Origin: Nitrospinota bacterium
GTDB lineage: Bacteria > Nitrospinota > Nitrospinia > Nitrospinales > VA-1
Length of the DNA stretch: 64,000 nucleotides
Direction of reading: 5' to 3'
Assembly (NCBI GenBank): GCA_027619975.1
Contig: JAQCGX010000004.1
Location: forward strand, 25,508 to 89,507
In this document: positions 1 through 64,000 of the stretch, piece after piece
Numbering within the stretch: position 1 is the first letter of the stretch
Layout of the letters: every line of letters starts with the position of its first letter
Program-made: the position numbers and the translations under genes
Notes under the pieces: generated by a model
Told to the model about the DNA's origin: nothing
What the model saw: only the letters and a program-made list of their open reading frames with translations
Databases searched by the model: none

Positions 1-276
1 CGGGTTGATGAACACCTCGCCGCCGGTGATGTAATAATCCTGAACGCCCAACTCTTTCGCTTCTTCTAGAGTTTTCTGCACCTGCTGAAGGGTCATCATC
101 TCGTGACTGTGATTCTGCGGACCGCAACTGATAAAGCAATGGGTGCATTGCAGGTTGCACAGCGTGCCCCCCACCTGCATCCACAACGTCTCAAGCCGGG
201 TGAGAGGGACTTCAGGAATTTTCTCAACGGGTGTTTTCACCGCCAAAGGGATTTCTTCATTGATTGATTTCATCAT
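1..276 (-). CDS. radical SAM protein, N-terminal part (gene continues past left edge)
   Basis: Own translation from ATG at 276: MMKSINEEIPLAVKTPVEKIPEVPLTRLETLWMQVGGTLCNLQCTHCFISCGPQNH...YYITGGEVFINP. It contains the CxxxCxxC cluster motif (CNLQCTHC). The ORF runs off the edge, so it is absent from the track. Confidence 0.75.
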   Translation of the reverse strand, partial: MMKSINEEIPLAVKTPVEKIPEVPLTRLETLWMQVGGTLCNLQCTHCFISCGPQNHSHEMMTLQQVQKTLEEAKELGVQDYYITGGEVFINP

Positions 277-536
277 TCAAGCCTAGCAAAGGATAATGCG
301 CATTGCAACCGATACCCAACCTTGGACCAGCGTGAATTTCTCAGTCGGATGAGCCTTATATTCCTAACAAAGAAGATTAGAGAAAAGCCCAATTTTCAGG
401 AGAAAACAAGGGTCCAGTGACGCTGACTAAGATGAGAAGAACACATTTCCGGCAAGAATGCGTTTAGATGAAAGACAGCTGGAACCTAACTAAGAAGCGT
501 TACACGGCGTGAACAAACTCGCCCTCCGCGTAGGAG

Positions 537-1706
537 CTACAGCCCCGCCGATTCATAAGAATCGCTGATGTTCTTGATGCGTAGTTTTCGGCGGAAGGCC
601 GCAAAGCCTTCCGAGGCTTTTTTGCCCAGTCGGGACCGATAAATGGGTTTGGTCGCCAATTGCGCGGACTTAGGCGCCTCCGTGAAATATTGCGTGTCCA
701 GTGGGCTCACACAGCGGCAATTGGGATACAACCATTTCAAATTCAACCGGTCGCGCTCCGCCGCTTCCCGCAAATGCCGCGCCACTTCCTTCACCCGCCA
801 GTAATCCTTGCTGGTATGAATGCTGGTGGTGAGCAATTTCAACTGCGGAACAATGCCCCGCTCTGTCAAATGGTCGATTTTTTTCTTGATCAGATCCAGA
901 GGTTCCGCCCCCAATATCAATTCCGTCCACACCGTTCCCTGAGGAAAAATTCCCACTGCATATTCCAGCGCGTCATGCACCTGATGCGCCGGTATCAGTT
1001 CTTCCTGCGATTCAGCCCCGGCAAACCCATCCAAAGGGAAATCCAAAAGATCGAACCCTGCGGCATACATCAGGTCGATCGTTCGTTTTTCCTGGGGAGG
1101 AAAACCTTTTAGAGCCACAAAAGTCTTGAATTGCTTTTTGATCGCATCCACGACAGGAGCCAGCAGTTGAAACCCCCGGTCCTTGTCGTCGCAATAATCC
1201 ATGTTGAGTTGAACCAGGTCCGCGGCCCCTTCCTCAAAGGCAGACTGAACAATGGAAATGATATAGTCCTTCGACATGTTCAAACTTTTTCCCTTATCAA
1301 CAGCGCGTAGGAAAATGTTCAGACAATATCCGTCCAGGCAAATGTTCTCGGACAGCGGCGTTCTCTGTTTCATCAAATCTTTGAGAAACGTCGGTAAGGG
1401 AATGATCCCCACCTCCTCTTCGCCCCCGTCTCCAGAGTTCAGAAACAAACCGCCATCCCGAACTTTCATTTTTATCTGCGCCTGATCTTCCGTTTTCAGG
1501 AACGTTTTAACGATAAAATTTTCCGCCAGAGCCAACGCCACTTCCTCACCCGGCGCACCGGGACACACCCCACAAGCCACATCGGGCGATTTCAAAACTT
1601 CGGGTGGAATGAACAGTCCATTCTGGATCAGCTCCAGCTTGAGCTGGCCGTAGGTTTTAACCCGCTGATCGGTTGGCACTCCCTGAGATGAGCTCAAGAC
1701 ATTCAC
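537..1706 (-). CDS. hypothetical protein, radical-SAM-like barrel without canonical CxxxCxxC
   Basis: 389-aa ORF with a GTG start, on the same strand and immediately upstream of the radical SAM gene. The alternating beta/alpha pattern resembles radical SAM cores, but only scattered Cys are present (CGVCPG, CLDGYC, CRC). Family not recognised. Confidence 0.55.
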   Translation of the reverse strand: MNVLSSSQGVPTDQRVKTYGQLKLELIQNGLFIPPEVLKSPDVACGVCPGAPGEEVALALAENFIVKTFLKTEDQAQIKMKVRDGGLFLNSGDGGEEEVGIIPLPTFLKDLMKQRTPLSENICLDGYCLNIFLRAVDKGKSLNMSKDYIISIVQSAFEEGAADLVQLNMDYCDDKDRGFQLLAPVVDAIKKQFKTFVALKGFPPQEKRTIDLMYAAGFDLLDFPLDGFAGAESQEELIPAHQVHDALEYAVGIFPQGTVWTELILGAEPLDLIKKKIDHLTERGIVPQLKLLTTSIHTSKDYWRVKEVARHLREAAERDRLNLKWLYPNCRCVSPLDTQYFTEAPKSAQLATKPIYRSRLGKKASEGFAAFRRKLRIKNISDSYESAGL

Positions 1707-1761
1707 AATCTTTAAAAGAATCTCAAATAATTAAAATTGATTTTTGGGATGCTCCCAAATT

Positions 1762-3165
1762 TCACAAACGGTCCAACAGTTTCTGATGAATTCCGTAAAA
1801 CCCGCCGGATGACATGATGAGCACCACATCCCTCGACTGATTATTTTTTGCTATGTAGTCAACAATATCCTCAACGTCCGGGATGAAATGCGCCGCAACA
1901 CCTGCCCGCTCAATATCCTGAACCAGCCGGTCCGGGTCCAACCGCTCGTTCGGCGGAATTTTATCGGTCGCGTACGGTCGGGCGATGATGACTGCATCCG
2001 CCTTCGCAAAACTCGGCGGAAAAATTTCCTGGAAGGTATTTCTGCGTGAGGTCGCCGAGCGCGGCTCAAAAACCGCCCAAATACGCAACCCCGGATACGC
2101 CTCTTTCACCCCTTCGAGGGTCAATCCGATGGCGGTGGGATGGTGAGCAAAATCATCGATCACCACCACACCGTTTTTTTCTCCGACCACTTCCTGCCGC
2201 CTTTTGATTCCCTTAAAAGTCGAAAACGACTTGCAAACGTCATCGGCGGGAAGGCCCAACTTTACGGCCATCGCGGCTACTGCCACGGCGTTTTCCACAT
2301 TGTGGCGCCCGACCATAGGCAAGCGAATCTCGCCAACACCTTCGCCCTTGTGACGAAGCCTGAAACAACCGACGCCAGCTTCAAAATGGTAGTCGACTGC
2401 GCACCAGTCCGCTCCAGCGGTCAACCCGTAGGTTTCCACCGGGCAGGAAGCCTGTTGCAATACATCGGTCACATTTTCATCTGCAAATCTTACCAGTAAA
2501 AAGCCCGCAGGGTCGATTATTTCTACAAATTTTCGGAATGCAGACTTGAAATGATCCAGGTCGTCGTAAATATCGGCATGGTCAAACTCGATTCCCGTGA
2601 GGATGGCGGCCAACGGACGGTAATGCAGAAACTTGGGTCCCTTGTCAAAAAAGGCGGTGTCGTACTCGTCGCCCTCGGTGACAAAATAGTCGCCCTCCGG
2701 GACCCGGTAATTGCGATCGAAGTTTTTCAGCCAGCCGCCGACCATGAATCCCGGTTTTTTCCCGCAGGCATGCAATACCCAGCTGAGTAATGACGTGGTC
2801 GTGGTTTTGCCATGCGTCCCGGTCACTACCAGTGACTTGCGACCTTCCAGATAAAACTGCGCCAGGGCATCGGGAAACGACGTGTAAGGAATGCCCAATT
2901 CCAAAACCGCCTGCACTTCTTCATTGGTTTTGGAAACCGCATTGCCGACGATGACAAGATCAATGTCTTTGCTGATATTTTCGTGCTTGAAACCCGGCAT
3001 GACAGGAATGTTGAGGTCAGCCAGTAGCGTGCTCATGGGTGGGTAGATATTGGCATCGGAGCCTGTCACATCATACCCCGACTCCTTTAAGAGCCCGGCG
3101 AGCGAGGCCATGCCCGTGCCACAAATCGCGATAATGTATATTTTTTTAATATCTTGAGGATTCAT
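1762..3165 (-). CDS. mpl: UDP-N-acetylmuramate:L-alanyl-gamma-D-glutamyl-meso-diaminopimelate ligase (Mpl)
   Basis: 467 aa. N-terminal IAICGTGMASLAGLL, Mur-ligase P-loop TGTHGKTTTTS, and overall Mpl-like length and sequence. Confidence 0.88.
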   Translation of the reverse strand: MNPQDIKKIYIIAICGTGMASLAGLLKESGYDVTGSDANIYPPMSTLLADLNIPVMPGFKHENISKDIDLVIVGNAVSKTNEEVQAVLELGIPYTSFPDALAQFYLEGRKSLVVTGTHGKTTTTSLLSWVLHACGKKPGFMVGGWLKNFDRNYRVPEGDYFVTEGDEYDTAFFDKGPKFLHYRPLAAILTGIEFDHADIYDDLDHFKSAFRKFVEIIDPAGFLLVRFADENVTDVLQQASCPVETYGLTAGADWCAVDYHFEAGVGCFRLRHKGEGVGEIRLPMVGRHNVENAVAVAAMAVKLGLPADDVCKSFSTFKGIKRRQEVVGEKNGVVVIDDFAHHPTAIGLTLEGVKEAYPGLRIWAVFEPRSATSRRNTFQEIFPPSFAKADAVIIARPYATDKIPPNERLDPDRLVQDIERAGVAAHFIPDVEDIVDYIAKNNQSRDVVLIMSSGGFYGIHQKLLDRL

Positions 3166-3268
3166 TCGGATGGACGATTTTAGAGGCAGACGGCCCCAAA
3201 GTCAAGTTTTGCCACAAGTGGGACGGGAAGTTGGCAGAATAACTTGATAGAATAAGAAAAAAATTTTC

Positions 3269-3294
3269 ACCGCAAAGACGCAAAGGTCGCAAAG
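3269..3294. repeat. left arm of 26-bp inverted repeat (3 x CGCAAAG) abutting the GxxExxY start codon
   Basis: ACCGCAAAGACGCAAAGGTCGCAAAG ends at 3294 and the ATG is at 3295. The reverse complement of 3675..3700 matches at 24/26 positions. Confidence 0.85.
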
Positions 3295-3672
3295 ATGGAC
3301 GAAAATGAATGGTCAAACAAAATAATTGGCGCGTGTATTGAAGTTCATAAATCCTTGGGGCCGGGATTATTGGAAAATGTTTACCAGAATTGCCTGGCAC
3401 GAGAATTTTCTTTGCAAAATATTCCTTTTCAAAAGGAAGTGTCCAAGCCAGTTGAGTATAAAGGTGTGTTAATGGATTGCGATCTTCGTCTCGATTTCCT
3501 GATAGATAATAAGGTCGTCGTTGAACTAAAAGCGGTTGAAAAGATTTTACCCGTCCACAAAGCTCAGGTATTGACCTATTTAAAACTAACAGGTTGTAAA
3601 CTTGGACTGCTGGTAAATTTCAATGTCTCGGCTCTTAAAGATGGCGTTGAAAGAATTGTTCTTGGCCTTTAA
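3295..3672 (+). CDS. GxxExxY family protein (PD-(D/E)XK-like)
   Basis: 125 aa. Begins ...IIGACIEVHKSLGPGLLENVYQNCL (the G-x-x-E-x-x-Y signature) and ends ...GLLVNFN; typical size for the family. Confidence 0.85.
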   Translation: MDENEWSNKIIGACIEVHKSLGPGLLENVYQNCLAREFSLQNIPFQKEVSKPVEYKGVLMDCDLRLDFLIDNKVVVELKAVEKILPVHKAQVLTYLKLTGCKLGLLVNFNVSALKDGVERIVLGL

Positions 3673-3674
3673 CC

Positions 3675-3700
3675 CTTTGCGTTCTTTGCGTCTTTGCGGT
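3675..3700. repeat. right arm of 26-bp inverted repeat (3 x CTTTGCG)
   Basis: CTTTGCGTTCTTTGCGTCTTTGCGGT starts 2 nt after the TAA stop of the GxxExxY gene. Confidence 0.85.
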
Positions 3701-3767
3701 AGAAATAGGGTTTAGTCTTCATATTTGCCCATAAACACTTCTTCATTAAAAGAAGAAAACATTCAAA

Positions 3768-4166
3768 ATGGTCATTTTTAGAACATCTAAAGAGACACTT
3801 TCAAAAGTTGTGGCGAATTGTAAACATGCTCTTGAAGTGAGGCCTGCAAAATTAAATTTTGGAGATATTATTCTAATTGCCCAGACGATAGACTCCTTGG
3901 ACTGTGGCAAGAAGCCAATTCGCTACCGAATGGAGTTTGTAAATTGTTATGAAGATAGAGAAGGGTTGAGTGAGAGAATTTGGGGAAGGCGTTGGAAGTA
4001 TATCATTGAAGGGAAAAACTGTTGCGAACTAAACAAACCATTTGATATTAGAAAAATCCCACATCTCAATACAAAAAAATATGAACGGGGTGGACCCATC
4101 GTTTATGTTGACCCTGATGATATAAAAAAATTAGAAGACTTGGGCTACTTGGAAGTTAAAAGCTAG
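3768..4166 (+). CDS. hypothetical protein (visibly AT-rich orphan)
   Basis: 132-aa ORF with an ATG start in a stretch much more AT-rich than its neighbours. No motif recognised. Confidence 0.45.
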   Translation: MVIFRTSKETLSKVVANCKHALEVRPAKLNFGDIILIAQTIDSLDCGKKPIRYRMEFVNCYEDREGLSERIWGRRWKYIIEGKNCCELNKPFDIRKIPHLNTKKYERGGPIVYVDPDDIKKLEDLGYLEVKS

Positions 4167-4185
4167 CACAAAGATATATAAAAAA

Positions 4186-4725
4186 TCACTCCCCAGGCAG
4201 GATGTTGGTGAACTGGTACTCTTCCACAGGAAAACCGATGGTCATGTCGAATTTGGTTTCACCCCATTGCTCGATGGATAAAAACTTCGTACTTTTTTCA
4301 TCGCTGAAGTCCCACACCACAAAAGGCATTCCCTCCTCCGCATCGCCCTTAAAATACTCGCCGATATCGTCCGTCTCGACATAAAACGTTTCCCCCTCGA
4401 ACACCACTTCCTCCGGCGGGTCTTCATGTTCGACGATGTGCCCGGCAATGTCGCCATCCAACTTGAAGATGGGCTTTTTCTGGCTCAGAGACCATGCGAC
4501 CTCGCCGTCTTCTTCCCCGCGTTCGAGGAACCAGGATTCGGACCCCAGCTGCAATTCCCACTCATCGGTCACTCCGCCCTCTTCCCACTCGTAGTGATTA
4601 CAGGCTGTGACCCGATACGTTTTCATATCGTAGTCCACCAGGAAACCGGGCTTGAGTTTGGAGAGCACCAGGTCCTCCAGCTGAGGTTGCTCCTCTTTTT
4701 TCTTTTTAAAAAAGTCGAATGCCAT
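4186..4725 (-). CDS. DUF4178 domain protein (YjfK-position gene of the PspA operon)
   Basis: 179 aa. The pattern LKPGFLVDYDMKTYRVTACNHYEWEEGGVTDEWELQLGSESWFLERGEEDG fits DUF4178 as I remember it. The start lies 1 nt after the pspA stop. Confidence 0.65.
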   Translation of the reverse strand: MAFDFFKKKKEEQPQLEDLVLSKLKPGFLVDYDMKTYRVTACNHYEWEEGGVTDEWELQLGSESWFLERGEEDGEVAWSLSQKKPIFKLDGDIAGHIVEHEDPPEEVVFEGETFYVETDDIGEYFKGDAEEGMPFVVWDFSDEKSTKFLSIEQWGETKFDMTIGFPVEEYQFTNILPGE

Positions 4726-4726
4726 G

Positions 4727-5437
4727 TCAGGAGATATTCATTTTGGCTTTCAAAGCGGCCAGACTGTCGGACACCGCCGGCAGTTTTGACCCCGAATCGA
4801 GCGCCTTGTTAATTTCATCATCGATGCTGGTGCTGGTGTCCGCAATTTCTCCGTAGGCCTTGGCCAGGGATTCATCCTCTTCCACCCGGGAACGCATTTT
4901 TTCCAGCATGGCAATGGTTCCACCCGCATCGACCTGGGCGATTTGCGCGTTCAGCTTTTTAGTGGCGGCGGCGGTTTTGGCACGGGCTCTCAGGGTGATC
5001 AGATCGTTTTCATAACGCTGGATGGTGGACCGCAATTTATCCACATTTTTCTGCAGTTGGTTCGACATCCCTTCCTGCGCCGTCATTTCCGTGTGCAACC
5101 GGACGGCTTCTTTGGAGGCGGTTTCTTTTCTCGACAACGCTTCCGTGGCCAGACGTTCGGCCTCGGCGGAATCCAGAGAACCGCCCTGCCCTTGCTGTAA
5201 CAATGCCATCGCTTTATGCTCGTAATCCGCCGCAAGTTTTTTCTTGTTCTCGGCGTCGTTGCGCATACGGATGACGATGCCTTTGACTTGCGCCAGGCTC
5301 TGCATGGATATGGTCAGATCTTTTTTCAGATCGCGGATGCCCTGCTCGGTCATTTTGATAGGATCTTCAATCTGATCCACCAGCGAATGAGCTTCGGCTT
5401 TGCCCATCCGGAAAATTCTGGAAAGTAATCCTGCCAT
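4727..5437 (-). CDS. pspA: PspA/IM30 family protein
   Basis: 236 aa. N-terminus MAGLLSRIFRMGKAEAHSLVDQIEDPIKMTEQGIRDLKKDL and a long coiled coil are typical of PspA/IM30/Vipp1. Confidence 0.9.
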   Translation of the reverse strand: MAGLLSRIFRMGKAEAHSLVDQIEDPIKMTEQGIRDLKKDLTISMQSLAQVKGIVIRMRNDAENKKKLAADYEHKAMALLQQGQGGSLDSAEAERLATEALSRKETASKEAVRLHTEMTAQEGMSNQLQKNVDKLRSTIQRYENDLITLRARAKTAAATKKLNAQIAQVDAGGTIAMLEKMRSRVEEDESLAKAYGEIADTSTSIDDEINKALDSGSKLPAVSDSLAALKAKMNIS

Positions 5438-5482
5438 GTTGAATCTCTCCTTTTATATCAATTTATATCGATGAATTCGGTT

Positions 5483-5878
5483 TTATTTGGATGCGGCAAA
5501 CGCAAGCAACTCTCCGCCATATTCTCCCAGCGCCAGACTCAAAGCATCAATGCTACCTTCCAGCTCGTTGCGGTCGAGGTTTTCCAGTTGCAGGGTGTCG
5601 CGAAACAGGAGGGTGTTGCCGCTGTCATCCAGAACAAAAGCGCCGTGGACCAGAGTGCGGTTGATTTGCAATAAGCGTTTGTAGATTTCAGCGGTTCCGT
5701 TCGGTAACGGCAGAATCACCTGTTCTAAAATCACGATCGGATCTTCGCAATCGATGACCAGATGCTTGACGCCTCGATCTTCATCATTCACGACCACCAG
5801 TTCTTCGGCGGCATCTTCCTGGTCAATGGTGAACCCCATGTCCAGCAAATACTCTTTAACGTTTTCAAAATTGGCCAT
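5483..5878 (-). CDS. YbjN/DUF2170-like PspA-associated protein
   Basis: The track ORF starts at GTG 5896, but the ATG at 5878 is preceded by GAGGAG. The acidic ~131-aa protein sits at the position of E. coli yjfI, directly upstream of the PspA paralogue. Family assignment is from memory. Confidence 0.55.
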   Translation of the reverse strand: MANFENVKEYLLDMGFTIDQEDAAEELVVVNDEDRGVKHLVIDCEDPIVILEQVILPLPNGTAEIYKRLLQINRTLVHGAFVLDDSGNTLLFRDTLQLENLDRNELEGSIDALSLALGEYGGELLAFAASK

Positions 5879-5888
5879 TCTTAACTCC

Positions 5889-6245
5889 TCATCCACGTTT
5901 TGACAGTTCTTTGTCTAATAGTCGGTAACTTTCGGTCAACCGCAGGGTCAATTCTCCGGCGACTTTTCTTTTCTCAGGATCGGCATCGTGCAGATCCGGA
6001 TGATATTTTTTCAGCAATCGTTTCCAGGCGGACTTTACCGCTGTACGGTTAGAACCCGGCTGGATTTCCAGATTCGCGTAATATTGGATGAACGGGTCTG
6101 AGGTCACAGGTGCTGACTCAAACGCTTCCCGCGTATCAAAATTAAAAGGCGTTTCGTTCGGATTGTAGACAGTTTTTTCCTCTGTCCGCTTTCCCATGAA
6201 ATCGTTCAAATTGGCACGGGCGATATCGACCAGTCGTTTCATCAT
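5889..6245 (-). CDS. J-domain (DnaJ-like) protein
   Basis: 118 aa. C-terminal YYANLEIQPGSNRTAVKSAWKRLLKKYHPDLHDADPEKRKVAGELTLRLTESYRLL is a J-domain with an HPD motif. There is a 4-nt overlap with the upstream gene, and the stop overlaps the next gene. Confidence 0.8.
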   Translation of the reverse strand: MMKRLVDIARANLNDFMGKRTEEKTVYNPNETPFNFDTREAFESAPVTSDPFIQYYANLEIQPGSNRTAVKSAWKRLLKKYHPDLHDADPEKRKVAGELTLRLTESYRLLDKELSKRG

Positions 6246-6778
6246 GATAGCGTTGCCCCGGCGTGAACATACAGATTGGTTTTACTGATGATGGACAACC
6301 CATCTTCCGGGTAGGTGTGAATGGTAACAAACCCGTTCGCGGCCAGATCGACCGCCACCCCGGTGAAAGGTTGCGCCGAGTTTGAGAGTTTTGCGGCCTC
6401 AAAACGGTGCGTCAATATTTCCATGGGTGGAATCTCTCCCAGCGAGGAGAGAAAACCCTCCATATCCTCGAACAACCGCGGGACCATTTCGATCGTCACC
6501 GCATACTGAATGTTTCCCACTTGATATTCTCTGCAATAATTTTCCCCGGCCTGCAAGGGGAAATGGTCCAAAGGCTTGTCCGTCGTTTCATCGGATGAAC
6601 AGGCGATGAATTCTGTCAGCGCCACGCCGCCCCCCCGGCTGATCACCCGGTGGCTCTTCCCTATAATACAGGTGTCGAGAACAACACGGTTGTCCAGGGT
6701 CCACTGGCCCTGATTGAAAATGGTGACCGGGCAATCCGGGACGCCTGCAAACAGGCTGAAATAAACGGGGTCAGACAT
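6242..6778 (-). CDS. hypothetical protein, first gene of the PspA operon
   Basis: 178-aa ORF with an ATGA overlap onto the J-domain gene. No motif recognised. Confidence 0.6.
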   Translation of the reverse strand: MSDPVYFSLFAGVPDCPVTIFNQGQWTLDNRVVLDTCIIGKSHRVISRGGGVALTEFIACSSDETTDKPLDHFPLQAGENYCREYQVGNIQYAVTIEMVPRLFEDMEGFLSSLGEIPPMEILTHRFEAAKLSNSAQPFTGVAVDLAANGFVTIHTYPEDGLSIISKTNLYVHAGATLS

Positions 6779-6841
6779 AAACGAGCAAACAATAGAAAAT
6801 CAATAGGGCTCCCAAGCGATAATGGGTGTATCAAGTTAAAA

Positions 6842-6870
6842 ATCCTACTTGTCGGGGATGGTTCTGTCAA
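6842..6870 (-). promoter_or_regulatory. candidate sigma70 promoter of the psp operon
   Basis: The minus strand reads TTGACA-17 nt-TAGGAT, about 64 nt upstream of the ATG at 6778. Confidence 0.35.
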
Positions 6871-6964
6871 CATCAATCCGTGCCCGATAAAATCCCGGCG
6901 CAGAGCCGAAAGCGGTACCCATGTCGATTTTGCTTGAATCGGTGGTAAACAAGCAACATCTTAA

Positions 6965-7185
6965 GGGCACCTCTAAAAATTATTTTATTACAGGAAATTG
7001 AACATTGTACAAGGATTTCATATATCAGTGGCACGGGCGACCTACCTTAAAGTTTATGCGGAAGTGCGGAATTTAATTCCGCCTTTCTAGCCCGTGCGGA
7101 CAGGCTGGAAAGCCTGTCCCACTAAAACAAAGCCATCTCCTTAAATTGACGATTAGGAGCATTTAGTCAATTTTTAGAGATGCCT
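6965..7185 (-). mobile_element. MITE copy A (221 bp, inverted orientation)
   Basis: Ends are GGGCACCTCTAAAAATT ... AATTTTTAGAGATGCCT. It is flanked by TTAA (6961-6964) and TTAA (7186-7189). It is about 90 percent identical to the reverse complement of copy D. Confidence 0.85.
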
Positions 7186-7231
7186 TTAAATTAAATCAGA
7201 CGTTCTCCCATCTGGCAGGAAATTAAAATTC

Positions 7232-8449
7232 ATGGAATACCGACGCTTTGGCCAAACCAATGAAATGCTTTCCGTCATCACCTTAGGTGGCATGCGCTTC
7301 ACTCATGGCTGGCTGCCTCCCCGCGACCGCCTGCCTCTGGAGTCTATCAAGAATTGTCTCGAAACCACACGCCAGGCATTGCAGTTGGGAATCAACCACA
7401 TCGAGACCGCGCATGGGTATGGCAAGAGCGAGCATCTCTACGGTGTAGCGCTCAAAGAATTAGCGGTTCCCCGCGACCAGTACAGGATGATGACCAAGGG
7501 AGCGCCGATGACCGCCGACGAGACCAAGGAACTTGTTGAGAGCCAGCTCACGGGCCTGCAACTGGACTTCGTGGATTTCTACGGATGGCATGGCATCAAT
7601 AATAAAGAACGATTACAAGCGGCTGTACGAACCGGAGGGCCAGTTGAAACGCTCCACCGGCTAAAGGAACAAGGACTGGTTCGTCATATCGGTTTTTCCA
7701 CCCACGGCCCACTGGATATCATTCTGCAAGCGCTGAATACCAACTTGTTCAGCTTCGTCAATTTACACTTTTATTACTTTTTTCAGCGCAATTTGCCAGC
7801 GGTCCAGTTGGCTGGCGAGAAGGATATTGGCGTTTTTATCATTTCTCCCAATGAAAAAGGCGGTCTCTTGTGGAAACCTTCGGAAAAGGTCAAGCAGGCG
7901 ACGCAACCGCTAACGGCCATCCAATTCAGCGGCCGGTTTTGCCTGAGCCACCCTGCAGTCACCACCCTGAGCATGGGCATGCACGAGCCGGAACATTTCC
8001 CTCAGAACCTGGCGATATTGAACGATGAAACGTATTTCTCCGAAGAAGATACAACAATTAAAACCACAATGGACGCCTCATTAAGCTCTGTTCCCGGCCT
8101 GTGCACCCTTTGCGACCAATGTCTGCCCTGCCCTGAAGACATCAATATTCCGGAAATTCTCCGCTTCAGAAATCTGCTGAAAGCCTATGACATGGTGGAT
8201 TACGGTAAATTCCGCTACAACATGCTGGAGGGCAAGGGCCACTGGTTTCCTGGCACCTTTGCTTTTAATTGCACCGAATGCGGCGACTGTCTGCCCCGAT
8301 GCCCGGAAAACCTGAAAATTCCGCAATTGTTGCTTCAAACCCATCATGAGCTGTTTGACCGCAAGGCCTATATCAAGAATAACATCATGGGTGTTGCACG
8401 CGTTGCCTATCAATTTCTGCGAAAAATTTTTAGCCCGGTTAGTTCTTGA
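7232..8449 (+). CDS. aldo/keto reductase with C-terminal 4Fe-4S dicluster domain
   Basis: 405 aa. N-terminal AKR pattern (INHIETAHGYGKSEHLYG). C-terminal CTLCDQCLPCP and CTECGDCLPRCP ferredoxin-type motifs. Confidence 0.85.
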   Translation: MEYRRFGQTNEMLSVITLGGMRFTHGWLPPRDRLPLESIKNCLETTRQALQLGINHIETAHGYGKSEHLYGVALKELAVPRDQYRMMTKGAPMTADETKELVESQLTGLQLDFVDFYGWHGINNKERLQAAVRTGGPVETLHRLKEQGLVRHIGFSTHGPLDIILQALNTNLFSFVNLHFYYFFQRNLPAVQLAGEKDIGVFIISPNEKGGLLWKPSEKVKQATQPLTAIQFSGRFCLSHPAVTTLSMGMHEPEHFPQNLAILNDETYFSEEDTTIKTTMDASLSSVPGLCTLCDQCLPCPEDINIPEILRFRNLLKAYDMVDYGKFRYNMLEGKGHWFPGTFAFNCTECGDCLPRCPENLKIPQLLLQTHHELFDRKAYIKNNIMGVARVAYQFLRKIFSPVSS

Positions 8450-8508
8450 AAAACTGGGATCTCTCCCTCCAAACCAATTAGATTTACCCATTGTGTGCAA
8501 AAAACCCA

Positions 8509-8537
8509 TTGACCCGCGCAAATTTTTAAGATAACAT
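8509..8537 (+). promoter_or_regulatory. candidate sigma70 promoter
   Basis: TTGACC-17 nt-TAACAT, about 95 nt upstream of the response-regulator start. Confidence 0.3.
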
Positions 8538-8632
8538 CCTATTCTCATGCAAGTTAATGTAAATTAAAAATTCACGTTAGCTTTTAAATCATTGATTGCT
8601 CCTTCACTCTCCCCTGGGAGGCAAAAGCCCTA

Positions 8633-9748
8633 ATGTTGAAAAGTAAAATCGAAGACGGAAAAATTCTCATAATCGATGATGAACCCGGCAACGTAAAGAT
8701 TTTTGAGCGCGTGCTGAAAGGAGCTGGCTTTAAAAATGTCACCAGCATCACCGATTCTCTCAAAGCGGTGGAAACGTACAAAAAAATCCGCCCGGACCTG
8801 ATTCTTCTGGATTTGAAAATGCCGAAGTTGGACGGGTTTGGAGTCATGCAAGCACTAAAAGAGGTGGAAACCGAAACTTATCTGCCCATTTTAGTTCTGA
8901 CAGCCCAGCGCGACGATGCCACCCGGCTTCTCGCTCTGGAGTCCGGGGCCAAGGATTTTATTTCCAAACCTTTTGAAATGACCGAGGCGCTCACCCGGGT
9001 CAGAAACATGTTGGAAGTGAGCCTGCTTCACAATGAAGCCCGTAAAAATAATATCGAATTGGAATATCGAGTCCGGGAACGTACCCGTGAACTTGAAGAA
9101 TCCCGAATGGATATCATTCATCGATTGGTCCGGGCCTGTGAATATCGAGATAACTCCACCAGCATGCATGGACTCCGCGTCAGTCATTTTTGCTCGATTG
9201 TGGCCGAGGAATTGGGTCTGCCTCAAGAGCAAATCAATCTCATCCATTTGGCCACTCCGTTACACGATATAGGACAAATAGGAATCCCGGATAACATATT
9301 GCGCAAGAAGAACGATGAGTTAAACGAAGGCGAATGGAAAGTCGTGAAACTGTCGCCGATCATTGGGGCGGAGATTTTATCGGGAAGTGATTCCAAGCTA
9401 TTGCGATTGGCGGAATCCATTTGCATCACCCACGAGGAAAATTGGGATGGATCGGGGTACCCTTATGGTTTGAAAGATGAAGAAATTCCCAGAGAAGGAA
9501 GGATCGTTGCGGTATGCGATAAATTCGACAAGATGGTCAACCCAAATTTTCAGAATCAATCTCCAGATTCAATAGACTCCATCGAAACGGCTATGGAAAA
9601 AATTGAAAAAATGAGCGGGACCGCTTTAGATCCTGAAGTGGTTGCGGCATTCAAGCGGGTGTTGCCGGAGATCAAGGAAGTGGCGGAACAATATCACGAA
9701 CAGGACCATGCGGCCACCCTCAATCAATTCCGGCCGACGCCAAATTGA
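8633..9748 (+). CDS. response regulator with HD-GYP domain (c-di-GMP phosphodiesterase, RpfG type)
   Basis: 371 aa. Receiver (ILIIDDEPGN...LILLDLKMPKLDG...KPF) followed by HD (LATPLHDIGQIGIPD) and HEENWDGSGYPYG (the GYP motif). Confidence 0.85.
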   Translation: MLKSKIEDGKILIIDDEPGNVKIFERVLKGAGFKNVTSITDSLKAVETYKKIRPDLILLDLKMPKLDGFGVMQALKEVETETYLPILVLTAQRDDATRLLALESGAKDFISKPFEMTEALTRVRNMLEVSLLHNEARKNNIELEYRVRERTRELEESRMDIIHRLVRACEYRDNSTSMHGLRVSHFCSIVAEELGLPQEQINLIHLATPLHDIGQIGIPDNILRKKNDELNEGEWKVVKLSPIIGAEILSGSDSKLLRLAESICITHEENWDGSGYPYGLKDEEIPREGRIVAVCDKFDKMVNPNFQNQSPDSIDSIETAMEKIEKMSGTALDPEVVAAFKRVLPEIKEVAEQYHEQDHAATLNQFRPTPN

Positions 9749-9972
9749 GCTGTATTTTCCGTTGTCACCAGAAAAAAAATATCTTTTTCACTTTTTCCCC
9801 TCATGAAGGCTTTGAACAGCCATATAAATCTCATCCAGCTTTTTCTCTAATTTTTTCACCCCAACGCTATTTCTATAAGTCATTATCATAAGCTTTGCAA
9901 AATGAGAAACACGGCGGATTCTATCAAGAGATCATGGGTAAACCCTGTGACGAAGAAAGACTTCCCAGTTTT

Positions 9973-10335
9973 TCAGGAAACCAGATCCCTGGTCGTTAAA
10001 ATCCCCACAATCTCTCCATGTTTAGTTACAACGAGATGCTTGATTCTTTTTCTCAGCATCAACTCATTGGCTTCGCTTCGGGGAATATAATAATCTTGTG
10101 TCAAAATGGGCTTTGTCATGATCGAGTAAACCCGGGTCGCTTGTGGGTCCAACCCCTCGGCCAATACCTTTTTGACCAAATCCGTCTTGGTCACAATTCC
10201 CAGATATTCGTCATTTTCTTTCACCAGAAGCGAGCTGATTACCTTTTCTCCCATTAATTTAGCGGCTTCCTGAGCGGTCGTTTGCGGGTCGACACTGATT
10301 ACCGGGGAGCGCATAAAATCACGAATTTCATCCAT
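9973..10335 (-). CDS. CBS domain pair protein
   Basis: 120 aa with two CBS-like units (...ISSLLVKENDEYLGIVTKTDL... and ...IKHLVVTKHGEIVGILTTRDL). Confidence 0.8.
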   Translation of the reverse strand: MDEIRDFMRSPVISVDPQTTAQEAAKLMGEKVISSLLVKENDEYLGIVTKTDLVKKVLAEGLDPQATRVYSIMTKPILTQDYYIPRSEANELMLRKRIKHLVVTKHGEIVGILTTRDLVS

Positions 10336-10527
10336 CTTCTCTTCTCCTTTTGATTACAGACTCTTATCAGGATAGCCGTTTTTATTGTCGGGAGCAATGC
10401 CAACTTACAGTTCCCTCCCAGGCTCCGGCGAAATCGGGCAAAAAAAGCGTTCACTGTCACGCCGGAGATTGTTGTAGCGATTAAAAACCGAGGGAAGACA
10501 AAAGTTCAAACGATTTTCCAATGCGCT

Positions 10528-11028
10528 TCACCGATAATTGGTAAACGTCATCGCGACCCCGAAATCCTTCTCCTTAAGCCTGGACATCGCCTCCTGAAGA
10601 TCGTCCTTATTCTTTCCCGTCACCCGCAACAGGTCGTCCATGATCTGGCTTTGCACCTTGAGTCCCATGCCTTTGATGGCCTTGGTGATTTCCTTGCCTT
10701 TATCCTGAGAAATGCCCTGCTGGACAAGGATGCTTTGCCGCACGCTATCGCCCGTGGCGGGTTCTACTTTGCCATAGTCAAGGCCCTTCAGAGATACTTT
10801 TCGTTTGACCAGCTTGCCCTGCAGCACATCGATCACGGAATTTAACTTGGAATCGTTGTCCGAGAGAATGGTGATCTTGTTTTCTTTTTTATCCAACGTG
10901 ATTTCGCTTTTACTGCCTTTAAAATCGAAACGCTGGCCGATTTCCGCCATCGCCTGATTCACCGCATTCTGGACTTCTTCCATGTCAATGACGGATACGA
11001 TATCGAACGAACTGTTCTTACTTGCCAT
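10528..11028 (-). CDS. yajQ: YajQ family nucleotide/c-di-GMP-binding protein (UPF0234)
   Basis: 166 aa. [34 protein letters not shown]... ending ...FTNYR is characteristic of YajQ. Confidence 0.85.
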
Positions 11029-11386
11029 TGAATTCCTATCCTCCTTTTATATATGAAATTTATCTGTCTAAAAAAGCCTTAAAAAATACTTTTGAACAAA
11101 AGGCTGGCTTACATTACCATAATCGCCAATCCATGCCAGCCGGATGTTTATTGGCAATAGATACGCGGGCGTTCCCTTCTCCGAATTTCTCCGGGTTGAA
11201 CAAAAATGCCATTCGAGGTATAATTTCATCATAGGTTCGGAGGTGGCAGTCCGAATGTAGAACATCGTTCAAAGCCCACACAACGTTGAACTCGCTCCAA
11301 TACGTTGCGGCGGGAGCCTTGGTCGGCGAGACAGTCCAAAGGCAAGCCGTTCACCTTCCCCATATCAACAAGCCCTTTCTCAAGCT

Positions 11387-12064
11387 TTAACACATCTGTT
11401 GCATATAATCGTAGAGACTTTTTCCTTTCTCATCCCGAAAACGCTCTTCCGTTATTTTCATATCCTGAATCCTGTCCAGACGAAAATTACGAAAATCATC
11501 CCGCATTTCACACCACCCGGAAATCAGCCATACCGGACTGAAAAAAGCCAAACAGAGAGGACGAACCCTCCGGGTTGAGGCCTCTCCATCTTCCCGTTTA
11601 TAGCTGAATTCTACTATGTTTTTGCCGCGAATGGCTCGACGAAGAGCTGTAAAGTCGATGTGAATTTTCACCTCATTCTTTGAGGCCATGGAAAACAAGA
11701 AAGTTTCCGCTATTTCTTTTCTCAGGCTTTCGGGTAGTACCGAAGTGATTTTGTCGAGGGCTTGATTGGCGGCTTTTGCCAGCTCTTTATCCCCCCAGCT
11801 CTGAACCATTTGTGCACCGAGCATGAGCGCATCCAATTCTTCAGTATCAAACATCAAGGGGCGCACCACGTAGTTCTTATGGAGCATATAGCCCACTCCC
11901 GCTTCCCCGATGATCGGCACACCGGAGGCTCCCAAATCCGCAATGTCGCGGTAGATGGTTCTGACGCTCACTCCCAGCTCTTCAGCAAGCGACCCTGCAG
12001 TCACGACCTGTCTGCGGGCTTTTAAATACTCTACAATACGGAACAATCGGTCCGCTCGGCGCAT
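11387..12064 (-). CDS. YafY-family HTH plus WYL domain transcriptional regulator
   Basis: 225 aa. N-terminal RADRLFRIVEYLKARRQVVTAGSLAEELGVSVRTIYRDIADL (DeoR-type HTH), with a WYL-like C-terminal half. Confidence 0.8.
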   Translation of the reverse strand: MRRADRLFRIVEYLKARRQVVTAGSLAEELGVSVRTIYRDIADLGASGVPIIGEAGVGYMLHKNYVVRPLMFDTEELDALMLGAQMVQSWGDKELAKAANQALDKITSVLPESLRKEIAETFLFSMASKNEVKIHIDFTALRRAIRGKNIVEFSYKREDGEASTRRVRPLCLAFFSPVWLISGWCEMRDDFRNFRLDRIQDMKITEERFRDEKGKSLYDYMQQMC

Positions 12065-12104
12065 GGTGATTTCCTGTTTTTGATTTTAGTTTTACCATAC
12101 TGCC

Positions 12105-12132
12105 ACCCTACTGACAATATGCTGTCAGTAGG
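12105..12132. promoter_or_regulatory. perfect 11-bp-arm palindrome, candidate operator in a divergent promoter region
   Basis: CCCTACTGACA-ATATGC-TGTCAGTAGGG lies between the divergently transcribed WYL regulator and VOC gene. Confidence 0.4.
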
Positions 12133-12203
12133 GTCGTGAATAATGGGAAACATCAGTGACAGGCAATTGAGTTTAACTTTTAATGAATGAATGGAGACTA
12201 TTT

Positions 12204-12656
12204 ATGAGCACGATTCCCGAAGGATTCACTTCCATAACCCCATATATCGTGATGGACGATGCGGCGGCGGCAATTGAGTTTTATAAAAAAGCGCTGGGAG
12301 CCGAAGAAATAATGCGTTTTCCTACACCGGATGGTGGGGTGATGTATGCTGAGATTCAAGTGGGCAATGCCCGCATGATGATGGGCCACCCTTGCCCGGA
12401 ATGGGGAGGAAAATCTGCAAAGAGTATGGGAGGCTCCCCGGTTTCTTTTTATCTTTACGTTGAGGATCTGGAAGCCACCTTCAGCAAAGCCAAATCTGCC
12501 GGCATGTCGGTCAAAAAAAAGGTTGAGGACATGTTCTGGGGAGACCGCATGGGAACACTCACCGACCCATTTAATATAGACTGGACCATCGCACAACATG
12601 TTCGTGATGTTTCACCGGAAGAAATGCAGGAAGCCATGAAGAAAATGGGTTGCTAA
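12204..12656 (+). CDS. VOC (glyoxalase/bleomycin-resistance, PhnB-like) family protein
   Basis: The ATG at 12204 is preceded by GGAG, whereas the track ORF starts at 12183. ITPYIVMDDAAAAIEFYKKALGAEE...FWGDRMGTLTDPFNIDWTI is typical of PhnB-like VOC proteins. Confidence 0.8.
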   Translation: MSTIPEGFTSITPYIVMDDAAAAIEFYKKALGAEEIMRFPTPDGGVMYAEIQVGNARMMMGHPCPEWGGKSAKSMGGSPVSFYLYVEDLEATFSKAKSAGMSVKKKVEDMFWGDRMGTLTDPFNIDWTIAQHVRDVSPEEMQEAMKKMGC

Positions 12657-12667
12657 TATTCTGTAAA

Positions 12668-12703
12668 GCAGTCGGTGAAAATACATGCCGACTGCTTTTT
12701 TTT
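12668..12703 (+). terminator. rho-independent terminator
   Basis: GCAGTCGG-12-nt loop-CCGACTGC followed by T8, located 12 nt after the VOC stop. Confidence 0.6.
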
Positions 12704-12732
12704 AAATGGCGCACACAAGGAAATTATTATGA

Positions 12733-12953
12733 GGGCATCTCTAAAAATAGACTAAATGTTCCTAATCGTTAATTTAAGGAGATGGCTTTGTTTTAGTGGG
12801 ACAGGCGACCTACCCTTAAAGGTTATACGGAAGTGCGGAATTTAATTCCGCCTTTCTAGCCTGTCCGCACGGGCTAGAAAGCCCGTGCCACCGATATAAG
12901 AAATCTTGTGCAATGTTCGATTTCCCGTAATAAACTAATTTTTAGAGGTGTCC
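12733..12953 (+). mobile_element. MITE copy B (221 bp)
   Basis: GGGCATCTCTAAAAATA ... AATTTTTAGAGGTGTCC. It is flanked by ATGA (12729-12732) and ATGA (12954-12957); the right duplicate supplies the start codon of the next gene. Confidence 0.85.
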
Positions 12954-13304
12954 ATGAGTAACAAAGACAATAGCATCAATTATATTGAATTGCCGATGGT
13001 CAAAAATGCAGAGACAAAAAAATTCTACCATCATGTATTTGGATGGGAATTTACAGATTTGGGGTCCAATTATATCAGTTTTTCCGGGGCAAATATTGAT
13101 GGTGGTTTTAATGGAGAAGGTGACGCCAAGGTGTCCAGTTCCGGTGTTCTTGTGGTTCTATACGCAAAAAACCTCAATCAAAAATTAGAAGAGGTGACAA
13201 AAGCCGGTGGAGAAATCACAAAACCCATCTTTGAGTTTCCGGGCGGAAAACGATTTCATTTCCGCGACCCCAACGGGAATGAACTGGCCGTGTGGTCGGA
13301 ATAA
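12954..13304 (+). CDS. VOC (glyoxalase) family protein
   Basis: 116 aa from the ATG at 12954; the track starts at GTG 12948, inside the MITE end. INYIELPMVKNAETKKFYHHVFGWEF...FRDPNGNELAVWSE. Confidence 0.75.
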   Translation: MSNKDNSINYIELPMVKNAETKKFYHHVFGWEFTDLGSNYISFSGANIDGGFNGEGDAKVSSSGVLVVLYAKNLNQKLEEVTKAGGEITKPIFEFPGGKRFHFRDPNGNELAVWSE

Positions 13305-13321
13305 TTTTTTGGAGATGACTC

Positions 13322-13933
13322 GTGAAAAAGAAAAGATGTGCGTGGCCGAGCTATTCAGGAAAAGAGACAGAACTGGACACAAAATACCACGATGAGGAAT
13401 GGGGGGTCCCTGTCCATGATGACAGACTGTTATTTGAGTTTTTGATTTTAGAGGGAGCCCAGGCCGGCCTCAGCTGGACGACGATTTTGAAAAAACGGGA
13501 TGATTACCGTAAGGCTTACGATAATTTTGAGCCTGCAAAAGTTGCAAAATATACAGAGGCGAAGCAACAGAAACTTTTGCAAAACGCAGGCATTGTCCGC
13601 AACCGCCTGAAAGTGGCGGCTTCCGTCACCAATGCAAAAGCGTTTTTAAAAGTGCAAAAAGAATTCGGCAGTTTCGATAAATATATCTGGGGCTTTGTTG
13701 GCAACAAACCCATACAAAATAGTTGGAAATCGATGCAGGAAGTCCCTGCTACCACGCAAGAATCTGACGCCATGAGCAAAGATTTAAAAAAGCGCGGATT
13801 TAAATTTGTCGGACCCACCATCTGCTATGCGTTTATGCAGGCCGTAGGCTTAGTCAACGATCACACGACTGATTGTTTTCGGTATAAAAAACCGAAATGG
13901 TTTAAAAATTCCATTACCTCAACTAGAATCTAA
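13322..13933 (+). CDS. tag: DNA-3-methyladenine glycosylase I
   Basis: 203 aa. YHDEEWGVPVHDDRLLFEFLILEGAQAGLSWTTILKKRDDYRKAYDNF is the Tag signature region. The GTG start follows GGAG. Confidence 0.85.
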   Translation: MKKKRCAWPSYSGKETELDTKYHDEEWGVPVHDDRLLFEFLILEGAQAGLSWTTILKKRDDYRKAYDNFEPAKVAKYTEAKQQKLLQNAGIVRNRLKVAASVTNAKAFLKVQKEFGSFDKYIWGFVGNKPIQNSWKSMQEVPATTQESDAMSKDLKKRGFKFVGPTICYAFMQAVGLVNDHTTDCFRYKKPKWFKNSITSTRI

Positions 13934-13934
13934 C

Positions 13935-16900
13935 TTACAGGATCGACGCTTCTTTCAGCAAGAGCATACGTTTGCAACCCTCCAGCAGTTGCTCGGTGTT
14001 CTGATAAGAATCATTTTTTTTGAGGACGGCCTGTAAATGCGGGATGGCTTTTTGGCACCGAAGGGTCTTGGCGTACATCTCGCCCAGAACATATTGAAGA
14101 TGCATATCTTCCCTATCCACCATACTGTAACGGGTCGCATAATCCAGCACGTTGCCCGGCTCCCCCAGAGCGCGGTAACTGAACACGATGCTTTGCAGAA
14201 CCGGAATATTCAAAGGATCCTTATCCAAAGCGACCAGTGAATATTCCAACGCTTTCAAATAATCCTTCTTCATGTTGTAATACTGGGCTGCTGAAAGAAT
14301 CAGGCTTGGGTTTTCCGGATCTTTTGCCAGTTTCTTCAAGAGTTCGATCAGTCCTATTTCCTGCATGACAGAACTCACTTGCCGAGGGTCTTTTTTGGCG
14401 ACGTTTTCAAAACTTTTCTTGGCTCGATCGATTTCGCCCAGCTCCAGCAGATTGTATCCCATATATAAATCCGCAAAGCTTCGGTTGGGAGCGCTCTGGG
14501 GAACTTTTTCTAAAATATCCATGCTGTTTTTGTGTTGACCCATCTGGTAATAGGCATGGCCAAGGTTCAGCAGGGCTTCGATATTTTCAGGATTTCTATC
14601 CACTTCCTGGGCCAGACGGGCGACCTGCCGTTTTCCCGCCTGCAGGTGATAGCGAACGAGGTTATTGTCATCCGCCAGGGAAAGGGCCTTCAAGAGTTGC
14701 CCGCGATTGCTGTACATAACCCCGCGCTGATACAGGTCCATCATCTCATAGTAGCGTTTCAGGGCCGCGCGGTCGCTCTCTGAAAGATGGGTGATTCGCC
14801 GGGCAATATCTTCAAAGGGGGTTCGGTTAAAAACATATTTCTCTTTGCCCGCCGTTCCAATGGTGGCGTCAAGGTCGAGGTAAAATTCAATGCTGGGACG
14901 GTTGTCGGTGATCTCGTCATAGCCTGCTGAAACGGCTTCGATCTGGTCTTCAAGGAACCAGATATTGCTCAGAAAAGAATACGCGTTTTCTATTTCGATG
15001 TCGGCGAGAGCTTCCCGGACAACGGGTTCCTGCAACCGTTGTTGCAATTTTTTAAAATCCAGGTTGATCGGCTGATCCGAGCCAATGATGAGCATTTCGT
15101 TGGCAACCGACATCCAGGCGATCGCATGCGGAAACACGTCATGAAAGGTTTTAAAATGCATCGCGACTTCTTTTTCTCCCTGACTGTGCAACGGAATCCA
15201 TTGCGCCACGATGCCCCCTGGTTTCAGCCGTTTTTGGGTCGCTTGATAATATTCCCTGGTGTACAGGTTGACTGTAAATGCCGTACGCGGCGGCGGCGGT
15301 TCCGAGGTGATGACGTCATACTTTTTGCCCGTGGTCAAAAGATGGTTCCTGCCATCCTGTAAAATAAATTTAACCTTCGGATTGTTGAGCACATCGTGGT
15401 TCTCCGAGGCGAATATCTTTCCGGCCCGAATCACGCCGGGGGACAAATCCACACTGTCCACGGAACGCACGCGGGGATGAATTCCGGCGGCGCCGGTCGT
15501 CTGCCCCGTGCCAAAACAAACCACCAGGACATCTTCCGGCGCATCGACCAGTAAAATCGGGACGTGGGCCAGGAGCTTCATATAGCGCGAGGCGATGAAG
15601 TTCGACGCCGACATGGAAATCCCGTTGGTGATCAATCGCTTGGCCTCCGGGTCCAGGATGCCGTAATTGTCTCTGAAAACGGCGACCGTATCCGTCAACC
15701 CCTCTTCGAAATACATGAGCGCCTTGGGGCTGCGCTGTCCCCCACTGTCCCGCATGAAGAACTTGTCCAGCAGATTGTCTGGAATCGCAAAGTTTAGAAA
15801 AAGAATGGTGACGGCAAAAACGACCGCAAGCCCCCGGCGTATCGCCGTTCCCAAATAGGAACCCTTAAGAAAAAGTAAAACTCCAAGAAGCAGGTTCAAC
15901 GAAGCGACGAGCATCAGACTTTTTTGACTTCCCAACTCGGGCAGAACCCAAAAACCCATAAATAACGAACCGAAAATTGCGCCGAGAGTATTGGAGGCGT
16001 AAATCTGCCCGGTGCCCTTGCCAACATGTTCATAGCCGCCGGAAACGATTTTAATCAGAATGGGCAAGCTCATGCCAAAACACAGAGTGGGGATCAGCAT
16101 CAGGCTTGCGGAATCTACAAAATAATGCCACAGGGTGACGGCAGGGTCGGTCAAGCGATAGCTGTCCCAAGGCGCAGAAAGCAGGCTTTCCATATTGTAG
16201 AGAGAACCGATCACGAACAAACCGATCACGACTTGCAGGCAAATCAGAACGGTTCTCAAGTTGGTGACACGGGAAACCACCGGAATGACCAGCAAGCTTC
16301 CCAGGACGATTCCCAACAGAAAGACCGCCAACATCATGCTGAAGGAATACACCGTGCTGGAAATGCTGAACACCAGAAGCCGGGTCCACACCACCTCGTA
16401 AGCCAGAGCGGTGAACCCGCAAATCAAGCTGACGCCCATCCAGTATTTTTGTTCGCAGTTTACGGAAATCGAGGGCAAAGAAAATTTTGGCAGCCTGACC
16501 TTGAACACACTCCCGCCTCCCGAGTCCTGGTAAACACGCAGGGCGCTGACTCCAATAAACAAATTCACCAAAGCCGCCAGCAGGACCGTCTGCAAAACAC
16601 CCAGGACACTGATCAATAAAAATCCCGTGAGCAGACATCCCACCGCCGCTCCGAGAGTATTGATGGCGTATAAAATTCCGATTTGGGTTCCTAACCGGGC
16701 GTTGTTCGTCACATAGTATTTACTGATGATTGGCAAGGTGGCGCCCATCAGGGTGGTCGGAATAAAAATCAGCAGGAAGGCCAGAACCGCTTTAATTGCA
16801 TTCTGAATAATTATGGAATCCGGGAGCCAGACGTGAATCCAGGCATAAAAAGAGGAAAAATTCGCCAAAAGCAAGGACAGAAGACCGCAGATAACGAATA

Positions 16901-17204
16901 GCGCAATCTCGACCCATCCATAGATCAGGAGCGGCGTATGAGCCGAGCCTTGAGACGGACGGATATCCATTTCACCCGCCTTTTCAACGGGTTCTTCCCA
17001 GGGGCCGGGCAGTCTGTCGATCGCCGCGCCAAACAGGTAACTGCCAAAACCCAGGCCCGCCATGAACGCCGCCAGCACCACGGACACGGAGAATACCGTA
17101 TGTCCGAACACCAGGGTGAGCATTCGGGTCCAGACAATCTCATAGATCAGGGCAGTAATACCGGAACAAAAGAAAAGAAAATAGATGACCGGGGAACGTT
17201 TCAT
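13935..17204 (-). CDS. fused polytopic membrane / spermidine synthase-like / TPR protein
   Basis: 1089 aa. Two similar multi-TM halves (...ALIYEIVWTRMLTLVFGHTVFS... and ...ALAYEVVWTRLLVFSISSTVYS...), a class I MTase/aminopropyltransferase core (VLVVCFGTGQTTG...DVITSEPPPP), and C-terminal TPR repeats. Confidence 0.8.
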   Translation of the reverse strand: MKRSPVIYFLFFCSGITALIYEIVWTRMLTLVFGHTVFSVSVVLAAFMAGLGFGSYLFGAAIDRLPGPWEEPVEKAGEMDIRPSQGSAHTPLLIYGWVEIALFVICGLLSLLLANFSSFYAWIHVWLPDSIIIQNAIKAVLAFLLIFIPTTLMGATLPIISKYYVTNNARLGTQIGILYAINTLGAAVGCLLTGFLLISVLGVLQTVLLAALVNLFIGVSALRVYQDSGGGSVFKVRLPKFSLPSISVNCEQKYWMGVSLICGFTALAYEVVWTRLLVFSISSTVYSFSMMLAVFLLGIVLGSLLVIPVVSRVTNLRTVLICLQVVIGLFVIGSLYNMESLLSAPWDSYRLTDPAVTLWHYFVDSASLMLIPTLCFGMSLPILIKIVSGGYEHVGKGTGQIYASNTLGAIFGSLFMGFWVLPELGSQKSLMLVASLNLLLGVLLFLKGSYLGTAIRRGLAVVFAVTILFLNFAIPDNLLDKFFMRDSGGQRSPKALMYFEEGLTDTVAVFRDNYGILDPEAKRLITNGISMSASNFIASRYMKLLAHVPILLVDAPEDVLVVCFGTGQTTGAAGIHPRVRSVDSVDLSPGVIRAGKIFASENHDVLNNPKVKFILQDGRNHLLTTGKKYDVITSEPPPPRTAFTVNLYTREYYQATQKRLKPGGIVAQWIPLHSQGEKEVAMHFKTFHDVFPHAIAWMSVANEMLIIGSDQPINLDFKKLQQRLQEPVVREALADIEIENAYSFLSNIWFLEDQIEAVSAGYDEITDNRPSIEFYLDLDATIGTAGKEKYVFNRTPFEDIARRITHLSESDRAALKRYYEMMDLYQRGVMYSNRGQLLKALSLADDNNLVRYHLQAGKRQVARLAQEVDRNPENIEALLNLGHAYYQMGQHKNSMDILEKVPQSAPNRSFADLYMGYNLLELGEIDRAKKSFENVAKKDPRQVSSVMQEIGLIELLKKLAKDPENPSLILSAAQYYNMKKDYLKALEYSLVALDKDPLNIPVLQSIVFSYRALGEPGNVLDYATRYSMVDREDMHLQYVLGEMYAKTLRCQKAIPHLQAVLKKNDSYQNTEQLLEGCKRMLLLKEASIL

Positions 17205-17344
17205 GAAATACTAATTTATACCTCTGGCTTTCGTTATTGGAAAACCCCCAAAATAATTGACAATGGAGGCGGTATCAAGTAATTTTTTAATAGTAGGAAC
17301 TCATTGAAAATCTTTTAATACCCCCCTGATAGGGGTTTAAATTC

Positions 17345-18169
17345 ATGGAAAAACCAAACATAGAAAAAATCGACCACCCCTACGCCAAAGAAAATGGCGT
17401 CGAATGGACCGAAGAAGCGTGGGAACGCGTCAAGCACGCTCCGGAATTTGTGCGTCCCGGTATCAAAAAGTTGATGGTACAAAGAACCGTCAAGCGCGGG
17501 TTCAAATATGTCACCTCTGATTTTCTGACCGAGATTCGCAACGAATCGATGATGCTGGTTTCCAAACGGGTCAAGCAGTTCGGATTTGAAGAACTGTCTA
17601 TGGGTGCTTTCGATCAGGCCAAAGAAAAAATGAAAGAAAGCCCCCGCAAGATCGAAGTGATCGAAGAGATTCAGGATTTTCTCGCCTTAAGAACCGAGAA
17701 AAAAGACGACATCATCGAAAAATTCAAAAACTATATGGACGTTGCCCCCACTTCAGGGATGCCCTGGAGCAAGGAAGCGTTGGCGAAAATGGAAAAAGTT
17801 CCGCCCTTCGTCCTCGGCATGGCCAAACAAACCATTGAAGGACGCGCCCGTGAACGCGGCGACAAAATGATCACCCCCGATATGATCGAAGAAGTGTTCA
17901 CCAGTATCATGCCTGCATCCGCTAAAGAAGCCATGGGCATGGAAGTGACGGAAGAAGACTTCAAACGCGACGCAGAAAAAGCCAATGAACCGGAACAACC
18001 CCCGGAGCTCACGCTGAACTGGGATGACGATGCGCTTGATAAAGTGAAACGCATTCCCATTGCCTTTATCCGTAATATGGCGATCAAGCGCATTGAGCAG
18101 GAAGTTGCCAAAGAAGGAAAAGAAGTCGTTACCGAAGAATTATTTCAGAAATATCGATTCACCTTTTAA
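17345..18169 (+). CDS. protein with three PCP_red (protochlorophyllide reductase B C-terminal-like) repeats
   Basis: 274 aa. Three modules are WTEEAWERVKHAPEFVRPGIKKLMVQRTVKRGFKYVTSDF, PWSKEALAKMEKVPPFVLGMAKQTIEGRARERGDKMITPDM and NWDDDALDKVKRIPIAFIRNMAIKRIEQEVAKEGKEVVTEE. Confidence 0.6.
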   Translation: MEKPNIEKIDHPYAKENGVEWTEEAWERVKHAPEFVRPGIKKLMVQRTVKRGFKYVTSDFLTEIRNESMMLVSKRVKQFGFEELSMGAFDQAKEKMKESPRKIEVIEEIQDFLALRTEKKDDIIEKFKNYMDVAPTSGMPWSKEALAKMEKVPPFVLGMAKQTIEGRARERGDKMITPDMIEEVFTSIMPASAKEAMGMEVTEEDFKRDAEKANEPEQPPELTLNWDDDALDKVKRIPIAFIRNMAIKRIEQEVAKEGKEVVTEELFQKYRFTF

Positions 18170-18182
18170 CTCCAAGGTTTTT

Positions 18183-18308
18183 ATGACTCTCACTACAGAT
18201 TGGATCGTTCCCATTGGTATGGGCATTTTAGCAAGTATTATCGTATTTTTGACGAAAAGCCCTAAACCGGTTCCCATCCGCATCAAGGCTGACCGCAAGC
18301 GAAAATAA
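18183..18308 (+). CDS. possible small membrane protein (41 aa)
   Basis: MTLTTDWIVPIGMGILASIIVFLTKSPKPVPIRIKADRKRK has one TM helix plus a basic tail and starts 14 nt after the PCP_red stop. The SD is weak. Confidence 0.25.
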   Translation: MTLTTDWIVPIGMGILASIIVFLTKSPKPVPIRIKADRKRK

Positions 18309-18327
18309 TTCGTTCGGCAGGTGTGCT

Positions 18328-19077
18328 TTACATTCCGGTGGGATAATCGAGGAATTCCGTTTGCAGATTGAATTTTTCTTCGAGGTGGCGGCCCACCGCC
18401 TTCACGCCTCCGGTTTCCGTGGCGTAATGGCCCGCCAGCATGAGAACACAGCCGCCCTCTATGGCCTCATGAAAGTGATGATTTTCGCCTTCCCCCGTTA
18501 TGTAGCAATCCAGCTTTTCCTCCTTGGCCTGACGCAGAATATCCGCCGCTCCGCCTGTCACCAACCCGACCGTTTGCACCTCGCCCTTGCCGATGACTTT
18601 GACAACAGCTCCTAATTGGGTTTCCAGCAGTTGCCCTAACGCATCGGCGGATTGCGGCGCGATGCGACCCTTCAAGCCGATTTTTTCGCCGTTGTATTCG
18701 CCAAAAGGTTCCAGATGCTTAAGCCCGATGAGGTCCGCGAGGGTGCGATTGTTGCCGAGCACCGGGTGCATGTCCAGAGGGAGATGCGCGGAATACAACC
18801 CCAGGTTGGCGCGGAATAGGGCCGCCAGTTTGTCGTATAAACTGCCGCGAATGGGCTGTACACCGGCCCAAAACATCCCATGATGAACGAACATCATGTT
18901 ACAATTTTTATCGACCGCTAAATCTATGGTCGCCTGGCACAGGTCAACGGCAAGCCCGATTTTTTTGATTTCCCCAATGTTTTGTACCTGGAGCCCGTTG
19001 ACGGCGTTGGGCGAGTCCTTTATGGACTTGATATCCAGTAAATCATCGAGATAATGGCTGAGTTGTAGAATGTCCAT
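18328..19077 (-). CDS. Nif3-like dinuclear metal center protein (GTP cyclohydrolase 1 type 2 homologue)
   Basis: 249 aa. ...NGLQVQN...MMFVHHGMFW...HLPLDMHP...AGHYATE pattern of the NIF3/YbgI family. Confidence 0.85.
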   Translation of the reverse strand: MDILQLSHYLDDLLDIKSIKDSPNAVNGLQVQNIGEIKKIGLAVDLCQATIDLAVDKNCNMMFVHHGMFWAGVQPIRGSLYDKLAALFRANLGLYSAHLPLDMHPVLGNNRTLADLIGLKHLEPFGEYNGEKIGLKGRIAPQSADALGQLLETQLGAVVKVIGKGEVQTVGLVTGGAADILRQAKEEKLDCYITGEGENHHFHEAIEGGCVLMLAGHYATETGGVKAVGRHLEEKFNLQTEFLDYPTGM

Positions 19078-19142
19078 AGCCGTGAGTATAGCGAAGAAAT
19101 TCTAAGAGGGAATCTAAAATTTTTCATAAAAAGTTTAAAAAC

Positions 19143-19464
19143 TGTCACCCTGAGCCTGTCGAAGGGTGGTAATAGTCGTAACCTGGGTTTTAGCATTTCT
19201 TTTTTCCAAAGAATAAATGATCCCCGCCCCAAGGGGCGGGGTATTTAAAGGTAGTTTTTTTTATAACCTCCCCTAACCCCTCCTTGCAAAGGAGGGGAAT
19301 GTGAAAGGAAACCCCGTAGCAGAGCTACGAGGAATTCTTTTGATTAAAGGATGGTCACGAAAGAAAAAGGAAGCCCTGATAAAGGAAAATTTTGATTTGC
19401 TATCAAAATTATCGAAAAATAAAACTGATAGTTTAGATCCCCCTTCGACAAGCTCAGGGTGACA
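19143..19464. repeat. hairpin-rich repeat block bounded by inverted GTCACCCTGAGC...TCGAAGGG arms
   Basis: TGTCACCCTGAGCCTGTCGAAGGG (19143-19166) pairs with CCCTTCGACAAGCTCAGGGTGACA (19441-19464). Internal perfect hairpins are CCCCGCCCC-AA-GGGGCGGGG (19222-19241), CCCCTCC-TTGCAAA-GGAGGGG (19277-19297) and CGTAGC-AGA-GCTACG (19315-19329). Confidence 0.7.
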
Positions 19465-19473
19465 ATAACGAAA

Positions 19474-20436
19474 ATGACCAACTTTATTTTAAGAAACACT
19501 TTCAAAAAATTCATATCGTTGATCCTTATTTCGATCATCTCCCACGCTATGGTGCATCTGGCGCCGGGCGAGCCCAGCCTGGTCGATCCCTCCAATCCGC
19601 GCATGAAGGCGGAAGACATCCAGCGCATCCGCGCGGCATTTCATCTGGACGAGCCTTTGCACATCCAGTACGTGTATTGGATCAAAGATCTTTTCACCGG
19701 CGAACTCAAATCGTTTAAAGACAACCAACCGGTGCTTGGGAAAATATGGGACCGGTTCCTCAATTCCCTGCCGTTGTTCATCCTGGCCACGTTGATCACC
19801 TGGTTGCTGGCCTTTCCCGTGGGCATTCAAGCCGCCATTCACCGCGGGTCGCTGTTTGATAAAACCAGCACTTTTCTGTCTTACGCGATGATTTCCATCC
19901 CCGGTTTTTTTCTTTCTTATATGGTCATCATTTTTATGGTCAAAACTTTTGATGTGCCGGTAATCGGCATGCGCACCTTTGGCCTGGAGAACTCTCCTTT
20001 GTTGCTTCAGTCGATGGACCGAATATGGCACCTGACCATTCCCGCATTAATGTCCGCAGTTGGCGGAATCGCCGTTCTTTCCCGCTATGCCCGTTCGCAA
20101 ATGCTGGAAGTCATCAATCAGGATTACATCCGCACCGCACGGTCGGTGGGCTGGTCCAACGATGTGGTCATTTACCGCCATGGATTAAGAAACGCTCTGC
20201 TACCATTTATCACTCTGTTTGGTTTGACGATTCCCGGTTTGATCGGCGGGTCGGTCATTTTTGAAACCATTTTTGCCTGGCCGGGTATGGGTCGGTTGGG
20301 CTACGATGCCATTTTGTCCCGCGATTTTCCGGTGATCTTAACCCTCACTTTTATTTCCGCCATCCTGGTGCAAGCTGGAAACTTTGTTGCAGACATTTTA
20401 TATGCGGTGGTCGATCCTCGCATAAAATTAGGATGA
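19474..20436 (+). CDS. ABC transporter permease (OppB/DppB type)
   Basis: The start is taken at ATG 19474 (MTNFILRN...); the track's GTG 19459 lies in the repeat arm. Typical peptide/nickel permease sequence, ...YIRTARSVGWSNDVVIYRHGLRNALLP... Confidence 0.85.
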   Translation: MTNFILRNTFKKFISLILISIISHAMVHLAPGEPSLVDPSNPRMKAEDIQRIRAAFHLDEPLHIQYVYWIKDLFTGELKSFKDNQPVLGKIWDRFLNSLPLFILATLITWLLAFPVGIQAAIHRGSLFDKTSTFLSYAMISIPGFFLSYMVIIFMVKTFDVPVIGMRTFGLENSPLLLQSMDRIWHLTIPALMSAVGGIAVLSRYARSQMLEVINQDYIRTARSVGWSNDVVIYRHGLRNALLPFITLFGLTIPGLIGGSVIFETIFAWPGMGRLGYDAILSRDFPVILTLTFISAILVQAGNFVADILYAVVDPRIKLG

Positions 20437-20443
20437 GTCCTTT

Positions 20444-21415
20444 ATGAATCAGCAAGCCCAAATCATAGAAGCCGATTTCATGCCTCCGCAGATGGGGCTT
20501 TTTCAGGAAAACTGGAAAATTTTCAAACGCAACCGCATGGCGCATTTGAGTTTCATTTTCCTGGCGGTGTTGCTGGTGTTTGCGATTCTTGGAAAAGTAT
20601 TGACCCATTATATTGTGGTATTCGATCCCCATGTGGTGCGGCTTTCGGAGAAATTTCTGCCTCCGTTCACGCCTTTCACCAGCGAAATCACTCCTAAGGA
20701 CGATGCCCCGGCTTTTAACATTTATTTGTTGGGAACAGATGAACTGGGCCGCGATGTGTTTGCCCGCATGCTGGAAGGGACTTCCGTGTCGCTGACCATT
20801 GGATTTGTGGCTGTCGGCATTTCCATTACGGTGGGCGTATTTTTTGGCGGTCTGGCAGGATATTATGGCCGCGTCAAGTTGGGCTTCATTACCGTCGACA
20901 CGCTCATTATGGAGTTTGTGGATATGATGCTCAGCTTCCCCACATTCTTCTTAATTTTAGCCGCTGTAGCGCTTTTACCGCCGAGTATTTACACTATCAT
21001 GATCATCATCGGACTGACCAGCTGGATGGGGACGGCACGCTTTGTACGGGCCGAATTTCTCTCGTTGCGGGAGCTGGACTACGTGGCGGCGGCCAAGAGC
21101 CAGGCGATTCCCGAATGGCGGATTATTTTCATCCACATGCTACCGAACGCCATGGCTCCGGTATTGGTTTCGGCAACCATCGGCGTGGCGTCCGCCATTC
21201 TCACTGAATCGTCCTTGAGCTTTCTCGGGTTCGGCGTGCAACCGCCGGACGCCACCTGGGGAAATATCATGGCAGATGCCAAGAATTTTATTTTTGATGC
21301 CCCCTGGCTGACGTTCATCCCTGGCATCAGTATCCTCATTGTGGTGCTGGCGTTTAACCTGTGCGGCGAAGGGTTGCGCGAAGCGTTCAACCCCAGACTG
21401 CGTGAAACCCGGTGA
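20444..21415 (+). CDS. ABC transporter permease (OppC/DppC type)
   Basis: 323 aa. LGTDELGRDVFARMLEGTSVSL and ...AAKSQAIPEWRIIFIHMLPNAMAPVLV are typical of OppC/DppC. Confidence 0.85.
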   Translation: MNQQAQIIEADFMPPQMGLFQENWKIFKRNRMAHLSFIFLAVLLVFAILGKVLTHYIVVFDPHVVRLSEKFLPPFTPFTSEITPKDDAPAFNIYLLGTDELGRDVFARMLEGTSVSLTIGFVAVGISITVGVFFGGLAGYYGRVKLGFITVDTLIMEFVDMMLSFPTFFLILAAVALLPPSIYTIMIIIGLTSWMGTARFVRAEFLSLRELDYVAAAKSQAIPEWRIIFIHMLPNAMAPVLVSATIGVASAILTESSLSFLGFGVQPPDATWGNIMADAKNFIFDAPWLTFIPGISILIVVLAFNLCGEGLREAFNPRLRETR

Positions 21416-21428
21416 CCATCCACTCCTC

Positions 21429-23384
21429 ATGATTTATCTGCAAAGCCTTAACAAACAGTACTGTAGAAAAATTCTCTTCAAGGATGTGAATTTCCATCTG
21501 CGCCCCAGCGAAAAAATTGGACTGGTGGGTGAAAACGGCATGGGCAAAACCACGCTATTTCGAATTTTCACGGGAACGGAATCTGCCGATTCAGGAAAAG
21601 TGGTGCTCAGAAAAAACGCACGCATCGCGCTGCTGGCCCAGGAAATCGTCAGCAGCGGTGAATCCATTCTGGAGCGCGTGGTGATGGGCGACGAACACTT
21701 TGCCCAGGTGCAACGCAATATGAATTCACTGGAAAACAACACCCACCTGCACGAGAACTCCCCTGATGAATGGGGCCGAAAATACGGGGCTCTTCAGCAC
21801 GAGTTTGAACGGTTGGGAGGCTACGAACGGGAGGCCAGGGCGAAGACGATTTTATCCGGGCTGGGATTCAAATCGGATCAATGGGAAAAACCCATGGAAG
21901 AATTTTCCGGCGGCTGGCGCATGCGGGTGGAACTTGCCAAGCTGTTGCTCCAAAACCCCGACGTTCTGCTGCTCGACGAACCCACCAACCACCTGGATCT
22001 CAGATCGGTCATCTGGCTGGAGTCGTTTTTAAAATCTTATGAAGGCAGCATGGTTCTCATCTCTCACGACCGGCGCTTTTTAAACAGCATCGTCGAAAAC
22101 ATCGCAGAACTCGACCAGGGAACGCTGACCCGCTATGCCGGCAATTACGACGCTTTTGAAGCGCAGAAAAAATCCCGCCTGGAACAACTGGAAGCGGCGG
22201 CGACGAACCAGCAGAAAAAAATCGCCGAAACCGAAAAATTTATTGAGCGTTTTCGCGCTAAAAACACCAAGGCCGCGCAGGTGCAAAGCCGCATCAAAAT
22301 ACTCAACAAGATGGAACGGGTAGAGACCGGAACACAAACCAAAACCATCCACTTCCGCTTTCCACAACCTGCCCGCACAGGCAGAATGGTGATCGAGCTA
22401 ACGGATATCGACAAGAGCTACGGTCCGATTCAGGTTTACAAAGATTTCTCCGCCCGCCTGGAACGGGGCTGGAAAGTGGCGCTGGTGGGCGAAAACGGAG
22501 CGGGAAAATCGACCCTGCTCAAACTCATGGCTGGAATCATCCAATGTGAAAAAGGCAAAATCAGCCTGGGCGCCAACGTCACTCAAGCTTACTATGCCCA
22601 GCACCATTCAGAAGCGCTGGACCCCAAGCACACCGTACTGGAGTCGTTGGAAGAGACCGCCGGGCATTTACTGCGCACGGAGAAACACAATATCCTGGGA
22701 GCCTTTTTATTTTCCGGCGACGATGTGGAAAAAAAAGTCGGGGTGCTGTCAGGCGGCGAACGCTCGCGCCTGGCCCTGGCGCGGATATTGTCCAACCCTG
22801 CCACTTTTCTTCTGTTGGACGAACCCACCAACCATCTTGACATGCGTTCCACCGAGTTTCTGGCGGCGGCTCTTGCCGAGTTCGAGGGCAGCTTGTGCAC
22901 GATTTCCCACGATCGCTATTTCCTCGATGGCATCATCAACCGGGTCTGGGAAATAGAGAATCAAACGGTCAAGGAATATGTCGGAAACTACAGCGACTAC
23001 GAATATTATAAATCCCAGGAAGTAGAAAGTGCTGCGGACGCGGCCCTTGCCAAGGGGGCAAAAGTAAATCATACCGTTTCCCAGCATGATAAGAATCGCA
23101 AACGCAAGGAAGCCTCAGAAAGAAACGAGCGGCACCGCCAAATCAAACCGCTTAAAGCCAAGTTGGAAAAGGTCGAAAAACGCCTGGAGCAAGTGATGGA
23201 AGAAAAAAGCATTGCCGAGCAGGAACTTTCCGATCCCGCAATTCATCAGGACGATCAGAAAGACCGTCTGTTGAAAACTTTGAAACTGCAAAGTGATCTG
23301 GCCCGTGAAGAGGACGGACTCATGAAGGAATGGGACCAACTTCATACCGCCGTTGAACAGGCATCTACGGAATCTATAATATAG
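21429..23384 (+). CDS. ABC-F family ATPase (two ABC domains, no TMD)
   Basis: The start is taken at ATG 21429 (MIYLQSLNK...); the track extension overlaps the permease. Two Walker A motifs (GENGMGKTT, GENGAGKST), two LSGG signatures, and a C-terminal coiled coil. Confidence 0.85.
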   Translation: MIYLQSLNKQYCRKILFKDVNFHLRPSEKIGLVGENGMGKTTLFRIFTGTESADSGKVVLRKNARIALLAQEIVSSGESILERVVMGDEHFAQVQRNMNSLENNTHLHENSPDEWGRKYGALQHEFERLGGYEREARAKTILSGLGFKSDQWEKPMEEFSGGWRMRVELAKLLLQNPDVLLLDEPTNHLDLRSVIWLESFLKSYEGSMVLISHDRRFLNSIVENIAELDQGTLTRYAGNYDAFEAQKKSRLEQLEAAATNQQKKIAETEKFIERFRAKNTKAAQVQSRIKILNKMERVETGTQTKTIHFRFPQPARTGRMVIELTDIDKSYGPIQVYKDFSARLERGWKVALVGENGAGKSTLLKLMAGIIQCEKGKISLGANVTQAYYAQHHSEALDPKHTVLESLEETAGHLLRTEKHNILGAFLFSGDDVEKKVGVLSGGERSRLALARILSNPATFLLLDEPTNHLDMRSTEFLAAALAEFEGSLCTISHDRYFLDGIINRVWEIENQTVKEYVGNYSDYEYYKSQEVESAADAALAKGAKVNHTVSQHDKNRKRKEASERNERHRQIKPLKAKLEKVEKRLEQVMEEKSIAEQELSDPAIHQDDQKDRLLKTLKLQSDLAREEDGLMKEWDQLHTAVEQASTESII

Positions 23385-23422
23385 TGGGTCGAACAGTAAC
23401 ATTCGTCAACTGATCTGGGATC

Positions 23423-23971
23423 ATGATCGCAACAATTCTTTCCACATTAGTGATAGGTTTTTTCCTGCTGCTATTCGCCATGGTGGTGTTTCCAGCATTT
23501 TTCGGGTCCCCTTGGCACCCATTGATGCCGGGCACAATCAAGGAAATCCTTGAGTTTTCGGCCATCCAGCCGGGAGAAAAAATCTACGATCTGGGATCAG
23601 GAGACGGGAGGGTGTTGATACAGGCGGCCCGTGATTATGAGGCGGTTGGGATGGGGTTGGAAATCGACCCTTTGAAAGTCTGGGTTGCCAGAAAATTGGC
23701 CCGCATGGCGGGGGTTTCCGACCGTGTTCAATTTCTTCGTAAAAACTTCAACGATTTTGATTTCCGCGATGCGGACATCCTTTACGTTTATTTAACCCAT
23801 CAAGCGCTGGACCGCTTGTTCCCCAGAATCCTGCCTTATTTGAAACCCTCCACCCGCATCGTGTCTTACCGGTTTTGCCTGCGCAACCTGCAACCCTGCA
23901 AAATTAATAAAAAACAAAATCTTTTTATGTACCGGCTGGATAAGGGGATGAAAGTGGATGGCTATTCATAA
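23423..23971 (+). CDS. class I SAM-dependent methyltransferase with N-terminal TM helix
   Basis: 182 aa with motif I IYDLGSGDGRVLIQAA. The TAA stop lies inside the MITE-C target-site duplication. Confidence 0.7.
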   Translation: MIATILSTLVIGFFLLLFAMVVFPAFFGSPWHPLMPGTIKEILEFSAIQPGEKIYDLGSGDGRVLIQAARDYEAVGMGLEIDPLKVWVARKLARMAGVSDRVQFLRKNFNDFDFRDADILYVYLTHQALDRLFPRILPYLKPSTRIVSYRFCLRNLQPCKINKKQNLFMYRLDKGMKVDGYS

Positions 23972-24340
23972 GGGCACTTCTAAAAATTGACAACGGCACC
24001 GAATCGCCAGCTCAAAGAAGCGTCTTTTGTTTTAGTAGGACAGGCTTTCCAGCCTGTCCGCACGGGCTGGAAAGCCCGTGCCACTGATTTAAGAAACTTT
24101 TGCACACGATTCTATTTTCTGTGAAAACTAATTTTTAGCAGGTTGCTGAAAAACTATTTTTTCTACTCGCAACTGTCACACTGAGCTTGTGATATTCGAC
24201 AATTGCCTTCATGCCCCAGAGGGGTATGTCGAAGTGTGAAAACAGCCCTTATTATTAAGGTCATACTTCGACAAGCTCAGTGTGACAACAGTGGAAACCC
24301 TCGTGGATGGGACTTTTTCAGCAACCTGTTAGAGATACCC
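23972..24340 (+). mobile_element. MITE copy C (175-bp element carrying a 190-bp nested element)
   Basis: GGGCACTTCTAAAAATT ... TTAGAGATACCC, flanked by ATAA (23968-23971) and ATAA (24341-24344). Arithmetic: 369 - 190 - 4 = 175 bp, identical to copy E. Confidence 0.85.
24139..24328. mobile_element. second, unrelated MITE nested in the right TIR of copy C
   Basis: 15-bp TIR CAGGTTGCTGAAAAA ... TTTTTCAGCAACCTG, flanked by TTAG (24135-24138) and TTAG (24329-24332). Removing the element and one TTAG restores AATTTTTAGAGATACCC. There is an internal IR TGTCACACTGAGCTTGT / ACAAGCTCAGTGTGACA. Confidence 0.8.
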
Positions 24341-24438
24341 ATAAAAAAGAATTCAGAAGATGAGAGCGAGAAAAAATTTCAATATAAAATTTTACTCTTC
24401 CTTAAAAGTATTCTCGATTCTAACTTCTTCTTTCTTCT

Positions 24439-26463
24439 TTATTCTACTTTAACCAATCCTTCCCAGACATAGGCCAACTGATCCCCTGATTTCACAACCA
24501 ACCACGGTTTATCATTAAAAAGCACTTTGGTTCGCCTGACCAGGGCTAACCGATCGCCTTTATTGGCTTTTCCCATTTCCGGGAAAACCGCGCCGGGGCC
24601 TTGTTTCAAGGAAACTCCGTCGATCAACACGCGGACAAATCCCCCTCCGGCTGTCGGTTGCGGAGGACTTTGCACTATTGGGGCCTGAGGCGCCGCAATT
24701 TCAGCCGGGGGAGTGGGAACAGGAACAGTCACCGGGGCTGGAGTCACCACCGGAGCCGGGGGGGGCAAGTCGGCGACTTTCGGAGTCACCGGGGGTTCCA
24801 AGCTCGCCACTTGCGGGTTCTCAATAATTTCAGGTTGGGTGATTTTTGGAACTTCCGGAGTCACCGTCTGCGGTTGCGCCGGCTTTTCAAGAGCAGGTGG
24901 ATTCGTTTCAGGGGAAGTCACCACCGATGCAACGGAGGCTGTTTTGCCGAATTTCACAAAAACGGGATTCGAAACAAGATGATCTACCGGGCTGACGATG
25001 ACATTCAACCGATAATAAGCCGGCCCGCTCATATCCACCTGGGAATCAATCATTTTAAGTTCATAGGGGAGAACAACACTTTCCCGCTTGATCACCGTTC
25101 CATTACGGATGAGAAACACTTTGGCTCTTTTTTCATTCCCATCCGTAGAATGAATTTTCACAGAAATCTCGGGGAATGCGGTAGCGACCAGTTGCTCACC
25201 TAAAGTGGCTATTTTCCCGGAATCAACATCCTTGACAACAAATTCGTCCAGGGAGAGGCGATGCGGACCCGGTTGACGCACCGCGTACATTCGGCCAGTA
25301 CGCATCGCATCCAGCACCGCATCCTGTTGTTTTTCGCGAACCAGGAAAATGGTTCGCACCGCTCCCAAAATAGGTCCGGATTCTCCTGCACATTGAAAAT
25401 CATTCGTTCCATATCCCCAAACCGGCTGTTGTCTCTCCCCGCGAACGTACTGCATCAACACATGATCCCAGACATTTCCAGGCTCGGTTAACGAGACGGG
25501 CCCATCTGCGACTGCCTGGAACCCCGTATAATTTTGAGACAACACAAGATCTTCAGGGTGCGGCTGTGTATCCAGTTGGATCGTTCCCCATTGTCTCTTG
25601 CCATTGACGGCCTCGACATCATTCCAAAACACCATCGCCCCTTTAGAAATGGCATAATCAATCACCTCCTGATAAGGGGCGACGCCCCGATCCTCATGAT
25701 ATTGATCAAATAACGAACTTCTAAAGGGATGATTATTGAATATCAATAATACAAAAAAAACAGCCAGCGGAAGGGTCGCTTTCCGGTAATAGCCCTTAAA
25801 AAACATCGACAAAGCGATGGCTAAAAGAAAACCATACCCGATGACAGAGTTTTGCAATTTGCCCGCATACTTCGTCGAAAAATTACTGTCGAGAACGGGA
25901 AGCTGCTCGAAGTCTTCCCCATACTTCAACCCGATAATGGAAAGGCGCTTGTCCCAGTTGTGGGCCACCAGATTTTTCTTAAAAACATTCCCTGTCCAGT
26001 AATAAAAAGGAGAAACATCGGTACCTGGAATCAGCAGAGTTTCACGAAATTGCTTGTTTTTATTTCTAATATTGGACAAGTAAACATTGGAACTGGTGCT
26101 GAGGATGGAGGGCCCCGCATTGGTCTTTTTAATAATGCGTTTTAAAGGGAAAATTCCGTATTGGATGGAATTTCTCACCTGGTCGTTGAAAATAACTATG
26201 TCCAGCCCCGCTTGTTCTGCCATCGTGGCGGTTTCCTGGAGGTTCGCGCATCCCGAGCTGTATTTGGTTTTTATATCCGCGACTCCATCCAGCTGAAGAT
26301 ATTTGCCAAAAGCCGGATTGGAAGCAAACAAGACCAACCCTATGACGAACAGACCCAAAGCATGGGTAGGACGGAGAATTAGGCTCACTCGGGTCAAAAG
26401 GCGTAAAGCATTCAGCCCGCTTTTTGAACCCTTCGATATTTGGGGACCGGTTTCATTCATCAT
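24439..26463 (-). CDS. membrane-anchored hypothetical protein with Pro-rich linker and C-terminal SH3-like domain
   Basis: 674 aa. N-terminal TM helix, large unrecognised domain, P/V/T-rich segment (…PPAPVVTPAPVTVPVPTPPAE…), and a terminal ~65 aa resembling bacterial SH3 (…KGDRLALVRRTKVLFNDKPWLVVKSGDQLAYVWEGLV). Confidence 0.6.
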   Translation of the reverse strand: MMNETGPQISKGSKSGLNALRLLTRVSLILRPTHALGLFVIGLVLFASNPAFGKYLQLDGVADIKTKYSSGCANLQETATMAEQAGLDIVIFNDQVRNSIQYGIFPLKRIIKKTNAGPSILSTSSNVYLSNIRNKNKQFRETLLIPGTDVSPFYYWTGNVFKKNLVAHNWDKRLSIIGLKYGEDFEQLPVLDSNFSTKYAGKLQNSVIGYGFLLAIALSMFFKGYYRKATLPLAVFFVLLIFNNHPFRSSLFDQYHEDRGVAPYQEVIDYAISKGAMVFWNDVEAVNGKRQWGTIQLDTQPHPEDLVLSQNYTGFQAVADGPVSLTEPGNVWDHVLMQYVRGERQQPVWGYGTNDFQCAGESGPILGAVRTIFLVREKQQDAVLDAMRTGRMYAVRQPGPHRLSLDEFVVKDVDSGKIATLGEQLVATAFPEISVKIHSTDGNEKRAKVFLIRNGTVIKRESVVLPYELKMIDSQVDMSGPAYYRLNVIVSPVDHLVSNPVFVKFGKTASVASVVTSPETNPPALEKPAQPQTVTPEVPKITQPEIIENPQVASLEPPVTPKVADLPPPAPVVTPAPVTVPVPTPPAEIAAPQAPIVQSPPQPTAGGGFVRVLIDGVSLKQGPGAVFPEMGKANKGDRLALVRRTKVLFNDKPWLVVKSGDQLAYVWEGLVKVE

Positions 26464-26787
26464 TTCGAAAATAAAACAGATTATTACATAATTTCAGCAT
26501 AGGGATATTTTAGGTTTATAGTAGCATTAAATAAATCAAAGCCAAAGAGAGCTTTCTAAAATTAGTTTGGCAATCCTGAGTTTTGCGCTTCAGACGCGCT
26601 TAAGATTCACTGTTTCAAATATTGAGAGGTCATTTTTGATTGTGACTTGATACTACTCAAACTGTGATATAATATAAAACTATTATAAAGAATAAGTTAT
26701 CCTTCCAATAAAAATCCAGAGCAAGCAATTACAGGACCGGATACCTTTCCTCGGGCTCGTTCGTGATTGCTTATAAGGAAAATCTAG

Positions 26788-28278
26788 ATGACTTCCAGAA
26801 TTTTGGTCGTGGACGATAGCATAATGATCCAGAAAATCGTGGCCATGGCTTTTGAAAAGGAAGATGCAACCGTGGAAGGCATTGGTAACGGTAGCGAGGC
26901 ATTGGTAAGACTTAAAAAGTTCAAGCCGGATATTGTGTTGGCGGATGTGAATATGCCTGGACTCAACGGATTTGAACTGAGTAAAAAAATTAAAGAATCC
27001 AGCGAATTCGATTCCGTATCAGTTCTATTACTGACCAGCGACTTTGAAGATTTTGATGAGGACCTTTTTCACGACTCTCTGGCAGATGATCATATCACCA
27101 AACCTTTCAAATCTGAGGACATTGTACGCCGGGTCATGGAATTGCTGAACGGAACCGGTGGCTCAGACACCATTGAAGACGATGAAGATGTGATCACACT
27201 GGCGCCAACAGATCGGATGGAAGAGGAGTCCTTTGTGGAACTGGGGAAAAGTCATCTCGTGAGCCCTCCCGAGGAAATCTCTCTTGATCTTGATGAAGAT
27301 GAGATGCAATTGGAACTTTCAGACGAAGACATGCTGGTCACTTTGGAAAACCCGGAAAACGAAGAGCTGGTGGTGGATTTGGAAGAGGATATTGTCGACA
27401 CGGTCGATGACCCTGCCGATGTGGCTGAATCCCCTTGTGCAGACTCTCAGGAACGTGTTGAGGCCCCCTCAGTAAAACAGGTTCCGGAAGAATCCCTGGA
27501 CGAGTTGGTCCGAAGGGTCACAGAACTTTCCCGGAAATCGGAAGCTATTCGAGAGCAGAGATCCGCTGAAGAAGTGCGTCCTCTCGAAGCCCTGGATGAA
27601 ATGATAAGGGAAGTCAACGCTCTTAAAAGGGTTTCAACCGCTGTGAGCGGGGAAGGCAACGGTATTCCTAAAAACTCCGCACCTCCTGACACCACTGAGG
27701 TTAATACATTGATCGCCGAACTGAATTATTTCAGCGAAGAAAATGCTGAGGAGCTGGAGGCGGCTTTTAACGAAATTCTCCGAGGGAATAAAAATTTTGC
27801 TCCCCCTTCAACATCCGACCCGGCAGATGAAATCGCCGCCGCCGATGAGGGCAATGAGGATGAGAATAACGAAACCGTTTTTGAACCCGATACGGTTCAT
27901 GAAGACCTGATAATTTCCCCAGTGAAGATCTCACCCGCTAACTCCGTGGAGACTCAAGAGATCGAGACACTTCCTGAAACTTCAGAGGAGGTTGATGCGT
28001 CTCTGGAAGAAAACAATGTAGAGGTCGAGGAGGAAATTTTTGCAGATATCAGCGCCTTCCAGAGTTCTCAGGAGGATCTATACGCCCGGTTGATGGGAGA
28101 AGAATTCAGAGAAGTTCTCGAGCAGTCACTGGCCGCTTCCATGGAAAAGGAAATCTCCGGAATTTCTGAGAAGATCATTACATCTGTAGAAGAAGCCATC
28201 AAAGCAATTGTTCCTGGTTTGGTGCAAGAGATGATTGCCAAGGAAATAGAACAACATAAAAACGAGAATAATAGCTAA
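26788..28278 (+). CDS. response regulator receiver protein with long acidic C-terminal extension
   Basis: 496 aa. CheY-like receiver (ILVVDDSIMI...IVLADVNMPGLNG...HITKPF) followed by ~370 aa very rich in D/E with no recognisable output domain. The TAA stop lies inside the MITE-D TSD. Confidence 0.8.
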   Translation: MTSRILVVDDSIMIQKIVAMAFEKEDATVEGIGNGSEALVRLKKFKPDIVLADVNMPGLNGFELSKKIKESSEFDSVSVLLLTSDFEDFDEDLFHDSLADDHITKPFKSEDIVRRVMELLNGTGGSDTIEDDEDVITLAPTDRMEEESFVELGKSHLVSPPEEISLDLDEDEMQLELSDEDMLVTLENPENEELVVDLEEDIVDTVDDPADVAESPCADSQERVEAPSVKQVPEESLDELVRRVTELSRKSEAIREQRSAEEVRPLEALDEMIREVNALKRVSTAVSGEGNGIPKNSAPPDTTEVNTLIAELNYFSEENAEELEAAFNEILRGNKNFAPPSTSDPADEIAAADEGNEDENNETVFEPDTVHEDLIISPVKISPANSVETQEIETLPETSEEVDASLEENNVEVEEEIFADISAFQSSQEDLYARLMGEEFREVLEQSLAASMEKEISGISEKIITSVEEAIKAIVPGLVQEMIAKEIEQHKNENNS

Positions 28279-28279
28279 A

Positions 28280-28500
28280 GGGTATCTCTAAAAATTGACT
28301 AAATGCTCCTAATCGTCAACTTAAGGAGATGGCTTTGTTTTAGTGGAACAGGCTTTCCAGCCTGTTCGCACGGGCTAGAAAGGCGGAATTAAATTCCGCA
28401 CTTCCGCATAAACTTTAAGGTAGGTCGCCCGTGCCACCAATATAAGAAATCCTTGTACAGTGTTCGATTTCCTGTAATAAACTAATTTTTAGAGATGCCC
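28280..28500 (+). mobile_element. MITE copy D (221 bp)
   Basis: GGGTATCTCTAAAAATT ... AATTTTTAGAGATGCCC, flanked by TAAA (28276-28279) and TAAA (28501-28504). Confidence 0.88.
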
Positions 28501-28739
28501 TAAAGAATAACTCAAGCCGGATTTTGCTTTTTCTAAAGTGACAACTCCCTTCATAAGCATAGAAAAATTAAAACGCGGGTAGGGTTCCCTTTCCCGATCG
28601 TTTTTAATCAACCCTATTTAGTTAATGATGCCTGGAGAATAGTTTAGGTGAGGCGGGAAACTGCCCGGAGGTTCTGAGCCTTCTGTTCGCAAATACTGGT
28701 TTCGCCCTTTTACATTATTACAATTGACGCAATTTGATT

Positions 28740-31391
28740 ATGATTCAACTCGATAAAAAATACGATCCCAAGCAAGTTGAAGAGCATTGGGGTGCTTTCT
28801 GGCTCGATAACAAGCTGTATCACGCCGATGAAACTCTGGACCGAGAAACCTATTCCATCGTGATTCCCCCGCCTAATATCACAGGGTCCCTGCACATCGG
28901 GCATGCTTTCAACAACACCCTGCAGGATATCCTCATCCGCTGGAAGCGCATGTCCGGGTTCAATACTCTATGGCAACCGGGAACGGACCATGCCGGCATC
29001 GCCACTCAAAACGTCGTGGAACGGCAACTGCACGCCGAAGGCACGCATCGGGAAGCATTGGGCCGTGAAGATTTCATCAAGCGCGTCTGGAGATGGCGCG
29101 ACGAGTCTGGAGGAACCATCGGCAACCAGCTCAGAAAACTGGGATGCTCCCTCGACTGGGAAAGAGATCGGTTCACGATGGATGAAGGCTTGTCGCGGGC
29201 TGTCCGGGAAGTGTTTGTCTCTTTGTATGAAGAAGGTTTGATTTACCAGGGTGACTACATCATCAACTGGTGCCCAAGATGTCATACTGCGCTTTCGGAT
29301 CTGGAAGTCGAGCATGAAGATACCAAGGGCCACCTGTACAACATCAAATACAAATTCAAGGATGAAGACCGGTTTCTCACCGTCGCCACCACGCGACCGG
29401 AAACCATGCTCGGCGATTCCGCCGTGGCGGTCAATGGCACGGACGAACGCTATCAGGGGTTAACAGGCAAAACCCTGCTCCTGCCTCTCGTGGGCCGGGA
29501 GATCCCTCTCATCGAAGATTCTTATGTGGACGCCTCGTTCGGTTCCGGCGCTCTCAAAGTCACCCCCGCTCATGATCCGAATGACTTCGAGATCGGGCAA
29601 CGTCATCAACTTGCCATACTGAACGTCATGAACCCGGATGGGACCATGAACGAACTGGCGGGTCCGGATTACCAGGGACTCGACCGTTACGATTGTCGGA
29701 AAAAACTGGTGGCGGACCTTGAAGCGAAAGGATTGCTCGCTGGCATCGAAGATCACATGCATTCGGTCGGTCACTGTTACCGGTGCCAGACAGTGGTCGA
29801 GCCCTATCTTTCCAAGCAATGGTTTGTGAAGGCCAAACCGCTGGCCGAACCGGCAATTGCGGCGGTGAGAAGCGGCGCGATACAAATCGTTCCTCAATTC
29901 TGGGAAAAAACTTATTTTGAATGGATGGAGAACATCCGCGACTGGTGCATCTCCAGGCAAATCTGGTGGGGACACCAGATCCCGGCCTGGCATTGTTCTG
30001 AGTGCAAGGGCATCACCGTCGTCCGAGTGACACCGGAAACGTGCAGTCAATGCGGATCGAAAGACATTGTTCAGGAAACCGATGTCCTCGATACCTGGTT
30101 CAGTTCGGCCCTGTGGCCGTTTTCGACGTTGGGATGGCCGGACCAGACGGAGACGCTTAAAAAGTTTTACCCCACATCCGTCCTGTGCACGGGCTTCGAC
30201 ATCCTGTTTTTCTGGGTCGCCCGCATGGCCATGATGGGCCTCAAAATGATGAAGGAGATTCCCTTCCAGCAGGTTTATATCCATGCCCTGATCCGCGACG
30301 CGGACGGCCAAAAGATGAGCAAGACCAAGGGCAATGTCATCGACCCGCTGGTGATGATGGAAAAATACGGGACCGATGCGCTCCGATTCACCCTCGCCGC
30401 CTTTGCCGCTCAAGGGCGGGATATCAAGCTTGCCGAGGAGCGGATTGAAGGCTACCGGAATTTTTGCAATAAATTATGGAACGCCTCACGCTTCGCTTTC
30501 ATGAACCTTGAGGGTTATCAGGGCACCTGTGAACTGAATAGTAACTTAACCCATTCCCGTGCGGATCGATGGATTTTAAGTCGCCTCAATTCCACCTGCC
30601 GGGACGTCAACACCGCTCTTGAAGAATTTAAATTCAACGAAGCCGCAGCTGCGGTTTATAAATTTATCTGGAACGAATTTTGTGACTGGTACATTGAATT
30701 ATCCAAATCCAGTTTATTCAAAGAAGGTCCGGAAAAACCAGCCGTGCAAAATGTTTTGGTTCACGTTCTGGAAACCAGTCTGAAACTTCTGCATCCGTTC
30801 ATGCCGTTCATTACGGAAGAGATCTGGCAAAAACTGCCTGCTGAGGGAACAAGCATCATGAACGCCCCGTTTCCGAAGTTCGATATAACCAAGGTGGATG
30901 AAAAAATTGAAGAGGAACAAGGACTGGTGATGGATATTGTGACCAGCGTCAGAAATATCCGTGGAGAGATGAACCTCAATCCGGGACTCACCCTTCCCCT
31001 GTTGATCAAAACCGAAGATGTTAAAAAAATAAACTCTATTCGATTCAGTATACGATCTATCAATGAGTTAGCGCGGGTTACGCTTGGCGACATCGGCGGC
31101 TCGGTGGTCAAACCCAAGGTCGCCGCTTCCTCTGTTTTAGATGGGATGGACCTCATCATTCCGCTCGATGGCATCATGGATTTTGCTGAAGAGCAAAGCC
31201 GTGTAGAAAAAGAGTTGAAAAAAATTGAAAAAGACCTCATATTTTTAGGCAAGAAGTTATCCAACCAGAGTTTCGTCGCGAAAGCGCCTCCCGATATAAT
31301 CGAAAAAGACAAACAAAGGAAGCTGGCCCTTTCTGAAAAGCAATCGAAGCTCAAGGCCCACTTGCAAACAATAGGACAAACAACTTCCTAG
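28740..31391 (+). CDS. valS: valine--tRNA ligase
   Basis: About 883 aa from ATG 28740. Class I HIGH motif (PNITGSLHIGH), KMSKT, and a C-terminal coiled coil; overall ValS sequence. Confidence 0.95.
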   Translation: MIQLDKKYDPKQVEEHWGAFWLDNKLYHADETLDRETYSIVIPPPNITGSLHIGHAFNNTLQDILIRWKRMSGFNTLWQPGTDHAGIATQNVVERQLHAEGTHREALGREDFIKRVWRWRDESGGTIGNQLRKLGCSLDWERDRFTMDEGLSRAVREVFVSLYEEGLIYQGDYIINWCPRCHTALSDLEVEHEDTKGHLYNIKYKFKDEDRFLTVATTRPETMLGDSAVAVNGTDERYQGLTGKTLLLPLVGREIPLIEDSYVDASFGSGALKVTPAHDPNDFEIGQRHQLAILNVMNPDGTMNELAGPDYQGLDRYDCRKKLVADLEAKGLLAGIEDHMHSVGHCYRCQTVVEPYLSKQWFVKAKPLAEPAIAAVRSGAIQIVPQFWEKTYFEWMENIRDWCISRQIWWGHQIPAWHCSECKGITVVRVTPETCSQCGSKDIVQETDVLDTWFSSALWPFSTLGWPDQTETLKKFYPTSVLCTGFDILFFWVARMAMMGLKMMKEIPFQQVYIHALIRDADGQKMSKTKGNVIDPLVMMEKYGTDALRFTLAAFAAQGRDIKLAEERIEGYRNFCNKLWNASRFAFMNLEGYQGTCELNSNLTHSRADRWILSRLNSTCRDVNTALEEFKFNEAAAAVYKFIWNEFCDWYIELSKSSLFKEGPEKPAVQNVLVHVLETSLKLLHPFMPFITEEIWQKLPAEGTSIMNAPFPKFDITKVDEKIEEEQGLVMDIVTSVRNIRGEMNLNPGLTLPLLIKTEDVKKINSIRFSIRSINELARVTLGDIGGSVVKPKVAASSVLDGMDLIIPLDGIMDFAEEQSRVEKELKKIEKDLIFLGKKLSNQSFVAKAPPDIIEKDKQRKLALSEKQSKLKAHLQTIGQTTS

Positions 31392-31437
31392 CAGGTTGCA
31401 TTACCTAAAAAAGATTCTCGCAGAGTCAAAATCATTT

Positions 31438-33246
31438 ATGGACGCTAAAGTAGAACTCGTGACACGAGAAGAAATTTCTGAAGATTCCACATGGGATCTT
31501 TCCGGCCTGTATTCCGCCAGTGAAGCGTGGCAGAAAGAATTCGCTACCCTGGAAATAGAATCTCAGGGTTATGCCGCGCATCAGGGCAAGCTGGGGGACT
31601 CGACAGCCGCTCTCAAAGCCTGCCTGGAATTTGATATGAGCATGTCCCGCACCCTTGAGAAACTGTACACGTTTGCTCATCTCAGAAATGATGAAGATAA
31701 GACCCACACCATTCATCAGCAAAATTTCGAGCGCGTGGTGCGTCTGTCCACGCAAATTTCCCAGGCCAGAAGTTTTATTGAATCTGAAATCATGTCCATT
31801 CCTGAAAGCCGGATCAATGACTTTCTTCAGGATGCGGAACTCGAATTTTTTAAATTGCATCTCGAACGGATGTTGCGTTATCGACAGCACACCCTGTCCG
31901 AAAAAGAAGAGGCTCTTCTGGCTTCCAGCGCAGAAATCGCCCGCGCGGCAAGAGAAGGTTTTGACATGCTGGACAACGCCGACTTGAAATTGGGCGTGAT
32001 CAAGAATGAAAATGGCGATGAAGTCACCATCACGCATGGAAATTTCCAGAGTTTGTTGCAAAGCTATGATCGTCGTGTCCGACGCGAAGCGTTTGCAACA
32101 CATTACTCCGCTTATGAGGACCACCAGTTCACTTACGCATCGCTCCTGTCCAGTAGCATAAAAAAAGATATGTTCTACGCCCGCACCCGGAAATTCCCTT
32201 CGGTTCGGGAGCAGGCCCTGTTTTCCGAAAATATTCCCGTTGCGGTTTACGACAATCTCATCGAGAGCGTTCATAAAAACCTTCCCGCTCTTTACAAATA
32301 TTTCGATTTACGCAAGCGTCTTTTGAACCTCGACGAACTGCATGCCTATGATTGCAGTGTGCCGCTGGTGAAAGACATCCACTGGCACATGAGTTACCAG
32401 GACGCTTCGGAGACCATCACTAAAGCTCTGCAGCCGTTAGGCGACGATTATACCGAAATGGTGCATAAAGGATTAATGGCCGACCGGTGGGTCGACCGAT
32501 ATGAAAATAAAGGGAAGCGTAGCGGCGCTTATTCTTCCGGGTGCTATGATTCCAATCCCTTTATCCTCATGAACTACCGTGAAGATAACATCAACAGTCT
32601 GTACACCCTGGCCCACGAAGCGGGTCACTCGATGCATTCTTATTATTCGAAAAAGAATCAACCGTACTTATATGCGGATTACACGATTTTCGTCGCCGAG
32701 GTGGCCTCCACTTTCAACGAAGCCCTCATCACCCGTTATCTTTTGGGACAGGAAATCAACCGCGACATGAAGATCTACCTTCTGTGTCGGGAGATTGATA
32801 ATTTCCGCGGCACGTTGTACAGGCAAACCATGTTTGCTGAATTTGAATATCTCATTTATAAGGAAGCGGAAAGCGGTCAGCCAATGACGGGCGAAGCGTT
32901 CCAAAACAGTTATACCGACCTCCTTAAGCTGTATTTCGGAGAAAATGTGGTTTTGGACGATTGTCTCTCGTTGGAGTGTTTTCGTATTCCACATTTTTAC
33001 TTCAGTTTTTACGTTTATAAATATGCTACGGGAATCTCCGCCGCCTACGCTCTGGCAGACCGGGTATTTCAGGGGGGAGCGTCCGAACTCAACGCCTATC
33101 TGAACTTTTTGAAATCCGGCGGCTCCAAGTTTCCGATCGATCTACTGAAAGGCGCAGGAGTCGATATGACGTCTCCCGAGCCCGTAGACACCGCTCTGGA
33201 AAAATTCTCTGGACTGGTCGACGAATTAGAAACATTAACCGCCTGA
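31438..33246 (+). CDS. pepF: oligoendopeptidase F (M3B family)
   Basis: ATG 31438 (MDAKVELVTREEISEDSTWDLSGLY) is preferred over TTG 31396. Zinc motif HEAGHSMH; length ~600 aa. Confidence 0.9.
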   Translation: MDAKVELVTREEISEDSTWDLSGLYSASEAWQKEFATLEIESQGYAAHQGKLGDSTAALKACLEFDMSMSRTLEKLYTFAHLRNDEDKTHTIHQQNFERVVRLSTQISQARSFIESEIMSIPESRINDFLQDAELEFFKLHLERMLRYRQHTLSEKEEALLASSAEIARAAREGFDMLDNADLKLGVIKNENGDEVTITHGNFQSLLQSYDRRVRREAFATHYSAYEDHQFTYASLLSSSIKKDMFYARTRKFPSVREQALFSENIPVAVYDNLIESVHKNLPALYKYFDLRKRLLNLDELHAYDCSVPLVKDIHWHMSYQDASETITKALQPLGDDYTEMVHKGLMADRWVDRYENKGKRSGAYSSGCYDSNPFILMNYREDNINSLYTLAHEAGHSMHSYYSKKNQPYLYADYTIFVAEVASTFNEALITRYLLGQEINRDMKIYLLCREIDNFRGTLYRQTMFAEFEYLIYKEAESGQPMTGEAFQNSYTDLLKLYFGENVVLDDCLSLECFRIPHFYFSFYVYKYATGISAAYALADRVFQGGASELNAYLNFLKSGGSKFPIDLLKGAGVDMTSPEPVDTALEKFSGLVDELETLTA

Positions 33247-33356
33247 ATCATATTTTTGCAACCATTTATAATAAAGCATCGGCCGACTCCGCAGATCGTG
33301 TACGGAAGAATCATCAGGTCAATGAATTCAAACCTTCAAAGTAGAGGACCATCATT

Positions 33357-34166
33357 TTGAATAAATCAGGTTTTTCCCGTCGTCCTTCCTCCGGCAAGTC
33401 CGGTGGAAACCAAAACGCGACCCCCAACAGATCTTCCAAGGGAGCCACCAATAACCGGCGCCCCCAGTCCAACTCTCAAAGCCACAGAGCCAAAGCCGTG
33501 GAACAATGGATGACCGCCCCTTCGCAAACGCTTAGCTCTCACATTTCCATCATAAATAAGCGTAATGCGGATAATGCATCGAACAACCCCTTCGGCAAAA
33601 ATAGCACTGGGGGGTCTTCTACCAAAGGCAATGGTAAAAACAAAACCAATCGGGACCGATCCAGACAAAACGGACCTTCCGCTTCCCGCGATCAAAGGAA
33701 AAGTAATTACCCCAACAAAGCACAACGAAGTCATGAGACGCCAGCGGCAGGGCGCCCTCATCCCTCGGCAAGCAGGCCTTCCCCAGAACAAAAGGCGGGC
33801 GAACCAAAAAAAGTTGCCAATTTGGAGCCTTTTGAATTATTTTGCGCCTATCATCTCGGCATCGGACCCAACAAGCAATACAAGCCATCCAATATTAATG
33901 AAGTGGCCAATCGATTTCGGCAGGAACCTGGGATCATCCGTCAGGCCTTAAAAGAATATGGAATGGATTCTGCGTCTCTTTTGGACCGGGATTTTGACAT
34001 GGCGCTGGCTCAACTGGATATTCAAGTGGCTCCCGAAGGAGTGGACCGAATAGAGTTGGCTAAAAATATTTACAAGGAATATTTGGAAGCACCGTACCAG
34101 AAAAGGGATTGGAAAAAAATCCTTGATGATGATCGAAATGAAAACCGCAAAGTTTTCGGCGGCTGA
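33357..34166 (+). CDS. hypothetical protein with basic low-complexity N-terminal half
   Basis: 269 aa. A TTG start follows GAGGA. The first ~150 aa are S/N/R/K/G/P-rich; the C-terminal ~110 aa are ordered-looking and unrecognised. Confidence 0.5.
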   Translation: MNKSGFSRRPSSGKSGGNQNATPNRSSKGATNNRRPQSNSQSHRAKAVEQWMTAPSQTLSSHISIINKRNADNASNNPFGKNSTGGSSTKGNGKNKTNRDRSRQNGPSASRDQRKSNYPNKAQRSHETPAAGRPHPSASRPSPEQKAGEPKKVANLEPFELFCAYHLGIGPNKQYKPSNINEVANRFRQEPGIIRQALKEYGMDSASLLDRDFDMALAQLDIQVAPEGVDRIELAKNIYKEYLEAPYQKRDWKKILDDDRNENRKVFGG

Positions 34167-34181
34167 TGAGTTAAGAAATCT

Positions 34182-35660
34182 TCAGGGCTTTGCCTTGATT
34201 TCATCTCCACGGTTGAATCTCAACCCCTCACGGACAATCTTATCCTGAATTTTCAATGCCTGCCCGTTATGGCATTTTAAATCATTCATCAGAATGGAAA
34301 AGGCGAACCACTCTCCATCCATAGATTGAAAGTAGCCCGAAAGCGAACTGACGGCGTTCAACGTCCCGGTTTTCACCCTGGCTTTTTGAGACTCCTCCAC
34401 TCCGTTCATCCTTTTGCGAACGTTACCATCCACCCCCATCACCCCAAGAGCCGAGATGAACTCAGGAAATATACTCAAATCTTTTTTTACTTGCGCCAAT
34501 ACCCTGACAAATTGATTAGGAGTTAACCTGTTTTTCCGCGAGAGACCGGAACCATCCAAAATGGTGAACTGATCCGCAGCAAAACCCAGCGATTGCATGT
34601 ATTCGTGAATTACTTTCAGACCGTTTTCCGTGGTCCCTGGGGGACCGAATTTTTCCGCCGCCAGGGTTTTAACAATTTGTTCCGCCACAAAGTTGTTGCT
34701 GAATTTGTTCAGCCCCCGGAGCGCCAGAGCGAGCGGTTCGGATTTATGGTTGACCAGGAGCTTGGCCCCTTTTGAAACCTGTCCTCGAAGCGTTTCCCCA
34801 ACCACCTGAATGCCTACCCGTGCAAGATATTCCTTGAACACACTGACACTGTATTTCGTTGGATCGGTTATATTGACAAAGTACCTTGCACGCGGACGGC
34901 TTTGGGAAATCCCTCCCGTCAGGGAAATTTCGTCATAATCCCCCCGGTCGATTCGCTGCACTGTCAATTGCCCTCTTCTCCCCCGTGGCAAGGTTCGGGT
35001 CTGATTGTTTATTTTGAGGTATTTCGTATCGGGTTCGACAATGACACGCGGTTTGTCATCAGCATGTTCCCCCGGAGACACATAAACGGTGACCGTATTG
35101 AAATTGAACGACAGGGCTCCCAAGGGAGCGTTGTAAGCCTCCGAGCCGCCCGACTGCTCCCAGGTTTTGACGTGCAGCAGGGGATCGAAAAAAGAATCAT
35201 CCGCAATGATGTTGCCGACTATTTTCCGCAGGGGAAGGTTTTCCAACTCGTTGACCAGAAGCCACATTTGCTCCGTGACCAGTTTCGGGTCTCCGTAGCC
35301 CTTGATATACAAATCTCCGTACAGGGTGTCCCCTTGCAGTTTTCCAGACGTGTACAGGCGGGTGGGGAAGCGGTAATCAGGACCCAGGTTTTCCAGAGCC
35401 GTGGCAGTCGTGATCAGCTTCAGATTGGATGCCGGGATAAACAGCTGGTCTTTCCGGGTCTCATAAAGAATTTCATTCCTGTCCAGGGAATAAATTTCGA
35501 TCCCGTAGTTCTGCTTCTTCAGGCAGGAATGATCCAGTATTTTCTCGACCGCCTGATGGAACTCGCGAACTTTATTTTCGGTTGGCTCAGCTTGCGATGG
35601 GGAAACGAGAAAGAGAAGCGCCGTGATGATTAAAAGAGAAAGTGAAACCTTGTTTTTAAT
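34182..35660 (-). CDS. dacB: D-alanyl-D-alanine carboxypeptidase/endopeptidase (PBP4, S13 family); probable ATT start
   Basis: The track ORF (34182..35312) lacks the N-terminus. My translation of 35313-35660 in the same open frame gives the signal peptide KNKVSLSLLIITALLFLVSPSQA and the active site ASNLK. There is no ATG/GTG/TTG upstream of the motif, and ATT 35660 follows GGAAAGG by 7 nt. Confidence 0.7.
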   Translation of the reverse strand: MKNKVSLSLLIITALLFLVSPSQAEPTENKVREFHQAVEKILDHSCLKKQNYGIEIYSLDRNEILYETRKDQLFIPASNLKLITTATALENLGPDYRFPTRLYTSGKLQGDTLYGDLYIKGYGDPKLVTEQMWLLVNELENLPLRKIVGNIIADDSFFDPLLHVKTWEQSGGSEAYNAPLGALSFNFNTVTVYVSPGEHADDKPRVIVEPDTKYLKINNQTRTLPRGRRGQLTVQRIDRGDYDEISLTGGISQSRPRARYFVNITDPTKYSVSVFKEYLARVGIQVVGETLRGQVSKGAKLLVNHKSEPLALALRGLNKFSNNFVAEQIVKTLAAEKFGPPGTTENGLKVIHEYMQSLGFAADQFTILDGSGLSRKNRLTPNQFVRVLAQVKKDLSIFPEFISALGVMGVDGNVRKRMNGVEESQKARVKTGTLNAVSSLSGYFQSMDGEWFAFSILMNDLKCHNGQALKIQDKIVREGLRFNRGDEIKAKP

Positions 35661-35830
35661 ATCGTGACCTTTCCAAAAAAATGGCGGGAGGATAATAAAA
35701 TTTCATGCTCACACGACAGTATAAATGAGATCCGCATTATTTTCAGGAACTGTTTTAGAAAAATCCGCAAGGAAAAATCGGGTCCTTTTTATAAAGATGT
35801 TATAAAATCGTTTTTTTATGGGAGTTAATA

Positions 35831-36355
35831 ATGATGGACTTCACGCATGTAAAATATGGCATTTTCATTGCGATGGTTGCAATATTATTTGGCGGTTTTC
35901 TGGGGCTTTCGTTTGGATGTTGCGAGGATGATGTAAAAGGTTACTTGAACGCCGAAGCAGATGCCGTGTCCATTGAAAAATATGAAGGGAAACAGGACAA
36001 AAAAGATAAGGTAGTGAGTAAGTCCTGGGTCTATATGAAAAGGGCTCACCTGCATTCTCAAACCATGGGCGTGATCGCCATCGCCTTTTCCTTGCTGATG
36101 GCCTGGCTCAATTTCCATCCCAAGATTCAATTGGGTGTTTCCCTTCTCAGTGGGTTGGGAAGTCTGGGGTACGGTGCGTTCTGGTTATTGTCCGCCGCTT
36201 TGGCTCCGGGGATGGGTTCCACTCACGCGGCCAAAGAAGCGGTGGGGCTGATTGCTCAGGCTTCGGGGGGAGCATTTTTCGTGGCGGGAGTCACGTTGTT
36301 CGTCGTTTTGTCTTGTAGAATATTTGCCTGCAAACAGACGGACAACCCTCTCTAA
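35831..36355 (+). CDS. hypothetical integral membrane protein (about 4 TM)
   Basis: 174-aa ORF with hydrophobic segments FIAMVAILFGGFLGLSF, VIAIAFSLLMAWL, LLSGLGSLGYGAFWLLSAAL and GGAFFVAGVTLFVVL. Confidence 0.6.
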   Translation: MMDFTHVKYGIFIAMVAILFGGFLGLSFGCCEDDVKGYLNAEADAVSIEKYEGKQDKKDKVVSKSWVYMKRAHLHSQTMGVIAIAFSLLMAWLNFHPKIQLGVSLLSGLGSLGYGAFWLLSAALAPGMGSTHAAKEAVGLIAQASGGAFFVAGVTLFVVLSCRIFACKQTDNPL

Positions 36356-36389
36356 ATAAAATTTTAAACTTTTTCGGCAAATAAAATCT

Positions 36390-37406
36390 ATGAATTATGA
36401 CCTGGTAGGAATCGGCAATGCGTTGGTGGACATTGAAGTTCATGTAGAGGATGCCTTTATTGAAGAAAAATCCCTGATTAAAGGGGGAATGAAGTTATCC
36501 ACGGCTGAGGAACAAACCGAGATGTTAAACGCACTTTCAGAGAAACCGACAAAGATTGCCTCCGGCGGATCGGCGGCCAACACCGTTCACGGCATCAGCG
36601 TCCTGGGAAGCAGTGGTTACTATCTGGGTCGGGTCGCCAACGACAACTACGGCCAGAATTACACGGAGGACATGAGGATATGCGGGGTCGGCTTCCCCGG
36701 TATCGGTGCAGACACCCACGGAACCGGAACCTGTGTCGTCATGATCACTCCCGATACAGAGCGCACCATGCTCACGCACCTGGGAATTTCTTCGTCCCTG
36801 CATTCCGACAATGTGGATGAAACCATCGTCCGCAATGCCAAAATGGTATATATTGAGGGCTATTTATGGACAGGGGAAGAAACCCGAAACGCCGCCTTGA
36901 AAATGGCTGAAATCGCGAAGTCAGACGGTATCCCCGTAGCCTTTACCCTGAGCGATGCATTTGTGGTTAACACCTTTAAAGAAAGCTTGATCGACTTCAT
37001 CCGCTGGAACGTCAATATTCTTTTCTGTAACGAAGTGGAGGCGCTGGCCATGACAGGCGCCGCTAATCACGAATCCGCGTTCGAGACTCTCAGGGGAATG
37101 GCAGACACCGTATTCATGACGCTTGGGTCTAAGGGTTCCTGGGCTGGAAACAATCAAACGAAAGAAATTGTTGGGGTCTTCCCCACCACTCCTGTGGACA
37201 CAACCGGAGCCGGAGACTTGTATGCCGCCGGTGCGCTCCATGGAATAACCAAAGACTACAGCCTGAAAGAATCCGCTATTCTCGGCGCTTATTGCGCCGC
37301 TCAAGTGGTTTCGCATATGGGACCGCGCATGCCGGTACATTCCCACACAGATGCTACTAAAATCCTGAACGAATACTCAATTATCGAGAAAAAAAGTAAT
37401 GCCTGA
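36390..37406 (+). CDS. PfkB-family kinase, adenosine kinase-like
   Basis: 338 aa. N-terminal VGIGNALVDI and C-terminal DTTGAGDLYAAG PfkB signature. Confidence 0.8.
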   Translation: MNYDLVGIGNALVDIEVHVEDAFIEEKSLIKGGMKLSTAEEQTEMLNALSEKPTKIASGGSAANTVHGISVLGSSGYYLGRVANDNYGQNYTEDMRICGVGFPGIGADTHGTGTCVVMITPDTERTMLTHLGISSSLHSDNVDETIVRNAKMVYIEGYLWTGEETRNAALKMAEIAKSDGIPVAFTLSDAFVVNTFKESLIDFIRWNVNILFCNEVEALAMTGAANHESAFETLRGMADTVFMTLGSKGSWAGNNQTKEIVGVFPTTPVDTTGAGDLYAAGALHGITKDYSLKESAILGAYCAAQVVSHMGPRMPVHSHTDATKILNEYSIIEKKSNA

Positions 37407-37694
37407 CCATTGTCGGGCCTGTCAGTCCTTTGAAATACTATTTAACCTGGAAATTTCTGATAAGACTCATTATTGCAAGTTCTTCGGTCCTTAACAATCT
37501 CTCATCCAGCGGGTAAAAATTTTTAATTCAAAATATTAGAAACTGAAACTGGTATTTTTTGCAGTTCGAGTTATACTTTTTTCGGGAGGGTGGTAAACTG
37601 AGTTTCGCCAATCCAACGTATTGACCTGACCTCAATAACCCGCCCATATCACCTTGGTCATAAAAACCACCAAAGTCTTCAAAGGAGGAATAAT

Positions 37695-38006
37695 ATGAAA
37701 CAATCGTTACAAAATTTAGGGACCCTTCTGATATTTTTATTACTAGTCGGATGTGGAACTAATGGAAAAGATTTTTCCAGCGACAAGGTACAGAACATTC
37801 AAAACAACGTGACCACCCAGTCCGAAATTCTGGATTGGTTTGGGGTCCCGTTTAAAGAGGGCATCGAAAACACGCACACCATGTGGACCTACCAGTTGGA
37901 CAAGTGGTACGCATTGGCTGAGACCAAGTCCAAAGATCTGGTGATTTTGTTTGATGAAAAAAATATTGTCAAAGCTTACCGGTTTACATCCAGCATCGAC
38001 GAATAG
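37695..38006 (+). CDS. lipoprotein, BamE/SmpA_OmlA-like
   Basis: 103 aa. Lipobox LLLVGC, then KVQNIQNNVTTQSEILDWFGVPF, which resembles the SmpA/OmlA fold signature. Confidence 0.55.
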   Translation: MKQSLQNLGTLLIFLLLVGCGTNGKDFSSDKVQNIQNNVTTQSEILDWFGVPFKEGIENTHTMWTYQLDKWYALAETKSKDLVILFDEKNIVKAYRFTSSIDE

Positions 38007-38057
38007 CCAGGGACATCGGATGGAAGCCCCTCTTTATTTTCCCTTTGCTGGATACAA

Positions 38058-38702
38058 ATGAACCAAATCTCGCTCATCGTTTATGATTTCGACGGCACCC
38101 TGGTCGATACTCTGGACGACATCGCCCTTTCCGTCAATCTTGCCCTCACCGAACTGGGGCAACGCCCCCTGGAGCAGGAAGTTATCAGGACCTGCGTTGG
38201 CAGTGGGGTGTTCATGCTGATGACCCGTGCGCTGAGCGGCACGGGATGGGACGATATCGACAAGGCGGTTGCCGTTTTTCGTAAGCATTACGCCAACCAC
38301 CTGATGGATCACAGCGATTTTTATCCCAACAGTCGGGACATGATCGAGTATTTTTCCAACAGGAAACAAGCCATCTGTTCCAACAAGCCTGAAGATTTTG
38401 TAAGAAAAATTCTCGAAAATCTCAACTGTCTGCATCCCTTTGAATCCATCATCGGCGGGGACAGCTTCAAGACGCGCAAACCGGACCCTGAAGGCATCAA
38501 CCATCTATTGAAAAAGCACAACCTGTCTCCTCGGGAAGTGCTGATGGTGGGCGACAGCGCCCTGGATATTGAAGCCGGAAAAAACGCCAACGTGCGGACC
38601 TGCGCCGTCACCTATGGCATGGGTGATCTTAAAGCCCTGCACGCGCTTAAACCCGACTGGACCATCGATGACATTTCAGAATTGAAAAACCTGGTGGGTT
38701 AA
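38058..38702 (+). CDS. HAD-family hydrolase, phosphoglycolate phosphatase-like
   Basis: 214 aa. Motif I VYDFDGTLVDT, motif III/IV ...MVGDSALDIEAGKNAN. Confidence 0.8.
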   Translation: MNQISLIVYDFDGTLVDTLDDIALSVNLALTELGQRPLEQEVIRTCVGSGVFMLMTRALSGTGWDDIDKAVAVFRKHYANHLMDHSDFYPNSRDMIEYFSNRKQAICSNKPEDFVRKILENLNCLHPFESIIGGDSFKTRKPDPEGINHLLKKHNLSPREVLMVGDSALDIEAGKNANVRTCAVTYGMGDLKALHALKPDWTIDDISELKNLVG

Positions 38703-38739
38703 CCGCACACATCCTTCAGGCTGCACCTGATAACGTGGT

Positions 38740-40317
38740 TTAGTACATATCCCAATCGCCCTTACGGTAATATTTGAGAAGAATGTGGTTGAACTGGGTA
38801 TTTACCTCGACGCCCGCAGACCGTTCGAACAGACCTTTACCGAAATGGGTCATGGAAGTCATTGCCTCGCGGTTTAAAAACCGCGTCTCCAACCCGGAAA
38901 ATTCTAGGCGCAGTAAATTTTCCTTGAGCCGATCCGCGCTCATCGCCTCGTTCTTCACTCCCAGGTTCCAGCCCCACTCCCCCATCGTCGGGATAGCGTT
39001 TTGATAAGGAACCACCGAAAACCCCGCGGCTTCCATACTTTTTTTGATACATAAAAATGCTTCTGGAGAATACAGAGGGCTGGTGCTCTGGGTCACCAGC
39101 ACGCCAAAAGGTTTCAAATGCTTATTCGCAAGTTTATAGAATCCCAACGAGTACAAAAGAGAAAGGGAGACGGATTTCGGATCGGGCAGGTCCACAATGA
39201 TGGCGTCATAAAGTTTTACGGAATTATTAATGAACTGGTAGGCATCCTGATTGATAATTTCCACCCGAGGATCGTTGAACGACCCCTTGTTGACCTTAAG
39301 AAAAATCTCATTTGACTTTGCAAGCCGGGTCATGGCCGGGTCCAGATCGACAACCGTGATTTTTTCGACATCGGGGTATTTCAACAATTCCCGCGCCGCC
39401 AGCCCGTCCCCGCCTCCCAGAACCAGGATGTCTCTGCGCTCTTTCAGTAGACTGACCGCAGGATGAATCAACGGCTCATGGTAACGGTGTTCATCATAAG
39501 TGCTGAACTGGATACTGCCGTTCAAAAACAGCCAGTGGTCGTCCTTCCATTGAGTGACAACGATTTTCTGGTAACGGGTCTGTTCCTCATAAATAATTTT
39601 ATCTTTGTACTTGTGCTGTTCGCCATAAAGGATGATGGGTTTGGCGAAATAAGCCGCGCCGGCGATGACAACGAGCAGGGCTGAAAAAATGACCTGTAGA
39701 GTTTTAGCCCATTTGAGCAATCCAGAAAATTTCCACAGGATCATTCCCGCTACCAGCAGGTTGAGGCCTCCCAGAAGAACAGGCGTGTAGGTCAGCCCTA
39801 AAAACGGCAAAAGCACGAAGGCAAACAACGCCCCTCCCGCCAGCGACCCGTAATAGTCAAACTCCATCACCGAAGAAATGTTGACCCTGAGCGGTTCGTG
39901 TTTTTCATTGATCCTGGTGACCAATGGAATTTCAAGTCCGGTCAAAAACCCAATCAGACAGGCGACGCCATAAATCACCAGCCCATTGTGAACGGTGAAG
40001 GCGGCGATCCAGAAAGAAAAAATTGCCGAAAAGGTGCAAAATAATGACAGGCCAAATTCAGCGCAGACATAACGGTCCAGAAGATTTTCTGATAATTTTC
40101 GACTTTGGCGGCTCCCGAGTCCCATGGAAAACAGCATGAGGGAAATGACTGCGGTCCATTGAAAAATGGTGTTGCCAAGCAGGTAACTGGCCAGGGTGGC
40201 CAGTGTGTATTCCGTCACCATCGCCGCGCAACCGGTGGCGAACATACAAATTTTCAGAATCAGGCTCAGTTGCGAGCGAGAGGCCTCAGGAGAATGGTTG
40301 GTCGTCGTGGATTGCAT
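38740..40317 (-). CDS. membrane-bound polyamine aminopropyltransferase (spermidine synthase-like)
   Basis: 525 aa. About 7 N-terminal TM helices, then the SpeE core (VLGGGDGLAARELLKY...VDLDP...IIVDLPDP). Confidence 0.8.
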   Translation of the reverse strand: MQSTTTNHSPEASRSQLSLILKICMFATGCAAMVTEYTLATLASYLLGNTIFQWTAVISLMLFSMGLGSRQSRKLSENLLDRYVCAEFGLSLFCTFSAIFSFWIAAFTVHNGLVIYGVACLIGFLTGLEIPLVTRINEKHEPLRVNISSVMEFDYYGSLAGGALFAFVLLPFLGLTYTPVLLGGLNLLVAGMILWKFSGLLKWAKTLQVIFSALLVVIAGAAYFAKPIILYGEQHKYKDKIIYEEQTRYQKIVVTQWKDDHWLFLNGSIQFSTYDEHRYHEPLIHPAVSLLKERRDILVLGGGDGLAARELLKYPDVEKITVVDLDPAMTRLAKSNEIFLKVNKGSFNDPRVEIINQDAYQFINNSVKLYDAIIVDLPDPKSVSLSLLYSLGFYKLANKHLKPFGVLVTQSTSPLYSPEAFLCIKKSMEAAGFSVVPYQNAIPTMGEWGWNLGVKNEAMSADRLKENLLRLEFSGLETRFLNREAMTSMTHFGKGLFERSAGVEVNTQFNHILLKYYRKGDWDMY

Positions 40318-40348
40318 GCAAAACCGGGAGAATACTAAGGGGCGTGGG

Positions 40349-41194
40349 TTACAGACACCAGATAATCAAAAAAGAGGAACCGATGTAGGACACGGCTTCC
40401 AGGTAGGCGGCGCCCACATTGGGCTTTTCCTGATTCACCAGTTCATCCGCCAGCCTGCGACTGGGCAAAAGCACCCGGTCGGTGATCATCCTTGCGGCGG
40501 GTAAGAGCAGGAGGCCTAAAAAAACAAACCAGATAAAAGTCATGAGATTGCTTTCCCAGGAGACAAAATTTTCCGCCGAAGCGGCGCGCATCAGATTGCC
40601 GATGGCGATCAAGGCTCCGGCAAAACCCACACCCACCGCGACGTTATCCTTTTCTATATGTTCGTGGATATCGTAATGCGTGATCAGGTTGTAATAGTGG
40701 CCGATCAACACCAGGATGCCCTGACCCAACGCCCAGAAAACCAGGGCGGTGTAGATATTGCCCCCGGTCCCGTACACGGCTCCGAAAATATTCAATCCGG
40801 AAGCAACAAATATCGCAAACTCCACCACTCCGGTGCCGCAGTTTTGGTCATCCAGAATTTCTTTGCGAATGTTAAACTTGTAAAGAATGAAGCGATCGTT
40901 GATCCAGGCGGATATATTGAGCAGGAAAATGGCGAGCGGTCCGTAGACCAGTAAGTCGATCAGATCCTCAACCAAGCCCGCCGAAGGGCCTGCAATCACC
41001 CCGCCAATGGCCAGGATCAAGCCCAGGTAATAACCACCCATGACCAGGGCGAGCGCGGCGTTGTCCTCTTCAACTAACTCGTGCGGGATGTTGTACCCCA
41101 CCCGACACAGGCGGAATACGCCGTGCCCAATGGCTAAGAGCACCAGGCAGGCGAGCAAATAAATAACAGAGGTTAATAAATTATCCAGCCACAT
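40349..41194 (-). CDS. DUF350 (YjfL-like) membrane protein, duplicated domain
   Basis: 281 aa, polytopic, with two similar halves carrying Gly-rich helices (…LGLILAIGGVIAGP… and …VGVGFAGALIAIGNLM…). Family assignment is from memory. Confidence 0.55.
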   Translation of the reverse strand: MWLDNLLTSVIYLLACLVLLAIGHGVFRLCRVGYNIPHELVEEDNAALALVMGGYYLGLILAIGGVIAGPSAGLVEDLIDLLVYGPLAIFLLNISAWINDRFILYKFNIRKEILDDQNCGTGVVEFAIFVASGLNIFGAVYGTGGNIYTALVFWALGQGILVLIGHYYNLITHYDIHEHIEKDNVAVGVGFAGALIAIGNLMRAASAENFVSWESNLMTFIWFVFLGLLLLPAARMITDRVLLPSRRLADELVNQEKPNVGAAYLEAVSYIGSSFLIIWCL

Positions 41195-41244
41195 TGTTAT
41201 GCGGACCTATAAAAATTGATGTTTTTTGACTTCTGCAATCGCCC

Positions 41245-41958
41245 TCATTTCCCAAAACTCATTCCCCGGCTTCGAAAAGAACTTTTGCTTCTGCCCACCC
41301 TTTGGTTGATCTTGTTTTTGAATCGGCTTTGCGACTGACTCATTTTCGCCGACTTGCGTGCATAAAAATCCGGTTTTTGTGTTTTAGTCACCGACCCGTT
41401 GGTTCCATACTGATTATTACTACCGAAATAAGGTCGCCCCCCGGATAGGTTGGTGGCATAATTATTATAATGGTTGCGGTTCATCCCGAACCCCGCCCAG
41501 TTCATCACCTGAGACATAAGCATGTATTTTCCGTAAAACTCCCACATGCTGCCGCCGCTCTCATCTTGCCGCCAACGACCGTATTCAGGATTGCCCACGT
41601 ATTGATAGCCATTGGGAATGGGTGTGTTGGTCGCCTTACCGTCAGGGGTCTTCGTTGCCAGGGCCATCCCAAGATACGGCTCGTTTTTTTTGTAGAAGGG
41701 TTCCGTCACTTCCACAAAGGGACCGACTTCCTTAGTCTCGCCCTTATCGATGCGGTATTGATGATAATAGGACGGTACAAAATTTCCTTCTTCCCGCATA
41801 TCATTCAAAATAATGGCATACTCTTTTTCAGCCGCGAGTTCCTTTTGCAGTTTTTCCACCGGATTGCTGAACCCGCCGCAACCCGCAAAGGTCAGCGCCG
41901 CAAACAAGCATAGGATGAATGCTAAAAAGATCCGAGCTGGGAAATGATGAGTTCTCAT
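41245..41958 (-). CDS. lipoprotein, G/N/Y-rich with basic tail (YjfM/DUF1190-position)
   Basis: The start is taken at ATG 41958 (MRTHHFPARIFLAFILCLFAALTFAGCGG, with a lipobox). The 96-codon upstream extension in the track has no support. Confidence 0.55.
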   Translation of the reverse strand: MRTHHFPARIFLAFILCLFAALTFAGCGGFSNPVEKLQKELAAEKEYAIILNDMREEGNFVPSYYHQYRIDKGETKEVGPFVEVTEPFYKKNEPYLGMALATKTPDGKATNTPIPNGYQYVGNPEYGRWRQDESGGSMWEFYGKYMLMSQVMNWAGFGMNRNHYNNYATNLSGGRPYFGSNNQYGTNGSVTKTQKPDFYARKSAKMSQSQSRFKNKINQRVGRSKSSFRSRGMSFGK

Positions 41959-42201
41959 GGATGATAATGAATGGGTTGCAAATTGGTATAGGTAGGAAAT
42001 GCTACCACTAGTTACACTATATAAGAAGAAAAACCATGTCAACCTGGAATCAACGACCTCGCCGCAAGCAGACGGGGACTCCGACAATGTATCCAAGACA
42101 CTCCAAAAACAAATACTATGCTTTTTTTGCCAGGGGAACTCGTTATAATGAGCTGTTTCATTTTTAACATATCCCATAATAACCGATTTCTTTAATTCAG
42201 A

Positions 42202-43302
42202 ATGAATCCATTGATTTGGAAACGCATCAAGCGCTTGCTTCTCCACCGCGAGCTCCGATATCCCCTCACTCTTATATTAATACTTCTGGGAATGATCCTC
42301 ATCTTTGCGACGGTCTTTTCCCTGTTTGAAGAAGGCGCCAGCTTTACCGACGGGCTGTGGACCGCTTACATCACGGTGACCACCATCGGCTACGGTGATT
42401 TTTCCGCGCAAACCCCGCAAGGAAGAGTGATCACTGTACTCACATCTTTATTCGGAATCGGGTGCTTTGCGGTATTCACCGGTATCATTGTTGAGAAGGC
42501 TCTTCAAAGGAGGATGAAAAAAGTGAAAGGCGAAGGACAATACACGCGAGAAGGCCATCTGGTGATTGTGAATGTTCCGGCTTACGATGAAATCCTGGAG
42601 TTAATGAATGAACTGGACCTCAGCCCCGACTTGAAGGAAATTCCACGCGTGGTTTTGGCGGAATCTCTTCCTGGGGGCGACAAGGAAATTCCAGATTTTC
42701 TCTCCAGCAGGATCGACGGCTTCATCATGGGGCTTCCAGCGTCGGGAGAAACTTTGGGTCGAGTCAATATCGGAAAGGCAAAAGCCTGCCTGATCATGTC
42801 GTCTCCCCATGACCCGAAGCTGGACGACACCAACACGCTGACTGCTGGACTCATCGAAAAAATCTGTCCGCAGGTGATCACCATCATCGCCTGTAGCCGA
42901 CCGGAGACGATGAAAAACTTGAAGGCCTTCAATATCGATGGCGGCATCAATGCCACCGAATTGAACGTGGGATTGCTGGTTCAGGAACTGGAAGACCCCG
43001 GCGTGTTTGAGGTCTACAGTCAATTGTCATCCAACGCGGGAGGCAGCCAGATCTACATCAGCCGAACGCCGATGGGAAACTGGGACGGAGATATCAATCA
43101 GCTCACAATCCGGCAAATAAAAATCTCAGCGATTCATCTGGACCTGCCGACGGAGATTATCGGCATCAAGCGCGAATCCAATGAACAATTATTGCTCAAC
43201 CCTGCAAACGATGAGCGGATGCTGCCAACCGACCGGCTGGTTTATGTCGCAAAACAACGGTTTGACTGGCAGAAAAAAAGTGCGGAAATTTTAAACGCAT
43301 AA
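42202..43302 (+). CDS. potassium channel protein (2-TM pore plus cytoplasmic RCK-like domain)
   Basis: 366 aa with the selectivity filter TVTTIGYGD between two TM helices. Confidence 0.8.
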   Translation: MNPLIWKRIKRLLLHRELRYPLTLILILLGMILIFATVFSLFEEGASFTDGLWTAYITVTTIGYGDFSAQTPQGRVITVLTSLFGIGCFAVFTGIIVEKALQRRMKKVKGEGQYTREGHLVIVNVPAYDEILELMNELDLSPDLKEIPRVVLAESLPGGDKEIPDFLSSRIDGFIMGLPASGETLGRVNIGKAKACLIMSSPHDPKLDDTNTLTAGLIEKICPQVITIIACSRPETMKNLKAFNIDGGINATELNVGLLVQELEDPGVFEVYSQLSSNAGGSQIYISRTPMGNWDGDINQLTIRQIKISAIHLDLPTEIIGIKRESNEQLLLNPANDERMLPTDRLVYVAKQRFDWQKKSAEILNA

Positions 43303-43332
43303 ATTAACTGACGACCCCATTAATTCATCTCT

Positions 43333-44589
43333 ATGGATTCCTTTCGCTTCATTCATTGTTCCGACCTGCACATCGACAGCCCGTTCAAGGGCCTTTCCTC
43401 TGAAAAACCCGATCTGGCGAATAGGCTTCGGGCCTCCACCTCCCAAGCATTTCAGAACATCGTTGATCTTGCGATCCACGAAAAGGTCGATGCTGTGGTC
43501 ATCGCCGGCGATATTTACGACGGAGCCGATAAAAGCCTGCAGGCGCAATTTAAATTCCGTAAAGGGTTGCAGCAACTTTCCGATGCGGGAATCCCCTCTT
43601 TTCTGGCGCACGGCAATCATGATCCGCTGGACAGTCGCTTCGCCACGTTAAAATGGCCGGACCTTGTGACGGTCTTTTCCGGCAAAGCAGTGGAATGCCA
43701 CAACCTCCAACGGGATGGAAAACCCCTCGCCCAGATTCATGGCATCAGCTACCCCACCCGTGACGTTAAAAAAAATCTGGCGGTGCAATTTGCAAGGCAT
43801 TCCGACGCAGGATTCGCCATCGGCGTTTTGCACACCAATGTCGGCAGCAACCCCGATCACGGCGATTACGCCCCCTGCTCAATAGAAGACCTCGTTGCAG
43901 GAAACATGGATTATTGGGCCCTTGGCCATATCCATAGCTACCAAGTGCTTCGCGACAGCGATCCGGCCATCGTTTATTCGGGCAACACTCAGGCGCGGCA
44001 CAAAAACGAAACCGGAGTCAAAGGGTGTTGCCTGGTAACTCTGCACCCGAATTCATCGCCTGAGATTAAGTTCGTTCCCGTGGACAGTGTGCGTTTTATC
44101 TGCGAGTCTGTGGATTTGAGTGCGGCCCGGGATTTGGATGACGTGATTCAATGCGTTCAATCCCGGTGCGAGGAAATTTCAGCCAGGGCTGAGGGGCGCG
44201 ATACGCTGATCCACCTGACCTTGAACGGGCGCACCGAGGCCCACGAGGAACTCCAGCGAGGAAACAACGCCGAAGACCTGACCGAACAAATCCAATCGGG
44301 TTGTGAAGGCAAAACCCCTGCACTCTGGGTGACTCTCGCATTCCAGACCCAGGGAACCTACGATGTGGAGGCTCTGAGACAGGGCAACGATTTCATTGCC
44401 GACCTGCTCGCGCTTTATGACAAGGCGGACGAGGCGAAGGAAACCGAAGCGTTAAAACAAGCTCTCTCACCTCTTTATGAGAACTGGGCGGGAAGCAAAT
44501 ATCTGGAGGAAATTTCCCCCGAAGACCTTCAGAATCTGATACTCCGGGCGCGCAACCTCACTCTCGACCAACTGGTGGAGGAGAAATGA
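43333..44589 (+). CDS. metallophosphoesterase, SbcD/YhaO-like DNA repair exonuclease
   Basis: 418 aa. FIHCSDLHID, VVIAGDIYDG and AHGNHDP calcineurin-like motifs. Confidence 0.8.
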   Translation: MDSFRFIHCSDLHIDSPFKGLSSEKPDLANRLRASTSQAFQNIVDLAIHEKVDAVVIAGDIYDGADKSLQAQFKFRKGLQQLSDAGIPSFLAHGNHDPLDSRFATLKWPDLVTVFSGKAVECHNLQRDGKPLAQIHGISYPTRDVKKNLAVQFARHSDAGFAIGVLHTNVGSNPDHGDYAPCSIEDLVAGNMDYWALGHIHSYQVLRDSDPAIVYSGNTQARHKNETGVKGCCLVTLHPNSSPEIKFVPVDSVRFICESVDLSAARDLDDVIQCVQSRCEEISARAEGRDTLIHLTLNGRTEAHEELQRGNNAEDLTEQIQSGCEGKTPALWVTLAFQTQGTYDVEALRQGNDFIADLLALYDKADEAKETEALKQALSPLYENWAGSKYLEEISPEDLQNLILRARNLTLDQLVEEK

Positions 44590-44616
44590 TTCAACCGTAC
44601 AACGCATCCATACCGC

Positions 44617-47076
44617 ATGCAAATTCGTGAAATACATATCAACGGTTTCGGGATTTTCTCCAACAAGCAGGTGACCGGTCTGACATCCGGGCTCAATGTG
44701 ATTTACGGAGAAAACGAAGCGGGAAAAACCACGCTGATCGAATTCATCCGCAAGATGTTTTTTGGTCTCCCACGCAAAACAAAGGAAACCAACCTCTACC
44801 CTCCTGTAAATGGAGGTCAGCATGGAGGCAAACTGAAATGTCAATCGGCTGCGGGAGAAACTCTTTTTATTTCCCGAAACCTTTCCGGCAAGGACGACAT
44901 CACCCTTTCCATCCCTGGCAGGGAATTGGGAGGAGCGTCTGATCTCGAATCCCTCCTGGATCATGCCTCCATTAATATTTTTCAAAACATTTTTGCTTTC
45001 ACGCTCGATGAACTGCAAAACCTGGACTCCCTGCAAGCGGAGGAAATCAGAAACCGCATTTACGGAGCGGAACTGGGTCTTGGAACCGTGTCTCTGAAAC
45101 AGGTGGAAGATTCCGTCAATAAACGGGCGAAGGACATTTTTCTTCCCGGTGGAAAGAAAACTAAAACCAATCTCCTGTGGAACGAAATAAAAACCCTGGA
45201 ACAGGATATCCGCAACATCCAAAACGAAGCGGAAGAATACGATCAATTGATGGGGCGCTTGGAATTTTGCGAAAGCCAACAAAACGCCAGGCAAATACAA
45301 ATAGAATCCCTGGAATCCACAATACGACACCTTGAAACCCTGGCCGGTTTATACAAGATGATCGATGCTGAAGAGGCCGGTCTTAATGAGTTGATAATCG
45401 AAAAAAAGTCCTTGTCCGTCAATCACGATTTGCTGACTCACGAAGCCGATATTATTTTTCTGCAACAATCGACACAGGCCATCCAATCGTCCTTGAACGA
45501 CCAAGTGACCGTGCAACGGGAAAAAACCGAGCTGGAAAATCAAATTCAGACAGGTCTCCATGAAATCGGAGTCTCCTGGAACGAGGACACGGTAAAACGT
45601 TTTGAATTTGACCGCAGTAAAAGCGATCACATCAAATCCGCCCTCAAAGCCTTTGAGGATCTACGGCAGGAAGTGACCCGAGCGGAAGACCGGCTGACGC
45701 AGCATCAGGAGAAAAAGGCCGAAGAGCTGTCAAAAGGGACCAGCATCCCCCCCTGGTTAAAATTCATCGCCGGCTGTCTTGCCGCCCTGGGGCTTACGGG
45801 CACCGTCTGGAGCCTGATGGAACTAAATATCCCACTTTTAGCCGCCAGCATTCTTTTTCTGCTTTTCGGCATTTTTATTTTCTGGAAAGCGGTTGCCGGA
45901 AAAAAGGATTTCATCCGGGAGGATCTCCTGGAAAAAAATCTGGAGGAAAAATTGGATCAGGCGCAGTTGGCATATAACCGGAAAAAGTTAGCTTGGCGCA
46001 CCTGGTTGCAGGAAATTTCCTTCGATGAAAAACTGGAGCCCTTGAGCGCCCAGGAAATTGCAAATACCATTAAAGAGATCAAAGGAAAAATTTTTCACAA
46101 AGGCGAGATCGAAGCACGTCTTAAGGAAATGTTTCAATTTGAAGCGGATATAAAACACCGGATAGAGAAAATAAAATCTTCCATTCCCGAAAATTCGTTG
46201 CGGGAGCATCTTCCCACCAATATTAAAATCATTTGCGACTTATTCACCCAGGCGAAGGAAAACCAGACTGAAAAGAATCAGAACGAAAAACAAATCCAGC
46301 AACAGAATTTTAAAATCGAAAAACTTAAAAATCAATTAAAGGAAACAGAACAATCGCTCGAACAAATTATCGGAAGGGCCGGGGCCGCTGACGACTTCTC
46401 CCCAGAAAACCGAATCATTGGAAATAGAAATTCCCTGCCGCAAGAACTGAATCTGGTATCCAACCAATTAAAGAAACTTGATGAAGAAAAAAACCGCTTG
46501 CACGAAACCATCGGGGAAACGCGAAACAAGCGGGATCAACTGATGTCCAATGAAGATCTGTTAATCCAACAGGAAGCCCTGGAAATCAAAAAACAAAATC
46601 TCAAAGAGTGCGCCCAGGAATGGTGCAAAGCAAAAATCGCCCTTTTCATGCTGGATGCCGCCAAGAGCCAGTATGAAGAAACCCGCCAGCCGGGAGTGTT
46701 GAAAGCGGCAAAAAAAGTTTTTTCCGAAATCACTGAAGGAAGGTACCCGCAGATCATCAAACCCATCGACGATGACGAAATCCTCATTGAAAATAAAACC
46801 GGCGATCGAAAAAAAGTCACCGAGATGAGCCGGGGAACCCGCGAGCAACTTTACCTGAGCATGCGCCTGGGGTTGATTGAGGAATACGAATCCCGTTCGG
46901 AGCCGTTACCCATCGTCATGGACGACGTTCTGGTCAATTTCGACGATCCCAGAAAAGCTCGGGTGATCGAAATGCTCAAGCAATTTGCCCAGTCCCGGCA
47001 GATCATCGTCCTCACCTGCCACAAGTCCTCCCTGCAAGACTATATAAAATCTGGGGCAACACGAATCCTGATATAA
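44617..47076 (+). CDS. SbcC/YhaN-like AAA ATPase with central TM hairpin
   Basis: 819 aa. Walker A GENEAGKTT, long coiled coils, a hydrophobic hairpin (…WLKFIAGCLAALGLTGTVWSL…LLAASILFLLFGIFIFW…), and C-terminal PIVMDDVLVNFD. Confidence 0.8.
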   Translation: MQIREIHINGFGIFSNKQVTGLTSGLNVIYGENEAGKTTLIEFIRKMFFGLPRKTKETNLYPPVNGGQHGGKLKCQSAAGETLFISRNLSGKDDITLSIPGRELGGASDLESLLDHASINIFQNIFAFTLDELQNLDSLQAEEIRNRIYGAELGLGTVSLKQVEDSVNKRAKDIFLPGGKKTKTNLLWNEIKTLEQDIRNIQNEAEEYDQLMGRLEFCESQQNARQIQIESLESTIRHLETLAGLYKMIDAEEAGLNELIIEKKSLSVNHDLLTHEADIIFLQQSTQAIQSSLNDQVTVQREKTELENQIQTGLHEIGVSWNEDTVKRFEFDRSKSDHIKSALKAFEDLRQEVTRAEDRLTQHQEKKAEELSKGTSIPPWLKFIAGCLAALGLTGTVWSLMELNIPLLAASILFLLFGIFIFWKAVAGKKDFIREDLLEKNLEEKLDQAQLAYNRKKLAWRTWLQEISFDEKLEPLSAQEIANTIKEIKGKIFHKGEIEARLKEMFQFEADIKHRIEKIKSSIPENSLREHLPTNIKIICDLFTQAKENQTEKNQNEKQIQQQNFKIEKLKNQLKETEQSLEQIIGRAGAADDFSPENRIIGNRNSLPQELNLVSNQLKKLDEEKNRLHETIGETRNKRDQLMSNEDLLIQQEALEIKKQNLKECAQEWCKAKIALFMLDAAKSQYEETRQPGVLKAAKKVFSEITEGRYPQIIKPIDDDEILIENKTGDRKKVTEMSRGTREQLYLSMRLGLIEEYESRSEPLPIVMDDVLVNFDDPRKARVIEMLKQFAQSRQIIVLTCHKSSLQDYIKSGATRILI

Positions 47077-47168
47077 ATCGTACGAGAAAACCGGCTCTCC
47101 CAAAAAACATTTGACTGAATGAGGAAGACCCGCAACTGGAAGCGTTTGAGCGAATTCACGAAACCTCT

Positions 47169-47483
47169 ATGGACCTCGGAGCCCTTGTTGAGGTAATCTT
47201 TGATGAGCGGGGTAATGGCGCAACCACGCCCTTTGAAAACGATATCGCCCTGGCTTTGCGCCTCACCCTCAACGATCCGGAAAGCACAGAAATCCTTATG
47301 GGTTTGGTTCAGGATATGACTGACAATGCGCGTTCTCTATTTCTGGAAACCAGCAGACGGTTCGGCGATCACTGGAAATTAAGTGTTGAAATACGAGCTT
47401 CATTCAGTCAACCTGCCAGTAACCTCTTTTACGATCAACGGGCCGATGACTTGGCCCGGATGTCATTAAATTATTACTTTTGA
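47169..47483 (+). CDS. hypothetical protein; possibly a C-terminal remnant of an outer-membrane beta-barrel
   Basis: 104 aa ending ...ARMSLNYYF (aromatic-terminal, beta-signal-like). It is too short for a barrel, and the frame is open only from 47115. Confidence 0.3.
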   Translation: MDLGALVEVIFDERGNGATTPFENDIALALRLTLNDPESTEILMGLVQDMTDNARSLFLETSRRFGDHWKLSVEIRASFSQPASNLFYDQRADDLARMSLNYYF

Positions 47484-47498
47484 TAAAGTTTTTATACT

Positions 47499-48827
47499 AT
47501 GAATCGATTAAAAACCAACCTGCTGGCGGTAGCCGCCTTGACGCTTGTTTCTCTCCATAGCGGGTCAGGAACCGCCGCAGGGGCTGATGCAAGCGCTCTC
47601 AACCAATTGTTGCAGGACAAAGCAATCCTTGAGAAACAGCACGGAATAAAATCCCTCGAATGTTTTCCCTTTATCAAGGGCATCGGTTTTACCGAAGATC
47701 AAATCCCCTTGATTAAAAACTGCCGCGCGGGAACTCGCAACCTGAAAGAAGCTCTCACTCAGGCTCCAGATGCTGATATCCAAACTGTGGGGATCAGTAC
47801 GAGATTTTTGCGAACCGGAGGTTTTCACACCCTCCTTGTCCCCTGGGACGCTTCCACGGACAACATGGTGGAGTTTCTTAAGAAAAATAAAAATGAAGAA
47901 GAGAAAAAAGAATTTCTCGAAAAAATCCATGCGTTGAAACGCTCGATCGCTCAAAAAATAAAAATCGAAGATCTCTATTGCGGACTAGAAATATCCAACG
48001 AGCAATGCCTGACGGGCTATCAAAATCTGGCCGCAGTGAACCCCGAAAATTCTCTCAAGAAAATGCAATGGCGGGAGATTGTGATCTCTGCGGATCATGG
48101 CCCGAAAAAAGATCCTTATACTTTGGCTTTGGGTTTCAACAGTCCGCCTCAAGAAATGCTGGGGCTCCTGCAAAAAGATGTCAACCAGATATGGTCTGTA
48201 AAAAAACGGGGGTACGAGGAAATTCAAGCGCAGTTCAGCCCGTCTTTCAAGGAAAGGTTGCAGTTGGAGAATTTCTTCTGCGAACCAGATCTTGCCCCGG
48301 AAGAATGCCAGCAAGGCGCTTTGAACTTGTTTCAAGCCAGCGAAAAAGATGTCTTACAGGAAAAGTTTTGGGGGCGGGTAACGATTGACCGATTCAACAC
48401 TATTATAAAGGATGATTTTCATGTCACCCTCCGCTACGACTTACCTCCAGTTGAAGTCATAAAGCATTTTTCCCAAAAACCCTCGCGCAAGGATGCCACC
48501 AAAAATACCCTCATGGCGGAAAAACTGGAAGGAAGGTCCAAAAACAACAGTGCCGGCCTAAGAGGAGTCTGCGATCTGGAGGGCCTTCGCTCGGAACTTT
48601 GCGCCAGGGCGTTTCAAAATTTTATCGATTTTTTGAAAAAAAACCAGGACTACCATGTGGTTGAACCCTGGACGAATCTTATGTTCGTAGATGGCACACA
48701 GTTGTCGAGAGTCAACTTCGCTCTCAATTCGTCATCCAGAGACACTTATATCTATGTGGATGCGAATACAAACCTGAAAGAAATGGAAGACTACTTAATG
48801 CTTTTCAAAGCTAAGGAGGGGAAGTGA
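47499..48827 (+). CDS. secreted protein with four ~100-aa Cys-loop modules
   Basis: 442 aa. Signal peptide MNRLKTNLLAVAALTLVSLHSGSGTAAGA. There are four repeats of C-x(8-21)-C-x2-[GA]-x2-N-[LF] followed by a similar beta-strand pattern. Confidence 0.65.
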   Translation: MNRLKTNLLAVAALTLVSLHSGSGTAAGADASALNQLLQDKAILEKQHGIKSLECFPFIKGIGFTEDQIPLIKNCRAGTRNLKEALTQAPDADIQTVGISTRFLRTGGFHTLLVPWDASTDNMVEFLKKNKNEEEKKEFLEKIHALKRSIAQKIKIEDLYCGLEISNEQCLTGYQNLAAVNPENSLKKMQWREIVISADHGPKKDPYTLALGFNSPPQEMLGLLQKDVNQIWSVKKRGYEEIQAQFSPSFKERLQLENFFCEPDLAPEECQQGALNLFQASEKDVLQEKFWGRVTIDRFNTIIKDDFHVTLRYDLPPVEVIKHFSQKPSRKDATKNTLMAEKLEGRSKNNSAGLRGVCDLEGLRSELCARAFQNFIDFLKKNQDYHVVEPWTNLMFVDGTQLSRVNFALNSSSRDTYIYVDANTNLKEMEDYLMLFKAKEGK

Positions 48828-48837
48828 CCGGGAGTTC

Positions 48838-49299
48838 TTATTCAGAGCTTACTTTACCTTCCCTGACTTCCTGAGGGAGCAGGTAATGGCGCGTATCATA
48901 TTCCATGGACGTTAAAACAAATTGTCTGGCCAAGCCGGCATCCAGGTTGATGACAAGGGGAGCGACGAGGTTCGCCGTCATTTCAAAATAGTTTTCAGGA
49001 ACGGTGACAATCGCCCTTGTCATAATTGTATTTCCAGGCTCAAACCGGATTTGTTTTTTTTCATTTTCCGTCAATTTCACCGAATAACCAGGGACATAAA
49101 GAAACGGATCGGTGATTACAAAAGCCAGGCGCGGCGTTTGCAATGACTGTAGCCATTCCATGGGGCTTTCTATATTGGGATCGAAAGGCAAGCGGAGAAA
49201 ATCCCTTTCATTCTCGAACCCATAAAGACCGACCGGAAAATTAAGAATTTCGCTATCCTTTACTTCGAGACTGCCAAACCGTGTCGTTTTGTATATCAT
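48838..49299 (-). CDS. fliW: flagellar assembly factor FliW
   Basis: 153 aa. ...FGSLEVKDSEILNFPVGLYGFENERDF...AFVITDPF... is typical of FliW. There is a 4-nt overlap with csrA. Confidence 0.85.
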   Translation of the reverse strand: MIYKTTRFGSLEVKDSEILNFPVGLYGFENERDFLRLPFDPNIESPMEWLQSLQTPRLAFVITDPFLYVPGYSVKLTENEKKQIRFEPGNTIMTRAIVTVPENYFEMTANLVAPLVINLDAGLARQFVLTSMEYDTRHYLLPQEVREGKVSSE

Positions 49300-49535
49300 G
49301 TTTCCAGATTATCTCTTACAAGCTTAGAAATTTTACCAAAATCAACATCGACTGGGGTGGCGGCAGAACGATTTTCCTGCTTGATCCGTAAAAATACCTC
49401 TTCACGATAAATTTTCGTTTCCCTCGGTGCCTCAATCCCCAAACGAATATTTTTTCCTTTTACATCTATAACGGTTATTTTTACTTCTTCATTAATTTTA
49501 ATACTCTCGCCAATTCTTCTTGTGAGGACAAGCAT
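49296..49535 (-). CDS. csrA: carbon storage regulator CsrA
   Basis: 79 aa. MLVLTRRIGESIKINEEVKITVIDVKGKNIRLGIEAPRETKIYREEV. Confidence 0.92.
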   Translation of the reverse strand: MLVLTRRIGESIKINEEVKITVIDVKGKNIRLGIEAPRETKIYREEVFLRIKQENRSAATPVDVDFGKISKLVRDNLET

Positions 49536-49647
49536 CGGTGGATTCCATTCCGTAATATTGGCAAATTGATTATAAAACCGAAGTATAGCAGAATGGATAG
49601 CGAATTTTAATTATTTGTTGAGGCATTCATTATTCTGGGGTTATTCA

Positions 49648-49675
49648 TTGACAGAGGTAGGTTGTTTATGATAAT
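49648..49675 (+). promoter_or_regulatory. candidate sigma70 promoter for tRNA-Phe
   Basis: TTGACA-16 nt-GATAAT, with the -10 element ending 38 nt upstream of the mature tRNA 5' end. Confidence 0.45.
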
Positions 49676-49712
49676 TTCCGCTCTTTCCTCTGCAAAGTAA
49701 AGCATTTCCAAT

Positions 49713-50356
<644 letters not shown>

Positions 50357-50513
50357 TACGGCCAAAGACAATCAAAATGTTTTCAATAATTTGATTATAC
50401 CATGCAACATTAAAATCTCTTAACTTGACATATCAAGGCAAAATTCTAAAATAGACTCGAATTTAGCAGGCATCCACAGTCGACCATAGAATCTACTTTA
50501 CCGGGGAAATACG

Positions 50514-50756
50514 ATGAACATTCGGAAAAAATATTCAAATTCAGGATTCCGATTTTCCTTACCTATTGTGGGTTATATCATTTTTGTTTTTATTTGCCAG
50601 GCAGTATTTTTGCCCAACGCTTTCTCCAAGGTGCAAGGGAAAATCACCCGCGGGGAATTCATCAAGATAATGGCTCAACATCAACCCGAGAATCCCCTTT
50701 TTCCGAAAAATCCCGCCGGGCTTCCTGATAAAGAATTATACGCCCAAACGGTCTAG
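50514..50756 (+). CDS. signal-anchor N-terminal segment of a FecR-domain gene (ends at an in-frame TAG)
   Basis: 80 aa with a hydrophobic helix LPIVGYIIFVFICQAVFL. It is in the same frame as 50811..51695, with only one stop (50754-50756) between them. Confidence 0.5.
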   Translation: MNIRKKYSNSGFRFSLPIVGYIIFVFICQAVFLPNAFSKVQGKITRGEFIKIMAQHQPENPLFPKNPAGLPDKELYAQTV

Positions 50757-50810
50757 TCTCTAAAACAACAGGGCTTTAATACTTTAGAAGGCAAAGGCTC
50801 GGACGATCCA

Positions 50811-51695
50811 TTGAAGGATATTGAGTTTATAACCGTGACCTACGCTTTTACCGGAGCGCCTGCAGGGAAAAGCCTTCTCGATCAAAAACTTTATTTAAAA
50901 GAGGCCGGAATTGTTATTTCCGCCGATATCGGCCTGGCCACAGGTGTCGAGGGAAAAGTTTTTCAGTTTGCCGAAGGAGATAAGACAGGAAGACGTACCG
51001 AGCTGGCTTCCCCCGTATTCATGAATGATCGGATCAACACCGCCGTGAATTCCAAAGTTTCTTTTGCTTTCGATGATGCCAGCACACTCTCCCTTGGGGA
51101 AAATGCCAAGGTCAATATCACCAAACATATTTACGACCCGGATCAGGAATTACGGCAAACTGTCGTCCAGGTTTCCCTGGGAGCGGTTCGGTTTGTTGTG
51201 ACCAAGGCAAAATCCAAGGATTCCACTTTTGAAGTCATCACCCCTGCGGGCATTGCCGGAGTGCGGGGAACAGAGTTTGTTGTCTTCGTTGAGCCCAGCG
51301 GGAAAACCACCTTCGTTGGGCTCGAAGGCTCCATTGAAACCATTCCAATGTCTCCGACAGGACGCCCGGGAATGCCTCAGATTGTTTCCCGTGGGCAAAC
51401 TCTGGAAGTCTCGGAATATGGGAAGGCCGCATGGGTCACCAAGGCCCCTTCTAACCTGCTGCAAAAAGCCAAACAGGAAACCACTATCCAGCATACGATT
51501 TTCCCAAATCGGGGCATCACCGAAGCCCAGGCCGAAAAAGCGGCGGAAACCGCTAAAGTGGCTCGATTGGCCCATGATGCCGAAGAGAAAAACAACACTG
51601 TCCCTGGAGGTGGAGACCTCAAAACAAATCCTATGCCCAACGATAAAGAAAATTTTTCCAAGGCGCCTTTGAAATTGGAAAAGTTTTTGGGATAA
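50811..51695 (+). CDS. FecR domain-containing protein (segment downstream of the TAG)
   Basis: 294 aa; the track start is a TTG. FecR-type beta-sandwich pattern ...INTAVNSKVSFAFDDASTLSLGENAKVNI...LGAVRFVV...GIAGVRGTEFVV... Confidence 0.7.
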   Translation: MKDIEFITVTYAFTGAPAGKSLLDQKLYLKEAGIVISADIGLATGVEGKVFQFAEGDKTGRRTELASPVFMNDRINTAVNSKVSFAFDDASTLSLGENAKVNITKHIYDPDQELRQTVVQVSLGAVRFVVTKAKSKDSTFEVITPAGIAGVRGTEFVVFVEPSGKTTFVGLEGSIETIPMSPTGRPGMPQIVSRGQTLEVSEYGKAAWVTKAPSNLLQKAKQETTIQHTIFPNRGITEAQAEKAAETAKVARLAHDAEEKNNTVPGGGDLKTNPMPNDKENFSKAPLKLEKFLG

Positions 51696-52227
51696 TAGGA
51701 AAAATTTTTCAAATTCCCTTTCTCCGCCCTCTAATCTTGTTTGTTCTTTTTCCGTAAAGCCCCCACCAGCAATAGGCGCTATAAAAATCGAGCTGGATTT
51801 CAGATGTAAAATTGTGACCCCGGTCACTAGATTGTGTGACTCCTATCCTACCCCCACTTTCCATAACGCTATACGCTTATAACTGAGGTTAAATGCATTT
51901 CTAAATACCGGAAGTTCCTGAATTGAGGCTCGATATGGATTTTCCTTTTGGCATTCCATTAGTAAGAACTCAAAAGATCCCCCCGAAGCCCTGCCTTAAA
52001 GTATCCTTCCTGGCTGGTATCGGTGCATCTTACACAAGACAATTAAATCATTCACCAGCCCATCAAAAATCTCAGGAAGATCTTTTAGCAATAGGGAAGT
52101 AAACAAGGTCCGTTTGGCAAAGTTCGCCTCCTTTTCTTTGTCTCCGACCCTATGGCCGGGCACCCCCCAATTCCCTTCCAAAGGGTCGGAGGCGGACCTT
52201 TCCATTATCAAACCCGGACACCATTAA

Positions 52228-52402
52228 GGGCATCTCTAAAAATTGACAACGACGCCGAATCGCCAATTCAAAGAAGCGTCTTTTGTTTTAGTAGGACAGG
52301 CGACCTACCCTTAAATTTAAGGATAGGTCGCCCGTGCCACTGATTTAAGAAACTTTTGCACACGATTCTATTTTCTGTGAAAACTAATTTTTAGAGATGC
52401 CC
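52228..52402 (+). mobile_element. MITE copy E (175 bp, perfect 17-bp TIR)
   Basis: GGGCATCTCTAAAAATT ... AATTTTTAGAGATGCCC, flanked by TTAA (52224-52227) and TTAA (52403-52406). Confidence 0.88.
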
Positions 52403-52503
52403 TTAAATCTAAAATTTCAACTGGCAGGGTTTTGTTCGGATTTTCTTGAATCCTTTAGGAGGCTAAGAATATCTTATAGAAAGGTAGCATTGCTAATCCC
52501 TCT

Positions 52504-52548
52504 CTACCGCCTATCGGGAGCGTCACTGTTCCCGGTAGGTTTTTTTTT
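52504..52548 (+). terminator. possible intrinsic terminator with no upstream gene
   Basis: CTACCG...GGGA-loop-TCCC-CGGTAG imperfect hairpin followed by G and T9. Nothing is annotated on the + strand between MITE E and this site. Confidence 0.35.
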
Positions 52549-52591
52549 GCCGAAGTCATATCCCAAAAACCGTTTTCATTAAGAGTGGCCC

Positions 52592-52780
52592 ATGGAATTT
52601 TATGAGAAAATCAACGACTGTCTGAAGGAAATAAAAGCGGAAAATGAAAATTTCAACAAGGCTCAGGAACCTGAGGATCAGATCGAAGCCCTAAAAGAAA
52701 TGCTGGATGGATTCATGCAGGGCGCACAAAGCGTGCGCGAAAAAATTGACAGCTACAATGACCGCCGGTGGCAACGGTAG
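52592..52780 (+). CDS. small hypothetical helical protein
   Basis: 62-aa ORF, MEFYEKINDCLKEIKAENENFNKAQEPEDQIEALKEMLDGFMQGAQSVREKIDSYNDRRWQR. There is no clear SD and no homology is recognised. Confidence 0.3.
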   Translation: MEFYEKINDCLKEIKAENENFNKAQEPEDQIEALKEMLDGFMQGAQSVREKIDSYNDRRWQR

Positions 52781-52840
52781 ATAAAGAAAAGATAGGGGCT
52801 GGGGTCGCCCCTATCCTTACCTTAATTGAGCCGCTCCCGC

Positions 52841-53623
52841 CTAAAACATTTGCAGTGATTTCAGGCTGGGCAAGGTCGCGGTTTTTTCAAGATTCAAGGC
52901 GGTGTCCACATCCACACTATTCCGAACCAAAACCAAAGTTTCCAGTTGGGTCAGAAACTTGGACTGCACCAAAGCTTTAATACCTTCCGGTCCAATTTGG
53001 TTGTTGTACAAATCCAGACTTTTCAGATTGGACAAATGTGGCGAATTGGCAATCGCGATTGCCCCTTGATCGGTGATTTGATTCGCATCCAGATTGAGAA
53101 CCGTCAGGTGGCTGGCGTTGGCAGACTGGACCAGGGCGCTCACGCCTTCGTCTCCCAACTTGTTGCGGGTCAGTTTCAACTCCTTCAACTGTCCAAGATG
53201 CGGAGACTCCGCCAGCATCTTTCCTCCCGCGCCCGTGAGATCGTTGCCCCAAAGATTCAGCAGTTCCACATGCTTAAAGGTTTCCGATTGTGCGAGAATA
53301 CCTACTCCTTCATCTCCCAACTTGTTCCCCTGCAGGGCAAGAGAAACGACATTCGTAAGTTCCGGGGATGACGCCAGAACGGACATTCCCTTAACGCCGA
53401 TCTCCGAATTATTAAGGTTGATCCCTTTCCCATCGGGGCTGGTTCTTTCTTTAATATGAGCCGGAATATCCGCCGGCGGTCCTTTGTGCCTGCTGTAGCC
53501 GTGATGCCCTCCGCCTTTTTTGCCTTCTTTACCCGCGTGCTTACTCGGGTCATAGCCCCAACTTGATTGCGCGAGAAAAAGTATCGCAATTGCGGGGACA
53601 GCCCATTTTAAAAAATTGTGCAT
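52841..53623 (-). CDS. secreted leucine-rich repeat protein (ribonuclease-inhibitor-type LRR)
   Basis: 260 aa. Signal peptide, then a G/H/K-rich linker, then about seven 27-28-aa units such as LNLWGNDLTGAGGKMLAESPHLGQLKE and LKLTRNKLGDEGVSALVQSANASHLTV. Confidence 0.8.
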   Translation of the reverse strand: MHNFLKWAVPAIAILFLAQSSWGYDPSKHAGKEGKKGGGHHGYSRHKGPPADIPAHIKERTSPDGKGINLNNSEIGVKGMSVLASSPELTNVVSLALQGNKLGDEGVGILAQSETFKHVELLNLWGNDLTGAGGKMLAESPHLGQLKELKLTRNKLGDEGVSALVQSANASHLTVLNLDANQITDQGAIAIANSPHLSNLKSLDLYNNQIGPEGIKALVQSKFLTQLETLVLVRNSVDVDTALNLEKTATLPSLKSLQMF

Positions 53624-53638
53624 TACAAATTCTCCATT

Positions 53639-54451
53639 TTAAAGGTCGCGGACACAACGGAACCCGATATAGTTTTGGGGTTGATCGGGAATGGCTTTGC
53701 CGCGGATTGCCGAACGCGCAAGGTCCATATTCGACTGCCACGACCCCCCTTTTATGACTTTTAACAATTCTCCGTACATATCACTTTTCTGATTGTTTCC
53801 ATTATAAGGCTTATACCAGTCCGCCGTCCATTCCCAGACGTTCCCGGCCAGGTCTTGAATTCCGAAAGGACTCTTACTTTCTTCATAATCCCCCACCGGC
53901 GCCGTGTAGCGGTTACCATCTTCCATGCCCCGGACATTGGCCAGGGTTGGGTCCGGTTCATTGCCCCACGGATAATAACGGCCATCAGCGCCCCTGGCCG
54001 CTTTTTCCCATTCCGCTTCCGTAGGCAACCGCCCCTTGACCCATTGGCAATAATCCGCAGCATCCTGCCAGGAGACGCCCACAACAGGGTGGTTGGATTT
54101 ATTGAACTTCGGTTCAGCACTGTACTTGGATACGCTTCCCAGGACCTCTTTCCTGAATTTCTTAAATTCTTCGTTGGTCACCTCGTACTTATCCATATAA
54201 TATGCGTTCAGGTGCACCTGTCGCGCCGGAGTTTCATCCTGATACCAATCCAGAGATTCGGAAAAAAAAGTGGTCGCGACCCATTTGATATCCACCTCTG
54301 TGCTCCCCATCGTGAAGGGACCTGCGGGGATGAGAACCTGACCCGGTTTTTTAGGCGCATCCTCAAGCACGACACCACCCGCTGTGGATAAAAAAGAAAA
54401 AAAGATCCAACACAGGATCATCGCAACTCTGAGTGTCATTTTTTTGTTCAT
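53639..54451 (-). CDS. formylglycine-generating enzyme (SUMF1/FGE-sulfatase) family protein, secreted
   Basis: 270 aa. Signal peptide; ...VSWQDAADYCQWVKGRLPTEAEWEKAARG...GNVWEWTADWY...GGSWQS...IGFRCVRDL. Confidence 0.85.
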   Translation of the reverse strand: MNKKMTLRVAMILCWIFFSFLSTAGGVVLEDAPKKPGQVLIPAGPFTMGSTEVDIKWVATTFFSESLDWYQDETPARQVHLNAYYMDKYEVTNEEFKKFRKEVLGSVSKYSAEPKFNKSNHPVVGVSWQDAADYCQWVKGRLPTEAEWEKAARGADGRYYPWGNEPDPTLANVRGMEDGNRYTAPVGDYEESKSPFGIQDLAGNVWEWTADWYKPYNGNNQKSDMYGELLKVIKGGSWQSNMDLARSAIRGKAIPDQPQNYIGFRCVRDL

Positions 54452-54481
54452 AGAAAAAAACCCGATCTTCCTTCCTGTCAG

Positions 54482-55045
54482 CTATTTCGGAATCAATCCC
54501 GCCTTCTTAGCGTATTCAAAGATATTTCCCGCCCGAATTATTTCGATGACCTCTCCCAACGATTTTAACTGATAGGTCTTGTTGGAGGTTTTATTGGTCA
54601 ACGTTCCCGCGTCCACATCGATCGAGAGCATGTCGCCGGTTTTGATTTCATCCACCAGACGCACCTCGGATTCAAATGGAATGAAGAAACCGCCGTCCAC
54701 GGAATTGCGGTAGAAAATTCGAGCGAAGGACTCCGCCACCACGGCGTGGATACCGGCAATCTCCAGACACGCCGGGGCATGCTCCCTTGACGAACCACAG
54801 CCAAAATTTTTGCCACCAATGAGGATGGCATATTCCGACAGGTACTCGCCCTCCTTCACAAACGGGTGGTTGCCTTCGGGAAGACCCGCGCCCTCTTTCG
54901 GAACGCCCGAAAGGGAGAATTTCCCATAATTCTTTCTTTCTTCCGGCTCCGTCAAACTGTAAACCAGATGCTCGGCGGGAATGATTTGATCGGTGTCAAC
55001 ATCATTGCCCAGCACATAAGCCTTGCCTTCAATAAAGTGTTCCAT
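54482..55045 (-). CDS. leuD: 3-isopropylmalate dehydratase small subunit (type 2)
   Basis: 187 aa. ...GKNFGCGSSREHAPACLEIAGIHAVVAESFARIFYRN... Confidence 0.85.
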   Translation of the reverse strand: MEHFIEGKAYVLGNDVDTDQIIPAEHLVYSLTEPEERKNYGKFSLSGVPKEGAGLPEGNHPFVKEGEYLSEYAILIGGKNFGCGSSREHAPACLEIAGIHAVVAESFARIFYRNSVDGGFFIPFESEVRLVDEIKTGDMLSIDVDAGTLTNKTSNKTYQLKSLGEVIEIIRAGNIFEYAKKAGLIPK

Positions 55046-55064
55046 AAGTATTTTAAAACCAGTT

Positions 55065-56366
55065 TCAACTGTTGATAAATTCTCTTGGGTCGGTGATCCT
55101 GCCCGTCAGAGCTGACGCCGCCGCCGTGTAAGGGGACGCGAGATAAACCTGAGACTGCTTGGACCCCATTCGACCGGGGAAATTGCGGTTGGTGGTGGAA
55201 ATCACCACTTCCTCGGCATTGGCCCGGCCAAACGTATCCTTCGGCCCTCCCAGACACGCCGCACAGGAAGGCTCTCCTATCCTGGCTCCGGCATTTTTAA
55301 AAATGTCCATCAGGGTTTCCCCGTCCAGGGTTTCTTTATAAAGATCCTGCTCCACTTCCCGGGTGGCGGGAACGATGAAGGTTTCGATCGCCACTTTTTT
55401 GCCCTTGAGCAATTGCGCCGCCGCGATAAAGTCGGTCAGCTTGCCGCCGGTGCAGGAACCTATATAGGATCGGTCCAGCTTAACGTCCTGACATTCTCTG
55501 ACCAGGGCTTTGTTGTCCGGCGAATGAGGTTTCGCGACAACCGGCTCCATCTCGCCTGCCTTGTAGGTTTTTGTGAAATAATAATTGGCGTCCGCATCGG
55601 AATGATAAATTTTGTAAGGCTTGTCGGTCCTGGTTTTCAAATATTCCAAGGTCACATCGTCGGCCTCAATCACCGCATTTTTTCCGCCGGCTTCAATGGC
55701 CATGTTGCAAAGCGTCATCCGCTCTTCCATCGAAAATTTATAGACGGCATCCCCTGCCCATTCCATGGCACGGTAGGTCGCGCCATCGACGCCGATGTCG
55801 CCGATGACCTGCAGGAGGATGTCCTTGGCCATGATATACGGCGGGAAGGTTCCGGTGAATTCAAAGCGCATGGTTTCCGGAACCTTGAGCCAAATTTTTC
55901 CGGTTCCCAGAATAAACGCGGCGTCGGTGTTGCCGATTCCGGTGGAAAACATGCCAAACGCGCCGGAGGTACAGGTGTGCGAATCGGTTCCGAACAATAT
56001 CTCGCCGGGGCGATTGTGCCCTTCCTGCGCCAGGGCGATATGGCAGACGCCTTTATAATTTTCAGTGCCCACATCGTAATAGTAGGGAAGGTCCTGCTCT
56101 TTGACGAACTCGCGCAGGATGTCTATATTGCGGTTGGCGTGCTTGTCGGATGTAAAAATATAATGATCCGGGATGATGACCACTTTCTCCCGGTCCCAGA
56201 CCTTGGCGTTTTCGCCGAATTGCTTTTTAAAAATACCAATGGTCCCCGGACCACAAACGTCGTGGGTCATCAGCACATCCACGTCCACCCAGATGTTGTC
56301 CCCAGGTCGAACCGATTCTTTTCCCGCGTGCGCGGCAAGTATCTTTTCCGTCACTGTCATTCCCAT
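55065..56366 (-). CDS. leuC: 3-isopropylmalate dehydratase large subunit (type 2)
   Basis: 433 aa. MTVTEKILAAHAG...MTHDVCGP...GTDSHTCTSGAFG...GSCTGG... aconitase-family motifs. Confidence 0.9.
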   Translation of the reverse strand: MGMTVTEKILAAHAGKESVRPGDNIWVDVDVLMTHDVCGPGTIGIFKKQFGENAKVWDREKVVIIPDHYIFTSDKHANRNIDILREFVKEQDLPYYYDVGTENYKGVCHIALAQEGHNRPGEILFGTDSHTCTSGAFGMFSTGIGNTDAAFILGTGKIWLKVPETMRFEFTGTFPPYIMAKDILLQVIGDIGVDGATYRAMEWAGDAVYKFSMEERMTLCNMAIEAGGKNAVIEADDVTLEYLKTRTDKPYKIYHSDADANYYFTKTYKAGEMEPVVAKPHSPDNKALVRECQDVKLDRSYIGSCTGGKLTDFIAAAQLLKGKKVAIETFIVPATREVEQDLYKETLDGETLMDIFKNAGARIGEPSCAACLGGPKDTFGRANAEEVVISTTNRNFPGRMGSKQSQVYLASPYTAAASALTGRITDPREFINS

Positions 56367-56633
56367 GAAACAGTCTCCCTCCTGAACCCAGATTTACCTG
56401 GGCAGAATCCAGCATTCATCTTAAGCTTAAAAAAAACAATCAGTTCACATCGCCCTGTCAATAATGAGAGCAATGGCTATAGTTTTTTACTTCAGCGTCC
56501 GTTAAGAGTATAAAATACCATTTAAACCTGCTGGTACGAACAAATTTTTAAAAAATATTCTCTTATCATCCCGGCTTTCACCACAAAAGTCTTTGATAGT
56601 AAACGGTAAAAGCCCGATTCCCACTTGCACCCT

Positions 56634-57686
56634 ATGCTCAGTCTGGTTCTCGATACATTTAACCGATTGAAATATAAGATCCCCGCCAAGCCGCGCCATA
56701 TTCAGATTGAAGTCACCAATCGTTGCAATATGGACTGTTCCATGTGCCCCAGAGAAGATCTTGAGATCGAGCTGGAACACATGGACTGGGATAAATTCGC
56801 CGCCGTTGTCGAGCAATTGCAGGGCACAGAAGACATCACCCTCACCGGCTGGGGAGAACCCTTTCTTCACCCCAGAATATTCGATATGATCGCCTTCTGC
56901 AAGGACCGTGGGCACAAGGTCATGATCACCTCCAACGGCTTGTTCACCAAACCCGCCATTGCAGAACAGATCCTCCAGTCCGGCCTCGATACCCTCACGT
57001 TTTCCATCGACCGCGTGGAAGGAAGCGACAGCGCCGAGGAAGGTCACAACAACAACGGGGTGTACCAGAATATTGAAAAGGTGGCCCGGATGCGGAAAAA
57101 GGGGAGTCTCTCCCTGCGCCTGCAATCGACCTTGCATGCGGACTGTGAAAACGATCTTTATGACGTGATCCGCTATGCCGGAAAAATCGGCTGTGAAGTG
57201 GTGAATGTCGGACGCCTGGATCGGAAATACGCCCCCAACCTGAAACGCCCCAACTTGAAGGAAGAGGAGCGCATTTTCCAGAACGCAAACCGGGTCGCCA
57301 AGTCCCAGGGCGTGCAACTGGACTGGATTCAGTACTCCGTTTCCAAAGGCATCATGCGGTTTGCCTACAAGCTGTTGCGCAAAAAGCTGCACCGCTCCGG
57401 TAAATACTGCCTGAAAACTTTCGACAACGCCTATATCAGCCGCGAGGGCAACGTCACCCCCTGCTGTCTGTTGCCCGAAGCGAAGATGGGCAATATGCTC
57501 GATCAAAACCTGGAGGCTATCTGGCAGAGCGACGGATTCAACGATTTCCGGGAAAACTACAGGGATACCTGCGGGTCCTGCGATTTGTGGACCATCTCCC
57601 AGGTGGACATGGGGGAACAAAATTCGAGTCAACCAGATAGAAACTCGGATGCGTTGGCAGAGAATCCATCGCCCGTTAACGTTTGA
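56634..57686 (+). CDS. radical SAM/SPASM domain protein
   Basis: ATG 56634. Cluster motif CNMDCSMC; C-terminal auxiliary-cluster Cys pattern ...GNVTPCCLLPEAKMGN...RDTCGSCDLW. Confidence 0.8.
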   Translation: MLSLVLDTFNRLKYKIPAKPRHIQIEVTNRCNMDCSMCPREDLEIELEHMDWDKFAAVVEQLQGTEDITLTGWGEPFLHPRIFDMIAFCKDRGHKVMITSNGLFTKPAIAEQILQSGLDTLTFSIDRVEGSDSAEEGHNNNGVYQNIEKVARMRKKGSLSLRLQSTLHADCENDLYDVIRYAGKIGCEVVNVGRLDRKYAPNLKRPNLKEEERIFQNANRVAKSQGVQLDWIQYSVSKGIMRFAYKLLRKKLHRSGKYCLKTFDNAYISREGNVTPCCLLPEAKMGNMLDQNLEAIWQSDGFNDFRENYRDTCGSCDLWTISQVDMGEQNSSQPDRNSDALAENPSPVNV

Positions 57687-57939
57687 CCCACCCCCAGGCG
57701 GGCACGGCAATTAGCCAACCCCCTCTCCCCCCTAAACCGCTCTTACATTTCCAATAAAAGCCATTCGCGCTTCTCTGCAACCCATTGTTATTTATTGCAG
57801 GATTTTCATGTATATTGTAGGGTACGCATCGGCTGGAAGAGATTGTGTTTGTTGGGTTAATCAGATTAAACCCAAAAATACCCCCTCATCCGGCTCTGCT
57901 GGGCGCTGAAATCATACTGTAAAATTACATTGGACCCGG

Positions 57940-59391
57940 ATGCAAAACCGCGAAGATAACTCCCAGATCATTGTCGATCGCCGACCGTTGTGGATCGTCA
58001 TTCTCGATAGAATGCGGCGACCCATTCTGCTGACCTTGATCTTTGCGGTTTTTTTGATCCTGCTGAATCAGGAAGGCCCTCAGGATCTGTCCCCTGAGGG
58101 TTATAAGGTCCTCTGCGTGTTTTTTCTCTGCGTCAGCCTGTGGTCCACCAACCTCATCCCGCTATCCATCACCAGCCTCTTGGCAATCGCCCTGATTCCC
58201 CTGCTGGGAATTATGGAAGCCTCACAGGTCTATTCTTTTTTTGGCAACCGGGCGGTCTTCTTCATTCTGGGCGTTTTCATTTTATCGGCGGCGATGGTCG
58301 GGTCGGGCTTGAGTGTCCGCCTGTCGATGTGGGTGATGGAGCATTTTGGCGGCACTCCCAAAAAACTGATCACATCGATTTATTTTTTTGGCGCCATCAG
58401 TTCCTGTTTCATGTCCGAGCACGCGGTCGCGACCATGCTGTTTCCGATCCTGACGGAAATCGTCAGCGCTCTGAACCTGCAAAGGGGGACATCGGTTTTT
58501 GCCAAGGCTTTATTTTTTGCCATGGCCTGGGGGTGCATCATCGGCGGGGCCATGACGGTTCTGGGCGGCGGGCGGGTTCCTCTCGCCGTTGAGATTCTTG
58601 AAAAATCGACCGAGGGAACCAGCACCATCGGCATTCTGGAATACACGCAGTTGAGTTTTCCTCTGGTGGTGTTGCTCTTCCTCTGCGGCTGGGTGGTTCT
58701 GGTCACGATGTTTCCTCCTGATCTTGACGACATCAAACCCGCTCAGGATATTCTGGCGAAAAAACATCAAACTCTAGGAGCCATGACATTTCAGGAAAAA
58801 GGCATCGCCGTGGTGATGGGAGCTACCCTGTTCACCTGGTTTGGTTATGGAGATGCACTGGGAATCGCGAACATCGCCATCCTTTCTCTGGTCCTGTTAT
58901 TTTCGCTCAACCTCATCAATTGGAAAATGGTCGAACCGCATATCAACTGGGCCATCATTTTGATGTATGGGGGCGCCATCTGCCTGGGCGAAGTCATGGC
59001 CACGTCAGGAGCGGCTTTGTGGCTGTCGCAATCTCTTTTCGAGGGGACGGTGCAATCGGGGTTCCTGTTCTTGATTTCCATCGCCGGGCTTTCCCTGTTG
59101 TTCACCACCATCATGAGCAACTCGGCGGTGATCGCAATCCTTCTGCCGCCTGCCATCAGCATGTGTGAGGCTTATGGAATCAGTCCAGCGCTTGCAACCC
59201 TGACCGTTATTTTGCCCAGCAATTTCGCGTTCAGCCTGCCCATCGGCACGCCGGCCTCCGCACTCGCCTATTCTTCGAGATACATCACGCTTGGGGAAAT
59301 GATTCGGGCCGGGTCTCTGCTCAGCCTGCTGGGTATGGGGTGCTATCTTTTCCTGCTGTTTGTTTACTGGCCGATGATCGGGTTCAAATAA
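57940..59391 (+). CDS. SLC13/DASS-type anion:sodium symporter family permease
   Basis: 483 aa, polytopic, with duplicated hairpin-motif regions (…FMSEHAVATMLFPI… and …IMSNSAVIAILLPP…), typical of the DASS/ArsB-NhaD superfamily. Confidence 0.7.
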   Translation: MQNREDNSQIIVDRRPLWIVILDRMRRPILLTLIFAVFLILLNQEGPQDLSPEGYKVLCVFFLCVSLWSTNLIPLSITSLLAIALIPLLGIMEASQVYSFFGNRAVFFILGVFILSAAMVGSGLSVRLSMWVMEHFGGTPKKLITSIYFFGAISSCFMSEHAVATMLFPILTEIVSALNLQRGTSVFAKALFFAMAWGCIIGGAMTVLGGGRVPLAVEILEKSTEGTSTIGILEYTQLSFPLVVLLFLCGWVVLVTMFPPDLDDIKPAQDILAKKHQTLGAMTFQEKGIAVVMGATLFTWFGYGDALGIANIAILSLVLLFSLNLINWKMVEPHINWAIILMYGGAICLGEVMATSGAALWLSQSLFEGTVQSGFLFLISIAGLSLLFTTIMSNSAVIAILLPPAISMCEAYGISPALATLTVILPSNFAFSLPIGTPASALAYSSRYITLGEMIRAGSLLSLLGMGCYLFLLFVYWPMIGFK

Positions 59392-59700
59392 AATGAGGCA
59401 GGCTCAGGGAGATCCGAGAGGGAACGGACCCCCCTGAGTGCTCAGTGGACGGAAAAATTTGTCTTAAATTTTCCCGCACTACATTCTTACTTTGGATAAT
59501 TTTAATTGAGCAAAACCTATGCCATTAGCGGCACACCCCATACCCTTTCCACGCAATCGAGGGGATTTCAAAGCATACCCTGAATACGGTATTTTTGAGG
59601 CGTCACTGAACATCAAAACTCGATATCAATGTATGAAACACCTGTGTGGTATTGTTGACACAGCAACCACCCCACTCCAATAAGAGGCCTTTTTTCAATC

Positions 59701-60045
59701 ATGACAATTCCAAAAGTGCTGGAAATCCAACCTTTGGTTTTAAAGAAATGCATGGATGCCGGAGAAGATATTTGCCTGGTCGATGTCCGCGAAGCCTGGG
59801 AACACTCGCTGGCGGCGATTCCCGGCTCTGAACATATTCCCATAGGCGAACTGGTGGACCGTGTGCAGGAACTGCTTTACGAGGAGAACATCGTGGTGTA
59901 CTGCCATGTGGGAGAACGGTCTTACCGGGGAGCGATAATCTTAATGGAGTCGGGATTTAAAAACGTGCACAACCTGGTAGGCGGCATCGACGGCTGGTCG
60001 CAGGTGGTTGACGCTTCGGTGCCGAGGTATCGAGCTGGGGGTTAA
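59701..60045 (+). CDS. rhodanese-like domain protein
   Basis: 114 aa with the active-site loop CHVGERSYRG. Confidence 0.8.
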   Translation: MTIPKVLEIQPLVLKKCMDAGEDICLVDVREAWEHSLAAIPGSEHIPIGELVDRVQELLYEENIVVYCHVGERSYRGAIILMESGFKNVHNLVGGIDGWSQVVDASVPRYRAGG

Positions 60046-60060
60046 GAGCCTAAATCGTCC

Positions 60061-61530
60061 TCACTTCCCTTCAATCTTCTCCATCAACACGTCACGCATG
60101 GCCTGGGCGGGGGCTTTGTTTCTGGTCCACATTTCGAATTGACCGACCGCCTGGTTGATGAACAATTCCACGCCGGAGATGACCGTGCATCCGGCCTCCC
60201 TGGCTTCCTTGAGGAGACGGGTTTCAGGCGGATTGTAAACCGAATCAAACACCACCATCCCCGGTTTTAAATTGCGATTGGAGAACGGCGTTGTATCGAC
60301 ATTGGGGTTCATGCCCACAGGCGAACAGTTGATCACCACATCGTAATCGTGGTCGTCGATATCGCGGATGCTGGCCAGCCGGCAATCCAGCTCTTTTGCC
60401 AGCTGTACACCGCGCTCTTTATTTTTGTTGTAGGTCACCGTCAGATTAGCCCCCTTGGCGACCACGCCATAACCGATGGCCTTCGCCGTGCCGCCGGAGC
60501 CGATGATCAAAACATTTTTATCTTTTAAATCCAGATGCGTCTCCAACGCCTGAATGGCGCCGCTGCAATCGGTGTTATAACCTTTCCAGCCAGCGTCCTC
60601 CTTGACCACCGTATTCACAGCGCCAATTTTTTGCGCCGTTGCATCAACCGCATCGAGAAGAGGCATGATTTTCTCCTTGAACGGCATAGTCACGCTGAGC
60701 CCGGAGAAAAACTCTTTGAACTCGTTAAAAAACTTTTCCACATTTTTGACCAGAAACGACACGTAGATGTCGTTCGACCCGATTTCCTGAAAGGCGCGGT
60801 TGTGGATCAGATAGCCCATGCTTTTTGACACCGGGTTGCCGATGACTCCGTAAATTTTAAAGTTTTCCCTTGGACGATCGGCGCGATAAATATTTTTGAG
60901 GGTACTGGCGAGAATCTGTCCTGGGGCGCTTTCCTTGCCCGTCTCCAGGGAACCAAAAGTCAGGAACCCTCCAAACAGCGGAGACAGCACACGGCTGATT
61001 TCGCCGTTGTCTCCCATGCACAAGGCGATCAGTTTCCGGTTCTCAATTCGCGCCCGTTCGAGCAATTTAAACATTTTTAAATTGTCGTTGATATCTTGAG
61101 CGTAGGTCACTATCTTCAAAATATCTCCCGGTAAATCGCACATGATCTCGTAAAGCGGTTCGAGGTCTTCCAGGGTGTTGCTGAAATTATGGTAGGAGAG
61201 AATGACCTGGGTCTTGCTTTTATTTTCAAGAACCGATTGCAATAATTCTTTCGGCGTCGAAGTTTCGATGTCGATATAATCCACGCCCGCCACAATCGCC
61301 TGGCGCAAAATTTCGACGCGCTCCTCTTCCGAGCCTTTAAACTGACCGCCTTCCAGCTTTGTGCGGTTGGTGACGATCAGGGGAAGCTTTGTTGCCTGCA
61401 TGAGTGCTGGCAAATCGAATCGGGCGATCAAATCGAGACGCAGTTCAATAATATCCGCTATCTTTTCCGCGGCGGAAATATCTTCTAAAGCCTTCTGCAT
61501 GGAAGGGCCGACGATGGGGATGCAAATCAT
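60061..61530 (-). CDS. aroDE: bifunctional 3-dehydroquinate dehydratase (type I) / shikimate dehydrogenase
   Basis: 489 aa. The N-terminal half is AroD-like (MICIPIVGPS...IIELRLDL...YIDIE...ILSYHNF). The C-terminal half is AroE-like (YGVIGNPVSKSMGYLIHN...IIGSGGTAKAIGYG). Confidence 0.85.
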   Translation of the reverse strand: MICIPIVGPSMQKALEDISAAEKIADIIELRLDLIARFDLPALMQATKLPLIVTNRTKLEGGQFKGSEEERVEILRQAIVAGVDYIDIETSTPKELLQSVLENKSKTQVILSYHNFSNTLEDLEPLYEIMCDLPGDILKIVTYAQDINDNLKMFKLLERARIENRKLIALCMGDNGEISRVLSPLFGGFLTFGSLETGKESAPGQILASTLKNIYRADRPRENFKIYGVIGNPVSKSMGYLIHNRAFQEIGSNDIYVSFLVKNVEKFFNEFKEFFSGLSVTMPFKEKIMPLLDAVDATAQKIGAVNTVVKEDAGWKGYNTDCSGAIQALETHLDLKDKNVLIIGSGGTAKAIGYGVVAKGANLTVTYNKNKERGVQLAKELDCRLASIRDIDDHDYDVVINCSPVGMNPNVDTTPFSNRNLKPGMVVFDSVYNPPETRLLKEAREAGCTVISGVELFINQAVGQFEMWTRNKAPAQAMRDVLMEKIEGK

Positions 61531-61574
61531 AAGTTTGTTTTATCAAAAAGGGGTAATAGAAGTTGGGCCTGCAA

Positions 61575-61841
61575 CTAATCAGGCCCCATTCTTGAGAGAT
61601 TCCTTGGCGTTGTCAAGGGCTTTGGGTTTGCCCTCTTCAACCTCAGTTGGCTTTTGGGGACGGGTGCGGTTTGCGCGTCCTGATTCTCCTGCAACAGGCG
61701 CTCGGCGGTCGATGAAATAGAAACCCGGTCCACCTGACCTTGAGCGCTTTTGAACGGATACTTCTGGTTCAATTCGGCGATCCGGTTCTGGTTCTGGTAA
61801 ACCTTGGAAATTTGAGTGCTGCGAACAATTGAAAAGTCCAT
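61575..61841 (-). CDS. small hypothetical protein in the flagellar cluster (weak FlgM-like resemblance)
   Basis: 88 aa. The only cue is ...DRVSISSTAERL..., which resembles the FlgM V-x-L-S-x-x-A segment, plus genomic position. Confidence 0.35.
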   Translation of the reverse strand: MDFSIVRSTQISKVYQNQNRIAELNQKYPFKSAQGQVDRVSISSTAERLLQENQDAQTAPVPKSQLRLKRANPKPLTTPRNLSRMGPD

Positions 61842-61859
61842 AGTATTTTCTTTAAAAGG

Positions 61860-62306
61860 TTAAGCGTTTTTTGAAATTTTTGGTTTTATGCGTTGCGATA
61901 TTTTGTATCCCTTCAGCAGGGCTTTCCTATCCTTGAGATCGAGGATCTTGTCCTGAACCAGAAATTTTCTGGCGAGCAATTCCGCCTGGCAGTCATTTTC
62001 CAGCGCGATGATTTGCTCCAAAACAGCCGCCACCTCTTCTCTCAGGCTCGCCGCTGCCTTCTCGATTTGGATCGATGTTTCCCCGTTCCATCCTGTAAGT
62101 AGTTCTTCAATCCGGGCTTCATTTTTCCGCGTGACTTGCAGGATGTTGTCCTTTTCTTCCATGATGGCCTGCAATCGGGTTTCGTCTTCCTGTTGAATGC
62201 GACCCACCTGCTCTTTCACAAGCAGCAACAGCTGGTCGTAGCATTTTTTCTCTTCCTGCAAAAATTCCAGAACGGCTTTTGCCGGTTGGTTTTGTTTCAT
62301 ATTCAA
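61860..62306 (-). CDS. FlgN-like flagellar export chaperone
   Basis: 148 aa, helical. LEFLQEEKKCYDQLLLLVKEQVGRIQQEDETRLQAIMEEKDNIL fits the FlgN family pattern. There is a 4-nt overlap with fliD. Confidence 0.55.
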   Translation of the reverse strand: MNMKQNQPAKAVLEFLQEEKKCYDQLLLLVKEQVGRIQQEDETRLQAIMEEKDNILQVTRKNEARIEELLTGWNGETSIQIEKAAASLREEVAAVLEQIIALENDCQAELLARKFLVQDKILDLKDRKALLKGYKISQRIKPKISKNA

Positions 62307-64000
62307 GCCACCGCAATCAGGGTTTGTGTCGTGCGTTTCAAGGTAGAACTCTCCTCGAATTGACGCAATTTCGCCGTTATAAAATTAGGAATTTTAGAAC
62401 TCAGAGAGTTTGCCTGCCGATTGCTGGCACTATCTCCCGGCCCTGATTCCAGAATTCGGTTCAACTGTTTATCGAGTAGAGGGAGAATACCGTTTTCAGG
62501 ATTGTTTAACAAGTCCAACACTTCTTCGGAGTTGATATTCAATGCCCGGTCAAGTTTTTCCCGGTCGACGACGAAGGTGTCATCCTGCAAAGTTTTAATA
62601 CCGATCGAAGTCAGCCTTTGAATGAGGGTTCGTTCGGCACTCTGGATAGAAGGAGTCCCTCCGCTTTTAAGAGCGCTGATCACAGAGGACAGAGTCTGCT
62701 CCTGCACACGGTTTTTATCCGTATTTTGCACGTCGATGCCAATCAGCCCTGGATATTCTCTTTTGCCGCGCACGGCATCAATGTTGCCGTTCCGCTGGTT
62801 CAGTTGTCTGGTTTTTTCCTGAGGGGATTCCACAAGGTGCTCGCGGATTCTCTGAATTTGCTGGTCACTTTGAAAGGTTCGGGATTGCGCCAGAAGATCG
62901 TTCAGGGTGATGACGGCGGCATTGAACTGTCCAAATAAAGTTTGGATTTTAGAAACCACGTCCGAGGCGTCGATAAAAATACGGACCTCGGCTTGTCGTT
63001 CGGAAGTCTGCTTGACGGTCAGGGTGGTATCTTCAGCAACGTTTTGAAAGGTATTAGAAGCGCTGGTGACGGGTTGCCCATCCACCTCAATTTGTGCGCT
63101 TTCAGGGCTCTTGTTCAAATTAACCGGAGGGTTGCCGGAATCGTACTGGCGCTCCCTCAATACGGAGTTCCCTTTTCGGTCGCTTTCGAAAAACCCCAGC
63201 GCCAGAAGAACATCATCCTCATCACGCAAATCGATGCGTGTATCGCTCCCCGTAAGACTGGTAAACACCAGTCGATTTTCGCGAACGGAGGCAACCACTT
63301 TTGTTTCGGCGCTGCCGCCATCCAGCCGCTCGTTATTGTTGCTGTCTTCAGTTGGGTCTAAAGCTCCATCGCCATCTGTATCTTCATTGACATACACCCC
63401 CGGTCCAAATGTGGAGCCGGCCACGCTATACGTTTCCAGGACAGCATTGCCGTTTAAATCTTCCGCCCTGTCCAAAGCCCCGTTGTGATTCTGGTCTTCG
63501 CCAAAATTGATTTTATTTCTTATATCGAAAACGGAATCCGAGGATTCCACGGTGACCTTGGTTCCGTTGATGAAAAAACTTCCCGAAAGCCCTAAAGCGC
63601 CCGTTGTTTGCGCATCGGACACCAGAACATCGACCTGAGCCAACCGGTCCGCTCGAACCGAAAAATTGGTCACCGGGCTGTTCTTTCCCGTTGCCACCTG
63701 GACCACGCCGCGCTTGGAAGACTTGCCACTGCGAAAATTCAAGGCGTCCTCCCCCTGCAATCGGGACACCCGGCTCTGCAGATTTTGCAAAGTGCTCTTC
63801 AGATCGTTGAGCCGGTCCCGTTTCAATTCGAGAAACCGTGACGTTTGCTCCAGACCATCGGCAATCGGGAGGCGTTGAGAGCTGGAACTTTGCGACAAAA
63901 TTTTTACCGCATCCGCCGCCCGAAGTCTGGAGAAAGGCCCGGTCGCCTCCAGAGAATTGATTCCTGCCGAAGATTTATTGACGGAATCGAACAGAATATC
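62303..64000 (-). CDS. fliD: flagellar filament capping protein FliD (5' end outside the window)
   Basis: The frame stays open for all 34 codons upstream of the track's TTG to the window edge. ...VVQVATGKNSPVTNFSVRADRLAQVDVL...GLSGSFFINGTKVTVESSDSVFDIRNKIN is the typical FliD pattern. Confidence 0.75.
   Translation of the reverse strand, partial: DILFDSVNKSSAGINSLEATGPFSRLRAADAVKILSQSSSSQRLPIADGLEQTSRFLELKRDRLNDLKSTLQNLQSRVSRLQGEDALNFRSGKSSKRGVVQVATGKNSPVTNFSVRADRLAQVDVLVSDAQTTGALGLSGSFFINGTKVTVESSDSVFDIRNKINFGEDQNHNGALDRAEDLNGNAVLETYSVAGSTFGPGVYVNEDTDGDGALDPTEDSNNNERLDGGSAETKVVASVRENRLVFTSLTGSDTRIDLRDEDDVLLALGFFESDRKGNSVLRERQYDSGNPPVNLNKSPESAQIEVDGQPVTSASNTFQNVAEDTTLTVKQTSERQAEVRIFIDASDVVSKIQTLFGQFNAAVITLNDLLAQSRTFQSDQQIQRIREHLVESPQEKTRQLNQRNGNIDAVRGKREYPGLIGIDVQNTDKNRVQEQTLSSVISALKSGGTPSIQSAERTLIQRLTSIGIKTLQDDTFVVDREKLDRALNINSEEVLDLLNNPENGILPLLDKQLNRILESGPGDSASNRQANSLSSKIPNFITAKLRQFEESSTLKRTTQTLIAVA

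Follow-up and report, generated by a model that had tools for sequence, protein, structure and literature searches.

The 64,000-nucleotide window analyzed here, from a Nitrospinota bacterium, carries on its minus strand, from position 6778 to 4186, five tightly spaced genes in the order DUF2617, J-domain, CesT_Tir_1/YbjN, PspA/IM30 and DUF4178 (g1 to g5). A promoter-like site lies upstream of g1, and three further genes of interest lie elsewhere in the window:

6842..6870, minus strand: sigma-70-type promoter-like site, TTGACA-17-TAGGAT, 10 of 12 positions matching
6242..6778, minus strand: g1, DUF2617 protein by Pfam, 178 aa, all-beta
5889..6245, minus strand: g2, small class-C J-domain protein, 118 aa
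6195..6245, minus strand: g2 residues 1-17 (MMKRLVDIARANLNDFM), predicted N-terminal helix resembling α0 of PspA/Vipp1
5892..6098, minus strand: g2 residues 50-118, J domain (Pfam DnaJ)
5483..5878, minus strand: g3, CesT_Tir_1 (YbjN clan) chaperone-like protein, 131 aa
4727..5437, minus strand: g4, PspA/IM30 (bacterial ESCRT-III superfamily), 236 aa
4186..4725, minus strand: g5, DUF4178 protein, 179 aa, predicted cytosolic and beta-rich
38740..40317, minus strand: spermidine-synthase-like protein with an N-terminal multi-TM domain, 525 aa (Pfam Spermine_synth, E = 1e-42)
40349..41194, minus strand: DUF350 (YjfL-type) membrane protein, 281 aa (Pfam DUF350, E = 9e-51)
41245..41958, minus strand: lipoprotein of ~237 aa read from an internal start, lipobox LTFAGC

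A first-pass annotation of this DNA had proposed five minus-strand open reading frames, and every one of them is present where it placed them. As it also described, g1 and g2 overlap by 4 nt (ATGA), a 45-nt gap containing AAGGAG separates g3 from g4, and a single nucleotide separates g4 from g5 (TGAcATG). The stop/start overlap that it assigned to g2 and g3 depends on where g3 begins: it holds for a start at GTG 5896 (5483-5896) and fails for a start at ATG 5878 (5483-5878), which lies 10 nt past the g2 stop with GGAG in front. Among the best 120 of 4069 matches, g3 homologs are ~128-136 aa long, mostly 130-132, which makes ATG 5878 almost certainly the true start.

The -10 hexamer of the promoter-like site ends 63 nt ahead of the g1 ATG. 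Sites of this kind are not commoner in the region than in shuffled sequence (3 found, 4.3 expected); other Nitrospinota nevertheless carry the TTGACA and TAGGAT hexamers in the matching position, around spacers that have diverged. One locus (L007) has identical hexamers around a diverged spacer, three (L010, L011 and L012) carry TTGACA..(C/T)AGGAC upstream, and two (L008 and L015) keep the TAGGAT -10 element. A GG-N10-GC sigma-54 element was not found upstream of g1, no GAFTGA activator motif occurs in any frame of the window, and a tblastn search of the window with E. coli PspF returned nothing at E < 1e-3. The same search with PspB and PspC gave no match at E <= 1, the sensitivity of BLAST being limited for proteins this small. 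The sigma-54, PspF, PspB and PspC traits of the canonical Psp regulon were thus not encountered in the window. On the promoter candidate, the missing sigma-54 element and the missing PspB/C/F-type partners, the annotation agrees with these searches, and its reading of the operon as PspF-independent and non-canonical is supported by the sigma-70-type, tightly coupled, five-gene arrangement.

The last three genes form the core of the operon. The g4 protein matches PspA_IM30 (PF04012) over residues 3-232 (E = 7e-47, 160.3 bits, cut-off 33.9), aligns over its full length with E. coli PspA (BLASTP, 24% identity, E = 2e-6) and shares with it a C-terminal LAxLKAKM. By profile it is a PspA/IM30 family member, and it is predicted to form polymers. 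Upstream, g3 matches CesT_Tir_1 (E = 4.9e-52) and YbjN (E = 2.5e-8), while its match to PF05932 (E = 4.4e-4) lies under that family's cut-off. Its 4069 homologs are 52-78% identical across phyla; no T3SS genes were seen in any mapped locus, and the constant neighbor of g3-type genes is PspA. The g5 protein matches DUF4178 (E = 8.5e-17) and has no solved relative by sequence. Profile-HMM assignment of the five proteins, which the annotation had suggested as a check, gives scores above the Pfam gathering cut-offs for all five and supports both its DUF4178 and its YbjN-like calls; the DUF2170-like half of its label for g3 does not stand, as no DUF2170 Pfam match appears at E <= 0.1.

All five genes are found, in this order, in 11 of the 12 evaluable Nitrospinota species genomes; a relative with a g1 of just 49% identity keeps the order too. 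The adjacency recognized in the annotation is therefore not confined to this genome: the five-gene operon around PspA is real and is conserved in Nitrospinota. The CesT-PspA-DUF4178 core occurs in at least eight phyla, with CesT_Tir_1 immediately followed by PspA in 72 of 74 loci and DUF4178 right after PspA in 53 of 69 (65 of 69 if any position in the locus is counted). Nor are the two genes that had been regarded as extra arbitrary additions, given that DUF2617 is part of the gene-neighborhood network published by Ravi et al. 2024 (PMC11237479) and that the J gene recurs across phyla.

The CesT/Tir-PspA-DUF4178 operon class was described by Ravi et al. (2024, mSystems, PMC11237479), with Shewanella oneidensis SO_3765 as an example, and was linked there to a TM-fused spermidine-synthase-like protein, DUF350 and the Ctha_1186 lipoprotein. 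Judged by gene content, the locus belongs to this class, already known from comparative genomics. With so close a published match the module is not undescribed. The view that it lacks partners is incomplete as well, given the spermidine-synthase-like, DUF350 and lipoprotein genes at 38740-41958, ~34 kb from the PspA operon in the same window. The lipoprotein ORF is matched by an HMM made from a gene that has no Pfam match and occurs alongside DUF350 in three loci (L004-L006). In other Nitrospinota (L008, L009, L012-L015) the membrane trio adjoins the operon: a homolog of the spermidine-synthase-like gene is immediately convergent to DUF4178 in L009 and L012-L015, and lies ~2.4 kb beyond it in L008. 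The membrane module has moved ~34 kb away in this genome and elsewhere co-occurs with the core.

The first gene of the operon, previously called hypothetical, is assigned by Pfam to DUF2617 above the gathering score (26.7 bits, cut-off 22.3), and the same match is found in 25 of 25 members of the g1 family. Its AF2 model has a pLDDT of 87 and a pTM of 0.83. Across 37 diverse sequences the invariant residues are G40-x-S42-H43, E56 and H154-x-Y156-P157; conserved His/Glu residues in DUF2617 were pointed out by Ravi et al. 2024 (PMC11237479). The g1 protein is a putative enzyme. Its subfamily is small, with 43 representative clusters among 1.84 billion proteins.

In the protein encoded by the second gene, a disordered linker connects a J domain to an N-terminus that resembles helix α0 of PspA/Vipp1. 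The J domain scores 33.5 bits against Pfam DnaJ (cut-off 27.8), is modeled at a pLDDT above 95 and contains the HPD motif as H82-P83-D84, encoded at 5994-6002. Among homologs the N-terminal motif is conserved, the linker varies and the HPD is invariant, with Y81, H82, P83 and D84 unchanged in all 114. By profile and intact HPD, g2 is a J-domain protein, and a role as an Hsp70 co-chaperone is predicted for it; no dnaK gene lies in the window. We rejected its assignment as a bona fide DnaJ, CbpA, DjlA or ActJ equivalog, as all NCBIfam matches fall far under their cut-offs (DnaJ_bact 27.9 versus 377, DjlA 22.1 versus 162, ActJ 25.9 versus 150).

A helix is predicted at g2 residues 2-17. When a profile built from residues 1-28 of 41 g2 family members was run against all of the PDB (177,635 sequences), 11 of its 12 matches were Vipp1/PspA/IM30, the best being Synechocystis Vipp1 (E = 0.0026). 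Nine of these alignments fall at residues 1-22 and two, to IM30 chains, at residues 23-42. The profile also matches the N-termini of cognate PspAs in the retrieved loci (local hmmsearch E = 0.004 to 1), and the g2 N-terminus resembles that of its own cognate PspA weakly (hhalign E = 0.15). The hydrophobic moment of g2 residues 2-19 is 0.43, which is not above that of shuffles (p ~0.15), and ranges from 0.28 to 0.60 in the homologs tested. In 25 of 78 loci, which come from Nitrospinota, Acidobacteriota, Nitrospirota, Desulfobacterota and others, the J gene immediately precedes CesT; it does so too in L004-L006 and L090. About two thirds of CesT-PspA-DUF4178 loci have no J gene, which is therefore not essential to the core; α0-like J proteins are also encoded away from any PspA gene (L088, L089). 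As far as sequence comparison goes, a J-domain gene with a PspA-α0-like N-terminus in an otherwise known operon class is the new point here. The term 'DnaJ' does not occur in the text or the accessible supplement of Ravi et al. 2024 (PMC11237479) or in Popp et al. 2022.

Membranes are repaired and reshaped by polymers of PspA, Vipp1 and ESCRT-III, and in eukaryotes and archaea the ATPase Vps4 recycles ESCRT-III. To our knowledge, no ATPase is associated with most bacterial PspA systems. How assembly is controlled in homologs of PspA that have no AAA+ ATPase associated with them is stated to be unknown by Ravi et al. (PMC11237479). The observation that g2 begins with what looks like a copy of the PspA N-terminal helix suggests that Hsp70 remodels PspA polymers. 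We propose, and on balance lean slightly towards accepting, that the locus is a sigma-70-driven, PspF-independent Nitrospinaceae operon in which Hsp70 is recruited to PspA through g2. PspA (g4) would be the effector, polymerizing on the inner membrane face. Judging from context, a CesT-type dimer of g3 would hold or deliver PspA or a partner peptide, g5 would act as a cytosolic adaptor to the membrane module, and g1 may be an accessory enzyme-like protein of a polyamine-linked network. The α0-like helix of g2 would go where PspA α0 goes, either to the membrane surface or to an α0 docking site in the polymer, and the HPD-bearing J domain would then switch on the DnaK ATPase there. Hsp70 could thereby assemble or disassemble PspA polymers, providing an energy input as Vps4 does for ESCRT-III and HSP70B-CDJ2-CGE1 for VIPP1. 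By analogy with CDJ2-HSP70B and chloroplast VIPP1, we infer that g2 targets DnaK to PspA assemblies.

If this is right, a J gene sharing an operon with PspA and carrying a PspA-like helix would mean that Hsp70 is recruited by helix mimicry, an idea that is cheap to test and that would tie bacterial systems to the sole experimentally known case, that of chloroplasts. A broader version, possible in our view though rather doubtful, is that small α0-J proteins, in which a disordered linker joins a copied PspA/Vipp1 N-terminal helix to a J domain, are dedicated Hsp70 adaptors to the bacterial, ESCRT-III-like PspA polymers, that DnaK and not an AAA+ enzyme is the motor that takes apart and remodels PspA in many bacteria, and that CDJ2-HSP70B-VIPP1 is one instance of an ancient and widespread arrangement. 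The locus also ties DUF2617 and DUF4178, families of no known function with homologs in M. tuberculosis, to one conserved network.

The N-terminus of g2 could instead be an anchor and nothing more. The protein would then be a general, DjlA-like, membrane-tethered recruiter of Hsp70 that serves membrane-protein quality control under envelope stress, with clients such as the DUF350 or spermidine-synthase-like partners and not PspA polymers. We consider this unlikely. An anchor fits the suggestion that α0 anchors PspA to the membrane (bioRxiv 10.1101/2025.06.13.659447), but the amphipathicity of the g2 helix in the window is not significant, and the N-terminal profile picks out PspA/Vipp1 specifically and not other amphipathic helices. 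Likewise, the α0-like J proteins in loci without PspA speak for a general role, whereas its immediate proximity to CesT-PspA, with the J gene just ahead of the pair in 25 loci of several phyla, speaks against it. The weak NCBIfam DjlA match (E = 9e-5) and the weak likeness of g2 to its cognate PspA N-terminus also favor the general recruiter.

Two further readings start from other genes. One, which we regard as quite improbable, makes the operon a polyamine (aminopropyl) metabolic or modification module, in which DUF2617 would be catalytic, possibly with a fold like that of S-adenosylmethionine decarboxylase (AdoMetDC), and would work with the membrane spermidine-synthase-like enzyme, while PspA, CesT, DUF4178 and the J protein would be scaffold and assembly factors for the enzyme complex. 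It draws on the invariant Ser, His, Glu and His of DUF2617 and on its neighbors, which repeatedly include spermidine-synthase-like and amine-oxidase genes in Acidobacteriota and the members of the M. tuberculosis Rv2597 operon; DUF2617 is, however, missing from most loci of the CesT-PspA-DUF4178 class. The only high-probability, low-rmsd Foldseek matches of g1 in the PDB are to T. maritima AdoMetDC (probability 0.91-0.97, rmsd 4.4-5.5 Å over ~85 columns), but nothing reaches E <= 0.001 and the TM-scores are 0.27-0.39. Phmmer aligns A. aeolicus AdoMetDC weakly with the HTYPE segment of g1 (E = 0.94), and the g1 family profiles find no AdoMetDC in the PDB or Pfam. The self-cleavage motif of AdoMetDC is a Glu-Ser pair, and no such pair stands beside the HTYPE segment. 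The other reading, made in the first-pass annotation, takes the locus as a counterpart of E. coli yjfI-yjfJ-yjfK to which two unrelated genes have been appended and which lacks partner proteins. In E. coli, too, a pspA paralog comes after a small chaperone-like gene, and YjfI (DUF2170) was placed in the CesT/Tir superfamily by Ravi et al. (PMC11237479), yet the likeness is weak gene by gene. YjfI itself is DUF2170 (E = 1.5e-44) and gives no BLASTP alignment with g3, which is not; YjfK is DUF2491 and not DUF4178, and has no meaningful similarity to g5 (best local alignment 51 aa, E = 0.034); g4 lies equally close to YjfJ (29% identity, E = 3e-5) and to E. coli PspA. Searches of the window with YjfK, YjfM and YjfC found nothing, partners are present at 38740-41958, and the appended genes are conserved network members. 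The family mismatches and the empty searches largely refute this reading, which we hold to be very improbable.

Compared with known systems, the locus shares with the class of Ravi et al. a CesT/Tir-like gene followed by pspA and DUF4178, the lack of PspBCF, and the membrane trio in the genome, its lipoprotein being a candidate Ctha_1186 counterpart. It differs in that its chaperone is CesT_Tir_1 (PF22550) and not DUF2170, in that the trio is unlinked, ~34 kb off, and in that DUF2617 and α0-type J-domain genes are added upstream. The E. coli yjfIJKLMC cluster likewise has a small CesT-superfamily-type gene followed by a PspA paralog, with a DUF350 membrane protein and polyamine-related chemistry nearby, but in it DUF2170 replaces CesT_Tir_1, DUF2491 replaces DUF4178, and DUF1190 and the ATP-grasp protein YjfC replace the lipoprotein and the spermidine-synthase-like protein, and it contains neither a J-domain gene nor DUF2617. 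M. tuberculosis Rv2597-Rv2601 (TM+DUF4178, DUF2617, DUF4247, DUF350 and TM+Spermine_synth in the supplement of Ravi et al.) also joins DUF4178 and DUF2617 with DUF350 and a membrane spermidine-synthase-like protein; there, DUF4178 is membrane-anchored, and the CesT/Tir-PspA dyad and the J gene are absent. With canonical E. coli PspFABC the locus has in common an effector of the PspA/IM30 family, and it differs in lacking PspF, a sigma-54 promoter, PspB and PspC. In Chlamydomonas, HSP70B-CDJ2-CGE1 both build and dismantle VIPP1 rods in vitro (Liu et al. 2005 and 2007, cited through PMC12798727). This system belongs to the plastid of a eukaryote, and its link was found biochemically and not through gene linkage; the bacterial J protein is minimal, at 118 aa. 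In both, a dedicated J-domain co-chaperone, predicted as such here, is paired with a polymer of the PspA/IM30 family.

We found five consecutive genes on the minus strand, spanning 6778 to 4186 in both the ORF listing and the sequence, each of which exceeds the curated Pfam cut-off for its family. This bears out the five-gene operon proposed in the first-pass annotation, along with its DUF4178 and YbjN-like assignments.

6242-6778, minus strand: g1, 178 aa, Pfam DUF2617 (26.7 bits against a cut-off of 22.3)
5889-6245, minus strand: g2, 118 aa, Pfam DnaJ J domain (33.5 bits against a cut-off of 27.8)
5483-5878, minus strand: g3, 131 aa, Pfam CesT_Tir_1 (E = 4.9e-52) and YbjN (E = 2.5e-8)
4727-5437, minus strand: g4, 236 aa, Pfam PspA_IM30 (E = 7e-47)
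4186-4725, minus strand: g5, 179 aa, Pfam DUF4178 (E = 8.5e-17)

Three of the four junctions are as originally described: g1 and g2 overlap by 4 nt (ATGA), the 45-nt gap between g3 and g4 carries AAGGAG, and g4 and g5 are separated by 1 nt (TGAcATG). The remaining claim, a stop/start overlap between g2 and g3, would place the g3 start at a GTG at 5896. The lengths of g3 homologues (nearly all 130-132 aa among the best 120 of 4069) speak against this and place the start almost certainly at ATG 5878, which lies 10 nt past the g2 stop and is preceded by GGAG. The g1 ATG has no recognisable Shine-Dalgarno sequence upstream (6779-6795, …TTGTTTGCTCGTTTATG), in contrast to GGAG for g3 and AAGGAG for g4.

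The promoter candidate, TTGACA-17-TAGGAT, is present at 6870-6842. Taken alone it is no more than chance, as the region contains three promoter-like sites where shuffles give 4.3, but other Nitrospinota have the same hexamers at the corresponding place ahead of the DUF2617 gene, with diverged spacers. As initially reported, there is no sigma-54 site, and the window also contains no GAFTGA activator; a search of the window for PspB, PspC and PspF homologues likewise found none. We dropped a riboswitch or leader structure, since an Rfam search of the window returned only a tRNA elsewhere, with no match in the operon region, and the 57-nt leader, whose folding does not surpass that of shuffles, is unstructured. 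Internal terminators were also rejected: terminator-like sites are no commoner than chance, and those in the operon span fall inside coding sequence. A divergent aldo-keto-reductase/4Fe-4S gene (7232-8449, plus strand) lies 453 nt from g1, and midway between the two is a perfect 9-bp inverted repeat (7098-7121, minus strand; GGACAGGCT-TTCC-AGCCTGTCC), a possible operator or repeat element.

Near-identical database proteins carry names that assign the window to Nitrospinaceae. A scan of one genome per species with the CesT_Tir_1 alignment yielded 323 relatives, and nine gene families were mapped onto the best 80 loci using custom HMMs; these 80 are the closest to the query, so the sample is biased. 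Among them, CesT_Tir_1 is followed directly by PspA in 72 of 74 evaluable loci, DUF4178 comes directly after PspA in 53 of 69 and anywhere in the locus in 65 of 69, and 25 of 78 have a J-domain gene immediately before CesT. The mapped loci belong to Nitrospinota, Nitrospirota, Planctomycetota (Scalindua), Desulfobacterota, Latescibacterota, Acidobacteriota, Gemmatimonadota, Binatia and others. All 12 evaluable Nitrospinota loci have the J gene, preceded by DUF2617 in 11 of them, and a relative whose g1 is just 49% identical retains the five genes in unchanged order, the 4-nt g1/g2 overlap and the upstream neighbours. The adjacency therefore extends beyond the source genome.

The most interesting element is the J-domain gene, which had been treated as an extra. 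Its 114 homologues (105-160 aa) have a conserved motif at the N-terminus, joined through a variable, low-complexity linker to a J domain whose Y-H-P-D is invariant. The AF2 model of g2 predicts a helix at residues 2-17, disorder at 18-52 and a J domain at 53-117 with pLDDT above 95. The N-terminal motif, approximately M-x-[ILF]-x-R-[LI]-x-x-[IL]-x-R-A-[NHQ]-[LVI], resembles the beginning of PspA and Vipp1, their N-terminal helix α0. When a profile of only the first 28 residues was searched against 177,635 distinct PDB sequences, 11 of the 12 matches at E <= 10 were Vipp1, PspA or IM30, aligned to residues 1-22 in nine and to residues 23-42 in two IM30 chains; the best was Synechocystis Vipp1 (E = 0.0026), and E. 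coli PspA gave E = 0.11. The same profile run against the 7556 ORFs of the compared loci retrieved J proteins first and then neighbouring PspA N-termini, with weak E values of 0.004 to 1. J proteins adjoining CesT-PspA in other phyla begin, for example, with MSLFRRLGRIV, MSIFSRLINILRA or MSILSRVTGWLRS. Aligning the J family to its cognate PspA with hhalign paired N-terminus with N-terminus, not significantly (E = 0.15).

A strongly amphipathic N-terminal helix was considered for g2 and rejected. At 0.43, its hydrophobic moment does not exceed that of shuffles, so a membrane-anchor reading is not established for this protein; several homologues have a moment like that of Vipp1. In two of eight J-homologue contexts looked up, small J proteins with a PspA-α0-like N-terminus (L088:7001-7333 and L089:7001-7453) have no CesT or PspA gene in the vicinity. 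The J family is therefore wider than the operon.

Building on the observed gene content, coupling, conservation and α0 similarity of g2, we propose that PspA would act as a membrane-binding polymer, that the CesT-type dimer of g3 would chaperone PspA or a partner peptide, and that DUF4178 may provide a link to a membrane module. The J protein could accompany the PspA α0 onto the membrane or into the polymer and activate DnaK there, such that Hsp70 would drive both assembly and disassembly. A precedent cited in PMC12798727 is the action of HSP70B-CDJ2-CGE1 on VIPP1 rods. Such a role for Hsp70 would fill a gap, since most bacterial PspA systems lack an associated ATPase (Ravi et al. 2024, PMC11237479), and the α0-type J gene turns an open question on bacterial PspA dynamics into a direct experiment.

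The model of g1 is confident and all-beta (pLDDT 87, pTM 0.83), and all of 37 diverse DUF2617 members retain G40, S42, H43, E56, H154 and Y156, which fits the suggestion that DUF2617 is an "enzymatic beta-sandwich" (Ravi et al. 2024, PMC11237479). A Foldseek search of the model against the PDB gave nothing significant; the only matches with high probability and low rmsd were AdoMetDC proenzymes, to which phmmer also gave a weak match. Because neither the narrow nor the wide DUF2617 family profile recovered AdoMetDC in PDB or Pfam, we retain an AdoMetDC-like fold as no more than a low-confidence lead. In a set of 1.84 billion proteins, the g1-type subfamily forms a small group of 43 representative clusters. 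In three Acidobacteriota loci, Pfam-confirmed DUF2617 genes lie beside the system's spermidine-synthase-like and FAD amine-oxidase genes a few kb from J-CesT-PspA, which links DUF2617 to the PspA system a second time, independently:

L073:14028-14771, DUF2617 (Pfam)
L081:15021-15494, DUF2617 (Pfam)
L083:13534-14055, DUF2617 (Pfam)

DUF4178 proteins of the operon class share a basic-aromatic N-terminus (consensus F-x-K-K; MAFDFFKKKK in g5, 4672-4725) ahead of a beta-rich domain, and show unusually high conservation between phyla (mean column identity 53%). Single-sequence and 19-sequence profile searches found no solved relatives. CesT_Tir_1 is also highly conserved (52-78% identity).

In most Nitrospinota (L008, L009 and L012-L015), the operon is followed by a convergent trio encoding a spermidine-synthase-like protein whose N-terminal region is multi-TM, a member of DUF350 and a ~240-aa lipoprotein, across a gap of ~2.4 kb in L008. 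The first-pass annotation noted the absence of PspB/C/F-type partners; it missed this trio, which is present in the window at 38740-41958:

38740-40317: spermidine-synthase-like protein with N-terminal multi-TM region
40349-41194: DUF350 protein
41245-41958: lipoprotein

Here, exactly the trio's place after the operon is occupied by a low-GC patch (0.38-0.44; 3295-4166, plus strand) encoding a GxxExxY protein of the PD-(D/E)XK nuclease fold (TIGR04256, E = 6e-45) and a 132-aa ORF that matches nothing in Pfam or NCBIfam. Loci L001 and L007 carry a DNA methylase/NgoMIV/Vsr/GmrSD cassette in the same slot. The DNA beyond DUF4178 appears to be an insertion hotspot, since trio, low-GC insert or methylase cassette fills it depending on the genome. 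Divergent from the trio is a K+ channel-like gene (42202-43302, plus strand; Ion_trans_2, Slo-like RCK and Castor_Poll_mid domains); a similar channel follows DUF350 in L005, and a ligand-gated K+ channel is mentioned in related operons (Ravi et al. 2024, PMC11237479). Close to the PspA operon, a gene at 13935-17204 (minus strand) encodes another, unusual spermidine-synthase-like protein of 1089 aa, with a Spermine_synth domain at residues 540-667 and C-terminal TPR repeats. It is conserved in the distant relative L001, where a 1092-aa counterpart also lies near the operon.

The likeness to E. coli yjfI-yjfJ-yjfK is looser than was claimed. YjfI is a DUF2170 protein with no BLASTP alignment to g3, YjfK is a DUF2491 protein unrelated to g5, and g4 is equally distant from E. 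coli PspA and YjfJ, so it cannot be called YjfJ-type by sequence. The original observation is confirmed, and of its interpretation the operon, the conserved adjacency and the absence of PspB/C/F stand, while the yjf likeness is weak and the account of partners incomplete. A closer counterpart is the CesT/Tir-PspA dyad, around which several conserved neighbourhoods are built (Ravi et al. 2024, PMC11237479). One of these comprises DUF4178, DUF350, a Ctha_1186 lipoprotein and a TM-fused spermidine-synthase-like protein, as in Shewanella SO_3765, and a PspA-less variant combines DUF4178, DUF2617, DUF4247, DUF350 and the synthase, as in M. tuberculosis Rv2597 and the genes after it (PMC11237479). 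A word search of running text finds DnaJ neither in the article and supplement of Ravi et al. 2024 (PMC11237479) nor in Popp et al. 2022. The operon is a member of the CesT/Tir-PspA network of Ravi et al. and a new variant within this already described, functionally uncharacterised class.

Follow-up and report, generated by a model that had tools for sequence, protein, structure and literature searches.

The locus described here raises the question of whether a bacterial PspA protein is served by an Hsp70 co-chaperone encoded in its own operon. In the window, which is the whole 64,000-nucleotide stretch of Nitrospinota DNA that was analysed, a gene for a small J-domain protein (the J-protein) lies shortly upstream of a gene for a PspA/IM30 membrane-repair protein. 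VIPP1 rods have been reported to be both built and taken apart by HSP70B together with CDJ2 and CGE1, and E. coli DnaK can stand in for HSP70B (PMC6882379; PMC10602608). A relationship between Hsp70 and PspA/Vipp1 has so far been demonstrated with chloroplast CDJ2 and proposed for cyanobacterial DnaK2/3, and a 2026 review lists chloroplast CDJ2 as the sole J-protein partner for the superfamily. The same review describes ESCRT-III as the one component that is conserved in bacteria and YjfJ-type proteins as little known. It is a recognised gap in knowledge how bacteria disassemble or recycle PspA/Vipp1 polymers when they have no ATPase of the Vps4 type, and the regulation of assembly in PspA homologues without an AAA+ ATPase was stated to be unknown by Ravi et al. 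2024 (PMC11237479).

The J-protein gene is the second of five open reading frames that form a compact minus-strand operon in the order DUF2617, J, CesT/Tir-like, PspA/IM30 and DUF4178. The genes and the parts of the J-protein are as follows.

6242..6778, minus strand: DUF2617 protein, operon gene 1 (Pfam DUF2617, E=6.7e-6)
5889..6245, minus strand: J-protein, 118 aa (open reading frame, Pfam DnaJ above the cut-off, AF2 model)
6189..6245, minus strand: α0-like helix of the J-protein, codons 1-19, MMKRLVDIARANLNDFMGK (profile, HMM, AF2, hydrophobic moment)
6090..6188, minus strand: linker of the J-protein, codons 20-52, variable and predicted to be disordered
5892..6089, minus strand: J-domain of the J-protein, codons 53-118, helices I-III, with HPD at nt 5994-6002
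5483..5878, minus strand: CesT/Tir-like (YbjN superfamily) chaperone (Pfam CesT_Tir_1, E=4.9e-52)
4727..5437, minus strand: PspA/IM30 (ESCRT-III superfamily) protein, 236 aa (Pfam PspA_IM30, E=7e-47)
4186..4725, minus strand: DUF4178 protein, last operon gene (Pfam DUF4178, E=8.5e-17)

The start codon of the J-protein gene (ATG, 6245-6243) and the stop codon of the DUF2617 gene (TGA, 6244-6242) overlap as ATGA. At the other end, the stop codon of the J-protein gene (5891-5889) falls within a Shine-Dalgarno sequence, GAGGAG, and lies 10 nt ahead of the ATG of the CesT-like gene at 5878. This ATG is the likely start of the CesT-like protein, giving 131 aa, the usual family length, while the alternative GTG at 5896 is probably too far upstream. 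The 118-aa reading frame is thus encoded exactly as the initial annotation had quoted it, and the coupling to both neighbours that it described is seen in these two junctions. Its placement of the gene two genes upstream of pspA also holds, the PspA gene being the second one downstream. The operon PspA could be aligned over its full length with solved structures of Vipp1 (E=5e-15), and an identical J-protein is annotated at NCBI from a Nitrospinae MAG. A TTGACA-17-TAGGAT site is found at 6870-6842 on the minus strand, upstream of the DUF2617 gene, and a scan of 3600-7400 for promoters and terminators gave sites no more numerous than in shuffled sequences. A motif search for dnaK across the window found none.

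We then examined the integrity of the J-domain. Pfam DnaJ (PF00226) matches residues 54-94 with a score of 33.5 bits (E=4.6e-8), above its gathering cut-off of 27.8. The HPD motif occupies residues 82-84, in the loop that joins helices II and III. It is unchanged in all 34 aligned homologues and in all 32 PspA-linked loci, and the aligned homologues also conserve a basic face on helix II (KRLLKKY). In the AF2 model, pLDDT exceeds 90 over residues 53-117. The top Foldseek matches to this model in the PDB were all J-domains, with rmsd values of 1.5-2.6 Å over about 57 columns, and the DnaK-bound J-domain 5nro_B was matched with an rmsd of 1.6 Å over 57 columns. Helix IV is not distinct, and helix III extends to the C-terminus. 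The C-terminal J-domain with an intact HPD motif that had been read from the sequence is therefore borne out by the Pfam score, the invariant motif and the predicted fold, which is that of solved J-domains. A pseudo- or degenerate J-domain was rejected, since the HPD motif is invariant.

The J-protein is a minimal class-C (type III) J-domain protein with its J-domain at the C-terminus. Membership in three other groups was rejected on curated cut-offs. The canonical DnaJ model (class A/B; TIGR02349) scored 27.9 bits against a cut-off of 377, and the canonical layout, in which an N-terminal J-domain precedes a G/F region, an optional zinc finger and C-terminal domains for client binding, is absent, as the J-domain is C-terminal and the protein stops at residue 118. 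The NCBIfam model of DjlA scored 22.1 bits against 162, and the J-protein has an amphipathic helix and no transmembrane segment. The NCBIfam model of AtcJ, a cold-adaptation J-protein, scored 25.9 bits against 150.

The N-terminal part of the J-protein had initially been described as unrecognised, and this description has to be revised. An alignment of J-protein homologues shows a conserved N-terminal block (xxxxKRLxxIARA, with Arg4 invariant), an unconserved stretch and the J-domain. When a 20-residue profile of the N-terminal block was searched against 177,635 distinct PDB sequences, 12 matches were obtained, 11 of which are Vipp1 or PspA. Nine of these 11 lie at the extreme N-terminus, residues 1-20, and the other two are tagged Synechocystis PspA chains that were matched at residues 23-39. 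The best match was Synechocystis Vipp1 MGLFDRLGRVVRANLNDLVS (E=6.9e-5), and further matches included Nostoc Vipp1 (E=2.8e-3), E. coli PspA (0.018) and Synechocystis PspA (0.05). The relationship was also seen against a background of 4992 ORFs, where PspA N-termini made up five of the six best non-family matches of the J N-terminal HMM, and where the first non-PspA matches of the PspA N-terminal HMM were J-proteins. Both groups of N-termini have the common pattern h-F-x-R-h-F-x-h-x-[RKQ]-[AS]. The hydrophobic moment is 0.43 for the J-protein of the window and 0.43-0.55 for N-termini of the family, compared with 0.42-0.57 for PspA/Vipp1 α0. Judged by sequence, residues 1-19 of the J-protein are a homologue of helix α0, in register with that of PspA/Vipp1, and the signal spans about 20 residues.

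The AF2 model places a helix at residues 2-17 with a confidence of only about 55-61 and disorder at residues 18-52, where pLDDT is below 50 over most of residues 20-41. The linker has no conserved columns, and its length varies from 27 to 65 residues across loci. Based on the profile matches, the predicted helix and disorder and the variable linker length, the architecture of the J-protein is α0, a flexible disordered leash and a J-domain. PF04012 does not match the J-protein, in which the ESCRT-III-like core helices α1-α5 are missing. A Pfam scan of ten N-terminal peptides of 24-25 aa at E<=10 gave no match, probably due to the HMMER filters acting on very short queries. In Vipp1, α0 (aa 1-22) is responsible for membrane binding, and in Vipp1 rings it stacks on the neighbouring α0 and the N-terminus of α1 to form Interface 2, lining the lumen (PMC8281802). 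The α0 of the J-protein is closer to that of Vipp1 and classical PspA (RANLNDL) than to that of the cognate operon PspA (FKxGQSEAH), which means that it may actually partner with the membrane or with a different paralogue of PspA. This likeness fits conservation for a shared function in membrane binding or stacking. The α0 homology would provide a concrete physical link to PspA, which goes beyond the reading in the initial annotation.

The initial annotation had made its proposal depend on whether the linkage recurs in other genomes. We scanned one genome per GTDB species and mapped the 80 resulting loci with the five proteins of the window. All 31 non-myxobacterial loci with enough flank to be assessed contain J, CesT-like and PspA genes in this order, and they come from at least nine phyla (Nitrospinota, Calditrichota, Gemmatimonadota, Latescibacterota, Bacteroidota, Acidobacteriota, Nitrospirota, Tectomicrobia and Bdellovibrionota). 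The Acidobacteriota carriers include the cultured Sulfidibacter corallicola (L031). At L040 the sequence ends inside the CesT-like gene. Among generic J-domain control loci from the same scan (L052-L080), a PspA or CesT-like gene was found nearby in none of 29. On this point the proposal of the initial annotation withstands its own refuting condition. The J family is clearly delimited, with end-to-end matches (E<=1e-24) to at least 150 representatives at the level of 50% identity. The genes for DUF4178, a conserved protein without a Pfam match, DUF350, the membrane spermine synthase and the K+ channel shift their positions around the triad, indicating that J, CesT-like and PspA genes are the conserved minimal unit. 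In a reverse survey we started from eight CesT_Tir_1 proteins on long contigs, of which seven could be assessed and one lay on a cut contig. The J gene was located between the K+ channel and CesT-like genes in four of the seven (L083-L086), and it was missing from the other three CesT-PspA loci (L081 of Scalindua, L082 and L088), which indicates that it is frequent but optional and not required for the core system.

The remaining genes that accompany the triad elsewhere are also present in the window, about 32 kb from the J-CesT-PspA operon, between 38740 and 43302.

38740..40317, minus strand: membrane-anchored spermine/spermidine synthase-like protein (Pfam Spermine_synth, E=1.1e-42), 51% identical to the L086 system gene
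40349..41194, minus strand: DUF350 (YjfL-like) membrane protein (Pfam DUF350, E=9.4e-51)
41245..41937, start approximate, minus strand: conserved protein accompanying DUF350, no Pfam match (tblastn, 43% identity between window 41254-41922 and the 241-aa neighbour in L084)
42202..43302, plus strand: K+ channel with RCK domain (Pfam Ion_trans_2, Slo-like_RCK)

In the other Nitrospinota loci L005 and L009, the DUF4178 gene is directly followed by those four system genes, indicating that in the present genome the two halves of the system have been separated by an insertion or a rearrangement. Operons with CesT/Tir, PspA (YjfJ-type), DUF4178, DUF350, spermine synthase and K+ channel genes are a published class (Ravi et al. 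2024, mSystems, PMC11237479). The operon and the genes at 38.7-43.3 kb belong to this polyamine-linked class, with CesT and PspA adjacent, DUF4178 in the operon and the rest non-contiguous. DUF2617 co-occurs here with the CesT-PspA dyad, whereas it was reported in variants replacing the dyad (PMC11237479). The DUF2617 gene is located directly upstream of J in all the Nitrospinota loci L001-L007 and L009, alongside the dyad.

A sister subfamily of the same architecture was found in Myxococcota (158-212 aa; L023-L028, L032, L034, L038, L039 and L042-L051), with the following examples.

L049:6686-7204: myxobacterial J-protein
L043:6695-7210: myxobacterial J-protein

These proteins consist of an N-terminal block MSxxxRLIDLARAxLNxLLDKA, a long and highly charged linker (…DELEAELRRRRERR…) and the J-domain. 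Their α0 continues into the PspA 'NALLEKA' junction, and a profile of the subfamily matched E. coli PspA at residues 5-25 (E=0.005) as the sole PDB match below 0.1. In several loci an RNase G/E-like gene immediately precedes the J gene, and within the flanks examined the myxobacterial loci contain no PspA or CesT-like gene. The generality of the linkage to PspA is bounded by this unlinked subfamily.

Based on these observations, we suggest that the J-protein is an α0-targeted DnaK co-chaperone for PspA, which is overall the best explanation and has, in our estimate, about an even chance of being right. We infer targeting to the membrane or polymer by α0, a partnership with DnaK and PspA as the client. 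According to this proposal, the J-protein would be made together with the CesT/Tir-like chaperone and PspA/IM30 from one operon, and its α0 module would bring it to the same destination as the α0 of PspA itself, namely the inner leaflet of the stressed membrane and/or Interface 2 of the PspA polymer, where α0 stacks on α0. Held there by its tether, the J-domain may stimulate ATP hydrolysis by DnaK beside the PspA protomers, and Hsp70 action could disassemble and recycle PspA assemblies or prime them for controlled assembly. Such a role of Hsp70 would be the counterpart of that of Vps4 on eukaryotic ESCRT-III and of CDJ2-HSP70B on chloroplast VIPP1. We put forward more tentatively, as a possible rather than a probable generalisation, that subunit mimicry is how bacteria, which have no Vps4, widely bring Hsp70 to PspA polymers. 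A free α0 would insert into the α0 stack or at the membrane interface and carry a leashed J-domain, and DnaK would serve as the motor of disassembly and recycling. The dedicated J-protein in a PspA operon that the initial annotation had proposed as a possible recruiter of Hsp70 is thus supported in part, by the intact J-domain, the linkage and the α0 connection, while the novelty it ascribed to the arrangement inside a PspA operon is restricted to the J gene, since this class of operon had already been described.

The position of the J gene allows another explanation, in which the α0-like helix is a tag for the CesT/Tir-like dimer and not for the membrane or polymer. The sites of the dimer would hold the N-terminus of PspA and the look-alike N-terminus of the J-protein, and DnaK, brought by the J-domain onto the chaperone-bound PspA, would load or release it. 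In 30 of the 31 linked loci the next gene after J is the CesT-like one, separated by a very short gap, and the N-terminal pattern common to J and PspA described above also speaks for this explanation. Class I chaperones of type III secretion act as dimers on the N-terminal regions of client proteins, and the CesT-like BacA of P. aeruginosa was reported, as unpublished data, to interact strongly with the PspA-like BacB (PMC10948618). However, in L019 (Cytophagaceae; 7001-8214) the PspA gene comes straight after J and a CesT-like gene is missing, the myxobacterial members also have no CesT-like gene nearby, and CesT-PspA dyads do without J in many genomes. We consider delivery bridged by the CesT-like protein unlikely. 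For a small accessory protein, the CesT-like protein shows unusual conservation: copies from different phyla are 52-77% identical to that of the window, and the mean column identity across phyla in the CesT_Tir_1 alignment is 55%. Its D-C-E motif is invariant, and it contains an LxNLDxNELE block. The CesT_Tir_1 family comprises at least 8000 clusters, and a comparison with PDB sequences gave no related solved structure.

The J-protein could also be a generic membrane-targeted co-chaperone with a logic like that of DjlA, so that PspA would not be its specific client. DnaK would then be parked at the inner membrane for the K+ channel, DUF350, spermine synthase or membrane proteins in general. 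The J gene often comes directly after the K+ channel gene, as in L083-L086 among many other loci; the myxobacterial J genes follow an RNase G-like gene with PspA not nearby; and there is the weak NCBIfam similarity to DjlA. On the contrary, the helix of the J-protein is specifically like α0 of PspA/Vipp1, beyond mere amphipathicity, as other membrane-targeting helices were absent from the PDB profile matches. In addition, the K+ channel gene is non-adjacent in Nitrospinota, Gemmatimonadota and Latescibacterota while CesT-PspA is always adjacent, and several loci (L012, L021 and L037) contain nothing but the triad. In our judgement this explanation is improbable. A third one casts the J-protein as a competitive decoy or regulator. 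Its free α0 would cap or poison α0 stacking or compete for a partner of PspA and thereby limit polymer growth, with the J-domain secondary and serving for example the turnover of the decoy. This idea starts from α0 forming an inter-rung interface in Vipp1, where a lone α0 could in principle terminate stacking. It is very improbable, and across phyla the HPD motif and the basic helix II show little or no variation, which argues for interaction with Hsp70 as the selected function.

We also compared the J-protein with known systems. CDJ2, which acts with HSP70B and CGE1 on VIPP1 in the Chlamydomonas chloroplast, is a dedicated J-protein linking Hsp70 to a client of the PspA/IM30 family, whose rings and rods it helps to assemble and take apart. 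CDJ2 is eukaryotic and nuclear-encoded with no operon link, whereas the present J-protein is bacterial, has 118 aa and carries its J-domain at the C-terminus. The first 19 or so residues of the J-protein match PspA/Vipp1 α0 in sequence, register and comparable hydrophobic moment, but it has no helices α1-α5 and is not a member of that family. E. coli DjlA is also a class-C protein with a C-terminal J-domain and localises DnaK to the inner membrane, but it has a transmembrane anchor and about 270 aa. AtcJ of Shewanella oneidensis is likewise very short, encoded in an operon with its partners and equipped with a targeting extension of about 20 residues, but its J-domain is N-terminal, its tag is C-terminal and its partners are different (PMC6715715). 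In clathrin uncoating by auxilin-Hsc70 and in the Vps4/ESCRT-III system, a lattice-binding module similarly recruits an ATPase against a membrane-bound polymer, and the analogy with uncoating and Vps4 has already been drawn for IM30 (PMC6882379). There is no sequence relationship to auxilin or Vps4, and what the AAA+ ATPase Vps4 recognises is a C-terminal MIM motif rather than α0.

DnaJ, J-domain, Hsp70 and DnaK receive no mention in Ravi et al. 2024, the main PSP comparative-genomics paper, or in its supplement (PMC11237479), which agrees with the earlier statement that a J-protein is undescribed in bacterial Psp systems. Non-exhaustive full-text literature searches, beside which a prior mention is possible, returned only chloroplast and cyanobacterial Hsp70 links and no bacterial PspA-linked J-protein, and they likewise gave no published mention of α0 mimicry by a J-protein. 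These comparisons suggest that the new part is a bacterial J-protein family mimicking the α0 of its proposed client, and that the known part is the control of PspA-family polymers by Hsp70 and J-proteins. If this is true, the relationship between Hsp70 and PspA/Vipp1 would be extended to at least nine non-photosynthetic bacterial phyla, and a minimal J-protein would gain client specificity by borrowing a 20-residue piece of its client, which is a simple design. With a conserved, operon-encoded J-protein that carries the α0 of PspA, the question of how these polymers are disassembled or recycled becomes directly testable with a handful of purified proteins.

Several minor observations were also made. 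The response regulator/HD-GYP and aldo-keto reductase genes were rejected as members of the system, because their synteny is found only in the close Nitrospinota relatives L001 and L002. A G+C-rich inverted repeat at about 7060-7125 (…GGACAGGCTGGAAAGCCTGTCC…) was noted in the 450 bp that separate the operon from a divergently oriented aldo-keto reductase-like gene (7232-8449). In L033 (Marinacidobacterales), a partial second J-domain match lies just before the CesT-like gene, with the full α0-J protein about 1 kb upstream (7001-7210, 8100-8219). Finally, 8 kb from the operon, the window encodes a 1089-aa protein (13935-17204, minus strand) that is a second, divergent paralogue of the spermine synthase-like protein. 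Its N-terminal region is polytopic, Pfam matches a spermidine synthase-like domain (E=1.2e-16), and TPR repeats are found at the C-terminus.

Follow-up and report, generated by a model that had tools for sequence, protein, structure and literature searches.

A MITE from an uncultured Nitrospinota lineage carries a REP-like hairpin dimer with cassettes in mirrored positions

The BIMEs of E. coli are mosaics of REP/PU units and extra-PU motifs. Insertion specificity of the IS200/IS605 elements and of the REP-targeting IS1397 is set by DNA hairpins; IS200/IS605 elements have neither terminal repeats nor target duplications, and insert 3' of a short motif. ERIC and Correia elements occur in internal insertion/deletion forms. 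The GTAG-tagged REPs are short palindromes with an unpaired terminal GTAG, replaced by GTGG in one family (GTAG-20 of O. terrae), and they often pair head-to-head with the tags outside (Di Nocera et al., 2013, PMC3733652). RAYT cleaves REP single-stranded DNA at GTAG (PMC3733652). REP families mix units having short loops with units having long loops, the latter with GCGG/CCGC termini and a self-complementary interior; the loops described measure 2-20 nt, and up to 27 nt (PMC3733652). Dimers of partners with unequal loops exist, clustered REP arrays have been described, and dimers nested inside longer palindromes were reported in Anabaena variabilis (PMC3733652). Long palindromes are unstable and undergo SbcCD-type processing, and it has been suggested that a dimer avoids this when its partners are unequal (PMC3733652). 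Template switching is documented to homogenise, extend or correct the arms of imperfect inverted repeats (PMC7202029, PMC8794818, PMC8604942), and a MITE of Porphyromonas gingivalis is reported to contain a minisatellite (PMC4596501).

The window analysed here is a 64-kb stretch (64,000 nucleotides) of a contig from a Nitrospinota bacterium (GenBank assembly GCA_027619975.1, contig JAQCGX010000004.1, positions 25,508 to 89,507 of the forward strand). We identified five copies of a MITE of 175-221 bp in it. The terminal inverted repeats (TIRs) of this element, GGGCATCTCTAAAAATT / AATTTTTAGAGATGCCC, are found at both ends of copies A, B, D and E, and the same TIRs bound copy C once a nested insert is taken out. 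Each copy is flanked by an AT-rich target duplication of 4 bp (TTAA for A and E, ATGA for B, ATAA for C and TAAA for D). Coding capacity is lacking, as the longest ORF wholly inside the MITE is no more than 29 aa. A sequence-only reading of the window had described copies A to D, and we confirmed the positions and sequences that it gave for them, including the lack of a cassette in copy C. A fifth copy, E, was overlooked in that reading. The copies and their parts, including a cassette designated type 1, are as follows.

6965..7185, minus strand: MITE copy A, 221 bp, inverted; TTAA at 6961-6964 and 7186-7189; empty site in L078.
7039..7083, minus strand: type-1 cassette in hairpin 2 of copy A, 45 nt, identical to the cassette of copy D.
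12733..12953, plus strand: MITE copy B, 221 bp; TIR GGGCATCTCTAAAAAT.../...TTTTTAGAGGTGTCC; ATGA at 12729-12732 and 12954-12957.
12796..12891, plus strand: core of copy B, consisting of a GTGG tag, hairpin 1 with the cassette, hairpin 2 and CAC; a head-to-head REP-like dimer.
12807..12852, minus strand: type-1 cassette in copy B, 46 nt, reverse-complemented, in hairpin 1.
23972..24340, plus strand: MITE copy C, 175 bp without its nested insert and the TTAG that this insert duplicated; ATAA at 23968-23971 and 24341-24344.
24039-24084, plus strand: core of copy C, with no cassette.
24139..24328, no strand assigned: second, unrelated MITE nested in the right TIR of copy C, 190 bp; TIR CAGGTTGCTGAAAAAC / GTTTTTCAGCAACCTG; duplication TTAG.
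28280..28500, plus strand: MITE copy D, 221 bp; TAAA at 28276-28279 and 28501-28504.
28382..28426, plus strand: type-1 cassette in copy D, 45 nt; loop TAGAAA at 28376-28381 and 3' stem strand at 28427-28434.
52228..52402, plus strand: MITE copy E, 175 bp; TTAA at 52224-52227 and 52403-52406; identical in 8 assemblies.
52302..52329, no strand assigned: centre-deleted core of copy E, a 28-nt palindrome between GACAGGC and GCCCGTGC.

In a relative whose ValS is 98% identical, the target sites of copies A, B and D are empty, clean and present once. The site of copy B (in L078) reads TTGCTCAT directly followed by AATAATTT, and that of copy D (in L074) reads AATAGCTAAAGAATAAC. Copy C is also missing from the 98% relative, in which the intergenic gap at this site is only 42 bp (L074) and the sequence downstream of it has diverged. 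From the target duplications and the empty sites, we conclude that the element is a genuine MITE, recently active in an uncultured Nitrospinota lineage. The strain of the window recurs in many metagenome assemblies and in GCA_027624285.1, and in 8-20 independent assemblies of this strain each of the five copies has an unchanged sequence. No in-place polymorphism of any of the five cores was found across these assemblies; thus, interconversion of the forms was not caught in progress. The junction made by the nested MITE in copy C recurs in L044.

The arms of the window copies form two subfamilies (A, B and D versus C and E) with an identity of only 61-65% between them, and a third arm subfamily occurs in contigs of the metagenome Ga0114931. 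The family was also found in a MAG titled Alphaproteobacteria bacterium OFTM99. A scan of a genome collection returned mostly chance or REP matches, and one MAG only carried the MITE. A search for the TIRs in the window and in about 100 kb of related loci returned only MITE copies and one solo TIR, and no insertion sequence that could be the parent of the MITE. Rfam searches and viral-contig scans gave no match. Assignment to the cyanobacterial Nezha MITE or to a small dispersed repeat was considered and dropped; proteins named 'MAG: Nitrospinae bacterium' match the ValS of the window at 100% identity, and its homologues bear the names Nitrospinaceae or Nitrospina.

The best-conserved interior portion of the MITE is its core, which in copy C is bare and reads GACAGGC TTTCCAG CCTGTCC (hairpin 1) followed by GCACGGGC TGGAAA GCCCGTGC (hairpin 2), at 24039-24082. 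Conservation of the core is 91-98% across subfamilies and genomes, whereas the arms are only 61-65% identical. Folded as single-stranded DNA, it forms two hairpins with 9-bp stems and 4-nt loops (-22.6 kcal/mol, z = -8.4), and a compensatory change from a G-C to an A-T pair in hairpin 1 is common to copy D and L059. REPs are palindromes of 20-40 bp whose stems measure 5-13 bp, and the core hairpins agree with this. In nearly all of about 21 copies, GT[AG]G stands directly 5' of hairpin 1 (GTAG in subfamily 2, GTGG in subfamilies 1 and 3) and CCAC, the reverse complement of GTGG, directly 3' of hairpin 2. Two REP-like palindromes thus stand head-to-head in the core with their tags outside, which makes it a REPIN-like quasi-palindrome. 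The sequence-only reading had compared the cassette insertion with hairpin-targeting by IS200/IS605-type or REP/RAYT-type systems, and the GTAG/GTGG tags and the head-to-head arrangement support it in so far as the hairpins are REP-like. Inverted doublets of the GTAGGACAGGC type were returned by a left-junction pattern scan in Acidobacteriota, Verrucomicrobiota and Methylomirabilota; these have the form GTAGGACAGGCTTCAGCCTGTC ... GACAGGCTGAAGCCTGTCCTAC and are classical inverted REP doublets. In the 64-kb sample that the window represents, neither hairpin 1 nor hairpin 2 occurs outside a MITE copy, and no dispersed free-standing family of either was found. Free-standing REP-like units with the same loop and another stem (GTAGTG GCGCGGAC TTTCCA GTCCGCGC) occur in L043 and L067, both of them Ga0114931 contigs, and in these contigs only.

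The extra segment that distinguishes the 221-bp copies is a cassette of 45-46 nt. That it occupies either of the two core hairpins in opposite orientations had been proposed from the window alone, and this arrangement holds. In copies A and D it lies in hairpin 2, between the loop and the 3' stem strand; copy D has an intact hairpin 1, and its hairpin 2 consists of GCACGGGC TAGAAA, the cassette, and GCCCGTGC. The reverse-complemented cassette of copy B lies in hairpin 1, in the order GACAGGC (12800-12806), cassette (12807-12852), TTTCTAG and CCTGTCC (12860-12866), so that the loop and the 3' stem strand of hairpin 1 (12853-12866) stand beyond it, while hairpin 2 is intact (GCACGGGC TAGAAA GCCCGTGC, 12867-12888). 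The cassette of B differs from that of A and D at 3 positions. A 39-nt cassette pattern has 3 matches in the window versus 0 expected (100 shuffles), and its 17-nt palindrome has 3 versus 0.11 expected. All three type-1 cassettes of the window are inside MITE copies.

In copies A, B and D the junction is always CT[AG]GAAA^GCCYGT, with an ambiguity of 1 nt. The sequence-only reading had placed the cassette between loop and stem; given 9-bp stems and 4-nt loops in the single-stranded folding, GAAA^GCCYGT lies 1-2 bp inside the 3' stem strand and so does not coincide exactly with the boundary of loop and stem. Cores that bear the cassette fold with both REP stems kept (z = -7.0 for B and -5.6 for D). 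Neither terminal repeats nor a target duplication accompany the cassette, and the microhomology flanking it amounts to 1 nt. With 1 nt of microhomology, precise loss of the cassette through simple slippage is not obviously favoured. The cassette opens with a GCGG...CCGC inner palindrome, as in described long-loop REPs, and its hairpin (GCGGAATT/AATTCCGC) is at the loop-proximal end only, the other end (...CTTTAAGGTAGGTC) having none. It also contains a GTAG and a short internal duplication (TTCCGC AC TTCCGC). Derivation of the cassette from the arms of the MITE was considered and rejected, as no significant local similarity was found. The type-1 sequence is present in both window subfamilies (in A, B and D and in E), and thus either cores were exchanged between copies or the cassette moved between them. 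The loop of hairpin 1 in copy B, TTTCTAG, matches the loop of hairpin 2. As proof of co-conversion this match is weakened, because TTTCTAG is also found in the cassette-free L059 and in L067b.

Copy E combines parts of both arrangements. Its core reads GACAGGC, then GACCTACCCTTAAA meeting TTTAAGGATAGGTC, then GCCCGTGC; what remains of a left (B-type) and of a right cassette is in each case the outer 14 nt, and the 3' stem strand of hairpin 1, the 5' stem strand of hairpin 2 and both loops are missing. Judged from this structure, copy E appears to require a precursor with cassettes in both arms.

Contigs of Ga0114931 carry the same MITE family with a different segment of 36-39 nt (type 2) at the same junction, GAAA^GCCYGT. 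Thus, a second, different cassette in related contigs marks this junction as a recurrent site. On the hairpin 2 strand the type-2 sequence is GCCTGTATTGCTAC..AT-rich..GCAAT. The forms seen in these contigs are listed here.

No cassette: L058, L059, L064.
Type 2 in hairpin 1 only: L041 and L067 (element starting at about 10734).
Type 2 in hairpin 2, one unit: L046.
Type 2 in hairpin 2, two units: L042, L065.
Type 2 in hairpin 2, at least three units: L057.
Type 2 in both arms: L050.
Type 2, centre-deleted, parallel to window copy E: L051, L043.

Type-2 arrays consist of 1-3 head-to-tail units, each starting with GCCTGT, and every unit has a GTAG and a mini-hairpin (GCAAT-ACAGGC-ATTGC). A free-standing type-2 array without MITE arms is present at L067:7330-7480. 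Units located in hairpin 2 start with the hairpin-1-type stem GCCTGT rather than with hairpin 2's own GCCCGT, and thus look copied from a hairpin 1 context. This substitution of stems points to templated copying, and not to an insertion that duplicates its target, as the probable source of these units. In the MITE copies seen, the type-2 variants are arm-specific (d in hairpin 1 only; intact a, b and c in hairpin 2 only). Homology between types 1 and 2 was considered and not accepted, as only AAC(T)TTTAAGGTAG is common to them, in opposite orientation, and the match is marginal (4/1000 shuffles over 16 comparisons). Two unrelated cassettes at one junction suggest a site-specific process, and the symmetry of the core leaves this unexplained.

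We predict that the cassette extends one arm of the quasi-palindrome in a lineage-specific way, between the tag-proximal stem strand and the loop, and that it has been copied or lost across the axis of symmetry and spread by transposition of the variant copies. We put the probability of this reading at roughly 55%. Since one REP mirrors the other, a segment that occurs on both partners will necessarily be mirrored and oppositely oriented. On this reading the symmetry of the quasi-palindrome accounts for the mirrored placement, by copying between the arms and differential loss, and independent targeted insertions into each hairpin are not required. Inversion does not account for the placement. 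The sequence-only reading had named, as an outcome that would contradict its own view, an ancestral 221-bp form with the 175-bp form arising by simple deletion and the cassette position explained by one inversion of the whole core. Copy B is no such inversion, since the order of stems is kept, with the hairpin-1-type stem by the left arm and the hairpin-2-type stem by the right arm. Over 78 nt, copy A (read on the plus strand) matches copy B at 88%, and the differences are mostly the swapped stems. Inversion of the inner segment alone would give mismatched stems, and none were seen. The other half of that scenario conflicts with the distribution of cassette-free 46-nt cores: none of the three arm subfamilies is without them, and they come from two metagenome sources and from a second genome, the MAG OFTM99. 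As such cores are found in every subfamily and each cassette type in one lineage, the cassettes are derived gains, and the 175-bp form is not simply a product of deletion.

The steps by which the forms arose can be proposed as follows. A single gain of the cassette at the junction would have occurred in the lineage of the window. The cassette would then have been copied to the other arm, through intramolecular template switching across the quasi-palindrome or through exchange between copies. The product may be unstable: the modelled two-armed type-1 core is a near-perfect hairpin of ~70 bp (-72 kcal/mol, z = -18.8), and a long palindrome of this kind could lose the cassette of one arm, giving the A/D or the B form, or alternatively decay by a symmetric central deletion, giving the E form. 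Variant copies would finally transpose to new sites. L050, with type 2 in both arms, together with the centre-deleted E, L051 and L043, suggests that cassettes reach both arms and are then lost one-sidedly or by central deletion. Five copies can be read from the genome of the window, and no two-armed type-1 form is among them. The insertions are fixed in the strain and absent from the 98% relative, and thus the variant cores most likely formed in source copies that then transposed. The sequences themselves show the anatomy, the recent insertions, the range of forms and the parallel series with a second cassette; the mechanism of copying and loss, and its direction, we infer.

A different explanation, the one favoured by the sequence-only reading, is that the cassette is a tiny non-autonomous module that a RAYT- or IS200/IS605 TnpA-type enzyme inserts at the stem-loop junction of a REP hairpin, independently in each hairpin. 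We consider this unlikely. The recurrent junction argues for it, as GAAA^GCCYGT is used in hairpins 1 and 2, by two different cassettes and in two lineages, and so do the GTAG/GTGG tags of the host hairpins and the GTAG in each cassette unit, which is the cleavage motif of RAYT (PMC3733652). The type-1 cassette, lacking terminal repeats and a target duplication and bearing a hairpin at its loop-proximal end, would suit such an origin, as would the presence of its sequence in two arm subfamilies that are 61-65% identical. The searches that this explanation calls for were negative, however. Free-standing or otherwise-hosted copies of the type-1 cassette were sought in ~82 kb of the strain, in flanks, in related loci and in viral contigs, with none detected, and BLAST of the whole of copy D (a query not specific to the cassette) against plasmids returned nothing. 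The RAYT/Y1 signature (Y..NP, WEH) is absent from six-frame translations of the sequence examined, which includes ~82 kb of the strain. IS200/IS605-type units have subterminal hairpins at both ends, the cassette at just one. Insertion would also not bring the hairpin-1-type stem that type-2 units bear within hairpin 2, and the arm-specific unit variants and the centre-deleted forms, which require two-armed precursors, speak against independent entry into each hairpin. Site- and structure-specific insertion is thus supported in part: the REP-like hairpins, the derived gain of the cassette and the recurrent junction are on its side, and against it stand the hairpin at a single end and the failure to find a free type-1 cassette in ~82 kb of the strain or a Y1/RAYT signature in the sequence examined.

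An extended version of targeted insertion, in our judgement a quite doubtful one, makes the cassettes a third layer of nesting, in which a RAYT-like single-strand nuclease moves tiny non-coding modules into the stem-loop junction of the REP hairpins of a REPIN-like dimer that itself sits on a DDE-type MITE. If true, this would be a hyperparasite of a parasite, and Nitrospinota lineages would have taken up different cassettes at one enzymatically defined site.

It is also rather improbable that the variants form a pure deletion series, in which a two-armed core (about 266 bp) is ancestral and the 221-bp form, the 175-bp form and copy E arose by deletion only. Such a series agrees with the two-armed L050, with E, L051 and L043, for which central deletion from a two-armed form is the best reading, with the arm-specific variants, and with the modelled two-armed type-1 core, a very stable palindrome and hence unstable in vivo. 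The distribution of the forms opposes it: cassette-free 46-nt cores are present in three subfamilies, two metagenome sources and OFTM99, and neither cassette type was seen in more than one lineage, the types not being demonstrably homologous, so at least two gains at the junction are needed. Precise loss with 1 nt of microhomology would moreover have to recur many times. Very improbable is local tandem duplication, or minisatellite-like slippage at the hairpin, as the process that makes and expands the extra segment: the 1-3 head-to-tail repeats of 36-39 nt in type 2, each starting with GCCTGT and holding its mini-hairpin, and the internal duplication of type 1 are the kind of sequence it would produce, but the type-1 cassette is always single copy and without significant similarity to the rest of the MITE, and the mirrored placement is left unexplained.

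On the preferred reading, extension of one arm followed by copying or loss across the symmetry, no new transposition mechanism is revealed on present evidence. What the locus mostly reflects is that a repeat of a known kind is mirror-symmetric, and not a new hairpin-seeking mobile element. REP-type hairpins, usually linked to RAYT, here appear to be carried as cargo of an ordinary cut-or-copy MITE, and carriage of this kind is a possible way for REPs to multiply without a transposase of their own. The two parallel series, with two cassettes (present in neither arm, in the left, in the right or in both, or centre-deleted), document with unusual clarity, in natural sequences, the gain, mirroring and shedding of arm segments by a quasi-palindrome, and bear on the origin of REP loop variants and of dimers with unequal partners. 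In practice, metagenome assemblies break at the MITE, and it is a marker of very recent divergence between Nitrospinota strains.

The core resembles GTAG-REPs and REPINs (Di Nocera et al., 2013, PMC3733652; Bertels & Rainey, 2011, PMC3116915) in its GC-rich palindromes, 9-bp stems and outer unpaired tag. As in REP dimers and REPINs, the inverted units are 0-1 bp apart and fold as two hairpins or as one long hairpin. Also shared with REP families are the coexistence of short-loop and long-loop units, inner regions of the GCGG/CCGC type, dimers with unequal loops and nesting in longer palindromes. Unlike REPs and REPINs, the dimer is seen in this genome only inside a MITE with TIRs and a target duplication, and thus spreads by a different, presumably DDE-type, transposition; also in contrast to REPINs, no RAYT gene was found within the sequence examined. 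In a unit that bears the cassette, ~50 nt separate the paired stems, versus the 2-20 nt, and up to 27 nt, of described REP loops, and the extension is asymmetric, on the tag-proximal side.

BIMEs and clustered REP arrays likewise combine REP units with conserved non-REP motifs in tandem modules, as do the type-2 arrays with their 1-3 units and a GTAG in each; here, however, the extra modules are inside a REP hairpin and not between REPs, and the mosaic is borne by a MITE. The type-1 cassette is like IS200/IS605 elements in lacking terminal repeats and a target duplication and in adjoining a fixed short motif, and unlike these and IS1397 in being 45 nt long and non-coding, with a hairpin at one end; neither a free copy of it nor a cognate transposase is known. 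This MITE shares with the length-variant MITEs of P. gingivalis and the ERIC and Correia elements the existence of discrete long and short forms, distinguished by an internal block, but here the block occupies mirrored positions of a REP dimer, and different lineages have different blocks at the same junction. Mirror copying or removal of an arm segment is likewise a feature of template-switch mutagenesis at quasipalindromes, for which the documented events mostly span a few nucleotides (PMC7202029, PMC8794818, PMC8604942); the tract here is 45 nt, and the process was not observed directly. We conclude that the REP-dimer core within a MITE, with its mirrored arm extension, is a variation on mosaics of the REP/REPIN/BIME type and on MITEs.

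Copies A to D of the MITE are all absent from the relative with a 98% identical ValS (L074/L075 and L078/L082 compared with the window). No copies of this MITE were found across about 35 kb of that relative, whereas the window strain carries five in about 82 kb, which indicates a very recent, lineage-specific burst. In many assemblies, breaks fall at these copies. A solo terminal repeat (GGGCATCTCTAAAAATCGAC) is followed by unrelated sequence at L049:5290-5312, and heavily truncated copies at L049:3131-3207 and in L044 imply that internal deletions are frequent in the family.

The insertion point of copy B (window 12729-12957) coincides exactly with the start codon of a gene of the glyoxalase family, and the target duplication, ATGA, contains the ATG. 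At its right end the copy has GAGGTGTCC in place of the consensus GAGATGCCC, which puts a GAGG resembling a Shine-Dalgarno sequence 6 nt upstream from the ATG. This GAGG probably substitutes for the displaced native ribosome-binding site of the gene.

Copy C has itself been interrupted, within its right terminal repeat, by a second, unrelated MITE:

24139-24328, nested 190-bp MITE, terminal inverted repeats CAGGTTGCTGAAAAAC / GTTTTTCAGCAACCTG, target duplication TTAG

The same junction is present in the metagenome locus L044. Palindromes of the form GTCACACTGAGCTTGT...CGAAG lie inside the nested element and also at window 19140-19170 and 19445-19470.

Within the core of the first MITE, copy D and the metagenome copy L059 have in common a compensatory change in the stem of hairpin 1 (window 28347-28367 in copy D), from GGACAGGC/GCCTGTCC to GAACAGGC/GCCTGTTC; the arms of these two copies belong to different subfamilies. 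The common change suggests either that the subfamilies have exchanged core sequence or that symmetric correction has recurred. The type-1 cassette (the 45-46-nt segment in copies A, B and D) contains AAC(T)TTTAAGGTAG (window 28411-28424), as does the reverse complement of unit c (L051/L057), one of the different, type-2 segments found at the same hairpin junction. The two match at 13 of 14 positions, in opposite orientations relative to the host hairpin. This score was reached in 4 of 1000 shuffles and, because 16 comparisons were made, the apparent similarity is of marginal significance.

Free-standing REP-like units, with no MITE around them, occur at L043:7806-7845 and L067:7333-7354. These have the loop of the MITE core and a different stem (GTAGTG GCGCGGAC TTTCCA GTCCGCGC), and the partner of the L067 unit is an ACAGGC-stem hairpin bearing a type-2 array. 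A scan with a 20-nt junction pattern identified GTAGGACAGGCTTCAGCCTGTC-type hairpins as inverted doublets in Acidobacteriota, Verrucomicrobiota and Methylomirabilota MAGs (loci L001-L009 and L040-L066). Thus, a near-identical tagged stem is found in REP-like repeats of distant phyla.

Follow-up and report, generated by a model that had tools for sequence, protein, structure and literature searches.

A putative IS5-group MITE nested in the terminal inverted repeat of another MITE in a Nitrospinota genome

The window, by which we mean the whole 64-kb stretch of DNA analysed here, contains a methyltransferase gene (23423-23971) followed by a spacer between convergent genes; a 674-aa protein with homologues from Nitrospinaceae/Nitrospinota is encoded beside the locus. 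For the host, a further ~16 kb of flank was taken from the ENA metagenome scaffold MEHR18-1_SAMN03444948 scaffold_86, in which the window occupies 72,986-136,985. A search for the terminus AATTTTTAGAGATRCCC and its complement, combined with alignment, delimited five elements in the window (6965-7185, 12733-12953, 23972-24340, 28280-28500 and 52228-52402), lettered A to E in this order. They possess 17-bp terminal inverted repeats (TIRs; GGGCATCTCTAAAAATT) and 4-bp direct flanks, which in copy order read TTAA, ATGA, ATAA, TAAA and TTAA. The family comes in two lengths, 175 and 221 bp, which differ by a central segment of ~46 bp. The preliminary description of this DNA had named 175 bp as the canonical length; this holds for the short class (23972-24340 without its insert, and 52228-52402), while three of the five copies measure 221 bp (6965-7185, 12733-12953 and 28280-28500). 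The central hairpin varies by copy (GGCTTTCCAGCC versus GGCGACCTACCC types), with conserved arms and a mosaic centre.

The element in the spacer, copy C, measures 369 bp in its present state and 175 bp once a nested insert is subtracted. It consists of a left TIR (GGGCACTTCTAAAAATT, 23972-23988), a central GC-rich hairpin (24034-24085) and a right TIR that is split into AATTTTTAG (24130-24138) and AGATACCC (24333-24340). Its target site duplication (TSD) is ATAA, present at 23968-23971 and 24341-24344. The left ATAA contains the TAA stop of the methyltransferase gene (23969-23971), and relatives without the insert read TTCGTAA at this site, which indicates that the outer insertion struck the stop codon and left the protein length unchanged.

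Between the two parts of the right TIR lies a 190-bp element (24139-24328). Its left TIR CAGGTTGCTGAAAAA (24139-24153, + strand) and its right TIR (24314-24328, - strand; + strand reading TTTTTCAGCAACCTG) are exact reverse complements (15/15 bases), and it is flanked by TTAG at 24135-24138, within the right TIR of the outer MITE, and at 24329-24332, both assigned as TSD copies from the sequence and from family flank comparison. This agrees with the coordinates proposed previously for a 190-bp element with 15-bp TIRs between TTAG repeats (24135-24332). By chance, two perfectly inverted 15-mers no more than 300 bp apart would be expected ~0.02 times in 64 kb (64000 x 300 / 4^15), and such a pair with a 4-bp direct flank ~7e-5 times. 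Elsewhere within the 64-kb window the 15-mer CAGGTTGCTGAAAAA had no match with fewer than three mismatches. Besides the terminal pair, a repeat finder reported, further inside the element, a perfect 17-nt inverted pair, whose left arm (24174-24190, + strand; TGTCACACTGAGCTTGT) carries a GTCAYNSYGAG-type hairpin-module motif and whose right arm (24271-24287, - strand) belongs to a fuller module at 24266-24287 (- strand reading TGTCACACTGAGCTTGTCGAAG). As single-stranded DNA, the element folds at -45.8 kcal/mol (z = -8.6). It has no coding capacity: the sole overlapping ORF (24203-24472) extends beyond it and looks spurious, the interior bears no trace of transposase coding sequence, and tblastn with a cognate-type transposase gave no match in the window. 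With its TIRs, its TSD of fixed length and a mere 190 bp that encode no transposase, the inner element is thus built like a MITE.

Excision of 24139-24332 in silico, that is, of the element and one TTAG, restored the family terminus and yielded a 175-bp sequence that aligned with copy E (52228-52402) without a gap. Identity amounted to 149/175 positions, with nearly all differences in the central hairpin segment. The gap-free alignment means that the excision logic of the preliminary description is exact. Insertional origin of the outer family was evident from copy D: where the window reads AGCTAAAG[221 bp]TAAAGAATAAC, three sister species exhibit the exact empty site AGCTAAAGAATAAC. Taken together, TIRs, TSDs of fixed length, multiple copies and an empty site characterise the outer repeat as a mobile MITE. 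An autonomous partner of this family was not found, and a BLAST search of plasmids with the outer MITE matched nothing.

Gene order is the same at the orthologous loci of these relatives, whose proteins are 94%, 86% and 81% identical. The spacer between the convergent genes measures 41, 11 and 99 bp in them, respectively, versus 467 bp in the window, and both MITEs are missing from it in all three. Within the species, the nested structure was identical base for base in six independent assemblies (JGI 3300078537 and 3300076127; ENA ERZ23495042, ERZ1283805, ERZ23486384 and ERZ23486372), with contigs of 99.9-100% identity, which suggests that the nested insertion is fixed. An uninterrupted copy-C allele, whose junction would read ...AAACTAATTTTTAGAGATACCCATAAAAAAG..., had been proposed as a check in related strains; it did not occur in the six same-species assemblies, nor did its junction turn up in a metagenome scan (0 matches). 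The mobility of the inner copy in the window is therefore inferred and not observed. Other same-species contigs end in the outer MITE or at the junction of the inner element (L002, end 4764; L003; L004; L006, end 4001; L073, end 13073). The nested MITEs explain why several assemblies break at this point, and the two repeats fragment the assemblies of the host species.

Copies of the inner element were sought both in the host and beyond. A second copy of the 190-bp subfamily was found neither in the 64-kb window nor in the ~16 kb of extra scaffold, and a BLAST search of the window with the 190-bp sequence returned only the self-match and a short arm similarity to 19143-19464. A JGI scan for the subterminal sequence of the element produced two matches, both unrelated to the 190-bp subfamily, one of them being a contig that bears two outward-facing IS ends. 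A paired-terminus scan with the pattern GGTTGCTGAAAA-N(147-177)-TTTTCAGCAACC (24 specified bases) across 185,579 species-representative genomes (GTDB; 596 Gb) revealed 44 loci, compared with ~0.1 expected by chance. The search for other copies that the preliminary description had called for thus succeeded in other genomes, while a second member of the 190-bp subfamily was absent from the ~80 kb of host sequence and from the JGI scan. The titles of the records point to Nitrospinota, Acidobacteriota, Gemmatimonadota, Deltaproteobacteria/Thermodesulfobacteriota, Rokubacteria, Nitrospiraceae, Ignavibacteriales and others, and several MAGs contain 4-6 copies. The window copy lies within the family's size range of 172-204 bp, a range that the scan pattern itself bounded.

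Flank statistics were compiled for 45 copies, namely the 44 scan loci and the window copy. The flanking 4-mers were identical in 23 copies and differed by one base in 8 more, while control offsets of 4, 8 and 12 gave identical 4-mers in 0/45. Among the 23 perfect flanks, 20 conformed to YTAR (CTAG, 11; TTAG, 4; CTAA, 3; TTAA, 2). All non-palindromic perfect flanks (TTAG four times, CTAA three times, CTAT, TTTA and CTGG) were in direct orientation; they therefore represent target duplications and not extensions of the TIRs. The preliminary description had suggested that both families target short TA-rich 4-mers. For the inner family the target is more specific, namely YTAR, the IS5-group signature, and not just any TA-rich sequence; for the outer family the five TSDs are A/T-rich, a number too small for a sequence logo. 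In global alignments with the other 44 copies, the interior of the window copy reached only the identity level of a shuffled control. Membership of the inner element in the family consequently rests on its 15-bp termini, the TSD and short modules, and a close sibling subfamily among the 44 GTDB copies, which we had considered, was dropped for the same reason. With TIR- and TSD-bounded relatives of the inner element at 44 loci, and five copies, TSDs and the copy-D empty site for the outer one, the initial designation of the locus as a MITE within a MITE stands.

Several copies from Deltaproteobacteria/Thermodesulfobacteriota MAGs displayed a second terminus-like sequence ~25 nt from one TIR (L007, 2328/2353; L023, 2188/2213; L027, 6015/6040; L028, 347/372; L017, 5106/5130; L024, 5534/5563; L049, 495/521). 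It is located inside some elements (CAGGTTGCTCAAAA in L017 and L024) and just outside others, and amounts to a one-sided duplication of the TIR. Solitary TIRs in L036 and L039 had no adjacent transposase. The contig with two IS ends mentioned above (L054; WNEY01120723.1), a 2.3-kb metagenome contig, carries outward-facing termini of the family at both ends (837 and 2319) with flanks TTAA and CTAG, and its subterminal GTCCCATCC matches the right end of the window element; it is seemingly a short piece of chromosome trapped between two copies of the IS. In short BLAST searches against plasmids, the terminus, here carrying C as its fifth base, gave 4-12 matches per Paracoccus replicon and one or two per record in megaplasmids of Bradyrhizobium, Microvirga and Sinorhizobium NGR234, so the family is also present in cultured Alphaproteobacteria. 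The one match inspected, in Paracoccus versutus (pBEN; L051, 3005-3163), proved to be a 159-bp MITE with CTAG flanks.

BLAST with the terminus also led to autonomous elements. On plasmid CP094360.1 of Acidithiobacillus sp. YTS05 (L052, 3004-4263) we found a 1260-bp IS with a TTAG TSD, reading TTAG-CAGGTTGCTGAAAAA...CAGCAGTCTG-TTAG or, at greater length, TTAG-CAGGTTGCTGAAAAAGTCC...TTTTTCAGCAGTCTG-TTAG. Its left terminus (IRL) is identical to the 15-mer of the window element. The IS encodes a 351-aa transposase annotated as IS5 family, with DUF772 and DDE_Tnp_1 domains, that scored 308 bits against NCBIfam transpos_IS5_4 (NF033581; cut-off 140) and has at least 8000 homologues at E <= 1e-30. Two further ISs, from Bryobacteraceae (L059, 1297 bp; CTAA-CAGGCTGCTGAAAAA...CAGCAGCCTG-CTAA) and from Sphingomonas lycopersici (L060, 1312 bp; TTAA-CAGGCTGCGGAAAAA...CCGCAGCCTG-TTAA), share this architecture; their transposases are ~60% identical to that of L052, and their termini deviate from the 15-mer by 1-2 substitutions. 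The inner element has the termini of autonomous IS5-type ISs and a 4-bp YTAR/CWAR duplication, and these common termini and YTAR TSDs identify it, at the level of sequence, as a putative non-autonomous derivative of the IS5 group. An IS5-group transposase gene was absent from the ~80 kb of host sequence searched.

The preliminary description had related the internal inverted pair to the arms of a repeat block at 19143-19464. Indeed, both 19143-19159 and 19448-19464 agree with the internal arm at all but 1-2 positions, compared with a chance expectation of 0.05 such matches. Comparison across the family revealed that the arms represent a recurrent hairpin module (GTCA-stem-GAGC...CGAAG-stem), which takes the form GTCA-(5 nt)-GAGCGNAGCGA-(complement)-TC and in the window the variant TGTCACCCTGAGCYTGTCGAAGGG. 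Its core GCGAAGC is known as a hyperstable DNA mini-hairpin. Modules lie in the window at 19143-19168, 19441-19464, 24174-24190 and 24266-24287, and many more occur in L007-L050. In 14-16 of the 45 family copies, from several phyla, they are situated 9-21 nt inside both TIRs; with about a third of the family bearing them, they are not peculiar to the window copy. The 5-bp stems covary, with at least six variants across copies. Compared with flanking DNA, modules are ~40-fold enriched within IS5-type MITEs; they also occur outside MITEs, and the three autonomous ISs inspected lack them. The modules matched no Rfam family, and a literature search for the module and terminal sequences returned primer coincidences only. 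We also considered the internal pair as an insertion of its own, that is, as a third level of nesting, and set this aside: the pair has no flanking duplication, and the same arrangement of modules just inside the TIRs recurs in many copies.

The 322-bp block at 19143-19464 (also L001, 1722-2041) is bounded by inverted TGTCACCCTGAGCYTGTCGAAGGG, filled with small GC hairpins and directly precedes the start codon of oppB. The 94% relative lacks the block, and its nif3-oppB spacer measures 52 bp versus 396 bp in the window. The block looks like another insertion, although neither a clear TSD nor an exact empty site could be defined for it. As a tentative and rather doubtful idea, the GTCA-stem-GAGCGNAGCGA-stem modules might constitute an undescribed cross-phylum class of REP/REPIN-like sequences that has repeatedly been packaged between IS5-group termini. 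The modules resemble REP/REPIN sequences, which are mobilised by RAYT, in that both are small, conserved hairpins that begin with an invariant tetranucleotide (here GTCA), have covarying stems and form inverted doublets dispersed in genomes; the module sequence is not known to match a REP consensus. If the idea were true, a ubiquitous transposase would carry chimeric MITEs along, the nested element would be a three-layer mosaic of outer MITE, IS5-type termini and captured hairpin doublet, and the module-bounded block at 19143-19464 would represent this doublet in a form devoid of IS5 termini.

We propose that the locus arose by two sequential transpositions, a reading to which we assign a probability of about 0.9. 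A 175-bp member of the outer family, which is abundant in the host genome and has 17-bp TIRs and 4-bp duplications, would have entered ATAA at the methyltransferase stop in the spacer between the convergent genes. The 190-bp IS5-type non-autonomous element would then have entered TTAG in the right TIR of this copy, 8 bp from the tip, with duplication of TTAG; the target was presumably provided by the outer TIR sequence itself. A clade of DDE transposases that is widespread within the IS5 group (DUF772 and DDE_Tnp_1; transpos_IS5_4) probably recognises termini of the CAGGTTGCTGAAAAA type. These enzymes would make staggered cuts at YTAR targets and thereby generate 4-bp duplications, and the transposase for the inner element was presumably supplied in trans. 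The order that the preliminary description had deduced, outer insertion before inner, is likewise the parsimonious reading of our data. As 9 of its 17 right-TIR bases are now cut off from the terminus by the insertion, copy C has probably been immobilised.

A different origin of the inner element would be a full IS5-group IS that entered copy C and lost its transposase gene there by internal deletion, so that the 190-bp remnant never transposed as a MITE. Its termini and TSD would look alike, only one 190-bp copy exists in the host sequence searched, and its right end shares 19 nt (CAGGTTGCTGAAAAAGTCC) with the left end of the IS from Acidithiobacillus. On the other hand, such a deletion would hardly account for an interior without any trace of transposase coding sequence, or for a TIR-spacer-module...module-spacer-TIR architecture that recurs in ~14-16 other short copies from several phyla and is absent from the three autonomous ISs. 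The length of 190 bp, too, falls within the 172-204 bp of the family, even if the scan pattern bounded these sizes. We therefore regard an origin by deletion in place as unlikely. The inferred order would be wrong if the inner element had entered another outer copy and the 369-bp composite had then moved to the present site. This would be compatible with the intact ATAA duplication and with the split right TIR, whose last 8 bp are still terminal; yet the insert is missing from copies A, B, D and E and from one outer copy in the extra flank, a second 369-bp composite was not found, and displacement of 9/17 TIR bases from the terminus should impair recognition. Movement of a preformed composite hence seems very unlikely, and neither of these two scenarios has positive support.

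Finally, the very stable fold of the inner element, its location between convergent genes and the covarying module stems could also be expected of a structured RNA gene or a regulatory hairpin that is not mobile at all. No Rfam family reached its threshold at the locus or at 18 related loci, however: searches of the locus, the whole window and the related loci yielded only tRNAs and one 6S RNA elsewhere at gathering thresholds, and the best match, AaHKsRNA41, scored 17.8 bits against a threshold of 97. Moreover, there was no terminator-like site, the single promoter-like match was at the level of shuffled sequence, the interiors of the family are unrelated, and a function as RNA would leave the TSDs and IS-type termini unexplained. 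We thus consider this explanation extremely improbable and retain the two successive transpositions.

For the host genome, the nested pair provides a relative chronology of two insertions, and it reveals in the TIR of the outer family a YTAR site to which IS5-type elements are drawn. Beyond this genome, short non-autonomous elements that end in CAGGYTGCKGAAAAA occur in Nitrospinota, Acidobacteriota, Gemmatimonadota, Deltaproteobacteria, Alphaproteobacteria and other phyla, which makes this terminus a handy annotation key for purging spurious small ORFs from MAGs. The occurrence of these termini across phyla suggests that the transposase clade readily mobilises unrelated cargo. The current understanding of transposition is unchanged by these findings; the nested pair is a clean textbook case of ordinary biology and no new kind of element.

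Among the closest known systems are IS5 of E. coli and the IS5 group of the IS5 family. The termini of E. coli IS5, GGAAGGTGCGAATAAG, differ from the CAGGTTGCTGAAAAA of the window element. The consensus of its TSD, a duplicated 4-bp C(A/T)A(G/A) target (PMC11677980), is nearly identical to the YTAR of the inner family. The autonomous partners have a length typical of the IS5 group (~1.26-1.31 kb), whereas the window element has no transposase. IS-derived bacterial MITEs such as MITEAba12, the Correia elements and the QMITEs of Coxiella resemble the inner element in that they are short, non-coding and intergenic, possess TIRs and TSDs, fold into hairpins and have termini in common with autonomous ISs. 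The many near-identical copies per genome that define MITE families were seen for the outer family but, in the ~80 kb of host sequence, not for the inner one, which is recognisable across phyla by its termini only. Nested MITEs are commonplace in eukaryotes, for instance in plants. For bacteria, a keyword search of the literature on nested MITEs retrieved no direct precedent besides the IS1111 copies inserted in QMITE2 of Coxiella burnetii (PMC5896051). As in that case and in the nested MITEs of plants, the locus described here comprises a MITE that is interrupted while its ends remain discernible, and the insertion serves as a relative time marker. Unlike IS1111 in QMITE2, the guest is here itself a MITE, and it occupies a YTAR site in the TIR of its host (TTAG/CTAA within AATTTTTAGAGA).
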